64,000 nt of DNA. Source: an uncultured Bacilli bacterium. GTDB lineage: Bacteria; Bacillota_I; Bacilli_A; RF39; UBA660. The notes beneath the pieces are model-generated. The model ran no database searches and was not told where the DNA came from. It saw only the letters and a list, made by a program, of their open reading frames with translations. Location of the stretch: NCBI GenBank assembly GCA_944332475.1, contig CALVKA010000003.1, forward strand, positions 163,257 to 227,256, read 5' to 3'. This document shows positions 1-64,000 of this stretch, in pieces (positions within the stretch are counted from its first letter, which is position 1; each line of letters begins with the position of its first letter). Made by a program: the position numbers and the translations under genes.

Positions 1-2688
1 TATTTCTTTATCTTCCATATTAGTATCATGATACTTTTTAACTAATCCCAAAATGTAATCAATATTTACATCTATAGATTTAATTAATTCCATTTCAAAT
101 ACAACATCTTCAGAAACATCTGTTTTTTCTCTTTTTGTCTTATTTCTAAAGTCATTATATATTTCAATATAAAGGCTTTGGTAATCTTGTCTATCTCTTT
201 CTGATAACAATTGTTCATCTTTAAATTCATCAAATGAAGATAAAATATTAGTAACCTTTAGTATTGCACCATATAATTTAATAAATTCTTTTTGTGCTTG
301 CTCACCCTGCATTAATTCTCCAGGTACAAATTTGGATGTTAACTTTTCCACTAATTCTTTATATCCTTCAAATCTTTTACCATTTTCTTCTTCATATCCA
401 TAATAATAATCTTTATATGGTTTTAATAAGACTACACCATGTGCATTTTCATCGCCAAATTTAGCAAGGGCTTCGTTTAATCTATCTTCAAGATTTCTAA
501 ACGATACAATATTACCATAAGTTTTTACACTATTTAATATTCTATTGGTACGAGAAAAAGCTTGTATTAAACCATGCCATTTTAAATTTTTATCAACCCA
601 TAATGTATTTAATGCTTTAGCATCAAATCCAGTTAAAAACATATTAGCAACAATTAATATATCGATTTCTCTATTTTTCATTCTTAATGATACATCTTTA
701 TAATAATTTTGAAATTTTTCTGAAGATGTATCATAACTTGTTCCAAACATTTTATTATAATCTTTAATCGCGTTATCTAAGAAAGTTCTATCATCAATAC
801 TTAAATTTTCTGTTGATTCTGAATTTTCATCAATTACACCATCTTCGTTATTTACACCATAGGAATAAATAATTACAACTTTTAAATTACTATTATTCAA
901 GTCTTGTACTTTTTTAAACTCAGTATAATATTCTTTGGCCATCTTAATACTTGAAACAGCAAATATAGAATTAAAGCCATTTATATTCTTTTTGGTCTTA
1001 ATTTCTTCTGTGCTTTGCTTTTTAGCAACATCAACAACATTATCTAATGTAGAATAAACATAAGATTCATTTGTCTTTGTTTTAGTGCTAAAATGCTCAA
1101 TAATATAATTGGTGATTAGATTAATTCTAATTTTATTATCAAATAATTTTTCTTCATCAATATTATAAACTTTTTCATCTTTTATATCATCTCTAATGTC
1201 AACTCTACCAACATATTCATATCTAAAAGGCAAGACATTTTTATCAGCAATGGCATTTACAATTGTATAAGTATGCAATCTCTCTCCAAATACTTGTTCT
1301 GTTGTTTCAGATATTCCTTTAATAGTTCTAGCATTTTCTGGAAATATTGGAGTACCAGTGAATCCGAAAATATAATATTTTTTGAATTTTTTTATAATTG
1401 ATTTATGCATCTCTCCAAATTGGGATCTGTGACATTCATCAAATATAAATACTACATGCTTATTAAACACTTCACTTTCTGTGTTCTTTTTAATAAAAGT
1501 TGATAGCTTTTGAATAGTTGTGATAATGATTTTAGCATTATCATCATACAATTGATTTTCTAATACTTTTGTCGATGTATTTGAATTAGCTGCACCTTCT
1601 TTGAATTTATCATATTCTTTCATTGTTTGATAATCTAAATCTTTTCTATCTACAACGAATAATACTTTATCTATATATGAAAGATTACTAGTTAGTTGTG
1701 ACGTTTTAAAAGATGTTAAGGTTTTTCCTGAACCTGTTGTATGCCAGATATACCCTCCTGCTTTAATAGATCCATAAAGTTTATTATTGTAAGCGATATT
1801 AATTTTATTTAATATCTTTTCTGTTGCGACTATTTGATATGGTCTCATTACAAGTAATTCTTCTTCACTAGTAAAAACACAATATTTTGTTAAAACATTT
1901 AATAAAGTGTGTTTTGTTAAAAATGTCTTAGCAAAGTCAATTAGGTCAGTAATTCCTTTGTTTTTTTGATCTGCCCAATAAGATGTAAATTCAAATGAGT
2001 TAGATTTTCTTTTTATTTTATTATTTATATGAAATTCTCTTGTAGTATTAGAATAATATTTTGTTAGTGTTCCGTTAGAAATAATAAATATTTGTATAAA
2101 GTTATAAAGACCACTTCCGGCCCAGAAAGAATCTCTTTGATATCTTTCTATTTGATTAAATGCCTCTCTTAAATCTACGCCCCTTTTCTTTAATTCAATA
2201 TGCACTAATGGAAGTCCATTTACTAAAATAGTAACATCATACCTGTTATCATAATTACCATCATTATTAACATATTGATTAATAACTTGTAATCTGTTGT
2301 TATGAATATTATTCTTATCAATTAAGTATATATTTCTTTTTTCACCAGAATCTAAAGTTATTTCTTGTTTGTAATCTTCTTGTATTAATCTAGTTTTTTC
2401 TATTATATAATCATTTTTATTAGCAATAACTTTACTGAGGAAAAAATCCCATTCTCCATCTGTAAATTGATAATTATTAAGTTTTTCTAATTGATTTCTT
2501 AGATTTAGAATTAATTCATTTTCACTATGAATTGATAAGTATTCATATCCCTCTTCTACTAACGTATTAATCAATTCTTTTTCTAAAGCAGATTCACTTT
2601 GAAATGATGTTACTACTCTATCTAATGGTTTGTATTCTGCAAGCACTGTCGAATTATCATTTTCACTAATTAAACCTATATTATTCAT
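1..2688 (-). CDS. hsdR: Type I restriction enzyme R subunit HsdR (N-terminal ~895 codons; C-terminus runs off the left window edge)
   Basis: Own translation from ATG at 2686-2688 (minus strand) gives MNNIGLISENDNSTVLAEYKPLDRV..., with Walker A HTTGSGKT and DEAH-type box FDECHRSQ, typical of HsdR. No complete ORF is listed in the ORF track for 1-2688, consistent with one long ORF open at the edge. Start overlaps the stop of the upstream 148-aa ORF (ATGA). Confidence 0.85.
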   Translation of the reverse strand, partial: MNNIGLISENDNSTVLAEYKPLDRVVTSFQSESALEKELINTLVEEGYEYLSIHSENELILNLRNQLEKLNNYQFTDGEWDFFLSKVIANKNDYIIEKTRLIQEDYKQEITLDSGEKRNIYLIDKNNIHNNRLQVINQYVNNDGNYDNRYDVTILVNGLPLVHIELKKRGVDLREAFNQIERYQRDSFWAGSGLYNFIQIFIISNGTLTKYYSNTTREFHINNKIKRKSNSFEFTSYWADQKNKGITDLIDFAKTFLTKHTLLNVLTKYCVFTSEEELLVMRPYQIVATEKILNKINIAYNNKLYGSIKAGGYIWHTTGSGKTLTSFKTSQLTSNLSYIDKVLFVVDRKDLDYQTMKEYDKFKEGAANSNTSTKVLENQLYDDNAKIIITTIQKLSTFIKKNTESEVFNKHVVFIFDECHRSQFGEMHKSIIKKFKKYYIFGFTGTPIFPENARTIKGISETTEQVFGERLHTYTIVNAIADKNVLPFRYEYVGRVDIRDDIKDEKVYNIDEEKLFDNKIRINLITNYIIEHFSTKTKTNESYVYSTLDNVVDVAKKQSTEEIKTKKNINGFNSIFAVSSIKMAKEYYTEFKKVQDLNNSNLKVVIIYSYGVNNEDGVIDENSESTENLSIDDRTFLDNAIKDYNKMFGTSYDTSSEKFQNYYKDVSLRMKNREIDILIVANMFLTGFDAKALNTLWVDKNLKWHGLIQAFSRTNRILNSVKTYGNIVSFRNLEDRLNEALAKFGDENAHGVVLLKPYKDYYYGYEEENGKRFEGYKELVEKLTSKFVPGELMQGEQAQKEFIKLYGAILKVTNILSSFDEFKDEQLLSERDRQDYQSLYIEIYNDFRNKTKREKTDVSEDVVFEMELIKSIDVNIDYILGLVKKYHDTNMEDKEI

Positions 2689-3131
2689 TTTCTTTCACCA
2701 ACAATCTTTTTAATTTCATTTAATATTAAATCCATTCTTTTACCATCTAGCACTTTAGCGTACCAATTATAGTTACGGATATCCTTTAATTCTTTTAAAT
2801 AGTCTGCATTTCTAAAAACCACTACATCACCTAAAGGAACTGGTAATATAAATTCTAAAGTTGGGCCATATTCTAACATTTTTAAATCTGTGTAATCTTG
2901 TTTCATTTCAGTGCAATGTTTAAATGCATTATTAAAGGCTATACATGCATTCTTCAACTCGTCTTCTTTAGTTTTAGGATCTTTTATAAAATTATTAAAC
3001 AGTGCTCCTAATTGGCTGAAGGTATTAGCTGTTTTTCTATATAATGTTAATTCATCAAAATTGCATTTATTTACATATTCTGTTAAATCACTTAATTCTT
3101 TCCTTGCACTTTCTAATAATAATCTATTCAT
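2685..3131 (-). CDS. hypothetical 148-aa protein inserted between the prrC-like gene and hsdR
   Basis: Complete ORF in track; translationally coupled on both sides (2-nt gap upstream, ATGA overlap with hsdR). No recognisable motif. Confidence 0.5.
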   Translation of the reverse strand: MNRLLLESARKELSDLTEYVNKCNFDELTLYRKTANTFSQLGALFNNFIKDPKTKEDELKNACIAFNNAFKHCTEMKQDYTDLKMLEYGPTLEFILPVPLGDVVVFRNADYLKELKDIRNYNWYAKVLDGKRMDLILNEIKKIVGERK

Positions 3132-4221
3132 CTTTTACCTCCATTTTATAATAATTTATAAAATCCATAAATCCTTCTATAAATATTGTTTTTTCATTAC
3201 TTGTCAGCTCAAAATATTCAAACTCTGGCAAATTACCATGGCTATATAAATTGATTAATTTAATTAATTCTTTAGTATATTCTTTCTGTGGTAAACAATC
3301 TTCATATTTTTTATAGCCAAAATAATTTGCTGTCTTTTCTAATAAAATCCTAAACATATTAAAATTTATCTTTTCTAAACTATCATTATTGATAGCTTCA
3401 TTTATTTTTTTTACTAAAATTAAATGATATCCAAAAGGAGAATCACCCTTTTCTTCAAGACAATATTTGTATTTATTTTTTATTAAGACATAGGAATTAA
3501 ATTTAATATAGTTCTCTCTTTTTAGTAAATTGTAAATTGCATTATAAAATAATGCATGATGTGTTGTAATTAAAATACTGGGTCTATCTTCTTCTGTTAA
3601 TTCATTTATCCTTTCAATCAGCTCATATATTTTAACGGCTATATTCATTATTCTTATATCATCAATAGAAGATACAGGGTCATCAATTACAATATATTTA
3701 ATATTGTCAAAAATATCAGTTGATCTATTTTCTTTTTCTTCTTTTAGTTCGTAAATCATGGAATCTATAAATGTGTAAAATATACTCCATATAAAAAGAC
3801 TTTCTTCTGCTTTTGAAATTTTAATATCATAATCATATCCATCTTTAGTTTTAGCACTGAACTCTATTATACCACTTTCTAAATCCATTGATGGTTCAAT
3901 AATATCATCGCAAAATAACTTGAAGTTATCTTCAATTGCTTTTTCTAATCCCTGTTCAGTTATGAACTTAACTATCCAAGAAATGCTATTAATATTCAAA
4001 AATTGCGAATCATTTACCCAGGAAAATTCATCTTGAAATATCGAATTAAAACATAAAACTTTATCTTCCTGTTTCTCCGTAAACATTCTAGAAATTCTTG
4101 TTTTTCCGGTTCCATTGAAAGCATATATCAGATCAACTTTTATTTTTGTACTGAGACTATTAAAATCTTTATTAATTTCATTATATATTTGCTCTATATC
4201 TTCACTTTCTACTTTCTTCAT
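3124..4221 (-). CDS. prrC: PrrC-like anticodon nuclease (ABC-type ATPase N-domain plus C-terminal ACNase domain)
   Basis: Walker A AFNGTGKTRIS near the N-terminus. ABC-like Walker B/D-loop YIVIDDPVSSIDD. C-terminal R-x32-N-x3-H arrangement (MFRILLEK...LINLYSHGN) with a ~37-aa tail, mirroring the Arg320/Asn352/His356 arrangement of E. coli PrrC. Located between hsdS and hsdR exactly as in the E. coli prr locus. Confidence 0.6.
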   Translation of the reverse strand: MKKVESEDIEQIYNEINKDFNSLSTKIKVDLIYAFNGTGKTRISRMFTEKQEDKVLCFNSIFQDEFSWVNDSQFLNINSISWIVKFITEQGLEKAIEDNFKLFCDDIIEPSMDLESGIIEFSAKTKDGYDYDIKISKAEESLFIWSIFYTFIDSMIYELKEEKENRSTDIFDNIKYIVIDDPVSSIDDIRIMNIAVKIYELIERINELTEEDRPSILITTHHALFYNAIYNLLKRENYIKFNSYVLIKNKYKYCLEEKGDSPFGYHLILVKKINEAINNDSLEKINFNMFRILLEKTANYFGYKKYEDCLPQKEYTKELIKLINLYSHGNLPEFEYFELTSNEKTIFIEGFMDFINYYKMEVKDE

Positions 4222-4789
4222 TTTTTAATTCCTCAAAACTCAATAATTTATCTCTATAATATTCATATTGTTTTTTTCTTAATTCTATTTCAGCTGGTAA
4301 TCCTTCAGAAATACCATCAATTAACTTATTAAATTTGTCTAAAATACAAACAATCTTTTCTTGCTCTTCTAAACAAGGTAAATATATTTCAAAATTTTCA
4401 GTTATTGGTAGTGATATTTGTGGCATTGATCCCATTTGACTTCCCATACTTCTAAAATAATTAATATTATTTTTTAAATAGTAATATAGATACTTTACTG
4501 TAATTTGATTTTCACATGTATATGCCCACATTTCATTTTTAAACGTAAATGATTTATCATAGTAAATAAAATCTATTAGTCCTCTTGATTGGACAATAAC
4601 ACAAGGATAGTCAATAATATTAGCTTTTGGGATTTCTTCTATATTGGTGTTTACTGCAGTTTGTCCGCCAGCAAATATTTTTATATTACCATCCTTCTTT
4701 TCAATTTCTTTCATTTTACCAGCTGTTATTGAAGTTCCTTTTACTCTTTTAAAAGCATCACTTAATTTAACTTTTGTATATCCAAACAC
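4202..4789 (-). CDS. HsdS-related half subunit (single target-recognition domain plus C-terminal conserved region), GTG start
   Basis: C-terminus LPAEIELRKKQYEYYRDKLLSFEEL resembles the C-terminal conserved region of the upstream full HsdS (LPAEKELRQQQYEYYRDMLLTFAD). Start is GTG at 4787-4789. The in-frame upstream extension has no stop through the TGTC repeat. Confidence 0.7.
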   Translation of the reverse strand: MFGYTKVKLSDAFKRVKGTSITAGKMKEIEKKDGNIKIFAGGQTAVNTNIEEIPKANIIDYPCVIVQSRGLIDFIYYDKSFTFKNEMWAYTCENQITVKYLYYYLKNNINYFRSMGSQMGSMPQISLPITENFEIYLPCLEEQEKIVCILDKFNKLIDGISEGLPAEIELRKKQYEYYRDKLLSFEELKNEESRK

Positions 4790-4806
4790 ATATTGTAAAA
4801 GCCTAA

Positions 4807-5989
<1,183 letters not shown>

Positions 5990-6006
<17 letters not shown>

Positions 6007-7564
6007 CCTCTAATTCTCTGATTATCTCTTCTAGTTCTTTTCTTAGTTGTTCTTGTCTAGGAACTATTTCTGCCAATCTTTTGTTTACTTCTTTTATATC
6101 TATTTTTTTCTCATTTAAATTAGTCTTTAAATAAGAGTTTACAGAAATATTATAGTCATTTTCTTTTACTTCTTCATAGGTTGCTAGATAAGATTTATTC
6201 TCTACTTCTTTTCTTTCTTTTAATAAATTAATAATATTATTAATATTTTCATCTGATAGCTTATTTTTATTTGTATTTCTGACAAATTCAGTTGAGGCAT
6301 CTACAAATAGAATATTATTATCAGTTTTATTTTTCTTTAGGATTAAAATGCAAGTAGCAATAGTGGTTCCAAAAAATAAATCTGGTGGTAATTGAATAAC
6401 TGTATCTACATAGTTATTATCAATCATATACTTTCTTATTTTTTGTTCTGCTCCACCTCTATATAGTACTCCAGGAAATTCAACTATTGCAGCTGTTCCT
6501 TTTGGAGAAAGCCATGATAACATATGCATTGTAAATGCTAAATCTGCTTTAGAGGAAGGTGCTAATACTCCTGCTGGTGAAAATCTTTCATCATTTATTA
6601 ATAATGGATTTTCTTTTCCAGCCCAGTGAATTGAATATGGAGGATTAGATACTATTGCATCAAAAGGTTCATCATCCCAGTGTTGTGGATGAATTAATGT
6701 ATCTCCCCTTGCTATATTAAAATTATTATAATTTATATTATGTAAAAACATATTTATTCTAGCTAAGTTATATGTTGTTAAATTTATTTCTTGTCCAAAG
6801 AATCCTTGTTTAACATTTTCTTTTCCTAATATCTTAGCAAACTTTAACAATAAACCTCCTGATCCACATGCTGGATCATATACTTTATTAACTGAGGTTT
6901 TATCCATAATAACAATTCTAGCAAGTAATTCTCCTACTTCTTGGGGAGTAAAGAATTCGCCTCCCGATTTACCTGCAGAAGATGCATACATTGTCATCAA
7001 AAATTCATAAGCATCTCCAAATAAATCTATATTATTATCTTGGTAATCTCCTAATTTTAAATCACCAATAGCATTAAGCATCTTAACTAATTTTTGATTT
7101 CTTTCATCTACTGTATTTCCTAATTTATTATCTATTGTAAAATCGTCAAATAAACCTTTTACATCATTCTCTGATGCTGTTCCTCTAGCAGATGCTTCAA
7201 TGTTATTAAAGACATTTGAAATTGTTACATTTAAATTTTCATTTTGGTCAGCATTTTTTCGGATATTGCAAAATAATTCACTTGGTAAAATGAAGAATCC
7301 TTTTTCTTCTAGTATTTGCAGCTTTCCCATTATTGCTTCTTCATCAGTTATATTTCTATATTCAAAATTAGAAATACCTGCTTTTCTTTGATTTTCATTA
7401 ACATAGTGTTCTATATTTTCAGAAATAAATCTATAGAATAATAATCCTAATACATATTGTTTAAAGTCCCATCCATCTACAGCTCCTCTTAATTCATTTG
7501 CTATTTTCCATATAGTTTTATGTACTTCTTCACGTTCTTGTTCTTTTTTGTTACTCATTTTCAC
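5990..7564 (-). CDS. hsdM: Type I R-M N6-adenine DNA methyltransferase subunit HsdM
   Basis: 524 aa with the NPPYS catalytic motif and an HsdM-typical N-terminus. RBS GAGGTG upstream. Confidence 0.9.
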
Positions 7565-7592
7565 ACCTCATTATCAATATCATATTATAAAA

Positions 7593-8279
7593 TTATCTTC
7601 CAAGTATATCCCAGGCTGTAAGAATACCTATAACTTTTTCTTCTTTACCATTTTCTGTAACTAAAACACATGATAACTTACTTCCTTTTTTAAATTCATT
7701 AATAAATTCTAAACAAATATCATCATACAATCTATTTCTACTTGCAAATTTTATGATTTCTTTTGATTTGTTAAAACTTATAAAGTCTTTAATGTCCTTA
7801 AACAATGTATTTTCATCTATTTCTACAATTTTATTTTCATATAAATAATTAAATAATACCCCTTCACTAAAAATTCCTACTAATTTATTGTTGTCATAAA
7901 TTGGAATGTGAGTATAATTATTTTCCATCATCTTTTTCATTTTTTCTCTAACATTATCATTTAAATTAGCAGCATAAACGTTTTTGGTTGACTTATCATA
8001 AACTTTAAATGGATGCTTTATTTCTTCGATAATTCCATCTAATTTTTTTATCATATCTTCTCCATAAAAAATGAATTCATTTTCATAACTATTATGTGCT
8101 ATCCTATTTCTACACACTCTGCAAAAATCAATAAAGTCATATTGTGAGTAATAAGGTTCTCTATGTTTATTTTTTAATTCTTTAATCTTTTCTATTAATT
8201 TTTCATCCTTGTTTTCTTCATTTATTGTAAGTTTTTCAAATTCTAAAAATTTTCTTCTAAAAATTTCTGTGTTTTCCAT
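7593..8279 (-). CDS. HEPN-like (Rx4H) N-terminal domain fused to a tandem CBS-domain pair
   Basis: CRNRIAHN (R-x4-H) in the N-terminal ~110 aa. C-terminal ~120 aa has two CBS-like repeats (HIPIYDNNKLVGIFSEGVL... and SCVLVTENGKEEKVIGILTAWDIL). Lies 28 nt upstream of hsdM, same strand. Confidence 0.45.
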   Translation of the reverse strand: MENTEIFRRKFLEFEKLTINEENKDEKLIEKIKELKNKHREPYYSQYDFIDFCRVCRNRIAHNSYENEFIFYGEDMIKKLDGIIEEIKHPFKVYDKSTKNVYAANLNDNVREKMKKMMENNYTHIPIYDNNKLVGIFSEGVLFNYLYENKIVEIDENTLFKDIKDFISFNKSKEIIKFASRNRLYDDICLEFINEFKKGSKLSCVLVTENGKEEKVIGILTAWDILGR

Positions 8280-8308
8280 CGTTATTATTAACTCCGTTTC
8301 ATATAGTA

Positions 8309-9139
8309 TTAAAATAATTCTTTCACAATTAAATCTTCTGAATGTAAATTATTATTTTTACCTAATAACAAATTCTCATAAAATTTAATTAAATAAATTT
8401 TATCCTCTTTTATATTTAAGTAATTATTGAAATAATTACTTCTTACTAGTGCATTTCTAAAATATACTGATTTATCTTTAAATAATGAGTTATCTGCTTT
8501 GTATCCAAGGCTAGTTAAATATTTTTCTATGAATACTGCTGTTGTTCTAGTGTTACCTTCTCTAAAGGGATGTACTTGCCAGATATTAGATGTAAAATCA
8601 GTAATATTTTTAATGACTTCTACAATATTCATATTTTTGTAGTCTTTCTCTTTTTCTAGACTAATATCATATTCTAATGATTCTGTTAATGTTTTAGAAT
8701 CTCCATAAGCAACTGAATCATTATTTAATATTTTTTCATGTTTCGAAAAATCTATTTTTCTAAACTCTCCTGCAAATTCATAAACATCTTGAAATAAATA
8801 TTTATGAATATATTTTAGATAATCTACTGATAATTCAAAATTATCTTGATTTAATAATTCAACAATTCTCATAGATACAAAATCACATTCTAATTCATTA
8901 TGATTAATATTCTTTTCTTTTGTGGTGTAATATTCTTTTAGACTTTGTTCTACTTCTTTTAGTGTTAATTCACCTAAGATATTTTTTTCTTTTAGTTGTT
9001 CTAAGTATTTAGATGGTTTTAAATTATCTACTTGTTGTAATCCTATAGCCATATCCCATTGTAACTGTTTTACATATCCTTTGGGATATGTTTTTTCTTG
9101 ATATGGATTTAGGCTGGAATCTAGTTCTTTTTCGCTCAT
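8309..9139 (-). CDS. Fic/Doc family protein (degenerate Fic motif HPFREGNTRTT)
   Basis: Fic core motif HxFx(D/E)GN(G/T)R present as HPFREGNTR; 276 aa. Confidence 0.75.
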   Translation of the reverse strand: MSEKELDSSLNPYQEKTYPKGYVKQLQWDMAIGLQQVDNLKPSKYLEQLKEKNILGELTLKEVEQSLKEYYTTKEKNINHNELECDFVSMRIVELLNQDNFELSVDYLKYIHKYLFQDVYEFAGEFRKIDFSKHEKILNNDSVAYGDSKTLTESLEYDISLEKEKDYKNMNIVEVIKNITDFTSNIWQVHPFREGNTRTTAVFIEKYLTSLGYKADNSLFKDKSVYFRNALVRSNYFNNYLNIKEDKIYLIKFYENLLLGKNNNLHSEDLIVKELF

Positions 9140-9165
9140 TTTATCACACCCAACATTTCTATTTC

Positions 9166-9194
9166 ATTATATCAGTTTTTTTATTATTAGTAAA
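9166..9194 (-). promoter_or_regulatory. sigma-A-like promoter for the fic-HEPN/CBS-hsdMS operon (-35 TTTACT, 17-nt spacer, -10 TATAAT)
   Basis: Minus-strand TTTACT at 9189-9194 and TATAAT at 9166-9171, spacer exactly 17 nt, ~25 nt upstream of the fic start. Confidence 0.35.
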
Positions 9195-9229
9195 TTTAGC
9201 ATTTTTACTAATTGGTAAAAAATGGCAGT

Positions 9230-9967
9230 TTATTCTATATCTAAGTCTTCTTTATAATTTATACAATTATTTAAAATATTTAAAAGTTCTAATTTCAATT
9301 CACAATATTTATTTCTTTTTACATACCTTTTATCAATCTCCATTAGCATTTTATCAGTGTATTCATACAATATATAAATTAAATACGTTAAATTTTCCAT
9401 CCAAACAATTCTAGTTTTTGATAAATAATTATTATCATGAAGATATTCACTTAATGCTTCAAAATCATTATATATTTTTATATCTATTAATTTACATACA
9501 TCTTTAAAATTATAATTTTTTAATTTTACAGCATTTTTAATCCAACTATAAGGTCTTTGATCATCAAAACAATCACAAGAAATATTAAGAAAATCACATA
9601 ATCCTTCATAATCTTTTTTTATTCTGCTATGATATGGTTCGTTGCCGATTTTTTTCATAGCTTTGTATGCTCCATGTAAATACCAATATTTCCATATTTC
9701 TTTTTGTTTATATTTTTTTATTATATAAAAACAAACATAATTTTCAATCATAATTCGTAATTTACATGCTAAACCATTATAGTCTTCTATTAATATACAT
9801 GATAAAGCTTTTTGTAAATAGTCTAAATGTTTTTTTAAAAATAGGTTTTTTATGCCGTTATAGTCAGAAGTAATCATACAATACTCTCTTTTTGTCTGCT
9901 CAATATAATCAATATACTTTTTTAGTGCTTTTATTTCTTCTTTTTCTATATTGTAAATGTTATCCAA
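9230..9967 (-). CDS. hypothetical 245-aa protein (Cys-rich, no recognised domain)
   Basis: Complete ORF; first gene of the island next to tRNA-His. Confidence 0.5.
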   Translation of the reverse strand: MDNIYNIEKEEIKALKKYIDYIEQTKREYCMITSDYNGIKNLFLKKHLDYLQKALSCILIEDYNGLACKLRIMIENYVCFYIIKKYKQKEIWKYWYLHGAYKAMKKIGNEPYHSRIKKDYEGLCDFLNISCDCFDDQRPYSWIKNAVKLKNYNFKDVCKLIDIKIYNDFEALSEYLHDNNYLSKTRIVWMENLTYLIYILYEYTDKMLMEIDKRYVKRNKYCELKLELLNILNNCINYKEDLDIE

Positions 9968-10051
9968 AACTCTTCAAATTCGGTGTATAGTAGGTTTTCT
10001 AACTCTTTCATTTTAATTACTCCAGTTTTTATATTGTTTTTTATTTATTAT

Positions 10052-10081
10052 AACAAAAAAATCGATTCCAAAGAATCGATT
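10052..10081 (-). terminator. intrinsic terminator downstream of tRNA-His (9-bp perfect stem AATCGATTC/GAATCGATT, then U-tract)
   Basis: Hairpin at 10060-10081. On the minus strand it is followed by TTTTTTGTT; A-run on the other side makes it bidirectional. Confidence 0.6.
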
Positions 10082-10092
10082 TATATTCCTTA

Positions 10093-10169
10093 TGGGGCGT
10101 CGTATGAGGATCGAACTCATGCATACTGGTGCCACAAACCAGCGTGTTAACCACTTCACCAACGGCGCC
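10093..10169 (-). tRNA. tRNA-His (anticodon GTG) with encoded G-1 and 3' CCA
   Basis: Minus-strand read TGGCGCCGTTGGTGAAGTGGTTAACACGCTGGTTTGTGGCACCAGTATGCATGAGTTCGATCCTCATACGACGCCCCA. Anticodon stem CTGGT/ACCAG with loop TTGTGGC (GTG). T-loop TTCGATC. G-1:C73 pair diagnostic of tRNA-His. Confidence 0.85.
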
Positions 10170-10188
10170 ATGTCAGAAATACATACTT

Positions 10189-10217
10189 ATTTTATCAGTC
10201 TTTTTGTGTTTTGACAA
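10189..10217 (-). promoter_or_regulatory. sigma-A-like promoter for tRNA-His (-35 TTGTCA, 17-nt spacer, -10 TAAAAT)
   Basis: Minus-strand TTGTCA (10212-10217) and TAAAAT (10189-10194), ~20 nt upstream of the tRNA 5' end. Confidence 0.4.
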
Positions 10218-10294
10218 GTACTTTTTGTAATTTTTGGGTATTTGTCTTAGACATCTATCATTTTTTGGAATACATTAAATCGAAAGGAGATATT

Positions 10295-10750
10295 ATGTTT
10301 AACCAAAATTATATGTATCCATTTTATATGAATTCTAATGCTAATCGAAATTTTGTTGGGCAACCAGATTTATTTCGTAATAATACCATGCCATCTTTGT
10401 TTACTCCTGCAGTAGGTTTTGATAATGGTAATATGTTTTCTAATCTTTATAGTCCATATAAGAACTATAAACCAGCTAATGTGAGTGCTAATAATGATAG
10501 AGAATCTTTGATGAGAGAGTTAGGTCGTATTTCTTTTGCTGCTCATGAATTAAATCTTTATTTAGATTTACATCCAGAGGATTCTAGTATGATTACTTTG
10601 TTTAATGATTACCGTGAACAAGCTAATCAATTAATGAGAGAATATGATCAAAAGTTTGGGCCTTTAACAATTAGTAGTAATAGTTTAAATCAAACACCTT
10701 TTATGTGGGAAAAAGATGTATGGCCATGGGAGGTAAAACCTAATGTTTAA
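10295..10750 (+). CDS. cotJB: spore coat protein CotJB-like (with N-terminal extension)
   Basis: C-terminal region SFAAHELNLYLDLHPEDSSMITLFNDYREQANQLMREYDQKFGPLT matches the CotJB signature. ATG at 10295 preceded by AAAGGAG RBS; the track TTG start at 10211 is less likely. Directly precedes and overlaps cotJC. Confidence 0.6.
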   Translation: MFNQNYMYPFYMNSNANRNFVGQPDLFRNNTMPSLFTPAVGFDNGNMFSNLYSPYKNYKPANVSANNDRESLMRELGRISFAAHELNLYLDLHPEDSSMITLFNDYREQANQLMREYDQKFGPLTISSNSLNQTPFMWEKDVWPWEVKPNV

Positions 10751-11312
10751 GTATGTTAAAAGATTACAGTATCCTATTAATATTAAGAAAAAAGATTTAA
10801 ATATGGCAAAGTATTTGATTACACAGTATGGAGGCTCTAATGGAGAATTAGCAGCAGCTCTTCGTTATTTGAATCAACGTTATACAATGCCTGATAACCG
10901 AGGGAAAGCTTTGCTTACTGACATTGGAAACGAAGAACTTGCTCACGTAGAAATGATTGCGACTATGGTTTATCAATTAACGAAAGATGCTACCGCTGAA
11001 GAAATGAAGCAAGCTGGATTGGGTAGTAATTTTGCAGAACATGGAAAAGCTTTGTATCCAACAGATGCGAATGGTGTTCCGTTTACTGTAACTTATTTTG
11101 CAACTACAGGTGATCCACTTGCAGATATATCTGAAGATATGGCTGCTGAACAAAAAGCTCGTGCAGTATATGAAAACTTAATTGATTTAACAAATGATCC
11201 TGATGTCATTGGACCTCTACTTTGGTTACGTCAAAGAGAAATTGTTCACTTTGCTAGGTTTAAAGAATTATTTGAAATTTATGAGAAAGAATTTGGAACA
11301 AATAGAAGCTAG
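10743..11312 (+). CDS. cotJC: spore coat protein CotJC (manganese-catalase family)
   Basis: LQYPINIKKKDLNMAKYLITQYGGSNGELAAALRYLNQRYTMP... closely follows the CotJC/Mn-catalase N-terminus. Has the di-metal ligand Glu/His pattern (EELAHVEMI). Confidence 0.85.
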   Translation: MFKYVKRLQYPINIKKKDLNMAKYLITQYGGSNGELAAALRYLNQRYTMPDNRGKALLTDIGNEELAHVEMIATMVYQLTKDATAEEMKQAGLGSNFAEHGKALYPTDANGVPFTVTYFATTGDPLADISEDMAAEQKARAVYENLIDLTNDPDVIGPLLWLRQREIVHFARFKELFEIYEKEFGTNRS

Positions 11313-11325
11313 TGTTTGCTAGCTT

Positions 11326-12060
11326 CTATTTTGTTTTGGGTGGTATATAGATTCCTTTATCTTGGCAAAAACTATTTAATCTTTCTTTCGCTTCTTGTAT
11401 TGGAATATCTTCTGATAAATCTATTCCTATAGCTAGATTGTTCTTACTTCTTTGGTCTATTTGTTCTAATTGTGTTAGTAGTTCTATTACTTTGTTATAT
11501 TGATAATCGTTGATGCTAGATGGTAACCATATCGGAGTTGAAATATCCGAACAAAATTGAATGATTACATTTCCTCTTTCTGTTGCGTTATATTGCCATG
11601 GTATAAAGTCCCAGTCTTTCATTTGATTGGTATCGTTATATAAATAGTCATAGATTCTAGCTGTTGCATTCCCGTGATCTTCCCAGGCATAAGCAAAATA
11701 GGTTTCGTCTTCTGTGATAACACAGACTGCTCTATCGAGTTTTTCATCATAGAATCTATCTAAATCAAAAGAAGCAGTTTCATATTCTATTTCTTCTTTT
11801 AATAAATCCATATCTTCTATTGTTTCTATTGGATACCTGATTCCTTCTATGCCCTCTATTTCTGTTAGTTTTGGCATCACCTTAGCATTATATAATTTAT
11901 ATGTTGTTTGATAAAAATCTTGAGCAGGATTTCCTATTATGTTTTTTTCTATCCAACCATTTGATAGGATTTGCATTTCTCCATTTGATTGGGTTCTTAT
12001 TGCTTCTTGTTGTTCTGTGGTAATAGGACCTGTCTGTATATACATTTTTCTATTATCCAT
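11326..12060 (-). CDS. hypothetical acidic 244-aa protein
   Basis: Complete ORF; no recognised motif. Confidence 0.45.
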   Translation of the reverse strand: MDNRKMYIQTGPITTEQQEAIRTQSNGEMQILSNGWIEKNIIGNPAQDFYQTTYKLYNAKVMPKLTEIEGIEGIRYPIETIEDMDLLKEEIEYETASFDLDRFYDEKLDRAVCVITEDETYFAYAWEDHGNATARIYDYLYNDTNQMKDWDFIPWQYNATERGNVIIQFCSDISTPIWLPSSINDYQYNKVIELLTQLEQIDQRSKNNLAIGIDLSEDIPIQEAKERLNSFCQDKGIYIPPKTK

Positions 12061-12145
12061 ACTACACCTACTTTTTATCTTATTTTTCCTTTTTCTGATA
12101 ATTTTTTCGTTTCTATTAATCCTTCCTTTTCTTCCCTATTATCCC

Positions 12146-13615
12146 CTACTTATTATATTTTAATTTTGTTGCTTTCTTTTTTACTTTTTCTAGTAAATCC
12201 TTATTATTAGTCTTGGTATATTCTTTTAATATATCTAGTATTTCATAGACTAGTAATCTTTCTTTTAAATATTGTATATTTTGTAATTCTTTATAATTGT
12301 TTATAAATAAATCCATGATATTTTCATAGTCTAACTCTATCGTTTTCATATCTGTTTTAATTGATGCCCATTTCCATGGTGTTTCTCTCATTTGAAATAA
12401 TATTCTAAAATCATAGTCGATAGGTGCTACTTGAACAGATTCAAAGTCTAATAATTTAATTTCTTTTCCTGTATATAATATATTATCAAAATGTAGATCT
12501 CCATGAATTAGTCCAAATTTATTATGATGAAAATAAATATCACAAGATGTTACTAGAGAAGAAATGCAGTCTTCTAACTCTTCTATCTCTTTATATTTTA
12601 ATAATTCTTCTTTTATTTTTTTATTCCAGTTAAAAAATTTAACTGGTTGTTTGTGTAAATAGTGAATCGCGTCTACTATTTGTTTTACTAGACTTGCTCT
12701 TTCTTCTTCTGTTAAGTTATACCATATTTCATATATGGTTTTTCCTGGTACTTTTTCTATAATTTCATATGTATATGGTATTATCGTTTTAGAATTATCT
12801 ACTTTATATAATTTTGGTATATAGGGATTATCTTTCTGTTCTTTATAAAAGTCTATTTCTTTGTTGAAGCGTTCTTCGTTATTAGGATTAATACAAATTC
12901 TTATGATTTTATTTTCTGTTTCATATATTTTATTGGTAAAACCAATATTTAGTTGTTTATATTTTTCATTTGGTATTATCTTTTCTACTAATTTTTTATA
13001 TTTGTCACGTGGCATGATAATACTTTCGATAATCGTATACATGTCTTCTATTTGATCTAAATAATTATTGATACAGTCTATTAAATTAGATGCATCCTGT
13101 TCTTTTTGTTCATCTTTTATTTTTATTGTTTCTTCTATGTTATCTTTTAATAATTCAAACTTTTCTACTAGTAATCCACATAATATAAAGTACCAGTCTA
13201 CTTTACTGATATCTTTTACTTTGTGATATTCTTGTATTACTGCTTTGAAATTTTCTTTATTAAAGTCGTGATAAAAAAAGTCTGATGCATATAGAGCTGC
13301 TTCTAATAATTCTATATAAGGATTGACATCTTTTCCTGTAAGAGATGTTACTTCTATATCATTTACTTCATTTAATCTATCGTTTGCTCGTTTTAAGATA
13401 GAATTATAGCGTCTAAAGTTTTTTAAGTATTTTTCTTTGTAAATTGGTTTTTCTGTCGCTAAGTCTAGAGCATATCCTTCCCAGTCATAGATTCTTCTTT
13501 TTTCTTCTATTTCTACTTTATGTTCTGTTTTTACATGTTGTTTAGCTAGAGATTGCCCTATTTCTTGTGCTGTTTTTTCTTGGCAAAATTCTTTTACTGT
13601 CATACAATACATCAC
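12146..13615 (-). CDS. phosphotransferase-fold protein (APH/CotS/choline-kinase-like kinase)
   Basis: Brenner-type motif LIHGDLHFDNIL in the C-terminal half; 489 aa. Confidence 0.5.
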   Translation of the reverse strand: MMYCMTVKEFCQEKTAQEIGQSLAKQHVKTEHKVEIEEKRRIYDWEGYALDLATEKPIYKEKYLKNFRRYNSILKRANDRLNEVNDIEVTSLTGKDVNPYIELLEAALYASDFFYHDFNKENFKAVIQEYHKVKDISKVDWYFILCGLLVEKFELLKDNIEETIKIKDEQKEQDASNLIDCINNYLDQIEDMYTIIESIIMPRDKYKKLVEKIIPNEKYKQLNIGFTNKIYETENKIIRICINPNNEERFNKEIDFYKEQKDNPYIPKLYKVDNSKTIIPYTYEIIEKVPGKTIYEIWYNLTEEERASLVKQIVDAIHYLHKQPVKFFNWNKKIKEELLKYKEIEELEDCISSLVTSCDIYFHHNKFGLIHGDLHFDNILYTGKEIKLLDFESVQVAPIDYDFRILFQMRETPWKWASIKTDMKTIELDYENIMDLFINNYKELQNIQYLKERLLVYEILDILKEYTKTNNKDLLEKVKKKATKLKYNK

Positions 13616-13621
13616 CTACTT

Positions 13622-14605
13622 TTATAAATCTATTTTTACAACTACTCCTTCTACATCTTGGTCAAATTTTTTCCAAGTTGTTTGTTTTATTACTTTAAAT
13701 CCTACTTTTTCAAATAGTTTTAGCGTATTTCCACGGTTTCTTTCAAAATCATCATATAATTGTTTTATTCCTTGTTTTTTTGCATATTGACATAATAATT
13801 TTAATCCATCTAAGGCATATCCTTTTTTTCGTTTGGATGCTTCAATTACAATACCACAATCATACTTTTTATCTTCTGTTAATTGATAATTTACATAACC
13901 TACAAATTCTTTTGTACTATTATCTTGTAGATAAGCAAAAAATCTATTTTCTCTTTCTCTTTTCTCTTTCATTTTTTGCCATTCTGTTTTTGGAAAATCA
14001 ATGCAGCCTGTATCATAATGATAACCCTGGTAAGATACCTGATAACCGGCATTATAACTCATTGTTTTGGCATCCCTTTGCAATTTTTCTTCATACCAAT
14101 AATCTTCTAGTTTTGGTATATATAAACTTAGTCTATCTTCTCTTTTAAAACTAAATATTCGTTCTTTATAGACTGCTTTATGATTTGTATATTCATCTAT
14201 TAAATGTTTCCAAAACTTGTATGCTATTTCATTACCTTTCGATGGTGATACTTCCCAATTTCCTTCATAGAGATTAAAACACATCATCGCTACTTTTTTC
14301 CCGATTTTATTTCTTCTATATTTTGGTAATACCATAAATTCTGCGATACTATGTCCTTTGTCTGTGTGTTGGACATAGGTATTTATCATGACAAAGCCTA
14401 ATAATTTATGGGTCTCTTCTTCTCGGATAAAAAAGGCGTCTCTTTCTTGTTCGGTAAAATAAGATTCAAAATACGGATATTCAAATATTCCTTCTTCATT
14501 TATTTCATTTCCATCTGTTAAGCTTTCTTCAAACAGGGAATATTCTAATAAGCGATATAAAATATCTTTTTGACTGACAGTTACTCTTTCTAATATTACA
14601 TTCAT
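13622..14605 (-). CDS. GNAT-family N-acetyltransferase (two GNAT-like halves)
   Basis: Acetyl-CoA-binding-like segments RRNKIGKKV and RKKGYALDGLKLL. Confidence 0.5.
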   Translation of the reverse strand: MNVILERVTVSQKDILYRLLEYSLFEESLTDGNEINEEGIFEYPYFESYFTEQERDAFFIREEETHKLLGFVMINTYVQHTDKGHSIAEFMVLPKYRRNKIGKKVAMMCFNLYEGNWEVSPSKGNEIAYKFWKHLIDEYTNHKAVYKERIFSFKREDRLSLYIPKLEDYWYEEKLQRDAKTMSYNAGYQVSYQGYHYDTGCIDFPKTEWQKMKEKRERENRFFAYLQDNSTKEFVGYVNYQLTEDKKYDCGIVIEASKRKKGYALDGLKLLCQYAKKQGIKQLYDDFERNRGNTLKLFEKVGFKVIKQTTWKKFDQDVEGVVVKIDL

Positions 14606-14618
14606 CCTATCACCTCTT

Positions 14619-14645
14619 AAGAAAAAGACTCTCTTGCAGGAGAGC
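14619..14645 (-). terminator. intrinsic terminator after glmS
   Basis: Minus-strand GGCTCTC-CTGCAA-GAGAGTC hairpin followed by TTTTTCTT immediately after the glmS stop. Confidence 0.5.
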
Positions 14646-14650
14646 CTTTG

Positions 14651-16423
14651 TTATTCTACTGTTACACTTTTTGCAAGATTCTTTGGTTTATCAATATCAC
14701 AACCTCTTAGTTTGGCTGTTTCATAAGCAATTAGTTGTAGTGTTGGTACGATTAAGATTGGTTGGAAATATGGACTGATCTTTGGTACCGTTACTTGTAA
14801 GTCATCTGTTGCATATTTTTCATTGCTGATGATGATGGTTTGTGCTCCACGGGACTTTACTTCTTCGATATTAGATATTGTCTTATCTTTTATGGTATCG
14901 TCTGTAATAATCGCAAATACTGGCATACCATCATCAATTAATGATATTGTTCCATGTTTTAGTTCGCCTGCTTGATAAGCTTCACTATGGATATAAGATA
15001 CTTCTTTTAGTTTTAGACTTCCTTCCATGGATGTTGCGTAATCTATTTTTCTACCAATGAAGAAGATATCTTCTTTTTGATAGATAGCTTCTGCTACCTT
15101 TTTATATTCTTCTCTTCTATCTAATACCTCTTTAATGAGTCTTGGTAGTTTTTCTGCTTCTTCTAATACTTTATGTTCTTCTTTTACAAGATTTTTTGTT
15201 AGTGCCGTCTTATAGGCAAGTAATGCCATAATTCCTACTTGTAGGATATAAGCTTTCGTTGTGGCAACAGCAATCTCTGGTCCTGCTTCAATAAAGATTT
15301 GGGAGTCGCTTTCTCTAGCAATTGTCGATGTTTTTACATTTACGATGGCAAGGGTTTCTACGTTATGTTCTTGTGCTTTTCTCATAGCAGCAATCGTATC
15401 TGCTGTTTCTCCTGATTGAGAAATTAAAATGACTAAGGTTTTTCTATCATAAATAATATTTTTATAACGATATTCACTAGCAACATCAATCTCTACTTTG
15501 GTATTGGCATATTCTTCTAAAAGCGTTTTTCCAATCATTCCTGCATACATAGCTGATCCACAGGCAACAATATGAATTTCTTCATAGTCTGTTAAATCTG
15601 GTAGTTTTTCTAAATGTTCTAAATATGGCTCAAATGTTTTTTGTAATACCACTGGTTCTTCCATAATTTCTTTTAACATGTAATGGTCATAGCCACATTT
15701 ATCTTTGGCATCACGTTCCATACTTGTTGTTTGTACTTCTTTTTCTACTACTTTCCCATCTTTTGTTACTTCAATTTTTGCTTTTGTAATATGAGCAATT
15801 TCTCCTTCTTCTAGTAAATAGTATTGATTGGTATAGTCGATGATAGCAGCAATATCACTGGCAATAAAGTTTTCATCTTTTCCAAGTCCTACAATTAGTG
15901 GTGAATCTTTTCTTACAGCATATAAATCATCACTTTCTTGAAATAAAATACCTAATGCATAAGAGCCTTTTACTTCTTTTAACGCTTGATTGATTGCTTC
16001 TACTGGGTCATTATCATAGTATTTATTGATTAGGGCTGCTACTACTTCAGTATCTGTTTCACTATAAAACCTTACTTTTTCTTTTTTTAATTTTTCACGT
16101 AATTCTTCGGCGTTTTCAATAATTCCATTATGAACTAGTGTAACTCTTCCTGCTGTATGTGGATGAGCATTATTTTCCGTTGGTTTACCATGGGTTGCCC
16201 ATCTTGTATGAGCAATTCCTAAATGACTAGGAATTAGTTTTTCATCTTTTATTTTCTCTTCTAAGTTTACGATTTTTCCGACACTTTTAATGATTTCTAT
16301 TTCATCTTTTTCTTTTAGGGCAATTCCTGCCGAATCATATCCTCTATATTCTAGGCTTTTTAGGCCATTTATTAAAATATCTACTGGATTTTTTTCTCCT
16401 ATATATCCAATAATTCCACACAT
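14651..16423 (-). CDS. glmS: glutamine--fructose-6-phosphate aminotransferase
   Basis: MCGIIGYIG N-terminal nucleophile Cys, SIS domains; 590 aa. Confidence 0.95.
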   Translation of the reverse strand: MCGIIGYIGEKNPVDILINGLKSLEYRGYDSAGIALKEKDEIEIIKSVGKIVNLEEKIKDEKLIPSHLGIAHTRWATHGKPTENNAHPHTAGRVTLVHNGIIENAEELREKLKKEKVRFYSETDTEVVAALINKYYDNDPVEAINQALKEVKGSYALGILFQESDDLYAVRKDSPLIVGLGKDENFIASDIAAIIDYTNQYYLLEEGEIAHITKAKIEVTKDGKVVEKEVQTTSMERDAKDKCGYDHYMLKEIMEEPVVLQKTFEPYLEHLEKLPDLTDYEEIHIVACGSAMYAGMIGKTLLEEYANTKVEIDVASEYRYKNIIYDRKTLVILISQSGETADTIAAMRKAQEHNVETLAIVNVKTSTIARESDSQIFIEAGPEIAVATTKAYILQVGIMALLAYKTALTKNLVKEEHKVLEEAEKLPRLIKEVLDRREEYKKVAEAIYQKEDIFFIGRKIDYATSMEGSLKLKEVSYIHSEAYQAGELKHGTISLIDDGMPVFAIITDDTIKDKTISNIEEVKSRGAQTIIISNEKYATDDLQVTVPKISPYFQPILIVPTLQLIAYETAKLRGCDIDKPKNLAKSVTVE

Positions 16424-16444
16424 AATTTATTTTCCTCCATGCTA

Positions 16445-16605
16445 AAAAATATGTGGTGATATATATATTGTTGTAATGTTGATTTTACTTTTTGCTATAT
16501 ATCTAACGAAGCACTTATCTCCGCAGTAGCATCCGCCGAATCTTTCGATCACTACTGTCCTCGTCAACTCTAGGAGTCCAGGCGCTTAAATGAAAACTTC
16601 TCCTT
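16445..16605 (-). ncRNA. glmS ribozyme (GlcN6P-responsive self-cleaving riboswitch) in the glmS 5' leader
   Basis: Minus-strand AAGCGCCUGGACUCCUAGAGUUGACGAGGACAGUAGUGAUCGAAAGAUUCGGCGGAUGCUACUGCGGAG carries the conserved AGCGCC cleavage-site, GACGAGGA, AUCGAA and UCGGCGGAUGC blocks of the glmS ribozyme core, directly upstream of glmS. Confidence 0.8.
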
Positions 16606-16660
16606 CCTACTATTCATTCTATTTCCATTATAACAGAATTATACCTAGTGTGCAAACAAC

Positions 16661-16692
16661 AAAAAAAAGACACCTTAGTCTCCTAAGGTATC
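16661..16692 (-). terminator. intrinsic terminator of the AAA+ ATPase operon (overlaps its stop codon)
   Basis: Minus strand: GATACCTTAG-GAGA-CTAAGGTGTC hairpin followed by TTTTTTTTGTTGTTT. Confidence 0.5.
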
Positions 16693-17649
16693 TAGTGAAT
16701 CATAAATATTTTTTCCTTCTTTTACAGCTCTTATTTCTTCTTTAAAGATTCTGTCAAATTCTGGTAGTGTTTTATCAATTACGTCTTGATAAATATTTTT
16801 GCTGTTTTCGATGGCTTTTCTAAAGTCTAGGACATTTACTTCTGTTCTATTGTCAAATAAGGCATTGGAGAATGCTTGTTGTACCATAGTTAAAGATACA
16901 TCTGGATAACGTGATCCTATTTCATAGATTCTCTTATACTCACTTGTAATATCTGTAATGAACTCCATCATCTTTCTTTGAATAAATGGTGTATACATCA
17001 TTTTAGCACCTGTTCTTTTTTCTATCTTTGGTAGTGTTCCGATTAAAATCTGGATATTTTCTTCTCTCGTTGGCTCTGCTACTTCTACTTTTTGGAAACG
17101 TCTAACAAATGCTTTATCTCTTAAAATATATCTTTCATATTCTTCTGTTGTGGTTGCTCCAATGACTTTGATATCACCACGGTCTAGAGCTGGCTTAAAC
17201 ATATTTGCAAAGTCTAAGGCTTCTCCCTTGGTTCCCATCAATGTATGAATTTCATCAATAAATAAAATCAGTTTTGATTTTGTTTTGATTTCATCAATTA
17301 GCGTTTGAATCTTTGCTTCTCCTGTTACGGGGTCTACTCCAAGTAAAGCAGAAGTATTTACTTTGATTACTTGATATCCTTTTAATACATCAGGGACTAA
17401 TCCTTTTTGAATTCTATAGGCTAGACCTTCTACAATAGCAGTTTTACCAACACCAGGTTTACCAATTAAAACTGCTGATTTATCTGGTGTCAATAAAATT
17501 AAAATCAATTGCTTAATCTGTTCATCACGACCAATGGCTGGGTTTGTGATGTAGTCTTTGTTTTGAAAGTTTTCTCCATAATTATCTAAGATACTAATAC
17601 GTTTCTTTTTTATGTCAAAGGCATCACTATTTGTCAAGTTCTCGTTCAT
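16675..17649 (-). CDS. stand-alone AAA+ ATPase of ClpA/ClpB D1 type
   Basis: GRDEQIKQLILILLTPDKSAVLIGKPGVGKTAIVEGLAYRI is a Clp D1 Walker A context; Walker B LILFIDEIH; 324 aa. Confidence 0.6.
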   Translation of the reverse strand: MNENLTNSDAFDIKKKRISILDNYGENFQNKDYITNPAIGRDEQIKQLILILLTPDKSAVLIGKPGVGKTAIVEGLAYRIQKGLVPDVLKGYQVIKVNTSALLGVDPVTGEAKIQTLIDEIKTKSKLILFIDEIHTLMGTKGEALDFANMFKPALDRGDIKVIGATTTEEYERYILRDKAFVRRFQKVEVAEPTREENIQILIGTLPKIEKRTGAKMMYTPFIQRKMMEFITDITSEYKRIYEIGSRYPDVSLTMVQQAFSNALFDNRTEVNVLDFRKAIENSKNIYQDVIDKTLPEFDRIFKEEIRAVKEGKNIYDSLDTLGD

Positions 17650-17702
17650 TTTGTTTCCTCCTTCTTTACTAGTATTATTATAGCATAGTTTCTTTTTCTT
17701 GT

Positions 17703-18173
17703 TTATTGTTTTTGTTCTTCTATTACATGCTTTAACATTTTCCAGTTTTTATCATATTCAAAATATCCTTCTATTTCTTTTTCTTGTAATAGATATGGTA
17801 ACCAATATTTTACATCTTCAAACATCTCTTCCCAGGGAAGATTATCAATTGAAAACCACTCTGGTAACATTTCGTTGCTTTCCTTTGGAATACCTTTTAT
17901 TTTTGTTGCGACATATAGGTGCATGTTTACATTGGTTTGTTCTTCTGTATCATATTCGATAAAATGCATGATACCTATTTTTTTTAAATCTATCGGTGTT
18001 GCGAATATTTCTTCTTCTGTTTCTCTAATCATTGCTTCTTCTGGTGTTTCATTTTCTTCTATTTTTCCACCAATACCATTCCATTTTCCTAATCCAAATC
18101 CTCTTTTCTTCCTAGCTAATAATATCTTGTTTTCTTTTTTTATGATTAATAGTGTTGTCTCTTTGTTTTTCAT
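17703..18173 (-). CDS. NUDIX hydrolase (MutT-like)
   Basis: Nudix box GGKIEENETPEEAMIRETEEEIFA. Confidence 0.8.
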   Translation of the reverse strand: MKNKETTLLIIKKENKILLARKKRGFGLGKWNGIGGKIEENETPEEAMIRETEEEIFATPIDLKKIGIMHFIEYDTEEQTNVNMHLYVATKIKGIPKESNEMLPEWFSIDNLPWEEMFEDVKYWLPYLLQEKEIEGYFEYDKNWKMLKHVIEEQKQ

Positions 18174-18180
18174 ACTTCAC

Positions 18181-18843
18181 CTACTCTAAGTTTTGAATAT
18201 ATTGAATGTCTTCTATCGCTTTATCTATATTAAAGCTTCCATTTCCTACTGGATAAAAAACTGAATAGAATTTAAATCCATCTTTTTCAAATTTCTTTTT
18301 TCGGACTTGTGATACTTTTATTTTTTCTTCTAAAACAATAGAGGATACTTGATTTCCAAATAAGATTATTTTCTGTGGTTGTACTAATTTTATTTCTTTT
18401 ATAAATAATTTTAAATATGCCTTATATACTTCATCTTTTAATGGTCTAGCATCGAGTTGTGTACATTTTGCAAGATTTGTGATATAGCAGTCGTGTTCTT
18501 TTATGTTGTTATATACTTCTTCACTAAATTCCTTGGTCCAATCCTGCTTCTTTTTCTTTTGAATTTTTTGAAAAATATTTTTATCTATTAAATCTAATTT
18601 GTCAAATAATTTCCAAACGTTTTTAGTCCCTAACCACGGATAGTGAGGCCCATCCCAATTTTTTTGAGCGGCTATATTTCCGGCTGTTGGATTCATAAAA
18701 ACAAAACATAATTTGGGATGATTTTCTTTTCCTCCACTATAGATAGAATGAAGAGATTTATCTCCATATTTTCTTTGTAATCTATCATATTGTTTATATA
18801 ATTCTTCTAACATACTTACTTCCTTTGTTTTATTGGTCCACAT
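18181..18843 (-). CDS. uracil-DNA glycosylase superfamily protein (SMUG/MUG-like motifs)
   Basis: FVFMNPTAGN resembles the G(M/I)NPG motif A; FYPVGNGS resembles motif B (HPSP/NPSG); 220 aa. Confidence 0.4.
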   Translation of the reverse strand: MWTNKTKEVSMLEELYKQYDRLQRKYGDKSLHSIYSGGKENHPKLCFVFMNPTAGNIAAQKNWDGPHYPWLGTKNVWKLFDKLDLIDKNIFQKIQKKKKQDWTKEFSEEVYNNIKEHDCYITNLAKCTQLDARPLKDEVYKAYLKLFIKEIKLVQPQKIILFGNQVSSIVLEEKIKVSQVRKKKFEKDGFKFYSVFYPVGNGSFNIDKAIEDIQYIQNLE

Positions 18844-19373
18844 ATTTTTTCATATGTTTTTTTCATATATTTTTTGTTTAGTATATATTTTTCTCCATGG
18901 ATGGATAAATCTGTTAGGACATGTTCTATAAAGTCTGCGGTCTTTTTATGTACTGGAGTCTCTCCTAATTTCTTGTACCAAAAGTTTAGTGGTTCTGATT
19001 GATCATAATCTCCCTTATGATAAGTTCTTCCGGCAGAAATCTTATCACAAATACTTTCTACTGCGTATTTATATGACATCATTACTGGTCCCGAATTATC
19101 CAACCAGTATTCTGGATGATGAGGGTTTCTTCCTTTATGATGTAACCAAGCTTCACTTTTTCCTGTTTGCTTTCTACATTCTGATATAGGAGAGCGTGTT
19201 CCAATATAATATTTGGCTCCTTCTAAAAATTCTGTTTTGGAATATTTTGATAAATCGTGTGTTAATCCTCGCCAATAAAGTCCACATTGGAAACATCTTT
19301 TCATTACTTTCATTCTATGTGATGTAATGGTTATGAAATGTTTTATTGCATGCATAAAATCTCCTACTTTCAA
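18816..19373 (-). CDS. hypothetical His/Cys-rich protein (possible HD-type metal site)
   Basis: H...HD pattern (ITSHRMKV...LTHDLSKY); overlaps the upstream gene by 28 nt. Confidence 0.35.
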   Translation of the reverse strand: MKVGDFMHAIKHFITITSHRMKVMKRCFQCGLYWRGLTHDLSKYSKTEFLEGAKYYIGTRSPISECRKQTGKSEAWLHHKGRNPHHPEYWLDNSGPVMMSYKYAVESICDKISAGRTYHKGDYDQSEPLNFWYKKLGETPVHKKTADFIEHVLTDLSIHGEKYILNKKYMKKTYEKICGPIKQRK

Positions 19374-19407
19374 GATTTAATTATAGCACAAAAAAGCATG
19401 ACTTTCA

Positions 19408-19914
19408 TCATGCTTTACTATTATATTGTTGATAAACATCAAATTTGTCCATTTTTTCATATTTCTCTTTGATGGCTTTTTTTAGTTCTTGATCCATACT
19501 AGTTGAATATCCAAAAAATACTTGGTTTCCTATTATTAGACATGGAACACCTTCTATTTTTTTTCCTAATTCTGCTACTAAGTCTTCCATTAATTTATTA
19601 TTTTCTTCATTATACCAGACTTCCATTGTATATAAGTCAAAATACTTATTATATTTTTCTGGTAGATTATTTAAAAAATTAATTAATTCTTCACAATGAG
19701 GGCAACCGTCTCCATAGAAGAAGTAGACATTTATTTTTTTATTATCAAACTTTATATTTTCTTCTGTTTGATTTGTTAGTGTTCTTTGTGTTTTCTGTGG
19801 TTGATTAATTCCTATCATTATGATTACTGTAATCATAATGACAATGATACAGGCTGAAATTATTGTTATTATCGTTTCTGATTTTCTTTTGTTTTCTTTC
19901 TTTTCCTTTGCCAT
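19408..19914 (-). CDS. membrane-anchored thioredoxin-fold oxidoreductase (CPHC active site)
   Basis: N-terminal TM helix, then YGDGCPHCEELINF CxxC motif. Confidence 0.65.
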   Translation of the reverse strand: MAKEKKENKRKSETIITIISACIIVIMITVIIMIGINQPQKTQRTLTNQTEENIKFDNKKINVYFFYGDGCPHCEELINFLNNLPEKYNKYFDLYTMEVWYNEENNKLMEDLVAELGKKIEGVPCLIIGNQVFFGYSTSMDQELKKAIKEKYEKMDKFDVYQQYNSKA

Positions 19915-19928
19915 TTTGTCACCTTTTA

Positions 19929-21911
19929 TTATCCTTCTATGTATTGATTTGTCTTATATATCGTATCATCGATTTGTAAATAAATAGAATATTTTCCTGA
20001 TAATTTTTCTTTGTTTATATATTTTGTAACAACAATTCCATTTTCATTTTCTTCTGCTGTAAAGATATCGACACATAGTGCTGTATATGGTCGCTTACTA
20101 ATTGGAATTTCATATTCTTTTATTTTTCCATTTTTATATAAAATGGCTTTTACTTCTGTTCCCCTTACAAATCTTCCGCTAATAGCAAGTCTATCTTCTT
20201 CGTTTGTTATGGTTATATCGTGAGAAGTATATTCTTTATCTATTTCTTTAGCATCTGTTATAAATCCAAATCTTGTCGTTGTTGCTTCAGTTTCTCCTAG
20301 AGTTCCTTTTGTTTGTCCTGTTCCTAGTTCAAAAGTGTCTGTTCCGTAAAGGGACATTTTTTCTACTCGATAATTATTGGTTGGAAGAACAATTTCAAAA
20401 ATTACTTCATCATCTAATATTTCTACAGTATCACTTACTAAACGGTCTGCTCCACTGATTCCTGCTGGTTGGTTAGAATTCTTTCCATCTACGTAGACAA
20501 TTCCTCCAGAATGGACAATGTAATGGTCTTTTTCTAGATAATCAACATCTGAAATATATGGAGAATAAAACTCTTCTCCTCTTTCTTTTCCATATTCCCA
20601 GACTTGTTCAATTGTCATTTTATCTGTGTCAATTTTATACATTACTCCTCTAGAGTAGCTATCTTCTGCTGGTACATAATCTTCTTTGTTTTTTGATTTG
20701 TTATTTCCGTTGTCAAATAAGAACACATAGCCTTCTGGTGTTATCATTGCGGCATGTTGACTCCATTGCCATTCAAAATTGTCTCCTATCGGAGCAAAGA
20801 AGTATTTTTGATATTCTTCACTCCAATTGGTAGGATCTCCTATAATCCAGTTTAACTCTTCGGTGTCGTAATCAATATTAATGACTGCATCTTGATGTCT
20901 TCCAGATAAAGTAATTGAGTTTGTCTTTTCATCATACCAAACGGAATTGTTATGGAACCAGTCATATTCTACCCAATTTTCACTTTTTCCATCTTCCATA
21001 TTTAGAATATCTTTTAAATCAATAGTTTTTACAATATCTCCGGTTTCTCTATCTAATTCTACAATGTAGTCCTCAACAGTTCCTTTTTCGTTATTAAAGT
21101 CATCACTAGCAACTAGAAGATTGCCATTTGGCATTTCATAATAATCGTGATGATAGCCTCCAGGTAGACTATATTCTACATAAATTTTTCCCAACATATC
21201 CATCTCATATAATCCTGTTAAGTAGTATGGTTGATTTACTACTCGTTCTGTACTAACTAATAGATGGCCATTTTCTAGGCGATTCATCTCCCAGGTGGCC
21301 GTATTGGTTAAATACCATCTTGCATCTCCATTGGTATCATAGGCACAAGTATAACCACCACTAGATGGTGTAAAGAAATATAGGTCATTGGTTAATTTAT
21401 CCTCTTCTTTTTCTACGCTAGTTGGTAAAATTAAATCCTCTGGTAAGGGATCTGTCTTTATTGTTATTTCTTGTCTTTTATTTCCACATTCAATAATTAC
21501 TTTATTTTCGGTATCTGCATATAGTCCATAAATTGGTAAATAGTGTGTGGTTTCTTTTTCAAATTCATGGGTGTAGGTTGTTAATTCATCTTTTCCCTCT
21601 ATTGTTACTGTTGGTGCAAGGCTTTCTTCTGTTTCAAAAATAACTAGTGCTGTTAATGGGGAATTATTATAAGGGTCTACAATGATATTTGGATTTTCTA
21701 AGGTATATCCATTACTTTCAAAACTTTCTTCTAATTCTTGTTGCTCTGTTCTCAGACTTTTTGTCATTTCTAATGCGTCTGTTGCTGTTGATTGATGATT
21801 GCATACTAACAATACAATTATTATAGCTATTACTATAATAGCAACTACCATTATTAATATTTTCTTTCCTATTTTTCTGTTATTTTCTTTTGTTTTTTTC
21901 TTTTTTGCCAT
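19929..21911 (-). CDS. arylsulfotransferase (ASST)-family beta-propeller protein, N-terminally membrane anchored
   Basis: 660 aa with an N-terminal TM and His-rich propeller-like repeats (GGYHHDYYEMPNGNLLV, FLFDNGNN). Paired with a downstream thioredoxin-like gene, as assT-dsbL is in E. coli. Confidence 0.4.
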   Translation of the reverse strand: MAKKKKTKENNRKIGKKILIMVVAIIVIAIIIVLLVCNHQSTATDALEMTKSLRTEQQELEESFESNGYTLENPNIIVDPYNNSPLTALVIFETEESLAPTVTIEGKDELTTYTHEFEKETTHYLPIYGLYADTENKVIIECGNKRQEITIKTDPLPEDLILPTSVEKEEDKLTNDLYFFTPSSGGYTCAYDTNGDARWYLTNTATWEMNRLENGHLLVSTERVVNQPYYLTGLYEMDMLGKIYVEYSLPGGYHHDYYEMPNGNLLVASDDFNNEKGTVEDYIVELDRETGDIVKTIDLKDILNMEDGKSENWVEYDWFHNNSVWYDEKTNSITLSGRHQDAVINIDYDTEELNWIIGDPTNWSEEYQKYFFAPIGDNFEWQWSQHAAMITPEGYVFLFDNGNNKSKNKEDYVPAEDSYSRGVMYKIDTDKMTIEQVWEYGKERGEEFYSPYISDVDYLEKDHYIVHSGGIVYVDGKNSNQPAGISGADRLVSDTVEILDDEVIFEIVLPTNNYRVEKMSLYGTDTFELGTGQTKGTLGETEATTTRFGFITDAKEIDKEYTSHDITITNEEDRLAISGRFVRGTEVKAILYKNGKIKEYEIPISKRPYTALCVDIFTAEENENGIVVTKYINKEKLSGKYSIYLQIDDTIYKTNQYIEG

Positions 21912-21992
21912 AATCTTTCTCCTTTCTTTTAGTATACCTTATTTTTCTTTACAAAAAAATAAACGTAGCGTTTCATTTTGTAAACGTTACGT

Positions 21993-22697
21993 TTAGTTAC
22001 ATGTTCCTGTTAATTGTAATGGTACTTTATACGTTATAATATTATCATTTGTATCTCGTAGGTTAATATCAATGTATAGTTTACTATTTTTAATACTACT
22101 ATTCGTACAAGTAAAGTTTTGTACTTTAAATTCTGTCTCTTTCAATAATTCAGATAAAGTTTTTGGATCTTGTTCTTTTTTTATAGAACCACATTGAGAT
22201 ACTTTTTCTTCTAGATTATTATGGCTTTCATAAAGAATGCATTCCATTCCTACATACTTTTCTTCTTCCTCTCCTTCTAAGTATTCAATATTTGAAATAT
22301 AAATAGAGTTTTGATCAGAAGAATATACTGCTACTCCTTTTACATTAAATTGTTCATTTGTTGATTTTATGTCTGTAAAATTATAACTGCTTGGTCTTAA
22401 AAATAAATAAATAGAAAGTGCTAATAATACTATTACTACTATCATTATTACTATCATCTTTATGTTTTTTTTCTTTTTAGGGTTTGTAGCTGTTAATATA
22501 TTATCAATGTTAATATGAAATTCACTACTAATTTTTTGTAAAATTTCTATATCAGGAAGGCCCCTACCATTTTCCCATTTTGATACTGCTTGTGCAGTTA
22601 CATTTAATTTATCAGCGAATTCTTTTTGTGTTAAATTTTGCTGCTTTCGTAAGTTTAGAATAAATTTTCCGATTTTTTCTTGATCCATACTGCACAA
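21993..22697 (-). CDS. membrane-anchored XRE-family HTH transcriptional regulator
   Basis: N-terminal HTH LRKQQNLTQKEFADKLNVTAQAVSKWENGRGLP, then a TM helix and an extracytoplasmic domain. Confidence 0.7.
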   Translation of the reverse strand: MCSMDQEKIGKFILNLRKQQNLTQKEFADKLNVTAQAVSKWENGRGLPDIEILQKISSEFHINIDNILTATNPKKKKNIKMIVIMIVVIVLLALSIYLFLRPSSYNFTDIKSTNEQFNVKGVAVYSSDQNSIYISNIEYLEGEEEEKYVGMECILYESHNNLEEKVSQCGSIKKEQDPKTLSELLKETEFKVQNFTCTNSSIKNSKLYIDINLRDTNDNIITYKVPLQLTGTCN

Positions 22698-22772
22698 ACT
22701 CCTTCTTTCTTATTATAACTTTTTTTAGAAGTGTTTGGTATAGTTTTTATTTAATTTTCACAAAACAAGATT

Positions 22773-23654
22773 TTATTTCTTTTCCTTTTGAATATGAATT
22801 GGGTCTACGTGAATGACGGTTAAAAAAACTTCTGGAATTGTGTTTGTAATTTCTTTTTCTAAGTGATTAGCAATTTTGTGGCTTTCAAATGTCTTTAGAT
22901 TACCATCTACTTGAATGGTAAAAAAGATTTGATATTGATAGCCTACTGGTGCCGAATGAAAGTTTTTTATTCCTTTTACTGTATCATGACTTTTGACTAA
23001 TTCATATACTTGTTGTTTGGTCTCTTCATTAATAGATTTGTCCATTAAAACATCATAACTTTCTTTAAAGATTCCAATACCAGTTGCAATAATCCAAATA
23101 GAAATAACTGTTCCTACGATACCATCTACCCAATAAATACCAAAACTTCCCAATATAATAGCTAGCAAGTTTAAACTAGTTACAATACAGTCATTTCTAT
23201 GATCCTTACAATTTGCTTTCATTAATAAATTATTATGTTTTTCGGCGATGGTTTTGGTATACATATATAACGAAAATTTTATTAAAATTGTAATAATACA
23301 AATAACTATTAACCAAATTGAAAATGTAAATGTCTCCTGGGTAAATAAAGATTCTATGGAGTCTAAGGCTACCGTTAATCCCATTACCATCATCGCAATA
23401 CTAATTAAAAGCGAATAAATATATTCTGCTTTTCCGTGACCTAAATTATGATCCTCATCAGATGGTACAGAAGCAATTTTATTTCCAATAAATGTCATAA
23501 GCGATGAAAAAATATCTCCTGCACTGTTGGTGGCATCTGCAATCATGGCTTGGCTTTTGGTGATAATTCCTATGCTACCTTTTAATAACAATAATATAAT
23601 ATTTCCTATCATTCCTAAGATACTTGCTTTATTTGCGGATTGAAATCTATCCAT
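22773..23654 (-). CDS. cation diffusion facilitator (CDF) family metal efflux transporter
   Basis: Six-TM core with the CDF N-terminal signature (ILGMIGNIILLLLKGSIGIITKSQAMIADATNSAGD) and a C-terminal cytoplasmic domain. Confidence 0.8.
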   Translation of the reverse strand: MDRFQSANKASILGMIGNIILLLLKGSIGIITKSQAMIADATNSAGDIFSSLMTFIGNKIASVPSDEDHNLGHGKAEYIYSLLISIAMMVMGLTVALDSIESLFTQETFTFSIWLIVICIITILIKFSLYMYTKTIAEKHNNLLMKANCKDHRNDCIVTSLNLLAIILGSFGIYWVDGIVGTVISIWIIATGIGIFKESYDVLMDKSINEETKQQVYELVKSHDTVKGIKNFHSAPVGYQYQIFFTIQVDGNLKTFESHKIANHLEKEITNTIPEVFLTVIHVDPIHIQKEKK

Positions 23655-23683
23655 CTTCTTCTCCTCTTTTCTTTTTTAGTATA

Positions 23684-24796
23684 CTATATTTTTAGATTCT
23701 TTTGTATTCCTCTTTTCGAAGGGTTCATTCTTTTATATAATGAACCATTACGATAACTTTTGTCATCGGTTACTTCTTTTACTACTGTAACGAAAGGAGG
23801 CATGTTTATCTCTTGATTTGGAATTAAAGTTTCTACTTCTAACATTTGGAAACCGTTTTCAAAAATGTCTAGCCTAAAGTATTGATTTTCATACTCAAAA
23901 CAATATCTAGTCTTTCTAATTGGTTTTTCTGTTGACGATAGATATTGATAGTATTCTTCTTCGGCTATTTGACGTTGAGTTGTAATTCTTTCGTTATTGA
24001 TTGAGGTATCTATTTTCATAATTCTAGTATATTTTATTTCTTTTTCTTTTTGTGTTTTTCGATAAATGTATTCTACCTTACCGCTTTCCATCATGTATTG
24101 TTCTATTTCTAATTTTACTAATTTTACTTCTTCTATTTTTGATAAATCTATTCCACTAATAATGTATTTTCTTTGAATTTGTACTGGATATGGTTTAGAT
24201 AAAGCATGATAAATTTCTTTTAGTACCTGTTCTATTTTACGATCAAATGAGGTTTCATTTCCAATGATTGAAAGTTTTTCATGACCAAGCCATGCTTCAA
24301 GTGTTTTTTTATCTTTTATTTTTGCCTCTGCCACGGTCTCTGTTCTTGCCGAATTATTATCTAAGGTGTAAAACTCTTCTTTGCCTAAAGCCGCTGTTCT
24401 TAAATGTAGGACAACGTCATAACGACTCATTAAATCAAACTCAGAAACGTCAAAATCTTGTAATAAGTGTTGCCATTGTTTTTTTGTTACATAGGCCTTA
24501 TCATCTAGTATTCCTCGGTCACATACTATTATGGTTGGAGTATCTGACTGATTAGCTGCCTCTTCAGCTAATTGTTCTAAGGTCATTTGTAAGGTTATGA
24601 CTTGCCTTTGAAATTCTCTTGTATTTAGGGCATATTTTCCAAAGGATCTGATGCCACTATTAATTAAGATTGTTGCTGCTTCTGGTACGATTAAGACTTG
24701 GTATCCTTTCTCTGTAAACTCCTTTTCAATTGATTGCATCGCTGTTGTTTTTCCGGCACATGGGCCACCGGTCAATACAATTTTTGTACTTTTCAT
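23684..24796 (-). CDS. P-loop NTPase (AAA_28-like) fused to a C-terminal CYTH-like domain
   Basis: Walker A IVLTGGPCAGKTT. The C-terminal half has a CYTH-like pattern (KLVKLEIEQY..., charged beta-strand repeats). Confidence 0.45.
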   Translation of the reverse strand: MKSTKIVLTGGPCAGKTTAMQSIEKEFTEKGYQVLIVPEAATILINSGIRSFGKYALNTREFQRQVITLQMTLEQLAEEAANQSDTPTIIVCDRGILDDKAYVTKKQWQHLLQDFDVSEFDLMSRYDVVLHLRTAALGKEEFYTLDNNSARTETVAEAKIKDKKTLEAWLGHEKLSIIGNETSFDRKIEQVLKEIYHALSKPYPVQIQRKYIISGIDLSKIEEVKLVKLEIEQYMMESGKVEYIYRKTQKEKEIKYTRIMKIDTSINNERITTQRQIAEEEYYQYLSSTEKPIRKTRYCFEYENQYFRLDIFENGFQMLEVETLIPNQEINMPPFVTVVKEVTDDKSYRNGSLYKRMNPSKRGIQKNLKI

Positions 24797-25401
24797 TTTT
24801 CCACCTTTCTTTTCCTATATACTTTTTCAAAACAACAAGCACCACATAGTGGTACATATTCTATCCTGGTATCTTCACCATCGATTGCTACCTCCTCTCC
24901 TTCCATGGTGAAAGTTCCATTTACTTTTCTAGCATTAAATTTTGCAGGCTCTCCACAGATACATAAGGAATTACTATCTAATTCTATTACTTCATCTGCT
25001 AAGGCGAATAGTCTTGCGGATCCAGGAAATAAATTGCTTTGAAAATTTGTTTTTAAACCAAAACAAGAGATGGGTATTCCAATTCGTTTATTGATTGCCC
25101 ATAATCGTTCTATTTGTTCCGGTTCTAAAAATTGTGCCTCATCTACGATGATATGATCGCTAGACCATAACTTTTCCATATGTTCTTTTTCTAATAAATC
25201 TTCACCAGGTTTTAATACAATATCTGCAGGTCTTCGTTCTCCTTGACGATTGATGATATCAGTCTTTCCTTTGGTATCTGTCCATGGTTTGATTACAATT
25301 ACGTTCTGTCCATTTTCTTCTAGGTCGTGTATCTTTTGAAATATTCTAGTTGTTTTTCCACCTTTCATAGCACTATAATAAAATATTAATTTTTGTTGCA
25401 T
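24793..25401 (-). CDS. tdk: thymidine kinase
   Basis: P-loop YSAMKGGKTT, ~200 aa, C-terminal zinc ribbon CICGEP...PLCGAC typical of type II TK. Confidence 0.85.
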   Translation of the reverse strand: MQQKLIFYYSAMKGGKTTRIFQKIHDLEENGQNVIVIKPWTDTKGKTDIINRQGERRPADIVLKPGEDLLEKEHMEKLWSSDHIIVDEAQFLEPEQIERLWAINKRIGIPISCFGLKTNFQSNLFPGSARLFALADEVIELDSNSLCICGEPAKFNARKVNGTFTMEGEEVAIDGEDTRIEYVPLCGACCFEKVYRKRKVEK

Positions 25402-25410
25402 ATTCTCACT

Positions 25411-26061
25411 CTATTCTTTAAATTTATATATCTTGGCTTTTTTCTTTCCTTCGAAAATTTTTTCTTCTTCGGTTGGAATGATTTGATTCGTATTTAATAG
25501 TTTCTTACGGAAATTTCTTCGGTCTAGTTTTTTTTCTAAAATGCTTTCATAAATTTTTTGTAATTCTGGTAGTGTAAATCCATCTGGGAAAAATACTTTT
25601 AAAATATTTGTGGATAATACCATCTTTTTTAATTTCTTTATGGCATCTTCTATGATTTCGTTATGGTCATATGCTAGTGGCGGAATGTCATTGATTGTAA
25701 ACCATGCGGCATTACTCGTTTTTAAGGTGTCTTTTAAAATGTTTACTTTGTCGATATCTACCATTCCAATATAACTGATTGCAACCATTCTCATAACTGG
25801 AGAACGGTCTTTTTTACCAAAGACATTGGACAGTCTTACTTCTATATCTGTCAGTCCAGTTTTTTCTTTTATTTCTCGAAAAAGGCCTTCTTCTAGGTCT
25901 TCATCATTATACAAAGCTCCTCCTGTTAATGCCCAGAATCCTTGATAGGGATTATTTTTTCTCTTGATTAATAATACCTTTAATTCTCCTTTATCGACCG
26001 TAAAAATCGTGGTGATAACATGAATACCTTGATTTCTATATTTGGGATTGTTTACTTCCAT
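25411..26061 (-). CDS. NUDIX hydrolase (ADP-ribose pyrophosphatase/NrtR-like, with C-terminal extension)
   Basis: Nudix box-like GGALYNDEDLEEGLFREIKEKTGL. Confidence 0.65.
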   Translation of the reverse strand: MEVNNPKYRNQGIHVITTIFTVDKGELKVLLIKRKNNPYQGFWALTGGALYNDEDLEEGLFREIKEKTGLTDIEVRLSNVFGKKDRSPVMRMVAISYIGMVDIDKVNILKDTLKTSNAAWFTINDIPPLAYDHNEIIEDAIKKLKKMVLSTNILKVFFPDGFTLPELQKIYESILEKKLDRRNFRKKLLNTNQIIPTEEEKIFEGKKKAKIYKFKE

Positions 26062-26207
26062 ATTCTATATCCTTTCTACAGTTTTATTATATGTGTACTT
26101 TTGTACGCTTGTCAACTTTCTTTCATAAAAAAAGAAGAAGATTTTTCTTCCTCCCTTATTTTTCTTTCTTCATATGATTATTCCTTGTCATTATTTTACA
26201 ATATGCT

Positions 26208-26492
26208 TTACATACATTGGTCATGATATTCGGGATGTTTTTTAATCCAGTGATCAACATAACTACAAGTAATTACTGCCTTTTTATTTTCTTTTTTTAG
26301 TTTTTTAAATAATTCTTCTACTAGTTTTGAAGCGATTTGTTGTCCCTGATAATCAGGATCTACATATGTATGACAAATATCTACTGTATTTTCATCTATA
26401 GGTGTAAACTCTACTTCTCCAATTTCTTTTCCTTCTATTTCATATACAATTTTATTTTCTTTTTCTTTCATTTTATTTTCTCCTTTTTGCAT
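26208..26492 (-). CDS. small GNAT-like acetyltransferase-fold protein (YjdJ-like)
   Basis: 94 aa, pattern VDPDYQGQQIASKLVEEL. Confidence 0.4.
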   Translation of the reverse strand: MQKGENKMKEKENKIVYEIEGKEIGEVEFTPIDENTVDICHTYVDPDYQGQQIASKLVEELFKKLKKENKKAVITCSYVDHWIKKHPEYHDQCM

Positions 26493-27027
26493 CTTGTGGC
26501 AGTTTATTTAGACTTGTTGTTAACAAAAGCATATCTAAGTCTGCTTCTATAGGTTCTTTAGAAAAACTTGAAATATAATCTTGCCATCTTTCTTGTGTTA
26601 ATGGTGTTACCCCTGTTTCTAATAAATCGTTTACTATCGTTTTATTTTTTATTTTTTCACTTGGCCACTCATCTAACGATACTAGTGTAGCATTTTCTTT
26701 TTTAGTAAATTGTGAAAAACTAGGGTCAATTAATAATCTTTGAATAGAGTCTTCTGCTCTATATTCTGCAATTAAGATAACATGGTCTACTGAGGCGATA
26801 TCATCTAAGTCAATCCAATAACTTTTAATTCCATTTTCTTCTAATTGCTCTTTTATTTGACTAGCTAAATATTTACAGAAGCCATCTAGACTTGGAGATA
26901 GATCTAGTACTTTTTCTGTTTCTTCCTGAGTAATTTCTCTTACGGTTTTTTCTACAGCTTCAGAATTTTTATTGGCAATATTTAAAATTGAGTTATAAAA
27001 ACTATAGATATCTTTCATTTTATTCAT
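26473..27027 (-). CDS. hypothetical 184-aa protein
   Basis: Complete ORF; no recognised motif. Confidence 0.4.
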   Translation of the reverse strand: MNKMKDIYSFYNSILNIANKNSEAVEKTVREITQEETEKVLDLSPSLDGFCKYLASQIKEQLEENGIKSYWIDLDDIASVDHVILIAEYRAEDSIQRLLIDPSFSQFTKKENATLVSLDEWPSEKIKNKTIVNDLLETGVTPLTQERWQDYISSFSKEPIEADLDMLLLTTSLNKLPQDAKRRK

Positions 27028-27071
27028 CCTTTCCTTTTTATTATAACAAAAAAATACTGAAATTCAGTATT

Positions 27072-27677
27072 TTATTTCCTACTTTCTTGCATAGTATATC
27101 TTTTTTGTCTAGCCGTGGTTCTGCGATAAGAATTTTCATTTTCTTCTAATATGTTTGCTTCTTTTTGTTTTACATAGTACTCTGCAATTTTATAGGCTTG
27201 TAACATATAGTCTGGACTATTCATGTCTATTCCTAATCTTCTTGCGGTTTGTGGTTTTACACGATTCATAGATCTATTTTCATAAGATAATGATACCAAT
27301 TGATGAAATGTTTTTATTCCCATGTCTAAATTATTTCTTGCGATATTAAAGTAAAATTGAGAATATGGATAGGTCATGGCGGATTTTATCATTTTCTTTT
27401 CTTCTTTTCCAGCATTCTTTAGTTCTTTTGATGCTTCTACAATCATTTGTTTGTATAAAAAGATTCCCGTTTCACCCATTGGAAATCCTAGTGATTCTAG
27501 TAAATATAAGATATTCATTTCATCTTTCTCTTGGTCTGATAGTTCTATGAGATCAAATCCATAAGTTCTACCTTCCCAATATTTTTCATAACTAGAATCA
27601 TAATAGGCTGGTGATAGGTTTAATCTTAATATTGTATTGTCATATACCTTCATCGACGGTACTTGTTGTTTCTTCAT
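27072..27677 (-). CDS. hypothetical 201-aa protein
   Basis: Complete ORF; a leader hairpin with U-tract sits just upstream (see findings). Confidence 0.4.
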   Translation of the reverse strand: MKKQQVPSMKVYDNTILRLNLSPAYYDSSYEKYWEGRTYGFDLIELSDQEKDEMNILYLLESLGFPMGETGIFLYKQMIVEASKELKNAGKEEKKMIKSAMTYPYSQFYFNIARNNLDMGIKTFHQLVSLSYENRSMNRVKPQTARRLGIDMNSPDYMLQAYKIAEYYVKQKEANILEENENSYRRTTARQKRYTMQESRK

Positions 27678-27847
27678 TTTTATCCCCTCTTTTTATTTTA
27701 TGCTTTCACATAGAAAAAAGCACAGAGTTTTTGCTCTTAGAAGCGACTCCGTGCTTTTATACGCGTGTAGGCTTTATACCTGAGATAGCTCACAATATTT
27801 GCTTATATCTCCTCGCTTGCGGTCTATATTATAACACATATTTATTT

Positions 27848-27876
27848 TTAAGTCAATCATTTGTTTGTGATATACT
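27848..27876 (+). promoter_or_regulatory. promoter with extended -10 (TGaTATACT) for the 27894 gene
   Basis: TG at 27868-27869, TATACT at 27871-27876, weak -35 TTAAGT 17 nt upstream, AGGAGG RBS at 27884-27889. Confidence 0.35.
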
Positions 27877-27893
27877 ATATTTAGGAGGTTTTT

Positions 27894-28502
27894 ATGAAAA
27901 CATTAGAGCAATTAAAAAATGATGCGTATCAGTTGGTACAATTATTAGAGGTTTGTGGTTGCAAAAAGGTGTATCAAGGAGACGAGAAAGAAGGATACCA
28001 ATCCTTGTTATTTGATGGAAATTCGGGAACTGTTTTTTCTGTTGAAGTTATTCCCTGGGAAAACAGTGCTGAGATTCGTACGTCTTCTAGCCAACGTCAA
28101 CATTTTCCTACCGAACAGATTTTAGACGGTATCAGTATGAATATTCCTTTATTTTCTAATTATTTGGTTTCCCAGCATGCTGATTTACCACTTGTATCTT
28201 TGATGGAGGAAAAAGAGTTATACTGTATGCCTATTGCTTCTAGAGTTGAATTATTGATGGGTGCACCAGTGGATGCCTATGAGATTTACTTGATGACAGG
28301 ACAAGTTCCTGGTGTTGATAGAGAAGAGCTTCAAAGGGTAGAAAAAAACTATGACTTAGACTACTATCACAAAAAGAGCCAGAGAGAACAAATTGTAGAG
28401 CGGAAAATGCATGTTTTTCCTGATGCTATTCAATCTTTTTATCAACAGTCTATTCCTATAGAGGAAAAAACATCTGGCGGAATGCAAAAAATAAGAGGCT
28501 AA
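27894..28502 (+). CDS. hypothetical 202-aa protein
   Basis: Complete ORF with strong RBS; no recognised motif. Confidence 0.5.
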   Translation: MKTLEQLKNDAYQLVQLLEVCGCKKVYQGDEKEGYQSLLFDGNSGTVFSVEVIPWENSAEIRTSSSQRQHFPTEQILDGISMNIPLFSNYLVSQHADLPLVSLMEEKELYCMPIASRVELLMGAPVDAYEIYLMTGQVPGVDREELQRVEKNYDLDYYHKKSQREQIVERKMHVFPDAIQSFYQQSIPIEEKTSGGMQKIRG

Positions 28503-29242
28503 GCCTCTTTTTCTATTTTGTTCATCACCTTTTGTAAAACTGTTCCAATACTATCATAAAATATTAGGTCACACCTATTATCATAAGGTGTTTTTTCTTT
28601 GTTAATTAAAATGAGATGTTTTCCTTGGAAGTATTGTAGTAAACCAGCAGCTGGATAAACGTTCAAAGATGTTCCACCTATGATTAAGACTTCTGCTTTT
28701 TGAATAGCAGCTATTGCATTTATCATATTTTCTTCTTTTAGTGGTTCTTCATATAAAACAACATCTGGTTTTATTACTCCACCACAACTGCATTTTGGAA
28801 TACCATTACTGGAAAACACTTTTTTAGCGGGATAAAATTTATGACAATTCATACAGTAATTTCTCAATATGGATCCGTGTAATTCTATTACGTTTTTTGA
28901 GCCTGCCATTTGATGAAATCCATCGATATTTTGTGTGATAATAGTATCTAATATTCTTTTTTGTTCTAATTTAGCTAATACTTTATGTGCAATATTTGGT
29001 GCATAATTTAGACTATTTAATTTATCTTTATAAAATTGAAAGAATTCTTCTGCATGCTCTAAAAAGAAATGATGCGATAGAATTTCTTCGGGTGGATATT
29101 TATACTTTTCATGATACAAGCCATCTTTACTTCTAAAGTCCTTTAAACCACTTTCTGTTGAGACACCTGCTCCTCCAAAAAAGACTGTACTTTTAGAGTT
29201 CTTGATTATATTTACAAAAGTTTCTATTTTATCTTCTTGCAT
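28499..29242 (-). CDS. cobB: NAD-dependent protein deacetylase (Sir2 family)
   Basis: GAGVSTESGLKDFRS motif; zinc-ribbon Cys pairs CMNC...CSCG. Confidence 0.85.
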   Translation of the reverse strand: MQEDKIETFVNIIKNSKSTVFFGGAGVSTESGLKDFRSKDGLYHEKYKYPPEEILSHHFFLEHAEEFFQFYKDKLNSLNYAPNIAHKVLAKLEQKRILDTIITQNIDGFHQMAGSKNVIELHGSILRNYCMNCHKFYPAKKVFSSNGIPKCSCGGVIKPDVVLYEEPLKEENMINAIAAIQKAEVLIIGGTSLNVYPAAGLLQYFQGKHLILINKEKTPYDNRCDLIFYDSIGTVLQKVMNKIEKEA

Positions 29243-30221
29243 TTTTTGTTCCTTCCTTTTCTAAATACTCTTTATAATCATCTGTTACTTTAAAACCGGC
29301 TTTGCATTGTATGGCTATTTCATCTAACTCTTCTAGTGTTCCATACTTTTCTTTCATTTTAGAAAACATATATTCTGTTGCCTCTTCTATTCGTTCCGTT
29401 GGTGAGTTCCATTGTCTTATTTCATTTACTCTTTGTAGACAAACACCAATTTGAAGAGCTCGAACTTGTGGTGCAAAATCATCATATTTTCCAGCTCTTT
29501 TTAGTTCTTCTTCCAACTCATCTGCCACCACAAAAATATCATCTAGTTTATTATTATCTTGAAAATTTTTTGCAGATACTCCGCTACTGGTATCTCTTCG
29601 ATAAAAATAATTGGTCGTTGGTACATCTACTACGGTGTCTGCTTCTAGAAATCTAGTAAAACTAAAAGCAATATCTTCCCACATACAGCCTGATAAAAAC
29701 TTGTAGTTTTTTACTGTATCTTTTCGAAATAATTTATTGCAAACAGATGGGCTTTGGTTAAAAACTGCATCTTTTTGTTGCATGGGATGAATTACTGATG
29801 GTATTCCTTTTGAAAAATAACTTAAATCTTGTCCACGAAATTCTCTTTCTTTTACAAATGTTAGTCCTGTTGTAATTAGTTCTGGAAAATTATATTGTTG
29901 TGCTACCTTATATAATTCTTCATACATACCTGGATTGATATAATCATCACTATCTAGAAATGCAAGGTATTCTCCTTCTGCTAATTCTATTCCTCTATTT
30001 CTAGTTTCACTTTGTCCTAAATTTCTTTCGTTTTGATAGACTTTTATATTGGGATAAATTCTAGCATATTCTTTTAATACTTCTAGACTTTGATCTGTAG
30101 ACCAGTCATCAATCGCAATAATTTCAATCTCTTTCTCCGTTTGCTCTACTAAAGAATCTAGACAGTCTCTTACTTCTTCTTTCATATTATAAACTGGTAC
30201 TATTACACTTATTTTTGGCAT
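29229..30221 (-). CDS. family 2 glycosyltransferase
   Basis: ISVIVPVYN...IDDWSTDQS and DSDD motifs. Confidence 0.8.
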   Translation of the reverse strand: MPKISVIVPVYNMKEEVRDCLDSLVEQTEKEIEIIAIDDWSTDQSLEVLKEYARIYPNIKVYQNERNLGQSETRNRGIELAEGEYLAFLDSDDYINPGMYEELYKVAQQYNFPELITTGLTFVKEREFRGQDLSYFSKGIPSVIHPMQQKDAVFNQSPSVCNKLFRKDTVKNYKFLSGCMWEDIAFSFTRFLEADTVVDVPTTNYFYRRDTSSGVSAKNFQDNNKLDDIFVVADELEEELKRAGKYDDFAPQVRALQIGVCLQRVNEIRQWNSPTERIEEATEYMFSKMKEKYGTLEELDEIAIQCKAGFKVTDDYKEYLEKEGTKNARR

Positions 30222-30243
30222 ACATTCTCCTTCCTTCTTTTTT

Positions 30244-30582
30244 TTAAATTAACTCTATTTCAATACCTACTACTCCATATTTTTCTATTTTTTCTTTATC
30301 ATAATACGCTTCCATATCTTTAGGGTTGGCTGTTTCCTCTAGTCTATATCCCATCGATATTTTATCAAAATGTTTATACAATTCTTCAAAATTTTCAAAA
30401 ATGTGTAAAGCTATTACTTTGACTTTTAAAATTTCTTCTGTATGATTATTATTAAATGCAATCATATCTCCTGGTTTTATTGTTCTTCTTTTTTCATCAT
30501 AAAGACGAAGTTCGATTGTTTTTGTTTTTTCTTTTATCATTTGAAATGGTTCTTCTTGTAAATTCATAGTATGTACCATCAT
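30244..30582 (-). CDS. ASCH-domain protein
   Basis: KTIELRLYDEKRRTIKPGDMIAF pattern typical of the ASCH/PUA-like fold. Confidence 0.5.
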   Translation of the reverse strand: MMVHTMNLQEEPFQMIKEKTKTIELRLYDEKRRTIKPGDMIAFNNNHTEEILKVKVIALHIFENFEELYKHFDKISMGYRLEETANPKDMEAYYDKEKIEKYGVVGIEIELI

Positions 30583-30585
30583 ACA

Positions 30586-31200
30586 TTATCTCCTTTTTTC
30601 TAATATTTTGGATGAACCTGGAGTTTTGTTTACCCAGGTTCTTACTCTATCCTCTGGAGCATTTGGATGTAGATAGTGATAAGCTTCCTCTAAATACTTT
30701 CTTCTTTTTTCTAACTTGGTTGGGTTATGAGCTAGTCCATCACAGCATTGTACTTGAAATAGTTTTTCTAGAAGAGATGAGTCGCTGATAGAGGAATCCA
30801 TTTTTGCTTTTTGAATTGGTGTGTCATGATTTATAATTAAATATTGATATCTTTTTCTCTCGTCTAGGGAAAACTCTAATCTTTCTAGAACTTTATCGGC
30901 TATTTCGGCTGATTTTTTAGGGTGTCCTCTAAAATGTCTAACTTCTTCATCTTGATAACAAAATGGTTTTCCCATATCATGTAATAGTAAGGCAAGTCTC
31001 ACTTCAAAGTCTTTTGGAGACATACTTAGAGCAAGTAATGTGTGATTCCATACATTTAAATGGTGATGTGGGTGACGGTGGGGAAAATTTACCATAGCTT
31101 TTAATTCAGGAATTATGGAAAATAGTTGACTGGAATTTTCTTTTATGGACTCTACAACATTTTCTATTATTAATATCTCTTTTAAAATCTCTTTATACAT
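30586..31200 (-). CDS. HD-domain phosphohydrolase
   Basis: His-rich HRHPHHH... and LLHDMGKP (HD motif). Confidence 0.65.
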   Translation of the reverse strand: MYKEILKEILIIENVVESIKENSSQLFSIIPELKAMVNFPHRHPHHHLNVWNHTLLALSMSPKDFEVRLALLLHDMGKPFCYQDEEVRHFRGHPKKSAEIADKVLERLEFSLDERKRYQYLIINHDTPIQKAKMDSSISDSSLLEKLFQVQCCDGLAHNPTKLEKRRKYLEEAYHYLHPNAPEDRVRTWVNKTPGSSKILEKRR

Positions 31201-31271
31201 ACTACACCTCTTTTTTATTATACCATTTTATATGCAAACAAAAAAGAATGCTGTTATAGCATTCTTTTACC

Positions 31272-32186
31272 TTAGTTATGTAATCTTCTATATGCTAAAG
31301 TTGTTCCAGCAAGACCAATTACAGCTAAAGATACGAATAATAAGATTCCATCACTGGTTTCAGGATTTTCAGTTGTATCTTCTACTTTGTCTTGTTCTGT
31401 TGGTGGAGTAGTTGGCTCTTCTGTTGGTTCTTCTGGATTTTCTGGTGTGATTGGTACTACAATAACATCATCATTTTCTTCTGGAATTTGTGTTTCATCT
31501 GTATAGAACTTTAATTGACCTTCACTTATTACATAAGCAGCTCCTGCGAAAGTATCTTCTGTTGCTTCAAAATCAGCATTTCCACTTTCTATCTCTTCTA
31601 ATGTAAGACCATCAGTCCATACTGTAGGAGTTGTTGCTGTTTCTGTAGTATTTGTGATTGTAGCTTCTCCTGCATGTACATAAGGTAATGAGGTAACTCC
31701 AGAACCTTTAGTCATTTCGATTCCTCCGAAACCATTTCCAGAAACATCAATATTTCCAATCAATGTTACTGTTGCTCCATTGACACCAAGTCCTACATTA
31801 CCACCTGTTAATGTAATATTTTTTAATGTTACATTTGATGTATATGCTTGGATAACATATACTCCTCCGTTGTATGGAGCTTCTGCATTACTTCCCCATA
31901 CTGTGTTATCTGTAGATCCGTCTTTAAACGTTCCAACATACTCGATTGTATATCCGTTACCATCAATTACTTTATCAGAGGTAACATTGATTTTGTGAGT
32001 AGTTTGAATGTTATCCATTAATTTTACAGATGTTGCTTCTGTTCCTTCTAATGCTGCATATAATTCATCAGCAGTTCTTACTTCTACCACACCATCTGCT
32101 GCATGAACGTTTACCATTGGAACCAATACAAATAACCCAACAATAGCCATTAAGGCAACTTTCATGAATTTTTTCATTACTTTCAT
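31272..32186 (-). CDS. cell-wall-anchored surface protein (beta-helix-like) with NPETSDG-type sorting signal
   Basis: N-terminal signal peptide; Gly/Val/Thr-rich beta-helix-like repeats. C-terminus ...TENPETSDGILLFVSLAVIGLAGTTLAYRRLHN (motif, hydrophobic segment, basic tail). Confidence 0.6.
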   Translation of the reverse strand: MKVMKKFMKVALMAIVGLFVLVPMVNVHAADGVVEVRTADELYAALEGTEATSVKLMDNIQTTHKINVTSDKVIDGNGYTIEYVGTFKDGSTDNTVWGSNAEAPYNGGVYVIQAYTSNVTLKNITLTGGNVGLGVNGATVTLIGNIDVSGNGFGGIEMTKGSGVTSLPYVHAGEATITNTTETATTPTVWTDGLTLEEIESGNADFEATEDTFAGAAYVISEGQLKFYTDETQIPEENDDVIVVPITPENPEEPTEEPTTPPTEQDKVEDTTENPETSDGILLFVSLAVIGLAGTTLAYRRLHN

Positions 32187-32294
32187 CCTTTCTTTATTAT
32201 TCCGATAGGCTCACCTATCTTTATATTCAGTATATCATAAAAATTCGTTTTTTTCACAAAAAATACACATTTTATTTTATTGTCTTTTTACTCA

Positions 32295-33311
32295 TTATCT
32301 GACTTCTTTCTTGATTAACTTAGCGTGCATGACGATTCTGTTGCCAAAATTGTCTTTACATGTTGACAGTGTTAACACTTTATCTCCTGTGTTTACCGTA
32401 CCAGAAAAGTCTACTTCACTTCTTCCTTTTATGGTATTTAAAAAGTTTTGGTAACTTTCTGTACTTGAAAAACTAGGTGTAATATAGTAGCTTTCTTTTT
32501 CTATTGTATACACACTAAATACTTGCCACATTGTATTTTCTGTTGGGGTGGATAGTCTTATAATATGATTTTCTTTATTGGTATACCAAGAACTATTTAA
32601 GATGTTTTTTAAACTTCCAAACATGGTTCCATTATAACGACTATGTGCATAGATAATTGTATTTTGATTAAAGTCTACGGGATTATTTCTATAATCCATA
32701 AAGACCCAACCTGCTTTGTTTTCTGTTTTGTCAAAGGCGTGATCTAAATAGTAATCATTATCTGTTGTTTGTACAATTGGATAATTAATATTCGTTCCCT
32801 TTACTTGAATCCAGCCTACAGTATCAGAATTTTTTTCTAATAAATCATTAAAGTCTACTTCTAGAAGATTCATTTTAATATAATTCCAGTAATCATCATC
32901 CATATTTTCTGGAGGATTAATATTTTCTGTATTCTCATTATCTTCTTTTTCATTTACATTGGTATCGTCTACTACGTCATTTTGTAAATTCTTAATATCA
33001 TTATTATCATGTAGCCAGATATATATTCCAATACTAGAACCTATTAAAATTAGTAAAAAGAATATAAAAAACAAAAAAACAACCCATTTACGAAATCTTC
33101 GTTTTTTCTTTTTTACTTGTTTTACCAATCTTTTATCTTCATAGAAATCGTTGGCTGATTCCATATTATCTATTTCATCAAATTTTTTTTGTCCTTTATT
33201 TTTTTCTTTCCAGATTTCCTTCTTTTGTTCTGGTTCTTTTTTTGTCCCTGTTTTATTTTCTTCTACTTTCTTTTTTCTGTATTCTTCTCGAGTTGGTAAT
33301 TTGTCACTCAT
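32295..33311 (-). CDS. sortase (class B-like transpeptidase)
   Basis: TLxTC catalytic motif as LTLSTC; conserved His (YAHSRYNG); N-terminal TM with Lys-rich cytoplasmic tail. Confidence 0.75.
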   Translation of the reverse strand: MSDKLPTREEYRKKKVEENKTGTKKEPEQKKEIWKEKNKGQKKFDEIDNMESANDFYEDKRLVKQVKKKKRRFRKWVVFLFFIFFLLILIGSSIGIYIWLHDNNDIKNLQNDVVDDTNVNEKEDNENTENINPPENMDDDYWNYIKMNLLEVDFNDLLEKNSDTVGWIQVKGTNINYPIVQTTDNDYYLDHAFDKTENKAGWVFMDYRNNPVDFNQNTIIYAHSRYNGTMFGSLKNILNSSWYTNKENHIIRLSTPTENTMWQVFSVYTIEKESYYITPSFSSTESYQNFLNTIKGRSEVDFSGTVNTGDKVLTLSTCKDNFGNRIVMHAKLIKKEVR

Positions 33312-33384
33312 AGTATCACCTATTTTTATTATATATCAAAAATAAGAAGAACAAAAGAACAGATTCTTTTATTCAAATAAAAAG

Positions 33385-33412
33385 TGGAGTCTTATGGCTC
33401 CTTCAAAGAGAA
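33385..33412 (-). terminator. intrinsic terminator downstream of the flavodoxin-like gene
   Basis: Minus strand GGAGCC-ATAA-GACTCC hairpin followed by ACTTTTTATTT; near-copy of the 36176 hairpin. Confidence 0.45.
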
Positions 33413-33539
33413 ATATAGATTATCTTTTTCTTTTCGATGAGTGTTTGTCACCATAAAAATCTTCATACCTTAATACAAAGCCAGAAATAATATCATCATA
33501 CTTTTAAGGATTATTTGTGTTATTTTTTCTAACTTTGTA

Positions 33540-34079
33540 TTAATTTTTATTTTCTATTTCATTAACTATCTTATCTAAACTAGAGAAATTTATAAAATTC
33601 ACTTTTTTATTATAAGTTTCTATCATTGCATTATTTTCTGCTGTTTGTTGTTCTTTAGGAATCTTCTTAATCGCATTATAAAGTAGCTTTAACATTGTTT
33701 TATGAACCAAGTTCAACTTTGAATAATCAATACCACCTCTTAAATGAAATATCATTGCTTTTTCAAACACTTCTTTTGGAAGTTGATGTTTAATATTATT
33801 TCTTATATTATTTTTATTTTCTTCATCTATTGGATCTGCAAGGCCAACTGTTGCTATCATGATCTTTTTATTAGATATGTTATTTAATTTCTTTAGGGTT
33901 TTAGACATTCCTAATACTCCACCTGCATACAATCCACCTAAATAAATAATGTTATCATAATCATTTATTTGATTTACTTTTTCAAAAGATATGGCTTTTA
34001 TGTTTGTTCTTCTGGAAAGCTCTTCGGCATATTGCTTGGTTGTCCCATAATGAGAGCCATATATTATAATATTACTCAT
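33540..34079 (-). CDS. flavodoxin-like protein
   Basis: IIIYGSHYGTTKQYAEEL flavodoxin-type N-terminus. Confidence 0.55.
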   Translation of the reverse strand: MSNIIIYGSHYGTTKQYAEELSRRTNIKAISFEKVNQINDYDNIIYLGGLYAGGVLGMSKTLKKLNNISNKKIMIATVGLADPIDEENKNNIRNNIKHQLPKEVFEKAMIFHLRGGIDYSKLNLVHKTMLKLLYNAIKKIPKEQQTAENNAMIETYNKKVNFINFSSLDKIVNEIENKN

Positions 34080-34094
34080 AATACCTCCCGTATT

Positions 34095-34250
34095 TCATTT
34101 TTTAAATACTAAAATAGCTTTTGCTGTTCCAGTGATTGACATAGTAATTAAATTATAGCCATTTTGTAACATTTCATTGGCTTTTTCTTCAATTTTTTGG
34201 GCCATATCGTCTGCTTTTGGTGAATATTCAATTACAATCGTTTTATACAC
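34095..34250 (-). CDS. small ORF (51 aa, GTG start) with strong RBS
   Basis: GGAGG then GTG at 34248-34250; encodes VYKTIVIEYSPKADDMAQKIEEKANEMLQNGYNLITMSITGTAKAILVFKK. Below the ORF-track size cut-off. Confidence 0.3.
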   Translation of the reverse strand: MYKTIVIEYSPKADDMAQKIEEKANEMLQNGYNLITMSITGTAKAILVFKK

Positions 34251-34415
34251 TCTTATACCTCCTTATTTTATATCCATTACCTTTTATCTATATTACTTCT
34301 GTTATATGGGTCTATAAATTTATTATTTTGTTTCCTTTTAACTTCTATTTAGTTCATTATATCATAATCTATATATTCAGTTTTGCCATATTATTAACTA
34401 TAATCGTCTCGATAC

Positions 34416-35072
34416 TTATTTTTGTTCTAAAAAAAATTCTAGTTTTGATGATACTTTTTCATATTCAGCATCTACTCTTACATAATATACCCCTTTTTCT
34501 TGAATATAGGGGGTAATATCCTTTATTAGTTTCCCATCATACATTTCTTTTTCTGGCTTTCCATTTCGTCTTATATATAAATTGGTGTAAATAGTATCCT
34601 TATTTTTTACTTCGTGAAAATTATCTAAAGCTTGGCACCCCACTTGTCGCTCTTTATTTTTGGAAAGGCAACTATATGATTCCACGTTAAGAATATACTC
34701 TGATTCTTCAGGATTAATATAATATACAGCATCATAATCTATACCATAATAGGTGTTTAAATGGTAGGAATTCCAGTATAAAAAATATGGAATTATAAAC
34801 GTTCGATGGTGATCAATAACTTGAACGGTAATAGGTGTTTTATTTATTGTTACTTTATAAAGTCTATTTCTTGAATAACTGAAGGGACTATTTATTTCAA
34901 TAGTTCCTATAATAATCTTAAATAAGATCAGACATATTATCATAATAAATATATACCTTTTTTTGTGCTTTCTCATTTTCTTCGTTGTAGAATTATATTC
35001 ACCTAATATATTTTCTGCTTCTAACTTTGTATCTTTAATCATTTCCTCTTTACTATAATAGAACTTTTTCAT
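34416..35072 (-). CDS. hypothetical membrane protein
   Basis: One TM helix (YIFIMIICLILFKIIIGTI), Tyr/Asn-rich ectodomain. Confidence 0.45.
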   Translation of the reverse strand: MKKFYYSKEEMIKDTKLEAENILGEYNSTTKKMRKHKKRYIFIMIICLILFKIIIGTIEINSPFSYSRNRLYKVTINKTPITVQVIDHHRTFIIPYFLYWNSYHLNTYYGIDYDAVYYINPEESEYILNVESYSCLSKNKERQVGCQALDNFHEVKNKDTIYTNLYIRRNGKPEKEMYDGKLIKDITPYIQEKGVYYVRVDAEYEKVSSKLEFFLEQK

Positions 35073-35186
35073 TTTATCTCACCATATATAAACTCTTTTA
35101 TTATTTAGTTCATTATATCATTAAATAAAAAATAAAAATAGTAGATTATAATGAACTAGTCAAGTAAAAGTAGACAGTTAAAAAAG

Positions 35187-35753
35187 TTAGAACCCTGATT
35201 CAATTTTATATTGAATTGGGGTTTTATAATTTAATGCATATGATGGTCTTTCATTATTGTAATAATAAATGTATTCTTCAATAAGTTTAGGTACATCTTT
35301 ACTATTTTTTAAATCAAAATCAACAATTAATTCTTCTTTAATCCAACCATTTAATGATTCATTGACCGGATTATCAGTTGGTGTACCAGCTCGACTCATT
35401 GAACGAGATATGTTATAATTTTCTAGAAGCTTATTATAGGCTTTTGATGAATAAACTGAGCCTTGATTTGTGTGAAGAATAATCAAATCATCAGTTTGTT
35501 CTTTTTTTATGCGTTTTAATACTTGTTTTAATCCATCGTGATATGAATTAATAGAACCTTTTTTAGTTGTTAATCCATATCCCACTATTTCTTTCTTCCA
35601 TAATTCAAAATGATTAATATTAAAATCCTTTAATTTTATATTATCAAAATACTGTAAATACTTAACTCTATCTCTATAAGTTTTTATTGTACTTTCTCTA
35701 ACTTTATCACTTTGATAATCATAAAAAGATAAATATAAATCTTTAAAAGTCAT
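35187..35753 (-). pseudogene. chimeric remnant: tyrosine-integrase N-terminal SAM-like fragment fused in frame to an IS3-family OrfB (rve/DDE) C-terminal fragment
   Basis: N-terminal 85 aa TFKDLYLSFYDYQSDKVRESTIKTYRDRVKY...LKDFNINHFELW is a phage-integrase N-terminal domain. From ILHTNQGSVYSS...SMSRAGTPTDNPVNESLNGWIKEEL...YIYYYNNERPSYALNYKTPIQY it is an IS3 OrfB C-terminus. Neither is complete. Confidence 0.6.
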
Positions 35754-35807
35754 ATCTTTATGATTTATATTCTGATCGAGTGATAAGAGGAACTGCCCTT
35801 CAGCTTC

Positions 35808-36059
35808 TTGTGCTTCTTTCTTAATAAATTATGGTGTGCTAGTATTACTCTAGTAGCAAAATATTTAGTTCATACTAAAATTGATGAAACACTAAATACC
35901 TACTCTCATATGTATCAAAATAAACTCGAAGATATAGTTAAGCTCATAAATAAAAACAATAGTATTTTACTAGCTGAAAGAGAAAGAGAAAAAGAAAAAA
36001 ATACTATTGATAATGATAGTATAACTAATGATAAAGATGATATAGAAATATGTCTATAA
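35808..36059 (+). pseudogene. tyrosine recombinase/integrase C-terminal fragment (catalytic Tyr region), opposite strand to the N-terminal fragment
   Basis: YLVHTKIDETLNTYSHMYQN matches the integrase ...LGH..I.TTLDTYSH catalytic-Tyr motif; only 83 codons, TTG start. Confidence 0.55.
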
Positions 36060-36069
36060 ACGTAAAATA

Positions 36070-36103
36070 ATGGTAAGTTTAATCGCTTACCATTATTTTT
36101 TTT
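36070..36103 (+). terminator. intrinsic terminator after the integrase remnant
   Basis: ATGGTAAG-TTTAATCG-CTTACCAT followed by TATTTTTTTT. Confidence 0.5.
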
Positions 36104-36160
36104 ATGTATTTTAGCACCTAAACAGCACCTAAAATATTTTTAAAGGTTTAAAATCCTTAT

Positions 36161-36191
36161 AAAATAAACAAAAGTGGAGCCTTGCGGCTCC
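36161..36191 (-). terminator. intrinsic terminator of the GNAT-domain gene (GGAGCC/GGCTCC stem)
   Basis: Minus strand GGAGCC-GCAA-GGCTCC followed by ACTTTTGTTTATTTT. Confidence 0.5.
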
Positions 36192-36333
36192 TTCAGGGGG
36201 TTCGGTTGAATATACTCTCACATTTAAACACCGTGAGAGATATCGGCGTGATATGTATCACGCATCTTAATCATAAAGTATATTTTATAAAAAGTCAATT
36301 GCTATTTCTAAAATATTTTGGTGCTTGACAGTT

Positions 36334-37341
36334 CTATTTTTGAGGCACTTTTATTTCATATTGATATGACAATATTTCTAGACCGAGAGATGCAAAAAAA
36401 CTTTTGGCTGATGGTGTAAAGCTATATACCTCCACTTCTATTCTATCGCATTTTTCTTCTTTGGCCTTTTTTACTACTTCTTCGTATAATTTAGTTCCAA
36501 TTTTTTGCCTTCGATATTCTTTTTTTACAAATATTTTTTTAATTCTCATGATACGAGTATCTTTATATTTCGCCTCTTTTTTAGATGTTTCTAGTTGAGC
36601 TTCAATAAACCCTAAAATGTTATGATCTTCTTCGTAGATTAAAAGTGTTCCTAATTGATAGGGATTACATAGTGTATTAAATTCACTTTTGTTATAGACT
36701 ACTTTGCCATCATAAATATCTGGTCTTCCTTTTCGGAATATCACTTCAAATTCTTTTGACATATGTACAAACGGAGAATATTCTTTTTCATTCGGATGAC
36801 GAATGATCCATGATTTTATTTTTTCTTTTTGACTCCATATTAAAAATGGTACTGTGTCATTTTCTTTTATTCCTATTATCATTAATAGGGTTTCTTTTAA
36901 TTCCTTCGTTAACTCTTTTATTTTTTCTTCCAATTGGATTCTATCTTCTATATAGACATAAATATATTTTTTCTCTTCTAATGTTGATTGTCGTATTAAT
37001 TGATTTTTTAATTCTTCTAAATTTTCATAATGTCCTAATCCTGTTGGTAAGAAAGAATATGCTTTAATTTCATTTTGTTTATTTAATTTTTCTATTATGG
37101 TTTGTTGTTTAGTATTCATTTCTTGTCTATTACATAAGATTTTTTTTGTTTGGAAATTAGAAAACATGTTTTCTTTTTCTAAAATTTCATTTGTTAGGCC
37201 TTCTACTCCTATTGCAATTACCGTATTATAAGTTTCCTCTAGTTCTGGTATTACATTTTGATATTTTTTTGTGTTGGAAAGATATAATTTTTCAGATAAT
37301 GCTTCTAGTACATTTTCTATTGTTTTGATTTTATCTTTCAC
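36334..37341 (-). CDS. two-domain protein with C-terminal GNAT acetyltransferase domain
   Basis: C-terminal RRQKIGTKLYEEVVKKAKEEKCDRIEVEV (CoA-binding-like); N-terminal domain unknown. Confidence 0.5.
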   Translation of the reverse strand: MKDKIKTIENVLEALSEKLYLSNTKKYQNVIPELEETYNTVIAIGVEGLTNEILEKENMFSNFQTKKILCNRQEMNTKQQTIIEKLNKQNEIKAYSFLPTGLGHYENLEELKNQLIRQSTLEEKKYIYVYIEDRIQLEEKIKELTKELKETLLMIIGIKENDTVPFLIWSQKEKIKSWIIRHPNEKEYSPFVHMSKEFEVIFRKGRPDIYDGKVVYNKSEFNTLCNPYQLGTLLIYEEDHNILGFIEAQLETSKKEAKYKDTRIMRIKKIFVKKEYRRQKIGTKLYEEVVKKAKEEKCDRIEVEVYSFTPSAKSFFASLGLEILSYQYEIKVPQK

Positions 37342-37395
37342 TGATCATCACCTGTTTTTATTATAACAAAAAAATAGATAACACGAAATATCGTG

Positions 37396-39390
37396 TTATC
37401 CTTTTGTAATCGAATCAATTAATTTTATCTTTAATGGATCTTTGTCTGTTTCTTTATTTAATAAATATTCTTCAGAATCTTTCTTTGCTTGTAGTAATAT
37501 TTTATAGTCTGATCTAATATTAGCAATTTTAAATGACATGTCACCGCTTTGTTTTGTTCCAAATAGATCTCCATGTCCACGTAATTTAAAATCTTCTTCA
37601 CTGATTTTAAATCCATCGTCTACTTGTTCCATAATTTTTAAACGTTCTGCATCACTATCGCTGACTAAGATACATTGTGATTTGGAACTACCTCTTCCAA
37701 CACGCCCACGTAATTGGTGTAATGTTGATAGTCCAAAACGATCTGCATCAAAGATTACCATAGTTGTTGCATTTGGTACATCGACTCCTACTTCGATTAC
37801 TGTTGTCGAAATTAAGATTTGAATTTTATTTTCTGAGAATTGTTCCATAATCATGTCTTTAGCAGCACTGGCCATTTTTCCATGGACAATATCTATTTTA
37901 TAGTGTTCGCCGAAGGCCAATTTCATTTGATCTCTCAATTGGCATACTGTAGTTAAATCCGAGTTTTCATTTTCTTCAATTAATGGAGCGATAACATAGA
38001 CTTGATGATTTTGTTTTAATTCTTTATACATCATTTCTAATACGTCTTTGATTTCACTATTTTTCTTGACTACGGTGTCTATTTTTTGTCTTCCTTTTGG
38101 TCTTTCTTTAATCGTTGAAACATCCATGTCTCCAAATATTGTTAGGGCATAAGTTCTTGGGATTGGTGTTGCACTCATGTATAAAACATCTGGTTTTTTT
38201 CCTTTGTTTTGAAGATTTGCTCTTTGATGAACTCCAAAACGATGTTGTTCATCTGTGATTACTAAACCTAAATTATGATATTCGACATCATCTTGAATTA
38301 GGGCATGAGTTCCTACTACCATACTGATTGTTCCATCTTTTAATTCATCGTAAATCTTTTGTTTGTCTTTTTTTGGTGTTGATCCCGTTAACAAAGCAAT
38401 CTTAATATCTGTTTTCTTTAAAAAGTTTTCTAAATTATGAAAATGTTGGGTTGCTAAAATTTCGGTTGGTGCCATCAAGGCACTTTGAAAGCCACTTAGG
38501 TGATTAGCAAGCATGGCTAAAAACGAAACAATCGTTTTACCACTACCAACATCTCCTTGCAATAGTCGGTTCATTCTATGATTTGCTTCTAAGTCTTCTA
38601 CAATTTCACTCGTTGCTTTTACTTGGTCAGGCGTTAATTCAAATGGTAAATCTTTGATAAACTCTTGTAATTTTTCTTTATCAATCTTTCTTTCTAGACC
38701 TTGTTTTTTCTTTTTGTTTTCTAATTTTAAATAATTGATTTTAAACATGAAAGCAAATAATTCTTCATATTTTAAACGAATTGTTACTTCTTTTAATTTT
38801 TCTTCTGTCGATGGGTTATGAATTAAATTTAAGGACGTTTTTTTATTGGAAAAGTGATATCTTTCTAAGTATTCTTCTGGTATATAGTCTGGTATTTCTT
38901 TTCCAAATTGTAGTAATGCCATATTAATATAAGTTGAAATATTTTTATTGGTTAATCCACTTGTGGCGTGATAGACTGGCTCTATTTTTACTTTGTTTGA
39001 TAATGTTTCTAATTTGATATCAGCTGCTGTTATGACGTTTTTCTTTTTATCTAATTTTCCAATTACCGTAACCCCGGTTCCTACTATCAATTGATTCTTA
39101 AGGAAAGCTCGATTGAAGATAGATACTCCTACTACTCCAGATGGTGTTACCAATCTAAAGTTCATTTTATTTAGTCCTGCTTTAAAGCGCATTAAAATTG
39201 GTATACTTTCTACTCGCCCGTCAATGACAATTTTTTCTCCATCCTCCACTTCTTGTAAATTATTTCTTTCTAGTATTTCGTAACGAAAGGGATAATGGGT
39301 TACTAAATCTTCTATGGTATAGATTCCTATTTTATTTAATAAAGAAAGGGATTTCGGTCCTATTCCTTTTACGTCCTTTAATTCAGCCAC
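37396..39390 (-). CDS. recG: ATP-dependent DNA helicase RecG
   Basis: 664 aa; wedge domain, DEQHRFG and QLRGRVGRG helicase motifs. Confidence 0.9.
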   Translation of the reverse strand: MAELKDVKGIGPKSLSLLNKIGIYTIEDLVTHYPFRYEILERNNLQEVEDGEKIVIDGRVESIPILMRFKAGLNKMNFRLVTPSGVVGVSIFNRAFLKNQLIVGTGVTVIGKLDKKKNVITAADIKLETLSNKVKIEPVYHATSGLTNKNISTYINMALLQFGKEIPDYIPEEYLERYHFSNKKTSLNLIHNPSTEEKLKEVTIRLKYEELFAFMFKINYLKLENKKKKQGLERKIDKEKLQEFIKDLPFELTPDQVKATSEIVEDLEANHRMNRLLQGDVGSGKTIVSFLAMLANHLSGFQSALMAPTEILATQHFHNLENFLKKTDIKIALLTGSTPKKDKQKIYDELKDGTISMVVGTHALIQDDVEYHNLGLVITDEQHRFGVHQRANLQNKGKKPDVLYMSATPIPRTYALTIFGDMDVSTIKERPKGRQKIDTVVKKNSEIKDVLEMMYKELKQNHQVYVIAPLIEENENSDLTTVCQLRDQMKLAFGEHYKIDIVHGKMASAAKDMIMEQFSENKIQILISTTVIEVGVDVPNATTMVIFDADRFGLSTLHQLRGRVGRGSSKSQCILVSDSDAERLKIMEQVDDGFKISEEDFKLRGHGDLFGTKQSGDMSFKIANIRSDYKILLQAKKDSEEYLLNKETDKDPLKIKLIDSITKG

Positions 39391-39469
39391 TCGATCACTT
39401 CCTTCTTGGCATATTATAACATGTTTTTAGGATAATTTTCCAATGTTTTTTGCATTTTTTTGTATTTGT

Positions 39470-40369
39470 TTATTTGTGCTTTACTAAACACTTTTCATAG
39501 GTTTCTTTTATATCACCTATTTTTTCAATTGTTTTACTATCTACATTAGCCATTTGTCCTAAAACTTCAAGATCTGTTATACCTGTTTCTTCATATTTTG
39601 TAAGTAATTCTTTCACTTCAGAAATACTACTCATAAGACAATTAGGGTCATCTAATGTTCCATATCTAAGGCCTGATGCATCTGTATAAAATCTTTTTAT
39701 TTCATAATCATGTTGTCTTCTTCCTGTAATATCTTCAGCAGATTGATATAGTTTGTTTATTTCTTCTAACCAAGCTCTGGCAAATTCTATCATATCTTCT
39801 TTTTTCATTCGGCCTGGTGTTGTTTCAAAATCACTAGGTTTTAATGGATTTCCATAAATAACAGCATTTTCTTGTCCTAGTATCTGTGGTTCCATATATA
39901 TAGGTACTAATTCTTTTTTACTACGTGATGAAATAAAGAATGTACCTAGAGGTATAGTCCTTAAATGATATTTAGCTAATTCAACCATTAATTTGGGATC
40001 GACGTGTCTTCCTTGAGGAAATATTATTAATGAATGAGTTTTGTCTTTTAATTTTCTCAGTTCACTAAGTATTTCTTCTGGATGTAGTTCATCTCTAGAT
40101 ATGGGATATACATTGAATAAAGGTAAAACTTTGGCATATAGAGGAAAGTTATCCCAGAATTCTCTATACATAAATGTATCTATATCATAATCTTTAGCAA
40201 GCAATGACCATATTAAATATCCATCTAAGTTATTGGTATGATTAGGAGCAAAAATATAAGAGTCTTGTGTTAGATTATCTTTCTCATACTCTTTGGTAGG
40301 ATATAATAAACTAGGATATAAAAAATAAGCAACATTAGCTAATACAGGGTTAATTACATGTTTTTCCAT
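39470..40369 (-). CDS. PlsC-family lysophospholipid acyltransferase-like protein
   Basis: HxxxxD as NHTNNLD and LIIFPQGRH (FPEG-like) motif; extra C-terminal region. Confidence 0.55.
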   Translation of the reverse strand: MEKHVINPVLANVAYFLYPSLLYPTKEYEKDNLTQDSYIFAPNHTNNLDGYLIWSLLAKDYDIDTFMYREFWDNFPLYAKVLPLFNVYPISRDELHPEEILSELRKLKDKTHSLIIFPQGRHVDPKLMVELAKYHLRTIPLGTFFISSRSKKELVPIYMEPQILGQENAVIYGNPLKPSDFETTPGRMKKEDMIEFARAWLEEINKLYQSAEDITGRRQHDYEIKRFYTDASGLRYGTLDDPNCLMSSISEVKELLTKYEETGITDLEVLGQMANVDSKTIEKIGDIKETYEKCLVKHK

Positions 40370-40393
40370 AGGTATCTCCTTTTATTGCTGCAT

Positions 40394-40421
40394 ATTATAA
40401 CAGATTTTCATTTTTTTGCAA
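40394..40421 (-). promoter_or_regulatory. sigma-A-like promoter of the acyltransferase gene (-35 TTGCAA, 16-nt spacer, -10 TATAAT)
   Basis: Minus-strand TTGCAA (40416-40421) and TATAAT (40394-40399), ~25 nt upstream of the start with AAAGGAG RBS. Confidence 0.4.
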
Positions 40422-40438
40422 CTTTTTTTGATTTTTTG

Positions 40439-40467
40439 TTGACAAATAGAATACTTTCGGTTAGTAT
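40439..40467 (+). promoter_or_regulatory. near-consensus sigma-A promoter (-35 TTGACA, 17-nt spacer, -10 TAGTAT) with no plus-strand gene downstream
   Basis: TTGACA at 40439-40444, TAGTAT at 40462-40467, spacer exactly 17 nt. Confidence 0.4.
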
Positions 40468-40473
40468 AGGAAC

Positions 40474-40616
40474 TACCAATTCGGAATTAGGCGAATTGGT
40501 CGCTAGTATCACACTAGCCAACCCCTTTTTATTCTTTTTAGAGGTTGCCCTTCAGGGGGTGCAACCTCTTAGATGAAAAGTAAAAGAAGCTCTTTGCCGG
40601 AGAGCTTCTTTTTTCG
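40474..40616 (+). ncRNA. candidate small structured RNA (~140 nt, four hairpins, ends at an intrinsic terminator)
   Basis: Hairpins CCAATTCG/CGAATTGG (8 bp), GCTAGT/ACTAGC, AGAGGTTGC/GCAACCTCT (9 bp plus extension), and terminator AAGAAGCTCT/AGAGCTTCTT followed by TTTTTTCG. Lies between promoter and terminator; no ORF. Confidence 0.3.
40584..40616. terminator. bidirectional intrinsic terminator (10-bp stem; U-tracts on both strands) serving PFOR on the minus strand
   Basis: AAGAAGCTCT-TTGCCGG-AGAGCTTCTT with TTTTTT (plus) and TTTTACTTTT (minus). Confidence 0.6.
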
Positions 40617-40641
40617 TTATAAAATAATAAAGAGAACTGTT

Positions 40642-43600
40642 TTAGTTCTCTTTTTGCTTAGCTAAATTTTCATAATATTCATATCTTGCTTCTGCATTTT
40701 CTTTGTTTTTTGTTAGTAGTTGTTTATGATTTTTTGATATTTTTTCTAGGGAATGGTATCTATCTTCTCCTAATATGAATTCTTCATATTTGCTGAAGTC
40801 TCCTTTACTATCCATTTTAAATTCTTTGGTTTCTGGATTGTAGTGGAAGATTGGGAAGTATCCAGATTGGGTCGCTTCTTTTTCTTCAACAATAGAGTTT
40901 TTCATTCCTTTAATAATGCCTTGGGCAATACATGGTGCATAAGCAATGATAATAGATGGACCATTATATTTTTCTGCTTCTTGTAATACTTTTACTGCTT
41001 GTTGCGGATTTGCTCCTAGAGAAATAGTTGCGACATATACATGTGGATAGGTTAAAGCAATTTTTGCTAAATCTTTTTTCGCTGTTTCTTTTCCTGCTGC
41101 TGCAAATTTTGCAACAGCTCCGGTTCTTGTTGATTTAGAAGCTTGTCCACCAGTATTAGAATATACTTCTGTATCTAATACTAATATATTTACATTTTCA
41201 TTATTAGCTAGAACATGGTCAATTCCATTATAACCAATATCATATGCCCAGCCGTCTCCTCCAATCATCCAAACTGATTTTGGCTTGATGAAGTTCTTTA
41301 ATGGTAACAATTCTTTGATTTTTGTTTCATCAATTACTTTTAATAATTCTTCTGCTGTTTCCATTGTGATGTTTTCCACATAGTTCTTGTATGTTTCTTG
41401 TTGTGATTTTTTTACATCTTTTATATTTTCTTTTATGAATATCTTGATTCTTTCTTTAATCGTATCGTCGGCAATTTTCATACCATATCCATATTCAGCA
41501 TTGTCTTCGAATAATGAGTTTGCCCAAGGGACTGAGTATGGTGTTGCTGGAGTTGACGCTCCATAGATAGAAGAACATCCTGTTGCGTTTGCAATAATCA
41601 TTCTATCCTTAAATAACTGTGTTAATAGTTTTAAATAAGGTGTTTCTCCACAACCTGCACAAGCTCCAGAAAATTCAAATTTTGGTACTTTGAATTGACT
41701 ACCTTTTACTGTCGTTGTTGGCATGACATCTTTTTCTGTTACTTCATTAAATAAGTAGTTGTATTCTTCTTTTGTTTTTTCTTCGTCTAATTCTTCTTTT
41801 ATTTTCATAGTTAGTGCTTTAGCACCTTTTTTGCCTGGACAAATATTTTCACATAATCCACATCCCGTACAATCTGGAACACTGATTCCAATCGTAAACA
41901 TTAAATTTTGATCTTTAATATTAGCTGGGATTAACTTTTCTCTTAGGCTGTCTGGGGCGTCCATAACTTCTTTTTCGTCAAGTAAAAATGGGCGAATGAC
42001 TGCATGTGGACATACTAGGGAGCAAAGGTTGCAAGAAATACAATTTTCGCTATTAAAACATGGAACAATATCTGAGATACTTCTCTTTTCCCTTTTTGTC
42101 GTTCCTGGCTCAAATGTTCCGTCTGGATTTTTTAAGAAGCTACTAACTGGTAGTGAATCTCCTTCCATACTGCTAATAATATCAAACATATCCTTTTTTG
42201 GTGGAAATTCTTCGACATAATCTACTACTGGTAATTTTACCTGTACTAGACTGTTGATACTGCAGTCCATTGCTTTGATATTCTTTTCTACAATTCCACC
42301 ACTTTTATTGGCAAATTTTGCAGCTAAGGATTCTTTTATTTTTTGTACAGTAAAGTCAAAATCCATGATTTTTCCTAGTTTAAAGATTAAGGTTTCCATA
42401 ATGGCACTAATTTTACCTGATAGGCCATTATCAGCAGCTATTCTTCCTGCATCTACAATATAGAATTTAATATTTCTAGATTGTAAAATCTTTTTATCGT
42501 GAGATGTCATTTCTTTTAATATTTCATCTTTATTTTTATTTGTATTAAGCAAGAAAATACCATTCTTTTTAATCTTGTCTAACATTTTTAGTTTCTTTAA
42601 ATATGATTCTTTTGTACAAACTACCATACTTGGATTTTCTACATAGTATGTTGATTTAATTGGTTTATTTCCCATTCTTAAGTGGGACATAGTAATTCCA
42701 CCTGATTTTTTAGAATCATATTGGAAATATCCTTGTACATAGGCTCTTGTATAAGTACCGGTTAGTTTCATGATATCTTTACATGCACTTACCATACCAT
42801 CACTACCATATCCATAGATTAAGAATTCCACGTTGTTAGATGGTAGACGGAAATCTTTGTCATAGTCGATAGAAAGATTGGTTACATCATCTTCAATACC
42901 TACCGTGAAGTTGGTATGAGCATCTTTTCTATCCATATAATCGAAAATACCTTTAATCATTGCAGGGGTTGTATTTTTACTAGAAAGTCCATAACGTCCT
43001 CCTAATACTTTTACCTTTCCTTCTACTTCTTTAATCGTTTTTACAATATCTAAGTATAGGGGTTCACCTGCAGAACCTGGTTCTTTTGTACGGTCTAAAA
43101 CAACAATTTTCTTTACTGACTTTGGTAAGGCTTTTAAGAAATATTTTGTGCTAAACGGACGATATAAATGTACTTCTAATAATCCCAAATCATTTCTTTT
43201 TTTACCTAGATAGTCAATTGTTTCTTTGATGGTTTCACAGACACTACCCATCGCTACAATTACTTTGTTAGCTGTTTCACTACCATAGTAATTAAATGGT
43301 GCATAATTTTCTCCCGTTATCTTGTTAATCTCTTGCATGTAATCATTTACGATATCAGGCACTTTATCATAATAGGAATTTCTTACTTCTGTTGCTTGAA
43401 AATAGATATCTTCATTTTGTGAAGTACCTCTTGTTACTGGGATGTTTGGATTTAGTGCTCTATCTCTAAACTCTTGTAGAGCTTTTTCGTCAATTAATTC
43501 TTTTAATTTATCGGTATCGATTACCTCTACTTTTTGTAGCTCATGACTGGTTCTAAATCCATCAAAGAAGTTGACAAATGGTACTCTTCCTTTGATGGCA

Positions 43601-44067
43601 GATAAATGAGCAACTCCTGTTAAATCCATGACTTGTTGTACAGATGAGGATGCTAACATAGCAAATCCTGTTCCTCTTACGGCATAGATGTCTTGGTGAT
43701 CTCCAAAAATTGATAAAGCATGGGTTGCTAATGAACGAGCAGCGACATTAATAACACATGGTAATAACTCTCCCGCGATTTTATACATATTAGGAATCAT
43801 TAATAGTAAGCCTTGACTTGCCGTATATGTTGTTGTTAAGCATCCGGCTTGTAAAGATCCATGTACCATTCCTGCTGCTCCTGCTTCTGACTCCATTTCT
43901 ACTACTTTTACAGGCGTTCCAAAATAATTTTTTCTTCCCTCATTACTCCATTTGTCAGCAAGTTCTGCCATAGGAGATGCTGGTGTAATTGGATAAATAC
44001 CTGCTACTTCAGTAAAGTTATATGATACATAACTACAAGCTTCATTTCCATCCATTATTTTTTTCAT
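40642..44067 (-). CDS. por: pyruvate:ferredoxin (flavodoxin) oxidoreductase, single-polypeptide type
   Basis: ~1140 aa; N-terminus MKKIMDGNEACSYVSYNFTEVAGIYPITPASPM; two 4Fe-4S ferredoxin CxxCxxCxxxCP motifs; TPP-binding GDG region. Start placed at ATG 44065-44067 behind a GGGAGGA RBS rather than the track start at 44091. Confidence 0.9.
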   Translation of the reverse strand: MKKIMDGNEACSYVSYNFTEVAGIYPITPASPMAELADKWSNEGRKNYFGTPVKVVEMESEAGAAGMVHGSLQAGCLTTTYTASQGLLLMIPNMYKIAGELLPCVINVAARSLATHALSIFGDHQDIYAVRGTGFAMLASSSVQQVMDLTGVAHLSAIKGRVPFVNFFDGFRTSHELQKVEVIDTDKLKELIDEKALQEFRDRALNPNIPVTRGTSQNEDIYFQATEVRNSYYDKVPDIVNDYMQEINKITGENYAPFNYYGSETANKVIVAMGSVCETIKETIDYLGKKRNDLGLLEVHLYRPFSTKYFLKALPKSVKKIVVLDRTKEPGSAGEPLYLDIVKTIKEVEGKVKVLGGRYGLSSKNTTPAMIKGIFDYMDRKDAHTNFTVGIEDDVTNLSIDYDKDFRLPSNNVEFLIYGYGSDGMVSACKDIMKLTGTYTRAYVQGYFQYDSKKSGGITMSHLRMGNKPIKSTYYVENPSMVVCTKESYLKKLKMLDKIKKNGIFLLNTNKNKDEILKEMTSHDKKILQSRNIKFYIVDAGRIAADNGLSGKISAIMETLIFKLGKIMDFDFTVQKIKESLAAKFANKSGGIVEKNIKAMDCSINSLVQVKLPVVDYVEEFPPKKDMFDIISSMEGDSLPVSSFLKNPDGTFEPGTTKREKRSISDIVPCFNSENCISCNLCSLVCPHAVIRPFLLDEKEVMDAPDSLREKLIPANIKDQNLMFTIGISVPDCTGCGLCENICPGKKGAKALTMKIKEELDEEKTKEEYNYLFNEVTEKDVMPTTTVKGSQFKVPKFEFSGACAGCGETPYLKLLTQLFKDRMIIANATGCSSIYGASTPATPYSVPWANSLFEDNAEYGYGMKIADDTIKERIKIFIKENIKDVKKSQQETYKNYVENITMETAEELLKVIDETKIKELLPLKNFIKPKSVWMIGGDGWAYDIGYNGIDHVLANNENVNILVLDTEVYSNTGGQASKSTRTGAVAKFAAAGKETAKKDLAKIALTYPHVYVATISLGANPQQAVKVLQEAEKYNGPSIIIAYAPCIAQGIIKGMKNSIVEEKEATQSGYFPIFHYNPETKEFKMDSKGDFSKYEEFILGEDRYHSLEKISKNHKQLLTKNKENAEARYEYYENLAKQKEN

Positions 44068-44147
44068 CGTATTTCCTCCCTTACTTTTCATTATATCGCA
44101 TTTTTATTCTTTTTTAAATTAAAAACTATATAGACCTCGCTATACAG

Positions 44148-44678
44148 TTATAAATTTGATTTTATGTAATTATAAATTTTATTATAAGTATCATTGGTGT
44201 AATGTAGGCCATCTGTTGTTGAAAATCCTGTAGACTTTAAATGTGAATTGGTATCTATATAAGTTACGTTAGAATTTAGTCCTGATTTCATTTGTTGATT
44301 AAAGCTATCAATATCACTATTTAAGTTGGAATAACTTCCTTCTGTAGGATTTACTGATACAAAATAAGTATGTGCACCTGATGATGCCCAGGTATTAGCT
44401 TTTTCATTGATATAGGACAGATAACTACTGGCTCGATATAGGTCGTTTACTCCCATTAGTATGACAACCCCGGAACCGTTTCCTATACTTCCTTCTATAT
44501 TAGGCACTCCTGTTGACTGCATCCAATCTAGTCCTGCGGATACTTTGCCACTCCAAGTATCATTTCCACCTACTGCTGATTGCATGCCAACTGTTCTAGA
44601 GTCTCCTACAAATATTAGATTACTGATATTAGTATTTGATGGGCTACTCTCCTGAGTAGCTGTACTAGGGTGTATCAT
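44148..44678 (-). CDS. SGNH/GDSL-family hydrolase domain protein
   Basis: FVGDSRT (GDS block) and DGLHYT (DxxH block). Confidence 0.6.
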   Translation of the reverse strand: MIHPSTATQESSPSNTNISNLIFVGDSRTVGMQSAVGGNDTWSGKVSAGLDWMQSTGVPNIEGSIGNGSGVVILMGVNDLYRASSYLSYINEKANTWASSGAHTYFVSVNPTEGSYSNLNSDIDSFNQQMKSGLNSNVTYIDTNSHLKSTGFSTTDGLHYTNDTYNKIYNYIKSNL

Positions 44679-45069
44679 AATCTTCAGGATTTGTAATTAT
44701 GGATTGTTTGTCTCGATCATCGGTTTCTACGTATGTACTTTCATCTCCGATGCTAGCAACTTGTTCGGCATTATTCCAACATTTTGCTAAATCAAAAGAA
44801 GAATCTGCTAAAGACATTGTTAGATTGACTAAAAAAGGAATCATAAATAGTAGTACTAAGGCAATTAAACTATTTTTTAATCCCGCTTTATATTTTTTTT
44901 CATCTGGATTTGTGATTAATTTTGCAAAACAAATTGCTAAGGCTACGATTGATAAAATAGGTCCTACAATTTGAATTAAATTTAATACTGTTTTTGCAAT
45001 ACTTAAAATATTAGCAATTCCTATATTACCACATGCTTCAATGATATCTTTACTCACTGTTCCTGTCAT
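44665..45069 (-). CDS. small membrane protein (2 TM) overlapping the SGNH hydrolase gene by 14 nt
   Basis: Two hydrophobic helices then an acidic tail; may be the membrane anchor of a frameshifted fusion (see findings). Confidence 0.4.
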   Translation of the reverse strand: MTGTVSKDIIEACGNIGIANILSIAKTVLNLIQIVGPILSIVALAICFAKLITNPDEKKYKAGLKNSLIALVLLFMIPFLVNLTMSLADSSFDLAKCWNNAEQVASIGDESTYVETDDRDKQSIITNPEDYDTP

Positions 45070-45622
45070 ATTCTTCCTTCTTTCCTATTTCTTTTTTATA
45101 TACTAAATAGTAAGTTCCTTCTACTGGTATGGTTTGATAGTCTTTTCCAAAGACATGTTCAATTCCTTTTTTGGATGGAATATTACTATATTCACAGGCA
45201 ATTACTATTTTTTCAATTCCGTATTCTTTTACTAAACTTACTGCTAGTTTTAATATTTCTTTATAATGACCTTTGTTTCTTTCTGTTGGTCTAATATCTA
45301 TTCCTATATGGCCATATACTTCACCATGCTCATAGTTTAGAGAATGTCTAATATCTAATAGAGCGATTAGATAATCTTCTTCTTTGGTCAAAACTAAATA
45401 TGTGGTACATCCAACTTGTCCTTTTTTTAAATGGTCTTCTTGATCTAATTTTTCTTCTTCTTTAAACCAATCATAAAAATTATCGTAATCTTTATAAGTC
45501 TTACCTAATATTAAAGAGCAATCTCCGGCTTGAATACTATCGTTTACTGCGTAATGTTCTCTAGCAAAATCATCTACTAATTCTTGATCGAAGATTGTTA
45601 CTGGTCGTGCATATAATTCCAT
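45050..45622 (-). CDS. hypothetical protein, possible GNAT-fold acetyltransferase
   Basis: Complete ORF, weak GNAT-like pattern (HIGIDIRPTERNKGHYKEILKLAV). Confidence 0.35.
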   Translation of the reverse strand: MELYARPVTIFDQELVDDFAREHYAVNDSIQAGDCSLILGKTYKDYDNFYDWFKEEEKLDQEDHLKKGQVGCTTYLVLTKEEDYLIALLDIRHSLNYEHGEVYGHIGIDIRPTERNKGHYKEILKLAVSLVKEYGIEKIVIACEYSNIPSKKGIEHVFGKDYQTIPVEGTYYLVYKKEIGKKEEYDRNSE

Positions 45623-45777
45623 ACCATTCCTCTTTCTTTTTTTATTAAAAATAATTCATTCTAATTCTTCTTTTTATATGATTATATCATATTTTTCTAT
45701 TATCAAATTTATTTTTTTATATTTTAATGATATAATCAAGGAAAAATATAGGATATATATTGAGGTGTTACTTGCTT

Positions 45778-47013
45778 ATGAAAAAAAGAATTAAAACTTT
45801 TTTAAAAATTTATCCTTGGTATTATAGTATTTCTTGTTGGCTTTTATTTTTTGATATTATTAATACCATTTATTTAACTACTGTAAAGGGTCTATCGGCA
45901 GCAGAATTTTCTTTATTACTTGCTATTTCATTAACTGTTAGTATACTACTACACATACCTTTTCTTCATATTATTAAAAAATGGGGCAATACTTTTTCCC
46001 TTAGATTTGGAAATTTCCTATTTATTATTAGTGCAATTATGCTTACTTTTTGTAATTCTTTTTGGGGACTTACTATTGGTAAAACTTTATATGAAGTTTC
46101 TTTTATATTTAAAGAGATGTTGATTGTTGAACTACGTAGGAATCTTATTTACATTCATAAAGAAGATGATTTTATTCAATATTCTAATGATGCTACTATG
46201 AAATATACTATTATAGCGTTGGTTACTGGCTTATTAGCTGGTCCTTTATTTAATATTCATTCTTATATTCCTATGTATTTAGCAATTGTTTCTACATTGA
46301 TTTGTTTTTATTTGTCTTTTTATTTGTTTGATGTAAGTGAAGAAAGAGCTCTTACTGATTTTTCTAACATATCAAAAAAAGTGTTTTCTCATAAAAAGAA
46401 AATTACTATTTTATTTATTTTTATTCTTATTGCCTATGGCTTGGGAATGGGGATTATTGATATTGGACAAAATCAAGCCAAACTTTTTGTTCAATATGAA
46501 CTAGAAGATGGTTTAGGATTAAAGATTACTGCCCTTGTTTTTGGAAGTGTTGTCGCTTTATCTAATATTCCAGCTATTTTTTCTAATATGATTTTTCCAA
46601 AAATCTATCAAAAGATTCATAATAATTCTGGTTATTTACTTAGTGGTTTATTAATAATATCGTTTCTTTTACTTTTGTTTGGATACTTTGTTCCTCTTCC
46701 ATTTGGAATCAGAATTACTATCATGTTTTTAGGCTTCTTACTTATTTTAATGTTAAGAGGTCCTTGCAAAAATTACTATCAGGATTTAGCTCTTAAGCAT
46801 TGTCAAGGAGAAGAAGAACAAGATATGGCTATCTATCTTAGTTTATCTAGAGATGCTTTTGGAGCAGCCATCAGTGGAGTCGCTGCTTTCATCTTATTAG
46901 ATTATCCTTTAGAGTATGTTATGATTATGTTGATTATTGTTAGTGTTATTCAATTATTTCTTTTTTATAAAGTGCATCAATTGATAATAGTATCTGAAAA
47001 AACGGCTAATTAA
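45778..47013 (+). CDS. MFS-like polytopic membrane transporter
   Basis: ~12 predicted TM segments; ATG at 45778 behind a GAGGTG RBS (track TTG start at 45760 less likely). Confidence 0.5.
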   Translation: MKKRIKTFLKIYPWYYSISCWLLFFDIINTIYLTTVKGLSAAEFSLLLAISLTVSILLHIPFLHIIKKWGNTFSLRFGNFLFIISAIMLTFCNSFWGLTIGKTLYEVSFIFKEMLIVELRRNLIYIHKEDDFIQYSNDATMKYTIIALVTGLLAGPLFNIHSYIPMYLAIVSTLICFYLSFYLFDVSEERALTDFSNISKKVFSHKKKITILFIFILIAYGLGMGIIDIGQNQAKLFVQYELEDGLGLKITALVFGSVVALSNIPAIFSNMIFPKIYQKIHNNSGYLLSGLLIISFLLLLFGYFVPLPFGIRITIMFLGFLLILMLRGPCKNYYQDLALKHCQGEEEQDMAIYLSLSRDAFGAAISGVAAFILLDYPLEYVMIMLIIVSVIQLFLFYKVHQLIIVSEKTAN

Positions 47014-47035
47014 AAGTTCTAGATATTTCTAGAAC

Positions 47036-48145
47036 TTATTCTTTGACTATCCAGAATGTAGACATATCTCTTAGTCCATTTTCTCCTCCAGCGACAGGGG
47101 TATTAATAATTTTATTTTGAATTACTAATTCGCTGGATGAGCCACCATCTAAATTCGCAGCATTCACTGCACCATAGTTTTCCATAATTTCTGTTAAGTC
47201 TACCATATCGGCTCCAATACTATTAGGGATTCTTCCGTTGATTACTAGGAATAAAACAATTCCATCTTGTCGTTGTCCGATTGCTGTACGAGGTGCAATT
47301 CCCCAACCACCATTTCCTTTAATAAAGGAACTTTTTCCGTTTACAATTAAGAATGGACCAAATTCAACAGCATCACGATATCCTACTTCTAAGGCTTCTT
47401 CGGTTGTCATTTTTCCTAAAACTAATTTATCATCATTGGTAAAGCCAATAAATCCTCCGCCCATGTTGGCATCTTGAAATTCACTGACTACTTTTCCATT
47501 TTGTATTACTGTTCCATGTGGGATGGCTCCATTAGAGTTCCAATCTGGATCATAGAAGCCCCCTGCATTCATAGCGATAACTGCATTTTCTCTTTCTGCT
47601 ACTGTTGTGATGGATTCTCCCCTTGTTCCTAAATATTGCGATGTGGCAATAGATATTTTTGATGGATCATAGATAGCTACTAGGAATCCTTGATATCCTG
47701 TTCCACTTACTTCAATCACTTTATATAAATCATTCCCTGGGTCTTTTGTCAATATTTCTTTTTCATACTTATTCTTAAAAATCATCATATTTCCACTATA
47801 TTTACGAAAAGTAATTAAATCTGGGTCAGTTACTTCTCCTACTTCGATAATTTGATTTGCTTCTAGTACTTTTTGAATCGTTTCATCACTATAGAACCAC
47901 GTAGCAAGGTATTGATGTGACATTGTAGTCATAGCACTTGTAATCCAGAAATTGCGAAAGCCAGACCAAGGACCATAAAATAAAAATAAGAATGTAGCTA
48001 TCAAGATGGTGAAGGTTGTACCACCGACTACAGCAAACTTTTTCTTTAGACTCCATTTTTTCTTTTGTTTTTTCTTTTTTGTAGAGTTTTGCTTTGGAGG
48101 AATACTATATAGTGGTGTTACTTGAATTTGATTTTGTTCTTTCAT
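47036..48145 (-). CDS. membrane-anchored phosphodiester-glycosidase (NAGPA-like/DUF2233) family protein
   Basis: N-terminal Lys-rich segment plus TM; AMNAGGFYDP...NLDGGSSSELV motifs. Confidence 0.35.
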   Translation of the reverse strand: MKEQNQIQVTPLYSIPPKQNSTKKKKQKKKWSLKKKFAVVGGTTFTILIATFLFLFYGPWSGFRNFWITSAMTTMSHQYLATWFYSDETIQKVLEANQIIEVGEVTDPDLITFRKYSGNMMIFKNKYEKEILTKDPGNDLYKVIEVSGTGYQGFLVAIYDPSKISIATSQYLGTRGESITTVAERENAVIAMNAGGFYDPDWNSNGAIPHGTVIQNGKVVSEFQDANMGGGFIGFTNDDKLVLGKMTTEEALEVGYRDAVEFGPFLIVNGKSSFIKGNGGWGIAPRTAIGQRQDGIVLFLVINGRIPNSIGADMVDLTEIMENYGAVNAANLDGGSSSELVIQNKIINTPVAGGENGLRDMSTFWIVKE

Positions 48146-48148
48146 ATC

Positions 48149-48715
48149 CTAAAAGTCTTCCTTTCCTGCATATTCTTTATCACCATTAAAATCAATGTAG
48201 TCTTTTGTTGTACTGTATTTTGAAATTGGTGGTATACCAGTAGCATTTTCTTGATTATATTTATTATATTCTTCAATATTCTGATTCACTTGTGTAATAT
48301 CATTTATAAAGTAGTTCACCATTTCTTCATAACTTGTTGCATAAGTTTGACATTTATTATTAGTTTGTGATTCTGGAAAATAAATACCATTACAGTTTTC
48401 CTTTAATTCTTGTACTGTTTTTTCCATTTCATCTAATTTTTGTTCATATTTTTGTAATTCCTCTAGACAATTATTAATACTTAGGTTTAAGGTTTCAAAA
48501 TATAGATTTGAAAATACATTATTATAGATATTATCTCTTGTTGTACTAAAGTCTTTTGCCTCTTGTTTAAATGTTTCGTATGAACTATTTACGACATTCA
48601 TCCTTCTAGACACTTCTTCTTTATCTTGTGTAAAACTCGTTGTAAAATTTGTGATAAGACCTGCAACAATAAATAAAAATCCTATACTTGCTAGTATTTT
48701 TACTTGCTTTGTCAT
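48149..48715 (-). CDS. hypothetical exported protein (signal anchor, coiled-coil)
   Basis: N-terminal hydrophobic segment; no motif. Confidence 0.4.
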   Translation of the reverse strand: MTKQVKILASIGFLFIVAGLITNFTTSFTQDKEEVSRRMNVVNSSYETFKQEAKDFSTTRDNIYNNVFSNLYFETLNLSINNCLEELQKYEQKLDEMEKTVQELKENCNGIYFPESQTNNKCQTYATSYEEMVNYFINDITQVNQNIEEYNKYNQENATGIPPISKYSTTKDYIDFNGDKEYAGKEDF

Positions 48716-48800
48716 CTTATCACCTACCTTATCATTATATATCGTAACATCTTTTTGTTTTTTTGTATAGATATTGTCTTAGTACTTGACAATTATTAGT

Positions 48801-48826
48801 CAAAAAAAAAGAGGTTACCCCTCTTT
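48801..48826 (-). terminator. intrinsic terminator after the Alg13-like gene
   Basis: Minus strand AAGAGG-GGTAA-CCTCTT followed by TTTTTTTTT. Confidence 0.5.
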
Positions 48827-49759
48827 CTTTTGAAATATAAATAGTTTACTAAATATATAATTTGCTATAATAACAATTACATTCATAATTACTTTGGATA
48901 CCATATTACTTAATGCAATTAGACTAATACATATATACATTCCAAGCATATCAATTCCTAAAGATAAAATTCTAAAGAAGAAAAAGGATAGTACTTCTTT
49001 GGTAATTGTCTTTTTATCTAATGATTTAGAATTAAATACATATAATTTATTCGTTACAAAGGCAAATAAAACTGATAAAAACCAGGCAATAAAATTATTG
49101 ATATATACATTCATTCCTGTTTTTTCTAAAAAATAGAAACTGATAATATTGACTAATGTTGTTAATACTCCAAAGAAACCATACCATAATATTTCTTTTA
49201 TTTTGTTATACCAAGAAACATGATTGTCTTCTTCTATTAAATTATCTATCAAATTCATCATATTTTCTGTGTTTGATTTAAATTTCTTGGGTTTAAATTT
49301 TTCGGCTTTTTTTAATGTCTTACCTACTTGATTAAAATCTTTTAGTTCTAATAAGTACCCTTCTTTTTCAAACTCTTTAATAATTTGTTTTTGATGGTCA
49401 TTTACGTGTTCTTTATATTTTTTTAGTCTTGCAGCTGCGATTACTTTTTTTCCTTTTTTTACTGCTGATAAAATAGAACCTGTTCCACCATGAGTGATTA
49501 CTAAGTCACATTTATCTACTAATTTGTTAAACTCTTTGGGACTAATCAAATCAAAAATTTCCATATTTTTTGATTCATATTTTGTGTTTCCTGCCTGTAC
49601 AATTACTTTTTCTTTTATTTCTCCTTTATCGATTGCTTTATCAATGGCCTTTAAAAGTCTTTCAAATGTTTTATCTTGTGTTCCTAATGTTACAAATATC
49701 ATTAATAAATCCATCCCCCATCTATTGCTTTTGGATATAATTTTTTCATAGAAGGCCAT
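48815..49759 (-). CDS. Alg13-like glycosyltransferase domain (PssE/Cps14G type) fused to a GtrA-like membrane domain
   Basis: LVITHGGTGSILSAVKKGKKVI (Glyco_tran_28_C-like), then 4 TM helices. Confidence 0.55.
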   Translation of the reverse strand: MAFYEKIISKSNRWGMDLLMIFVTLGTQDKTFERLLKAIDKAIDKGEIKEKVIVQAGNTKYESKNMEIFDLISPKEFNKLVDKCDLVITHGGTGSILSAVKKGKKVIAAARLKKYKEHVNDHQKQIIKEFEKEGYLLELKDFNQVGKTLKKAEKFKPKKFKSNTENMMNLIDNLIEEDNHVSWYNKIKEILWYGFFGVLTTLVNIISFYFLEKTGMNVYINNFIAWFLSVLFAFVTNKLYVFNSKSLDKKTITKEVLSFFFFRILSLGIDMLGMYICISLIALSNMVSKVIMNVIVIIANYIFSKLFIFQKKEG

Positions 49760-50175
49760 TGTACAATAAAGTGATCAGCAAAATGATATATTAATTTTCC
49801 TGTTGCTGTCTTGCTAGTGATATTAGCAAATGTTTCGATATAGATTATTTTACTGCCTAATATTTTACCGATACAACACATTGGACCTGCCGTATGAGTA
49901 CCTGTTGTAACAATGTAGTCTGGATGAAATTTAAGATAAAAGTATAGGCTTTTAAAAGAGTTATAAAGCAATTTAAATATATAAGTAAATTTGTGCAACT
50001 TGGTTCCATATACTAAGAAACCAATTCTATCTTTATATTCTTCTTTTAATTTTAAATTTGATTTGGTTTTTTCTGTAATAATATGATAATCATATTTTTT
50101 AAACATGGGTTTTAATTGCATAAGTTCGTCTAGGTGACCTCCAGTAGATGATATAAATAGGACACTTCTTTTCAT
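49702..50175 (-). CDS. Alg14-like glycosyltransferase partner (PssD/Cps14F type)
   Basis: VLFISSTGGHLDELMQL motif. Confidence 0.6.
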   Translation of the reverse strand: MKRSVLFISSTGGHLDELMQLKPMFKKYDYHIITEKTKSNLKLKEEYKDRIGFLVYGTKLHKFTYIFKLLYNSFKSLYFYLKFHPDYIVTTGTHTAGPMCCIGKILGSKIIYIETFANITSKTATGKLIYHFADHFIVQWPSMKKLYPKAIDGGWIY

Positions 50176-51389
50176 CTTTTTACCTTCTTTTCTAATAATT
50201 TATACCAATCTTCTTGTACCACTTCTTTGGTATATTGCTTAACGCTTTTTCTAGCTTCTTTCCCCATTTCTTTTCTCACATCATCTTTTCGCATCAAATC
50301 CTCAATTTTTTTCATCATTGCTGCTGCATTTCTATTTTTGATTAGATAACCGTTTTTTCCACTACTGATAATTTCTTTTGCACCTTCTGCGGATGAGAAT
50401 GCAACACAAGGAATACCATGTGACATTGCTTCTAATAGTACAATACCAAATGATTCGGTATAAGATGTCATAATATATAGCGATGATCGGTGGAGCATCT
50501 TATCAATGTATTCTTTTGATTGAAATCCGTGTAGTGTGATTTTTTCTTTTAAATCTCTCGTTTTTATATATTCTTCTAATTTATCTCTTTCTGGACCATC
50601 TCCAATAATGTCTAAATGCCAATTAGGATGTTTTTTTAGAAGTTGTTTAAACATTTTTAATAAGTCCATCTGACCTTTTTCTGCTGATAGTCTACCTACT
50701 GAGATTAATCTTTTTTCTTCTAATGGAGCAAGTCTTTTTGGTATCGTATCTAACATATTAGGAATGTAGACGCATTTACATGGGTATTTTCTAAGTTTTT
50801 TTGTATAGTAACGTTTTAAGTCTTTTGATACTAATACAAAATAATCTAAATTTTTACTACTCCTAACTACATCTACGGCATATTTTTCATTATTGTGATG
50901 ATGATTATGTTCCCATCCTATTTTTACAACATTTGGTTTTCCATAGACAGATAGCCATTCATTTAAAAAGGTTCTAGTAGAAATCATAATATCAGCATTG
51001 CTATTAATGATGGCTTTTTTCATTACCATAAATCGCTTTGGATACATAAATACACCAGTGACTGCATCTTTGAAGAATGTTAGGAATTTTAGCTTTGAAA
51101 AATAATCTTTGGTTAGCTTTTTTGCTAGTTTTATCAAATGTCCATGTCTAAGTAATACTTTATAACTAGATACTCTTACTGGAAGATCACTTTTTATTAA
51201 GTAAGTTACTTTTACTCTATCATCTATTTTAAAAGCTGGTTTGTCATATAGCTTATATATACAGATAATCTCTACTTGATATTTTTCACATAAAATATTG
51301 GCTAGGGCGACAATGGATTTTTCTACTCCCCCGTAACCTAAATGTAATGATAATATTGCTACTTTCTTCATGCCATCACCCATTCTCAT
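50172..51389 (-). CDS. GT4-family glycosyltransferase
   Basis: E-x7-E motif ESFGIVLLEAMSHGIPCVA. Confidence 0.75.
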   Translation of the reverse strand: MRMGDGMKKVAILSLHLGYGGVEKSIVALANILCEKYQVEIICIYKLYDKPAFKIDDRVKVTYLIKSDLPVRVSSYKVLLRHGHLIKLAKKLTKDYFSKLKFLTFFKDAVTGVFMYPKRFMVMKKAIINSNADIMISTRTFLNEWLSVYGKPNVVKIGWEHNHHHNNEKYAVDVVRSSKNLDYFVLVSKDLKRYYTKKLRKYPCKCVYIPNMLDTIPKRLAPLEEKRLISVGRLSAEKGQMDLLKMFKQLLKKHPNWHLDIIGDGPERDKLEEYIKTRDLKEKITLHGFQSKEYIDKMLHRSSLYIMTSYTESFGIVLLEAMSHGIPCVAFSSAEGAKEIISSGKNGYLIKNRNAAAMMKKIEDLMRKDDVRKEMGKEARKSVKQYTKEVVQEDWYKLLEKKVKR

Positions 51390-51444
51390 TATAACATCAA
51401 ATCCTTGAAAAAAAAAGAAAAGACCGTATTTCAGCCTTATATTT

Positions 51445-51957
51445 TCACATTTTTTTTAAATTTAGTAAAAAATTTAGTAAAGTTCCAAAGAATAAGATAA
51501 CGGCAGGTAGTAAAGTGACGGTAAAAAAGCCTTTTTGAGTTAGAATATATCCTAAGACTTTACCAGCAAATGGAATTGTTGATTGATAGGTTCCAAGGAT
51601 GCAACTACCATCGATATTTTCAATCGTTCCATCTTCTGTTTTTAATGAATATATGTTTTTATCATCCTTGTCTTTGGTGATGGCAGCGATGGCGTTGGTT
51701 CTTATTACACTTTCTCCTTCTTCTAAAGTGATATAAGAAACAATGTCTTTTTCTTTTACTTTGGTGTCTGTTGTGTCAATTACTACTAAATCTCCGACTA
51801 CTGTTTCTGGTTCTAATACATTACTTTCTACTTGTACTAAAGCTATAGACCCAAATTCTATAGTACCTGTATTGGTGATGTGATTTGATAAAATTACTAC
51901 TCCAATTGCTATTCCAATGATTATTACATAAATTGTTAATGCTATGTTTTTTAACAT
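51445..51957 (-). CDS. SipW-like (archaeal/ER-type signal peptidase fold) protein; catalytic Ser position not evident
   Basis: N-terminal TM then VQVESNVLEPETVVGDLVVID, which resembles SGSMEPT...GDLV but with Ser-Met replaced by Asn-Val; C-terminal TM. Confidence 0.35.
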   Translation of the reverse strand: MLKNIALTIYVIIIGIAIGVVILSNHITNTGTIEFGSIALVQVESNVLEPETVVGDLVVIDTTDTKVKEKDIVSYITLEEGESVIRTNAIAAITKDKDDKNIYSLKTEDGTIENIDGSCILGTYQSTIPFAGKVLGYILTQKGFFTVTLLPAVILFFGTLLNFLLNLKKM

Positions 51958-52000
51958 TTCTTCTAATAAAGAAAAAAAGCTTAAAGCTTTTTAGTTCCTC

Positions 52001-53083
52001 TTATTGTCCAGGATTTATAGGTTGTTCAGGAGCTTGTTGTTGTACTACGATAGTTGGTTCAGCGGTTGGAGTTTGAACAACATTTTGTTGGTTAGGACCT
52101 ACAAGATTAGAAATTGGAATAGATTGTGTATTTTCTAATGGATTTGCTCCTCCATATATTTGATGTTGTGGTTCTTGAATGTTAATTTCTGGAACAATTG
52201 GATTTGCTCCTCCATAAATAACTGGTCCTTGTTGTGCAGCTTGTTCTGCTACTGGGGCAACTGGTTCTGGTGCTGCTGTTGGTGTAACAGGAGCTACCTC
52301 AGGTGTTGCCATTGGATCTACCGTTGGTGCAACAGGAGCTACTTCTGGAGATGCCACTGCATCTACCGTTGGCATTACTGGAGCTTGTTCTACTGCTGGC
52401 ATTGCTGGTTCTGGTGCTACTGTTGGTGCAATAGGAGCTACTTCTGGAGATGCCACTGGGTCTACCGTTGGCATTGCTGGAGTTTGTTCTACTGCTGGAG
52501 TAACAGGTTCTGGTGCTACCGTTGGTGCAATAGGAGCTACTTCAGGAGATGCCATTGGTTCTACTGTTGGCATTACTGGAGCTTGTTCTACTGCTGGCAT
52601 TGCTGGTTCAACAGCAGGTGTTACTGATGTTGCTTCTGCTGGCATAACAGGAGCCACTTCTGCAGTTGGCATTCCTTGTACTGAAGGTTGTGCCAATGGG
52701 TCAACAGGTGAAACTGCTGGTGCAGGTGCTGAAGCATCCATTGTTGGCATTGCCATTGTATTTGCTACATTTGGGTCCATTGGTTGTTGTGGTGTAGCTT
52801 CCACTGGAGCTGGAATATCCATAATGCTTCCTGTTGATAATACAGGTGAATTCATTTCTGGGGCTGCTCCTGTTGGTGTTGCTGTTGGTGTAGCGACAGC
52901 TTCTGCTTGTGGTGTAGCAGTTGGTGCTGGTTGTGCAGCAGCTGCATCCGTATTTTCTGCTGGTGTGTCTTTCTTTTTCTTACGTGTTGCTATTAAAATA
53001 ATTAACGCTATTAATAATAATAATACTCCTGCTGATATTAATAAACCTGGTATTGATGTGAACCAGTCTAAACTAAAATCCAT
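52001..53083 (-). CDS. membrane-anchored Pro/Ala/Thr/Val-rich tandem-repeat protein
   Basis: N-terminal TM plus KKKK stop-transfer, then ~33-aa repeats (VAPIAPTVAPEPVTPAVEQTPAMPTVDPVASPE). Confidence 0.6.
   Translation of the reverse strand: MDFSLDWFTSIPGLLISAGVLLLLIALIILIATRKKKKDTPAENTDAAAAQPAPTATPQAEAVATPTATPTGAAPEMNSPVLSTGSIMDIPAPVEATPQQPMDPNVANTMAMPTMDASAPAPAVSPVDPLAQPSVQGMPTAEVAPVMPAEATSVTPAVEPAMPAVEQAPVMPTVEPMASPEVAPIAPTVAPEPVTPAVEQTPAMPTVDPVASPEVAPIAPTVAPEPAMPAVEQAPVMPTVDAVASPEVAPVAPTVDPMATPEVAPVTPTAAPEPVAPVAEQAAQQGPVIYGGANPIVPEINIQEPQHQIYGGANPLENTQSIPISNLVGPNQQNVVQTPTAEPTIVVQQQAPEQPINPGQ
52270..52640. repeat. ~99-bp intragenic tandem repeats (about 3.5 copies) inside the Pro/Ala-rich gene
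   Basis: Near-identical 99-nt units starting about 52308, 52407 and 52506, read directly. Confidence 0.8.
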
Positions 53084-53157
53084 ATTATATCGACTCCCTC
53101 TACTTTTTATTCTAATATTATGATATCAAAAAAAATTTGCAATTGCAAACATTTTAT

Positions 53158-53829
53158 CTATTGTACATACTTTGACACTGTAAATTCTGTCCAATTGTCA
53201 ATTTGTGGTGGGCTTGATTGAAAAATGAGTCTTTCTTTTGTTGTTGGATGTTCGAATTCTAAACGGTATGCATACAATGCAATTTGTGTTTTATCCTCTA
53301 CACCATATCGTTGATCACCACATAAGGAATGTTTGTGATATGCAAATTGTACTCTAATTTGGTGATGTCTTCCTGTCTTTAGTAAGATTTTTACTAATGT
53401 TTTCTTTTTTATTTTATTTCTTTCTAATACCTCGTATTCTAAGATGGCATCTTTCCCATCTTCACTGATTACACTATTACCATTAGGAAGACGTTTTATT
53501 TTATCGTGATAAGTTTCTTTATCTTCTTCTATTATACCATTTACTATTGCTAGATAATATTTTTTCATCTTATGTTCTTGAATTTGTTTGGATAATCTTG
53601 ATGCTGCTTTCGATGTCTTGGCAAATACCATAATCCCTCCAACCGGTCTATCTAGACGATGTATTAATCCTACATAGACGTTTCCTGGTTTATGATATTT
53701 TTCTTTTATATATTCTTTTACTAAAGTCAATAAATCTTCATCTTTGGTATTATCACTTTGACTTAACATATTTATTGGCTTTTCTACTACTAATAAGTGA
53801 TTATCTTCATAAAAAACTTTAATTTTCAT
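53158..53829 (-). CDS. RluA-family pseudouridine synthase
   Basis: HRLDRPVGG catalytic Asp motif. Confidence 0.8.
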   Translation of the reverse strand: MKIKVFYEDNHLLVVEKPINMLSQSDNTKDEDLLTLVKEYIKEKYHKPGNVYVGLIHRLDRPVGGIMVFAKTSKAASRLSKQIQEHKMKKYYLAIVNGIIEEDKETYHDKIKRLPNGNSVISEDGKDAILEYEVLERNKIKKKTLVKILLKTGRHHQIRVQFAYHKHSLCGDQRYGVEDKTQIALYAYRLEFEHPTTKERLIFQSSPPQIDNWTEFTVSKYVQ

Positions 53830-54697
53830 CTATCTTTTCCCATCTTCCATAAATACCACATGGAAGAACTAGATTGTTTTCTTTCTCTTTTAATCCAATT
53901 TCTCCACAGGTTATTTTTCCTTTTTTCTTTTTATCCACAGTAAGTGTTAATATGTTTTTTAACACCGTTGATGATAATCCTGTTGTGTAAGAGTTAATCA
54001 AGAAAAATAGGGGATCATCTGATAGTATTTCTGTACATAAAGATACTAAATAATTTAAACTTTTTTCAATATCCCATACTTCTTTGCCTGTTCCTCTTCC
54101 ATAACTTGGTGGGTCCATGATAATGGCGTCATACTGATTTCCTCGTCGTATTTCTCGCTTTACGAATTTAATGACATCATCTACTAAATAGCGGACCTCT
54201 GCTTTCTCATAGCCGCTTGATTTGACATTTTCTTTACACCAATCCACCATTCCTCTAGAGGCATCTACATGCGTGACTGAGGCTCCGGCTGAAAGACAAG
54301 CTACGGTTGCTCCTCCTGTATAAGCAAATAAGTTTAATACTTTGATTTTTCTCTTTTCCTTTTTTATTTTCTCTATCATAAGGTCCCAGTTTACTGCTTG
54401 TTCTGGAAATAATCCTGTGTGTTTAAATCCCATTTGCTTAATGTTAAATGTTAACCCTTTATACTTGACTTGCCAAGAAGAAGGCATTGGTTTTAGATTT
54501 TCCCAATTTCCTCCTCCTTTGTTACTACGATGATAAACAGCGTGTATTAAAGAATGATATTTTTCTAATAAGTCTCCTTGGCCCCAGATAACTTGGGGAT
54601 CTGGTCTTAATAAATAAATATCATTCCAACGCTCTAATTTTTGACCGTTAGAGGTTGCAATCAATTCATAATCCTTCCAGTCTTCTGCTACTTTCAT
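53819..54697 (-). CDS. class I SAM-dependent methyltransferase (RlmI/YccW-like rRNA MTase)
   Basis: VLNLFAYTGGATVA SAM-binding motif I; DPPSYG. Confidence 0.5.
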   Translation of the reverse strand: MKVAEDWKDYELIATSNGQKLERWNDIYLLRPDPQVIWGQGDLLEKYHSLIHAVYHRSNKGGGNWENLKPMPSSWQVKYKGLTFNIKQMGFKHTGLFPEQAVNWDLMIEKIKKEKRKIKVLNLFAYTGGATVACLSAGASVTHVDASRGMVDWCKENVKSSGYEKAEVRYLVDDVIKFVKREIRRGNQYDAIIMDPPSYGRGTGKEVWDIEKSLNYLVSLCTEILSDDPLFFLINSYTTGLSSTVLKNILTLTVDKKKKGKITCGEIGLKEKENNLVLPCGIYGRWEKIDEN

Positions 54698-54711
54698 ATT
54701 CTCACCTCTTG

Positions 54712-56556
54712 TTATAAAATCTCTATGTTTTTTTGATCTTGTCCTAATATTTTATCTAGTTTTTCTTTAATTTGATCTTTTGTAAATGGTTTTGATATAT
54801 AGTCGATAAACCCTTCTTGTTTATATTTTTCTTCTGATCCTGAGATAGCATCTGCTGTTACGGCAATTACTGGTATAGAAAATCCTTCTATTTTCTTTAA
54901 TTCTCTTAAAGCGTGTTCTCCACTCATTACTGGCATCATAATATCCATTAATATTATATCATATTGATTACCATTTTTAATTTTATCAATACATTCTAGC
55001 CCGTTATAACATTCATCCATCTCTATATTAAATCCATCTAGGGCTCTTCTTGCTACTTTTATATTTAATTTATTGTCATCCACTATTAATATTTTTTTAC
55101 CACTAAGATCTATACTTTTCTTAGTTAAAAGTTCTGAGGTATCTTCTTCTGATGGTCTTACTTTATGGTCTATTTTTTGTGGTAGTTGTACCATGAAGAT
55201 AGATCCTTCTTTATATCTACTTTCTACATTGATAGTTCCTCCCATCAATTCTACTAATCTTTTGGTAATGGCTAGTCCTAAACCTGTTCCTTCGGCTGTA
55301 GTGTTTCTTTCTACATCAAGTCGTTCAAATTTTGTAAACAACTTATTGATATCTTCTGCTTTGATTCCTCGTCCACTATCTCTTACACTGATGATTAGTA
55401 AACAGGTATCTTGTTTGTTGATGCATTTTACGTTTAATTCTACAAAACCTTTTTCGGTATATTTAATGGCGTTCGATAATAAGTTGTTTACTACTTGTTT
55501 GACGTGAGCTTTGTCTCCTATTAGATGATAGGGAATATCATCGGCGATATTGATTCTGTAATCGATTGGTTTATCTCCTATTCTAGTCTGTTCTACTCTG
55601 GCTAGGGTTTCGATTTCTTTTTTTAAGTTATAGGATACTTCTGTGATTTCTACTTTGTTACTTTCGATTTTATTGATATCCATAATATTTCCAACAATTT
55701 CTAACAGAGTTTTGGAAGCTGATACGATATCATCTAAATCTTCTTTCATACTGTCTGGGCAGTCTTTGTTTCCTCTTACATCTTCTGATAATCCTACAAT
55801 AGCATTTAGTGGTGTTCTTATTTCATGAGACATACTAGATAAAAAGTCACTTTTAGCACGGTTCGCACGTTCTGCTTGGTCTTTCGCAACATTTAATTCT
55901 GTAATCATTTTAGCATCTGGATTTTCTATTGTATAAAACATTACCAATAAAGCAAAAGATATGCAGTAGGTTTCTGTTGTTACTTCTGGATAATAGGCTC
56001 TTAATATTAATCCACCTATAAACATAACTAATAATACAAGAAACGGTATTATTTTTTTAATTCCTGCTTTTTGATGTATAAAGTAGTATATATTTAATAC
56101 AATCAATCCTATAAAATAAACAATTAATCCCATCATTAAAATTTTATAAGCTATTCCACCTACATCTAATATTTCTCCATCAATAATTGTGTTAATCGGG
56201 GTTATAAAAATTAAAATGACTAGGATTGTATTTATTATAATCAATGTTTTTTTTGCTTTTTCATATTTTTCTTCTGCAAATTTATTAATAATTAAATTAT
56301 AAATGACTAAGCAACAACCAATTGTTAAAAGTAGACTTAAATGAAATCTTTGTAATAGGGATACCATCCAAATTAAATTGGTCTTTTCTGCGAATATGTA
56401 GGCAATAGTTGCGTTGATACAAAATATTACATTCATGATTAACGTCCATTTATATAATTCTACTTCCCTTGTTTTTACATTATCTTTTGTAAAAAAGGCA
56501 ATGATTAAAAAAATACTAATGGTTACTGCTGCTAGTGGAAGCCAAATACCACTCAT
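54712..56556 (-). CDS. hybrid sensor histidine kinase/response regulator (5-6 TM sensor, HisKA, HATPase_c, REC)
   Basis: H-box [14 protein letters not shown]; G-boxes; C-terminal REC domain ILIVDDN...[10 protein letters not shown]. Confidence 0.8.
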
Positions 56557-56576
56557 ACGACAATCACTCCTATTAT

Positions 56577-57578
56577 TTATAGGATATCATTTTGTCGTCT
56601 TTTTATCAATACCCTTCCCTGACGTTGTCTTTCTTGTCTTGTCATATTTTCAAATAGAAAAGCGTTGTTTTCATTTCTTTTTATATCTACTAAATGGGCA
56701 AATACTTCATCTGGTGATGTTACATGTCTATCTATAAATCTAGTTCTTTCGATTTCTTCTACTGTGTATCCATTGTCGGAATCTTTCATGATACTATTTA
56801 AGAATTCTTCACTAGCATTAGCGGATAATTCTCCTCTTTCTCCAAGTCCTTCTTTTTCTTCCATATGCTCCCAGATTTCCCATTTTAGAGTTGCTAAAGT
56901 ATCACGTAAGTTATCTGCTTCTTCCCTTTTGTTATCTAAAGACATGGTAGATGTGTCTATATTTTTTCCAACTTTTACATAATAACGGTTGTTTTGGTCT
57001 CTCTCTATTGCCATTGGAACAATATCTGCCTCACCACGAATTGCTCCTTCAATTACTCCTGTAAATAGTTTCATTACTACTTCATTTTCCGTAATATTCC
57101 AAGCTCCTTCTGGAAAAATAATTACATTGCTCCCTTGCTTTAATACTTTTACCATTGTTTCTAATGAAATATGACGATCCATTTTATCATCCGTATCTAC
57201 AAATATCATACCAATCATATTTAAGAAAATCATTTCAGGACTACGATATAATTCTCCTGGATCTCCCCAGACAAAATACGCATTTTCCTTGGCTGCTTGA
57301 ATTGCTGCTTCAATATCAAATCTTGCAACATGAGTAACAGCATAAACTCTTGGTCTTTCTCCTTTTGTACTTTCATCACTTAATACTTCGACAGAAAATC
57401 CTTCTAATATTTTTTCGATGTTTACAATTTGATGTACTAAGCCATGCAGTTTTTTTCTTAATTCAGTTCCTTTTATTGGCTCATTATTTTCATAAGCAAC
57501 CCTTCTTAATTCTCGGTAATAACTTTTTAATTCTTCCAAAGTCATCTTTCTTTTCTCTAACCAATTTTTCTTATCCAT
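56577..57578 (-). CDS. PlsC-family acyltransferase
   Basis: HxxxxD as HVARFD; FPEGAWN motif. Confidence 0.6.
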
Positions 57579-57662
57579 ACATATCCCCCTAATTTAGTTT
57601 TATATTTTATCATATTTTTCCTTGTTTTTCAAGGAAAGATAGTTTTTATATAAAAAAAGAAT

Positions 57663-58505
57663 TTACGAAGCTGGTGTAAATTCTTTTCCATATGTTGTGA
57701 TTAAAATACTTGGTCCATAGTATAGAATCTTTGGTTTTTCTTTGTAATATTTTGTTAGTGTTTCATCTTTTTTCATTTTATATTTGCAGGCTATGTCTAC
57801 ATATTCTGTACATTGTTCTTTATTTGTTATCGTCATTCTATAGATTTCATCTTCTGTTTTTAGATAGGTTGTTGTACTGTCTCCGGCATAGTTAAAATCT
57901 ATAATAGTGCCATATTCACTTTCTTCATATACTGGTGTCTTTTCTGTTAATGTATATGGAGAATTATAATCTTGTCTTGTTACTGTATATTGATATACCG
58001 TTCCATCATCTTCTAACACGTAATATATTCCAGCATTTGAGTCTACTGTCATAACTTTTTTTACTGTATCTTTGCCTAGTAAAATATTATATAGTTGATA
58101 ATTACTATCGTTTTGTGTCACTTCACTAAGTGGAGAAGAAGCCGTAGTACCTGGTGCATAATAGAACTTTCCGTCATCTCCTTTTAATATTGTTCCATCC
58201 ATATAGGCGATTATGTCAATAGAAAAAGAAATCCTTTTACAATTTTCTTCGTTGCTGTATGGTTGTGATAAAGATAGTTCATATAATTTTCCATCATCTG
58301 TAATAGCATAAGAGCCATCAGTATATAAAATATTGTCTGTTGGTGGTGTCTCCTCATTTGCTGGCATTAATGTAGAACAGACAAATTCATCAGATGATAA
58401 GCTGAAGCCAGCGTGTCTAATTTCTCTTGTTACTGTACCATCACACCCTGTTAATAATAATGTAGCAACTGCCATTCCTACTATTAGACCAATCTTCTTT
58501 TTCAT
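57663..58505 (-). CDS. lipoprotein (lipobox LLTGC)
   Basis: MKKKIGLIVGMAVATLLLTGCDG signal peptide with lipobox. Confidence 0.6.
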   Translation of the reverse strand: MKKKIGLIVGMAVATLLLTGCDGTVTREIRHAGFSLSSDEFVCSTLMPANEETPPTDNILYTDGSYAITDDGKLYELSLSQPYSNEENCKRISFSIDIIAYMDGTILKGDDGKFYYAPGTTASSPLSEVTQNDSNYQLYNILLGKDTVKKVMTVDSNAGIYYVLEDDGTVYQYTVTRQDYNSPYTLTEKTPVYEESEYGTIIDFNYAGDSTTTYLKTEDEIYRMTITNKEQCTEYVDIACKYKMKKDETLTKYYKEKPKILYYGPSILITTYGKEFTPAS

Positions 58506-58637
58506 ATTCTCACATCCTTATTATGAATATATCATAGTTTCATTTCCTTCGTAAACATTTTTGACATTACTTTTTTAGTTTGACACTTTGCGAATATTAT
58601 TATTTGTGATAAAATCTAACTATAAGGTAGGTGTCTT

Positions 58638-59243
58638 ATGAAAACGTCTAATAAGAAAAAAGATTTACGGTTTGTTATATTTTTTGTCGTTATTGTTTGT
58701 TGTTGCCTTGTTTATTTATTCCAGTCTTCTTATGCTAGATATCGAAGAGGAATTTCAGGTAGTATTTCTAGCGAAGTTGCCAGTTGGAATATCAAAGTAA
58801 ATGGTGAAGATATTGCGAATAAGAAAACACTAACGAATACTATTGAGCCTACATTTTTAGAAAGTGAAAATAGTCGTGGTGGAGTCATAGCTCCAGGGGT
58901 GGAAGGCTACTATACTATTACGATTGATGCAAGTGATGTTGACGTTCCGTTTGAATGTACTATTCGTTCGGAGGTATCTCCTGATTCTAGTGTTAGTGAT
59001 TTAAAAACTTTGTCTTATGAAATCAATCCAACGGATACAGAAAATCGTCTTACTTATTCAGAAGATACGGGAATTGTTCAAGAAATTCCTAGAAATACAC
59101 AAGAATATGTTTTTCGTATCTATCTTGTTTGGGACGATGATACTGGAAATATGGATAATCAAGCTGATACAGAGGTTGGAATTGATGATAATAGTAAAGC
59201 ATTGATGCAAGTTAGTTTACATTTTACTCAATTAAATGAATAA
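58638..59243 (+). CDS. hypothetical exported protein, possibly camelysin/TasA-like
   Basis: N-terminal signal anchor; beta-rich acidic mature region; convergent with the sipW-tasA-like pair. Confidence 0.35.
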   Translation: MKTSNKKKDLRFVIFFVVIVCCCLVYLFQSSYARYRRGISGSISSEVASWNIKVNGEDIANKKTLTNTIEPTFLESENSRGGVIAPGVEGYYTITIDASDVDVPFECTIRSEVSPDSSVSDLKTLSYEINPTDTENRLTYSEDTGIVQEIPRNTQEYVFRIYLVWDDDTGNMDNQADTEVGIDDNSKALMQVSLHFTQLNE

Positions 59244-59267
59244 AGAAGGATAAAATTTATCCTTCTT

Positions 59268-60020
59268 TTAGTTTGCTTGTGTAACATTTAAATCTACTTT
59301 TAATTGTAGACAAGGATTTCCTGTTTCTTGTTCATATTTTCCACAGGCATAACCGAAGAAACTATCGGCATCGTCTTTTTCTAGATAAAGACCTGTTGCA
59401 ACTTTTTCTGAAAAATTCTCTTGTGTTACTGTATTATCTACTTGATACGTATCATCGACTAAAGTATAGTAATATACTCCTGCATCGTAAGTATATAAGC
59501 TATTCAATTTATAATAAGCACTTGCTTGATAATCCCAGTTTAACATTATTTTGAAGTTAATCATCTGTCCTATTTGGATGTCATCATGATCACTGGTTAA
59601 TTCTAAGATAAATGGATATTCTGTTTTTAAGCTTTCTACTAGTGCATCTTCTTGTCCTTCTTGCAAAAGCTCATTTCCTAATAGTTTGGCCGAAGTAATT
59701 GTATAATCGATATTAGCTGCAACATCACTATTATTTTGAATCTGTATATCATACTCAAATGGAATCATACCTGGTTTCATGTCTGTGATATCTATTATTA
59801 CTTCTTTAATCGCTCCATTTTCATTTAAAAACGATATATCCCAGTCAATAACACTTCCGTTTAATGTTAAGCCAGCCCTTGAAATATAAGTAAACCAGGC
59901 AAATGTATTCACCACTAGTAGTAAAGCAACCAGTAAAATACTTCGAATTACTATTTTTTTTCTGGACTTTTTGTTGTCTAGCTGGACTAAATTGTCAGAT
60001 AATTTCTTCCTTTTCTCCAT
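59268..60020 (-). CDS. TasA/camelysin-like protein with SipW-cognate-type signal peptide
   Basis: Signal region ...LLVVNTFAWFTY resembles the SipW-cognate class signal (A-x-F-(S/T)). Directly downstream of and overlapping a SipW-type peptidase gene; start chosen at internal Met (MEKRKKL). Confidence 0.4.
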   Translation of the reverse strand: MEKRKKLSDNLVQLDNKKSRKKIVIRSILLVALLLVVNTFAWFTYISRAGLTLNGSVIDWDISFLNENGAIKEVIIDITDMKPGMIPFEYDIQIQNNSDVAANIDYTITSAKLLGNELLQEGQEDALVESLKTEYPFILELTSDHDDIQIGQMINFKIMLNWDYQASAYYKLNSLYTYDAGVYYYTLVDDTYQVDNTVTQENFSEKVATGLYLEKDDADSFFGYACGKYEQETGNPCLQLKVDLNVTQAN

Positions 60021-60591
60021 TTTCTTCCGCTTCCTTGTCTTTTTTATCACGTTTCATTTCTGTTATCGTGTCAGCAATTTCTAAAAATATGACTGCTACA
60101 AGAGGTACAAATATCAAGAAGAAGAAGCCATATTGATTTTTAATGATATGATTGATTTCTGTAATTACAGGAATTTTCCCTACTACTTTACCATATATTT
60201 GGTTACCTTTGATTGAAGGGTCTTCTGCAATATTATTAATTCCTTTTGTAATATAGATTTTTTCTCCATTTTCTTCTTTTATTTCTATAATTCTATGGGT
60301 AACAATTCTTCCGTTTACATCTAATTTATTTCCTAGATAAGTAATGTCATCTCCTACTTTTAATTCATCTGTATTTATTTCTTTGATGGCTAATACATCA
60401 TTAACATTATATTCTGGTATCATACTTCCTGTTGCGACAGAGAAAATACGATATCCAAAAATACTTTGATTTCCTGAGATTCTTTGAATTAAGATAAAGG
60501 CTAGGTATAATATTAAGATTAGAAAAATAATAAATTTAATAATCTTATAGGGAATTTGAAAATATTTGCTGTCTAGTACTTTTCTTAACAT
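59995..60591 (-). CDS. sipW: signal peptidase I, SipW type (S26 family)
   Basis: VATGSMIPEYNVNDVLAIKE matches the SGSMEP...GDL catalytic-Ser box; N- and C-terminal TM segments. Start taken at the second Met to limit overlap with the upstream gene. Confidence 0.6.
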   Translation of the reverse strand: MLRKVLDSKYFQIPYKIIKFIIFLILILYLAFILIQRISGNQSIFGYRIFSVATGSMIPEYNVNDVLAIKEINTDELKVGDDITYLGNKLDVNGRIVTHRIIEIKEENGEKIYITKGINNIAEDPSIKGNQIYGKVVGKIPVITEINHIIKNQYGFFFLIFVPLVAVIFLEIADTITEMKRDKKDKEAEENGEKEEII

Positions 60592-61712
60592 ATACTCGTC
60601 TCCTCTAGTATGTTCCAATCCTTTATATATTTCTTTTCTTCTTCTTCTAATTTGTCTAATAACAATTTTTTAATTTTTCTTTTCTTTTCTTCATTAGCTG
60701 ACTTAATTAACTTTAGTTGTTTATCAAATAATTCTTTAATTTCTTTTTCTGTGATTTCATAATTACTATCTAGTATATTTTCAATTAAGCGATTCATTGT
60801 TTGGGATAGTAATTTATCACTCGTTACTTTTTGTCCTTCATGGTTTAATACCTTGTTAGCAATATATAAAGATAAAAATGCTTGGTTGTATTGTTGTTTT
60901 AAATCGCTTTCGTCATAGTAGTCTTTCTTTTCTCTTTCGTTGGTGTCTTTATCTTCATACATTTGAATATAATTCCATAAGTTTTCTGCTTTTTGGAAAT
61001 TTGGATTTTTTAAAATTACGTTCGTTTTTCTAATAGGTGAACGAACTGGTGGGGTATGGGCTTTTGTTAATGTCTGCATCAATTCTGATCCCATAAAACC
61101 ATCTAATTGAATTTTAATTCTTTTTAATTTATCGGCAATGGATTCTTCAGAAGATGTGTCTTTAGAATTTAATTTTGCTTCATTTTTTGATGAAATATCT
61201 AGTGATATTTCTACTTCTTCTGTATCAATTACAGTATTTGCTTCATAGCGTAGTTCTTTTCTATCTTTAAAGAAAGAGAACTCACCTGTTTCATTTTTTC
61301 TTTTTTCGAAGAATGTCCTTGTATTATTAATTAGTGTATAAATAAATCTATTTTCATAGGTGTCTAGACTTTCTTCTTTGTTGATATTTAGAATTTTGGA
61401 TGGTTTTACATCCCCGTTATCTTCAATCTTTTGAATATAGTTTGTATGTTGTGTCAAGTGGATAATACTTTCTACTGTTACTTTTTTTGATTTTTCTACT
61501 TGTACTACCTCTTCTTCGTTGATAATAAATCTCTTAGGATTTCTTAGAATGTTATCAATATAAGGAAGGGTCTCATCGATAATATCTATCCATTCATAGT
61601 CATACTCTCTTTTTTCATAATCTGTTTTTACAGAAAGTATGGCATTCATATTGTTGGTAAAAATATCTTGATTGGTGGATTGTTCCAATACTTCTTGTTC
61701 TTCTTGATCCAT
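60585..61712 (-). CDS. unknown 375-aa coiled-coil protein in the McrC position of an McrB-like module
   Basis: Immediately downstream (19-nt gap) of the McrB-like GTPase; C-terminal Lys/Glu-rich coiled coil; no McrC DAKYK-type nuclease motif found. Confidence 0.4.
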   Translation of the reverse strand: MDQEEQEVLEQSTNQDIFTNNMNAILSVKTDYEKREYDYEWIDIIDETLPYIDNILRNPKRFIINEEEVVQVEKSKKVTVESIIHLTQHTNYIQKIEDNGDVKPSKILNINKEESLDTYENRFIYTLINNTRTFFEKRKNETGEFSFFKDRKELRYEANTVIDTEEVEISLDISSKNEAKLNSKDTSSEESIADKLKRIKIQLDGFMGSELMQTLTKAHTPPVRSPIRKTNVILKNPNFQKAENLWNYIQMYEDKDTNEREKKDYYDESDLKQQYNQAFLSLYIANKVLNHEGQKVTSDKLLSQTMNRLIENILDSNYEITEKEIKELFDKQLKLIKSANEEKKRKIKKLLLDKLEEEEKKYIKDWNILEETSIC

Positions 61713-61731
61713 GAGATTCCCTCCTTTATTC

Positions 61732-63285
61732 TTATACTAGTTTCTTTAGTCTTAATAAGTACTCTTTACATTCATTAAAGTTTTCTTTTCCAAATTCTTT
61801 GTTTAGAAAATCAATAAATCCATCGATTTCATCTCTGATATAAGCTAAGTTCAATTGTTCGAACTTTCTTAAGATTTTTCTAGCAATATAGTAATCTACT
61901 CCGTCTACTTCTGTTCCTCCACATTCTATGTAGGTTGCGACAAAGTCTCTCATTTGTTTAACAATACGGTTACCGAAAGCAATACGGAAATGTTTGATTA
62001 CATAGTCATCCATTTCACTAATTTTTTGTTCCATATCTTCTGATAATGGGTGCTTTTGTTTGGCATCTGCAAATAATCCTTCTAGATATGAGCTGTTGAT
62101 ATTCATTGCTTCTGTATCTGTTGGAGTAAATGGTTGCCCCTTATCATTGATGTCGATTGGCATAGCACGGTCGTATACCTTATCTGTAACGGCAAATGTA
62201 GAGTCATCATTATTGATGGTTCCGATATACCACATGTTACCGGGAATTTGTAATTTACCATTTTTTAATTTTTTAGGGTCTGTATCCCAACTACTTGGTA
62301 CTAACTCAATTACCCATTCATCACGGCTAGGCATTTCTAGAATAGATAACATTTCGGCGAAATAATATTCGACACGAGCGATGTTCATTTCATCTAGTAC
62401 GGTTACATAAACATCATCTGTGTAACCTGCTATATACATTCCTTTTAACACATCTGTTTCGTTGAACTTTTTCGTAAACTCATTGAAATAACCAAATAAT
62501 TCTGTACGGTCTCTCCATGATGGTTGAACAGATGCGATGATAGCGTCACGTTTGATAAATTTTCCCCAGGCGTAAGCAAGGGATGTCTTACCAGTACCAG
62601 AGATACCTTGTAGGATTACAAGTTTTGTTGCAGATAAAGCTGATATGAATAATCGAATCATTTTGGTTGTGTAATATAGTTTTAATTTTGATGCTGCAAA
62701 ATTTCTAAATTCTTCGACTAATTCTTCTAGTGTAAATGTGTTGTTATAGTTTTGTACTTTATAATCTCTATATTGCAAGTCGATAGCATGTAGCTTGGAG
62801 AAACGATATTTGCTGTCGTCTTCGTCTAGTGCTGGATCTTCTCCTTCTTTTGCTTCTGCTGGTTTTGTTTCTTCTTCACTTAATATTTCTGCTTCTCCTG
62901 GTTTTAATCCTAATTGAGAAACTTTCATGGCTAGTATTTCTTCTTTTTCTTTTACTAGGGTTGCGACTTTATTATTTAATTCACCTATTTCATTTAACAT
63001 TGATTCTTGTTCTACTAATGTTTTTCTAAATCTTAAATATTTTCTAATTAGTAACCAAAGTAATAGTAAAATCAATCCTAACATGATAACTAAAACAATA
63101 ATCGCTATGATAACTAAGACCCATTCTGCCATTTGAAAGTCATTTTTGTAAAATTGAATAATATATAGATATTCACTAAAATCAAACATTTGGGCAAATC
63201 CTAGTACAATACCTCGCCCTATTGTAAATAGTCCATTAAAGAAAACAGACATAAATTCATATAAAAATCTTATAAATGTGTCCAT
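61732..63285 (-). CDS. McrB-like AAA+ GTPase (AAA_5) with N-terminal transmembrane helices and coiled-coil in place of a DNA-binding domain
   Basis: Walker A LQGISGTGKTSL; McrB-signature LDEMNIARVEYYFAEMLSILE and IGTINNDD. N-terminal 90 aa contain two hydrophobic helices (FFNGLFTIGRGIVLGFAQMF; WVLVIIAIIVLVIMLGLILLLLWLLI), then a coiled coil and an acidic linker. Confidence 0.7.
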   Translation of the reverse strand: MDTFIRFLYEFMSVFFNGLFTIGRGIVLGFAQMFDFSEYLYIIQFYKNDFQMAEWVLVIIAIIVLVIMLGLILLLLWLLIRKYLRFRKTLVEQESMLNEIGELNNKVATLVKEKEEILAMKVSQLGLKPGEAEILSEEETKPAEAKEGEDPALDEDDSKYRFSKLHAIDLQYRDYKVQNYNNTFTLEELVEEFRNFAASKLKLYYTTKMIRLFISALSATKLVILQGISGTGKTSLAYAWGKFIKRDAIIASVQPSWRDRTELFGYFNEFTKKFNETDVLKGMYIAGYTDDVYVTVLDEMNIARVEYYFAEMLSILEMPSRDEWVIELVPSSWDTDPKKLKNGKLQIPGNMWYIGTINNDDSTFAVTDKVYDRAMPIDINDKGQPFTPTDTEAMNINSSYLEGLFADAKQKHPLSEDMEQKISEMDDYVIKHFRIAFGNRIVKQMRDFVATYIECGGTEVDGVDYYIARKILRKFEQLNLAYIRDEIDGFIDFLNKEFGKENFNECKEYLLRLKKLV

Positions 63286-63287
63286 AC

Positions 63288-63995
63288 TTATCCTTCCTTA
63301 CTAAATAAAATTCCTTTCATATTGACTGGTTCTTCTTTTTCGATGATAGAAAAATCCTTTTGTTTATATCCTGTTATCATTAAATAAACAAAATAGTTTG
63401 AGCTATCTATTGCCTCTATTTTACCTGGAATATCTATGATGTGTGTTAGGTCTTGATAACAGATGAATTGATATCCTTCTTTTTTCTTTTCTTGAATGGT
63501 TTTACTGGTTAACATTTGGTTATAACTAATTCCTAATAGCGTATGTTGTTTTAAGATATCATCGTCTAATAATTGATAGACTGTGTTTATCCATTCTTTT
63601 TTGGTCCATAAACTATCTGGTATTAGGATAATGTAGTTACCAAATGGCCTTTTTTCTACTAGTTGCTGCAATATTATTTGATTCAATAAAATAACAGATA
63701 GTTTTATTTTTTCTGCTACTATTTTTTCTTCTTGATCTACTCTTTTTACTAAACTTTTCTTATAGATATCTAATTGCTTTATATTTGATATTATTTTTAG
63801 TTCCCATAAATTTTCTTCATAGGGAATTTGATTTAACATAAAATTTTTGTTAGGGCTTAATACTGTTTTGATTACTCTTTCTGTTTCTTGCCATTTTTTT
63901 ATCCATGTTTTCGTGGCTGTTTGTAATACAGGAAGTTGTCTATTTAATTTATTTATTATATTGGTTACTATCTCTTCTACATTTTCAGTAGTCAC
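63288..63995 (-). CDS. hypothetical protein, first gene of the McrB-like module (N-terminus may extend beyond the window)
   Basis: Stop overlaps the McrB-like start (coupled). GTG at 63993-63995 is the furthest in-window start, with no upstream stop before the window edge. Confidence 0.35.
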   Translation of the reverse strand: MTTENVEEIVTNIINKLNRQLPVLQTATKTWIKKWQETERVIKTVLSPNKNFMLNQIPYEENLWELKIISNIKQLDIYKKSLVKRVDQEEKIVAEKIKLSVILLNQIILQQLVEKRPFGNYIILIPDSLWTKKEWINTVYQLLDDDILKQHTLLGISYNQMLTSKTIQEKKKEGYQFICYQDLTHIIDIPGKIEAIDSSNYFVYLMITGYKQKDFSIIEKEEPVNMKGILFSKEG

Positions 63996-64000
63996 TTTTT

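Follow-up and report, generated by a model that had tools for sequence, protein, structure and literature searches.

Background

McrBC is the textbook modification-dependent restriction motor. The closest described relatives of the locus analysed here are the CoCoPALM systems, in which an NxD McrB-like GTPase is fused to an FtsB-like transmembrane (TM) and coiled-coil region (Bell et al., 2024; PMC11090510). CoCoPALM genes are associated with signal-peptidase genes, the McrC homologue usually carries a coiled coil, and a link to pili has been drawn, all within a published description of a few sentences (PMC11090510). We found no experimental work on any CoCoPALM in the literature and no follow-up paper. 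For the signal peptidase SipW, substrate signal peptides follow a P2′ rule, with an aromatic residue at that position (PMC10269814).

The stretch of DNA analysed, referred to as the window, is 64,000 nt long and comes from an uncultured Bacilli bacterium (RF39; UBA660; assembly GCA_944332475.1, contig CALVKA010000003.1, positions 163,257-227,256, forward strand). A first-pass annotation had presented a three-gene McrBC-derived module at its end as an undescribed system, but the architecture had already been named CoCoPALM (PMC11090510).

Organization of the locus

The window sequence contains the three minus-strand ORFs, X, B and C, where they had been placed before (Table 1). The third gene, earlier given as 235 aa or more, is indeed longer, and extension past the window end sets the full length of X at 354 aa. 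The junctions, read directly from the sequence, are tight. X and B are joined as TAA-GT-ATG with a spacer of 2 nt, in agreement with the coupling previously claimed for the upstream gene; B and C are separated by 19 nt with AAAGGAGG; and C and sipW overlap in ATGTTAA. By this sequence evidence, translation is coupled from X through B and C to sipW. The coding strand has no terminator-like site from about 5930 to 14018 of L001, and the operon has a single terminator, which follows the fibre gene. On the other side of this hairpin, the product of the convergent gene f201 matches that of f192 (BLASTP E = 6e-16), and a convergent gene of this kind is kept in most loci of the same layout.

Table 1. 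Genes, protein segments and motifs of the module and its downstream neighbours, in window coordinates.
Feature	Position	Strand	Description
X	63288..64000	-	63288-63995 encode the last 235 of 354 aa; the window end cuts the gene, and its start lies outside
X, EAL-like fold	about 63291-63851		roughly aa 168-354
B	61732..63285	-	517-aa membrane-anchored McrB-like AAA+ GTPase, NxD clade
B, strong TM helix	63064..63120	-	aa 56-74
B, acidic linker	62791..62910	-	aa 126-165
B, Walker A	62584..62607	-	GISGTGKT, aa 227-234
B, Walker B	62389..62400	-	VLDE, aa 296-299
B, signature	62203..62214	-	TINNDD, aa 356-361; coordinates are those of N358-N-D360-D361 (NxD, then D)
C	60585..61712	-	375-aa McrC-like protein with DUF2357, without nuclease
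C, DUF2357	61284-61664		McrC N-terminal domain, aa 17-143
C, long C-terminal helix	60600-60749		aa 322-371
SipW2	59995..60591	-	ER/archaeal-type signal peptidase I; start codon falls in the 3′ end of C, over its last codons and stop
f260	59268..60020	-	secreted fibre-like protein; SipW-type signal-anchor and junction NTFAWFTY
Terminator-like hairpin, bidirectional	59242..59268	.	operon end; L001 14018-14044, 12-bp stem
f201	58638..59243	+	fibre-like gene, convergent; paralogue of upstream f192

The McrB-like GTPase

The 517-aa protein B had been credited with McrB AAA_5 signatures, and closer analysis bears this out. B is a McrB-like AAA+ protein with Walker A, Walker B and signature motifs, the last of the NxD and not the NxxD type. 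Residues G227, G230, G232, K233, D298, N358 and D360 are invariant in alignment A3, and the family consensus around the signature reads GT[AIV]-N-x-D-[DE]-STF, with x variable. When B is compared with the sequences of solved structures, E. coli McrB (6hz4, 6ut6, 7vsr) matches at E = 2e-5 to 5e-5, with an alignment that extends from Walker A to the signature motif, and nothing other than McrB falls below E = 0.7. Of 31 family members, 26 give an AAA_5 match, and relatives of B number 8,171 representatives at E <= 1e-3.

The N-terminus of B is composed of a TM helix, a helical stretch and the acidic linker, and family profile searches match it to no DNA-binding family. The earlier proposal that the DNA-reading domain had been exchanged for TM helices, a coiled coil and an acidic linker holds for the membrane anchor and for the linker (33% Asp/Glu), whereas the coiled coil is statistically unsupported in this member, in which aa 92-119 do not exceed shuffled sequences in heptad score. 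Of the two TM helices proposed, one is strong (Kyte-Doolittle mean 3.68) and the hydrophobic segment ahead of it, at about aa 4-29, is weak with 1.3-1.4, although the closest homologues have one or two TM helices at the same position and many have two clear ones. The basic stretch RKYLRFRK lies directly after the TM helix, and therefore the GTPase domain is predicted to be cytoplasmic by the positive-inside rule.

This arrangement bears on whether B could be a cell-division or envelope-morphogenesis factor that acts through an FtsB-like N-terminal domain and is unrelated to the fibre genes. The coiled coil of FtsB is extracellular, whereas B past its TM helix must be cytoplasmic, because a GTPase must see GTP. 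No division genes are found near the module, and both the coupling to sipW and the constant association with SipW and fibre genes tie it to secretion. FtsB homology of the N-terminal region was reported by Bell et al. (2024), and Pfam DivIC weakly matches one of the 31 family members (E = 0.012), B itself being unmatched. A division role thus weighed is hardly credible.

The McrC-like partner

The 375-aa protein C, previously listed as unknown, passes the Pfam cut-off for DUF2357, the N-terminal domain of McrC (E = 5e-11, 42.7 bits; cut-off 23.3). Together with the match of B to McrB structures, this domain supports the McrBC origin proposed for the module. The domain search of C finds DUF2357 only and no PD-(D/E)xK nuclease, and across 78 homologues every Asp and Glu past aa 122 falls short of 85% conservation, in line with the first-pass annotation, which had seen no nuclease motif in the protein at the McrC position. 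The sequence of C has no matches among PDB sequences. Its AF2 model is of low confidence (pLDDT 58.7) and mostly helical past aa 190, and the best structural matches of C are McrC proteins.

Genomic context, SipW and fibre genes

The gene context was sampled in Bacilli and Clostridia, over 81 loci with 53-90% identity. In 80 of these loci B is followed by C, in 80 the B-C pair has an intact SipW gene as its direct neighbour (73/73 where both flanks are present), and fibre-like genes with SipW-type signal peptides occur in 79, which supports the envelope role that the neighbours on the sipW/tasA side had suggested. Three operon layouts are found among the loci. Relatives are present in hundreds of genomes of uncultured gut Bacillota, with at least 548 matched stretches in a one-genome-per-species collection. 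For the polytopic relatives of B, a SipW-family gene precedes in 53 of 80 metagenome loci, and some of these relatives have no SipW gene nearby.

SipW2 matches NCBIfam SipW (E = 9e-27) and TIGR02228 (E = 1.5e-25, 89.9 bits; cut-off 51.85), with TM helices at aa 26-44 and 164-182 and intact catalytic Ser/His columns. The catalytic Ser and His are kept in all SipW copies that adjoin B-C. The cluster contains two or more SipW paralogues, one of them an inactive pseudo-peptidase, and also encodes a giant adhesin-like protein. The f260 family is represented in 78/81 loci. A SipW-type junction with an aromatic P2′ residue is present in 59% of the fibre-like ORFs vs 4% of background ORFs, and the A-W-F of this junction is invariant in alignment A6. 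The only curated family matched more than once, TIGR04088, accounts for 5 of 87 fibre-like proteins. Searches of Pfam and PDB sequences, with single proteins and with profiles, detected no similarity to TasA, camelysin (Peptidase_M73), BsaA or any other solved fibre subunit. The “sipW-tasA” previously assigned downstream therefore stands as sipW with proteins of the SipW-substrate type, while TasA homology was not detected.

The same context weighs against anti-phage or anti-plasmid defence of the McrBC/CoCoNuT kind, by an unrecognised effector or by membrane-acting abortive infection. B is McrB-derived, the NxD clade to which it belongs also includes CoCoNuT systems, and the PADLOC candidate model PDC-M26A matches it at E = 1e-34. 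However, that match is limited to the AAA+ core, and neither partner of B (C, X) matches any PADLOC model. Domain searches detected no nuclease or other effector domain in any protein of the cluster; its genes have no mobile-element family among their Pfam/NCBIfam matches and no PHROG links, and its G+C content is the same as that of the flanks. The SipW and fibre surroundings are constant across genera, unlike a variable defence island. In raising a defence or restriction role, the first-pass annotation had itself named conservation of the module with sipW-tasA as an argument against it, and in essentially every relative analysed the module has SipW and fibre-like genes beside it. We consider defence very improbable, and matches to McrB or PDC-M26A in such clusters should not be called defence systems in annotation.

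The EAL-like protein X

X combines an N-terminal helical bundle with a degenerate C-terminal EAL-like fold, TIM-barrel-like in form, and a PDB profile search with X reaches a designed TIM barrel only. In 56 of the 81 loci X directly precedes B, and in 11 of those (11 genomes) it continues from SipW as one protein, joined at the cytoplasmic end after the second TM helix. This fusion point places X in the cytoplasm, on the same side as the GTPase. X is missing from 24/81 loci and hence is not universal.

The fold raises the alternative that the B-C pair and X form a GTP-gated switch or checkpoint, which would sense a cytoplasmic signal (nucleotide pool, cyclic dinucleotide or secretion stress) and toggle SipW processing or fibre export without mechanical work. 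The closest matches of X include FimX and LapD, receptor-type EALs that control pili and adhesins; the fusion of X to SipW fits such a switch, and the pseudo-peptidase SipW paralogue suggests regulatory layering. Bacillus tapA-sipW-tasA fibres are not known to require an NTPase for assembly, which leaves no obvious need for a motor in fibres of the TasA type. These points are offset by the X family itself, in which the only nearly invariant residues across 48 members are five aromatic ones and no polar residues are conserved, and by the lack of a match between X and Pfam EAL at E <= 0.1. The cluster has no riboswitch or other Rfam element, and the Clostridial operon layout is without X. Furthermore, the Walker A, Walker B and NxD catalytic set of B is invariant, which implies real GTP turnover. 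A switch of this kind is, in our judgement, unlikely.

Proposed function

The module is probably a McrBC-derived GTPase pair of the CoCoPALM type in which the parts for DNA reading and cleavage have been lost and which functions within a SipW-dependent cluster for building fibres or pili. From the observed domain identities, nuclease absence, tight operon, gene association and SipW-X fusions, we infer how it might act. B would assemble into a McrB-like hexameric GTPase ring, which N-terminal TM hairpins would hold at the cytoplasmic face of the membrane. The DUF2357 domain of C would enter this ring and stimulate GTP hydrolysis, as McrC does for McrB, while X, a cytoplasmic protein with helical and EAL-like parts, may dock the ring to SipW at the cytoplasmic tail of this catalytically intact peptidase. 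GTP-driven conformational cycles could then be transmitted across the membrane, where they would gate or drive the processing and the ordered polymerisation or extrusion of the fibre subunits and of the giant adhesin-like protein. Such a membrane-crossing drive would be loosely analogous to the cytoplasmic ATPase of type IV pilus assembly. More tentatively, and with some doubt on our part, X-B-C may be the engine of an unrecognised type of pilus or fibre machine in gut Bacillota, composed of a membrane-embedded McrB-like ring, a McrC-like shaft and an EAL-fold adaptor that would dock it to SipW, in which GTP would power or gate the step where Sec-exported subunits and the giant adhesin are polymerised and extruded.

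The McrBC GTPase and its activator are found here without the parts that read and cut DNA, with a membrane anchor, and as a fixed component of a gene cluster for secretion and fibres. If the pair does power or gate fibre assembly, it would represent a new energy-coupling principle for the surface structures of monoderm bacteria, and would cleanly illustrate how a defence motor can be repurposed, or the opposite change. If X-B-C is indeed an engine, sortase, type IV, chaperone-usher and TasA-type self-assembly would be joined by a separate route driven by NTP, and the McrBC motor would have its first function that does not involve nucleic acid. The SipW-X fusions, the inactive SipW paralogues and the three layouts lead to concrete, testable hypotheses of interaction.

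Comparison with known systems

Canonical McrBC (E. coli K-12; 6hz4, 6ut6) shares with the module the AAA_5-type GTPase core, the Walker A/B motifs and Asn/Asp signature, and a DUF2357 partner encoded immediately downstream. It differs in having NxxD where the present family has NxD-[DE], a DNA-binding domain at the McrB N-terminus where B has a membrane anchor and acidic linker, and a PD-(D/E)xK nuclease on McrC that C lacks; its neighbours are restriction-modification genes, in contrast to the secretion and fibre genes here. The CoCoNuT systems (types I-III; Bell et al., 2024) are on the same NxD branch, with McrC homologues often without an active nuclease and with helical or coiled-coil additions. 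Their GTPases have long soluble coiled coils and no TM helix, whereas B has a TM anchor, and the HEPN or other nucleases and RNA-binding domains of CoCoNuTs have no counterpart in the present cluster.

In the tapA-sipW-tasA operon of Bacillus subtilis and sipW-bsaA of Clostridium perfringens (PMC11580942), as here, a dedicated ER/archaeal-type SipW is encoded beside its substrates, the substrate signal peptides have an aromatic P2′ residue, and there are several paralogous secreted subunits. Those operons are without an NTPase, while the present cluster has the X-B-C module, two or more SipW paralogues including the inactive one, the giant adhesin-like protein, and mature subunits with no detectable sequence similarity to TasA, camelysin or BsaA. 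The type IV pilus (PilB, PilC, PilD) resembles the proposed machine by analogy only: a cytoplasmic hexameric NTPase lies at the membrane, a leader peptidase is dedicated to the pathway, and the subunits, until they assemble, are anchored in the membrane through a hydrophobic N-terminal segment. There is no homology, the NTPase here being AAA+/McrB-like and not PilB-like; the peptidase here is SipW, of type I, which acts at the outer face, and the Sec pathway presumably handles export.

Judged against its published description, the module is best placed in CoCoPALM, the class named in 2024. It shares the NxD McrB-like GTPase with an N-terminal TM and helical region, the adjacent DUF2357 McrC homologue without nuclease and with a helical tail, the location among signal-peptidase-family genes and the occurrence in Bacillota, with no conflict found. 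The FtsB homology and coiled coils of the class are not reproduced for the present member, and beyond the published description the loci studied here have X, the SipW-X fusion, the pseudo-peptidase paralogues and three operon layouts.

Organization of the operon

At 60585-64000 lie three tightly packed minus-strand ORFs, which confirms the three genes of the first-pass annotation. They encode X, a helical protein with an EAL-like part, B, a McrB-like GTPase, and C, a McrC-like DUF2357 protein. The window ends within X, whose full length is taken from L001, a related locus from metagenome contigs with an identical B protein. On direct reading, the X/B junction is TAA-GT-ATG with the ribosome-binding site of B located within X, the 19-nt gap between B and C includes AAAGGAGG, and the start codon of sipW2, the intact signal peptidase gene after C, overlaps the end of C (ATGTTAA). 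From the terminator-like hairpin back to the upstream giant gene, no further terminator-like site is found on the coding strand. The G+C content of the cluster (0.26-0.35) equals that of its flanks, an Rfam scan of the cluster gave no regulatory RNA, and comparison with PHROGs gave nothing relevant.

Features of the cluster and its surroundings, in window coordinates or in those of related loci
Feature	Coordinates	Strand	Remarks
X	window 63288-63995	minus	ORF, truncated by window end
X, full length	L001 8934-9998		354 aa
B	window 61732-63285	minus	ORF, 517 aa
C	window 60585-61712	minus	ORF, 375 aa
C, region of aa 63-113	window 61284-61664		best conserved part of C
Terminator-like hairpin	window 59242-59268		bidirectional; 3′ of the fiber-like gene after sipW2
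Predicted lipoprotein gene	window 57663-58505	minus	280 aa; signal ends LLTGC; just past the convergent fiber gene
Hybrid histidine kinase gene	window 54712-56556	minus	HisKA, HATPase_c, receiver; polytopic N-terminus; about 3 kb downstream of the cluster
G+C peak	window 51500-53500		0.38-0.46 vs. background of about 0.30
ORF under the G+C peak	window 52001-53083		360 aa
Second SipW-like gene	L001 5996-6631		211 aa; beyond the right end of the window, upstream in the operon; His/Ala replaces Ser/His
Giant ORF	L001 1-5893, continuing upstream		2,751 aa; head of the cluster
SipW-X fusion gene	L049 7748-9913		immediately upstream of B
Complete giant ORF	L054 13876-21072		Peptidase_M26_N and GLUG motifs

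Several genes lie outside the module. The lipoprotein gene is kept in the eight closest loci only and, given this distribution, is probably not core to the module. The hybrid histidine kinase gene is likewise syntenic in the closest relatives only. The counterpart of the 360-aa ORF varies from 359 to 393 aa among strains (L001-L008), with no Pfam match recorded.

The GTPase and its DUF2357 partner

B contains a Walker A motif (GISGTGKT), a Walker B motif (VLDE) and the signature TINNDD. When compared with the sequences of solved structures, only E. coli McrB matches B below E = 0.7 (E = 2e-5 to 5e-5), in an alignment that spans Walker A to the signature motif. The NCBIfam McrB model matches B at E = 1e-6, below the model cut-off, and Pfam AAA_5 is weak in B and detected in 26 of 31 family members. 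Together with the DUF2357 match of C, the E. coli McrB match bears out the proposed derivation from McrBC. An exhaustive search returned 8,171 representative B relatives at E ≤ 1e-3, and a survey with one genome for each species found at least 548 matched stretches encoding one.

The NxD variant of the signature defines the CoCoNuT/CoCoPALM branch, while canonical McrB has NxxD (Bell et al., 2024, PMC11090510). The pairwise alignment with E. coli McrB is ungapped, which would let NNDD be read as NxxD, yet conservation in the family is N-x-D-[DE]. Among the best 150 relatives the signature is GT[AIV]-N-x-D-[D/E]-STF, with the N and the first D invariant and x free, and NNDD in B is therefore the NxD variant.

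The N-terminal 165 aa of B comprise a weaker hydrophobic segment, a strong TM helix (aa 56-74), the basic stretch RKYLRFRK, a helical segment and an acidic linker (33% acidic); in many homologues, two TM helices are clearly present. From the positive-inside rule, and because a GTPase requires GTP, we infer that the GTPase domain is cytoplasmic. Coiled coils had also been proposed, but heptad scores are not separable from composition effects in a test with a shuffle control, and we claim none for the window member. As to FtsB homology, the Pfam family DivIC scored weakly in one of 31 family members (E = 0.012) and not in B.

Family searches with C give DUF2357 only, with no nuclease family, and a single-sequence search of PDB sequences gives no meaningful match. 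Across 78 homologues, conservation is concentrated in two blocks (aa 51-125 and aa 223-246), and no acidic residue beyond position 122 is conserved at ≥ 85%. Judged by family, PDB and conservation evidence, no nuclease is detectable in C. Clostridial homologues carry approximately 340 additional C-terminal residues, which match coiled-coil-type families only. The best conserved stretch across the 78 homologues, aa 63-113, is nevertheless the worst part of the AF2 model, with pLDDT below 50; a segment that becomes ordered only on binding the B ring would fit this combination. The hairpin at aa 146-181 is modeled with confidence and poorly conserved.

Conserved gene neighborhoods

For comparison, 80 loci from uncultured Bacilli and Clostridia, with 53-90% identity over the full B protein, were kept and joined with L001, and the resulting 81 loci were analyzed with our own ORF and profile pipeline. 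C lies directly downstream of B in 80 of the 81, the sole exception being truncated by a contig end. Every locus has a SipW-family ORF, and an intact SipW gene sits immediately upstream of B or right after C in 80 (73 of the 73 with both flanks present). Fiber-like genes occur in 79 loci, and X is directly upstream of B in 56. With S for SipW and f for fiber-like genes, three layouts recur: S-f-f-f-X-B-C-S-f, the layout of the window itself, in 45 loci; S-SX-B-C-S-f in 11; and f-S-B-C(long)-giant ORF in 23, most of them from Clostridia. The association of B and C with SipW and fiber genes across the 81 loci supports the envelope link that had been suggested.

Among B relatives with 3-5 TM helices, a SipW-family gene precedes in 53 of 80 metagenome loci; in another subgroup the sole neighbor is C-like. 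Loci L094-L168 include such polytopic relatives (about 600 aa, with 3-5 TM helices at the N-terminus), where the preceding SipW-family gene is longer (312-405 aa) and where a series of ORFs of about 430, 255, 530, 810 and 370 aa is conserved 3′ of B; the first of these (430 aa), which occupies the McrC position, is matched only occasionally by the C profile. No SipW gene lies near B in two further membrane-anchored subgroups, one with B of 800-870 aa and C of 1,047-1,190 aa (L091-L093, L095), and the other with B of about 545-565 aa and C of about 440 aa (L130, L140, L145, L157, L160-L162, L164). SipW linkage is thus not general to membrane-anchored NxD GTPases.

Signal peptidases, fiber-like proteins and X

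The gene downstream of C encodes an ER/archaeal-type signal peptidase of the SipW kind (TIGR02228, 89.9 bits vs. a cut-off of 51.85), followed by a secreted-looking protein of 250-260 aa and a convergent paralogue (201 aa). On the upstream side of X, past the window end, L001 encodes fiber-like proteins of 192, 209 and 310 aa, the second SipW-like gene and the giant ORF. Catalytic Ser and His are kept in every SipW copy adjoining B-C in the 81 loci, whereas about 46 of 72 distal-upstream copies (about two-thirds) have lost both. These copies, including the 211-aa one, appear from their sequences to be pseudo-peptidases.

In the small secreted-type proteins, basic N-terminal residues precede a hydrophobic helix and then a junction, for example NTFAWFTY or SSYARY, with predicted cleavage at A|WF and A|[KR]Y. 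The SipW-specific site of TasA is known to be characterized by an aromatic residue at P2′ (PMC10269814). In the related loci a SipW-type junction is present in 59% of fiber-like ORFs vs. 4% of other ORFs, and one subfamily has an invariant A-W-F. Among curated families, TIGR04088 (SipW-dependent-type signal peptide) alone is matched repeatedly by these proteins; their mature domains match no Pfam or NCBIfam family (sets of 87 and 45 proteins). A profile of the AWF subfamily found no EAL, TasA or pilin among PDB sequences. Because the mature domains match neither a Pfam family nor a solved structure, the label "tasA" given to these genes is not established. Most related clusters are flanked by giant ORFs of 1,200-2,750 aa, and some of these ORFs begin with a SipW-type junction; that of L001 has no Pfam or NCBIfam match in the 1,963 residues examined.

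The X family is narrow and fast-evolving, with 27 clusters in a word-indexed search and 15-20% identity among subgroups. The AF2 model of X is confident (pLDDT 88.9, pTM 0.84) and consists of a helical bundle, a hairpin, a long helix and an alpha/beta domain. This arrangement suggested a second McrC-like protein, a candidate we rejected as both fold searches returned EAL. The X family profile found no EAL, TasA or pilin match among PDB sequences. Iterating a profile from the 354-aa protein drifted into SipW because genuine SipW-X fusions exist; the profile used for counts was built from unfused members. The fusions (646-756 aa; L049, L052, L058, L064, L065, L068, L069, L077, L080, L082 and L086) consist of a two-TM SipW with the X domain behind it, and in every case B is the next gene downstream. 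The fusion point after the second TM helix of SipW places X in the cytoplasm.

Proposed function

Gene association, the fusions, topology and the kept catalytic motifs together make it likely that the module is functionally tied to SipW-dependent fiber biogenesis. If the McrBC structures are a guide, B would assemble into a hexameric ring that C would enter to stimulate GTP hydrolysis, and the ring would be tethered at the inner membrane face through six TM hairpins. X may connect the ring with the active SipW through the cytoplasmic tail of that peptidase; in some genomes the two form one covalent chain. Conformational changes powered by GTP could in turn gate or drive how the fiber subunits and the giant adhesin-like protein are processed and, in an ordered way, assembled or extruded. 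The module may act as a motor or as a regulatory switch: an EAL-fold adaptor and a pseudo-peptidase favor a regulatory role of some kind, and the invariant hydrolysis motifs favor real GTP turnover.

A role in defense is very improbable. The PADLOC candidate model PDC-M26A does match B, but within the AAA+ core only, while C and X match no PADLOC model; the module has no effector domain, and its context is invariant rather than mobile. Conservation alongside the sipW neighbors, which the first-pass annotation had itself named as an argument against defense, is what the related loci display.

Relation to known systems

The system had been put forward as a candidate undescribed one, but its architecture was already named by Bell et al. 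(PMC11090510), who define CoCoPALM as an NxD GTPase fused to an FtsB-like TM and coiled-coil domain, found alongside signal-peptidase genes and a McrC homologue with a coiled coil, and defer its analysis to a later paper; our literature search found no such follow-up. Where a C. perfringens paper (PMC11580942) mentions "McrBC", it does so only in an E. coli strain genotype. The existence of the class and its likely pilus link are already published, and the class is surprising and testable. New here are the X component, the X-SipW fusion, the split between active and inactive SipW paralogues, the SipW-type junction on fiber proteins and some giant proteins, and the three conserved layouts.

The McrBC ancestry does not make this a restriction system: the canonical McrBC traits of NxxD, a DNA-binding domain and a nuclease are missing from the window module, as are the long soluble coiled coil and nuclease tandems of CoCoNuTs. 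With CoCoPALM it shares an NxD GTPase that carries a TM anchor, a DUF2357 protein encoded next to it and an association with signal-peptidase genes, and by these features the X-B-C module is an additional member of this named class.
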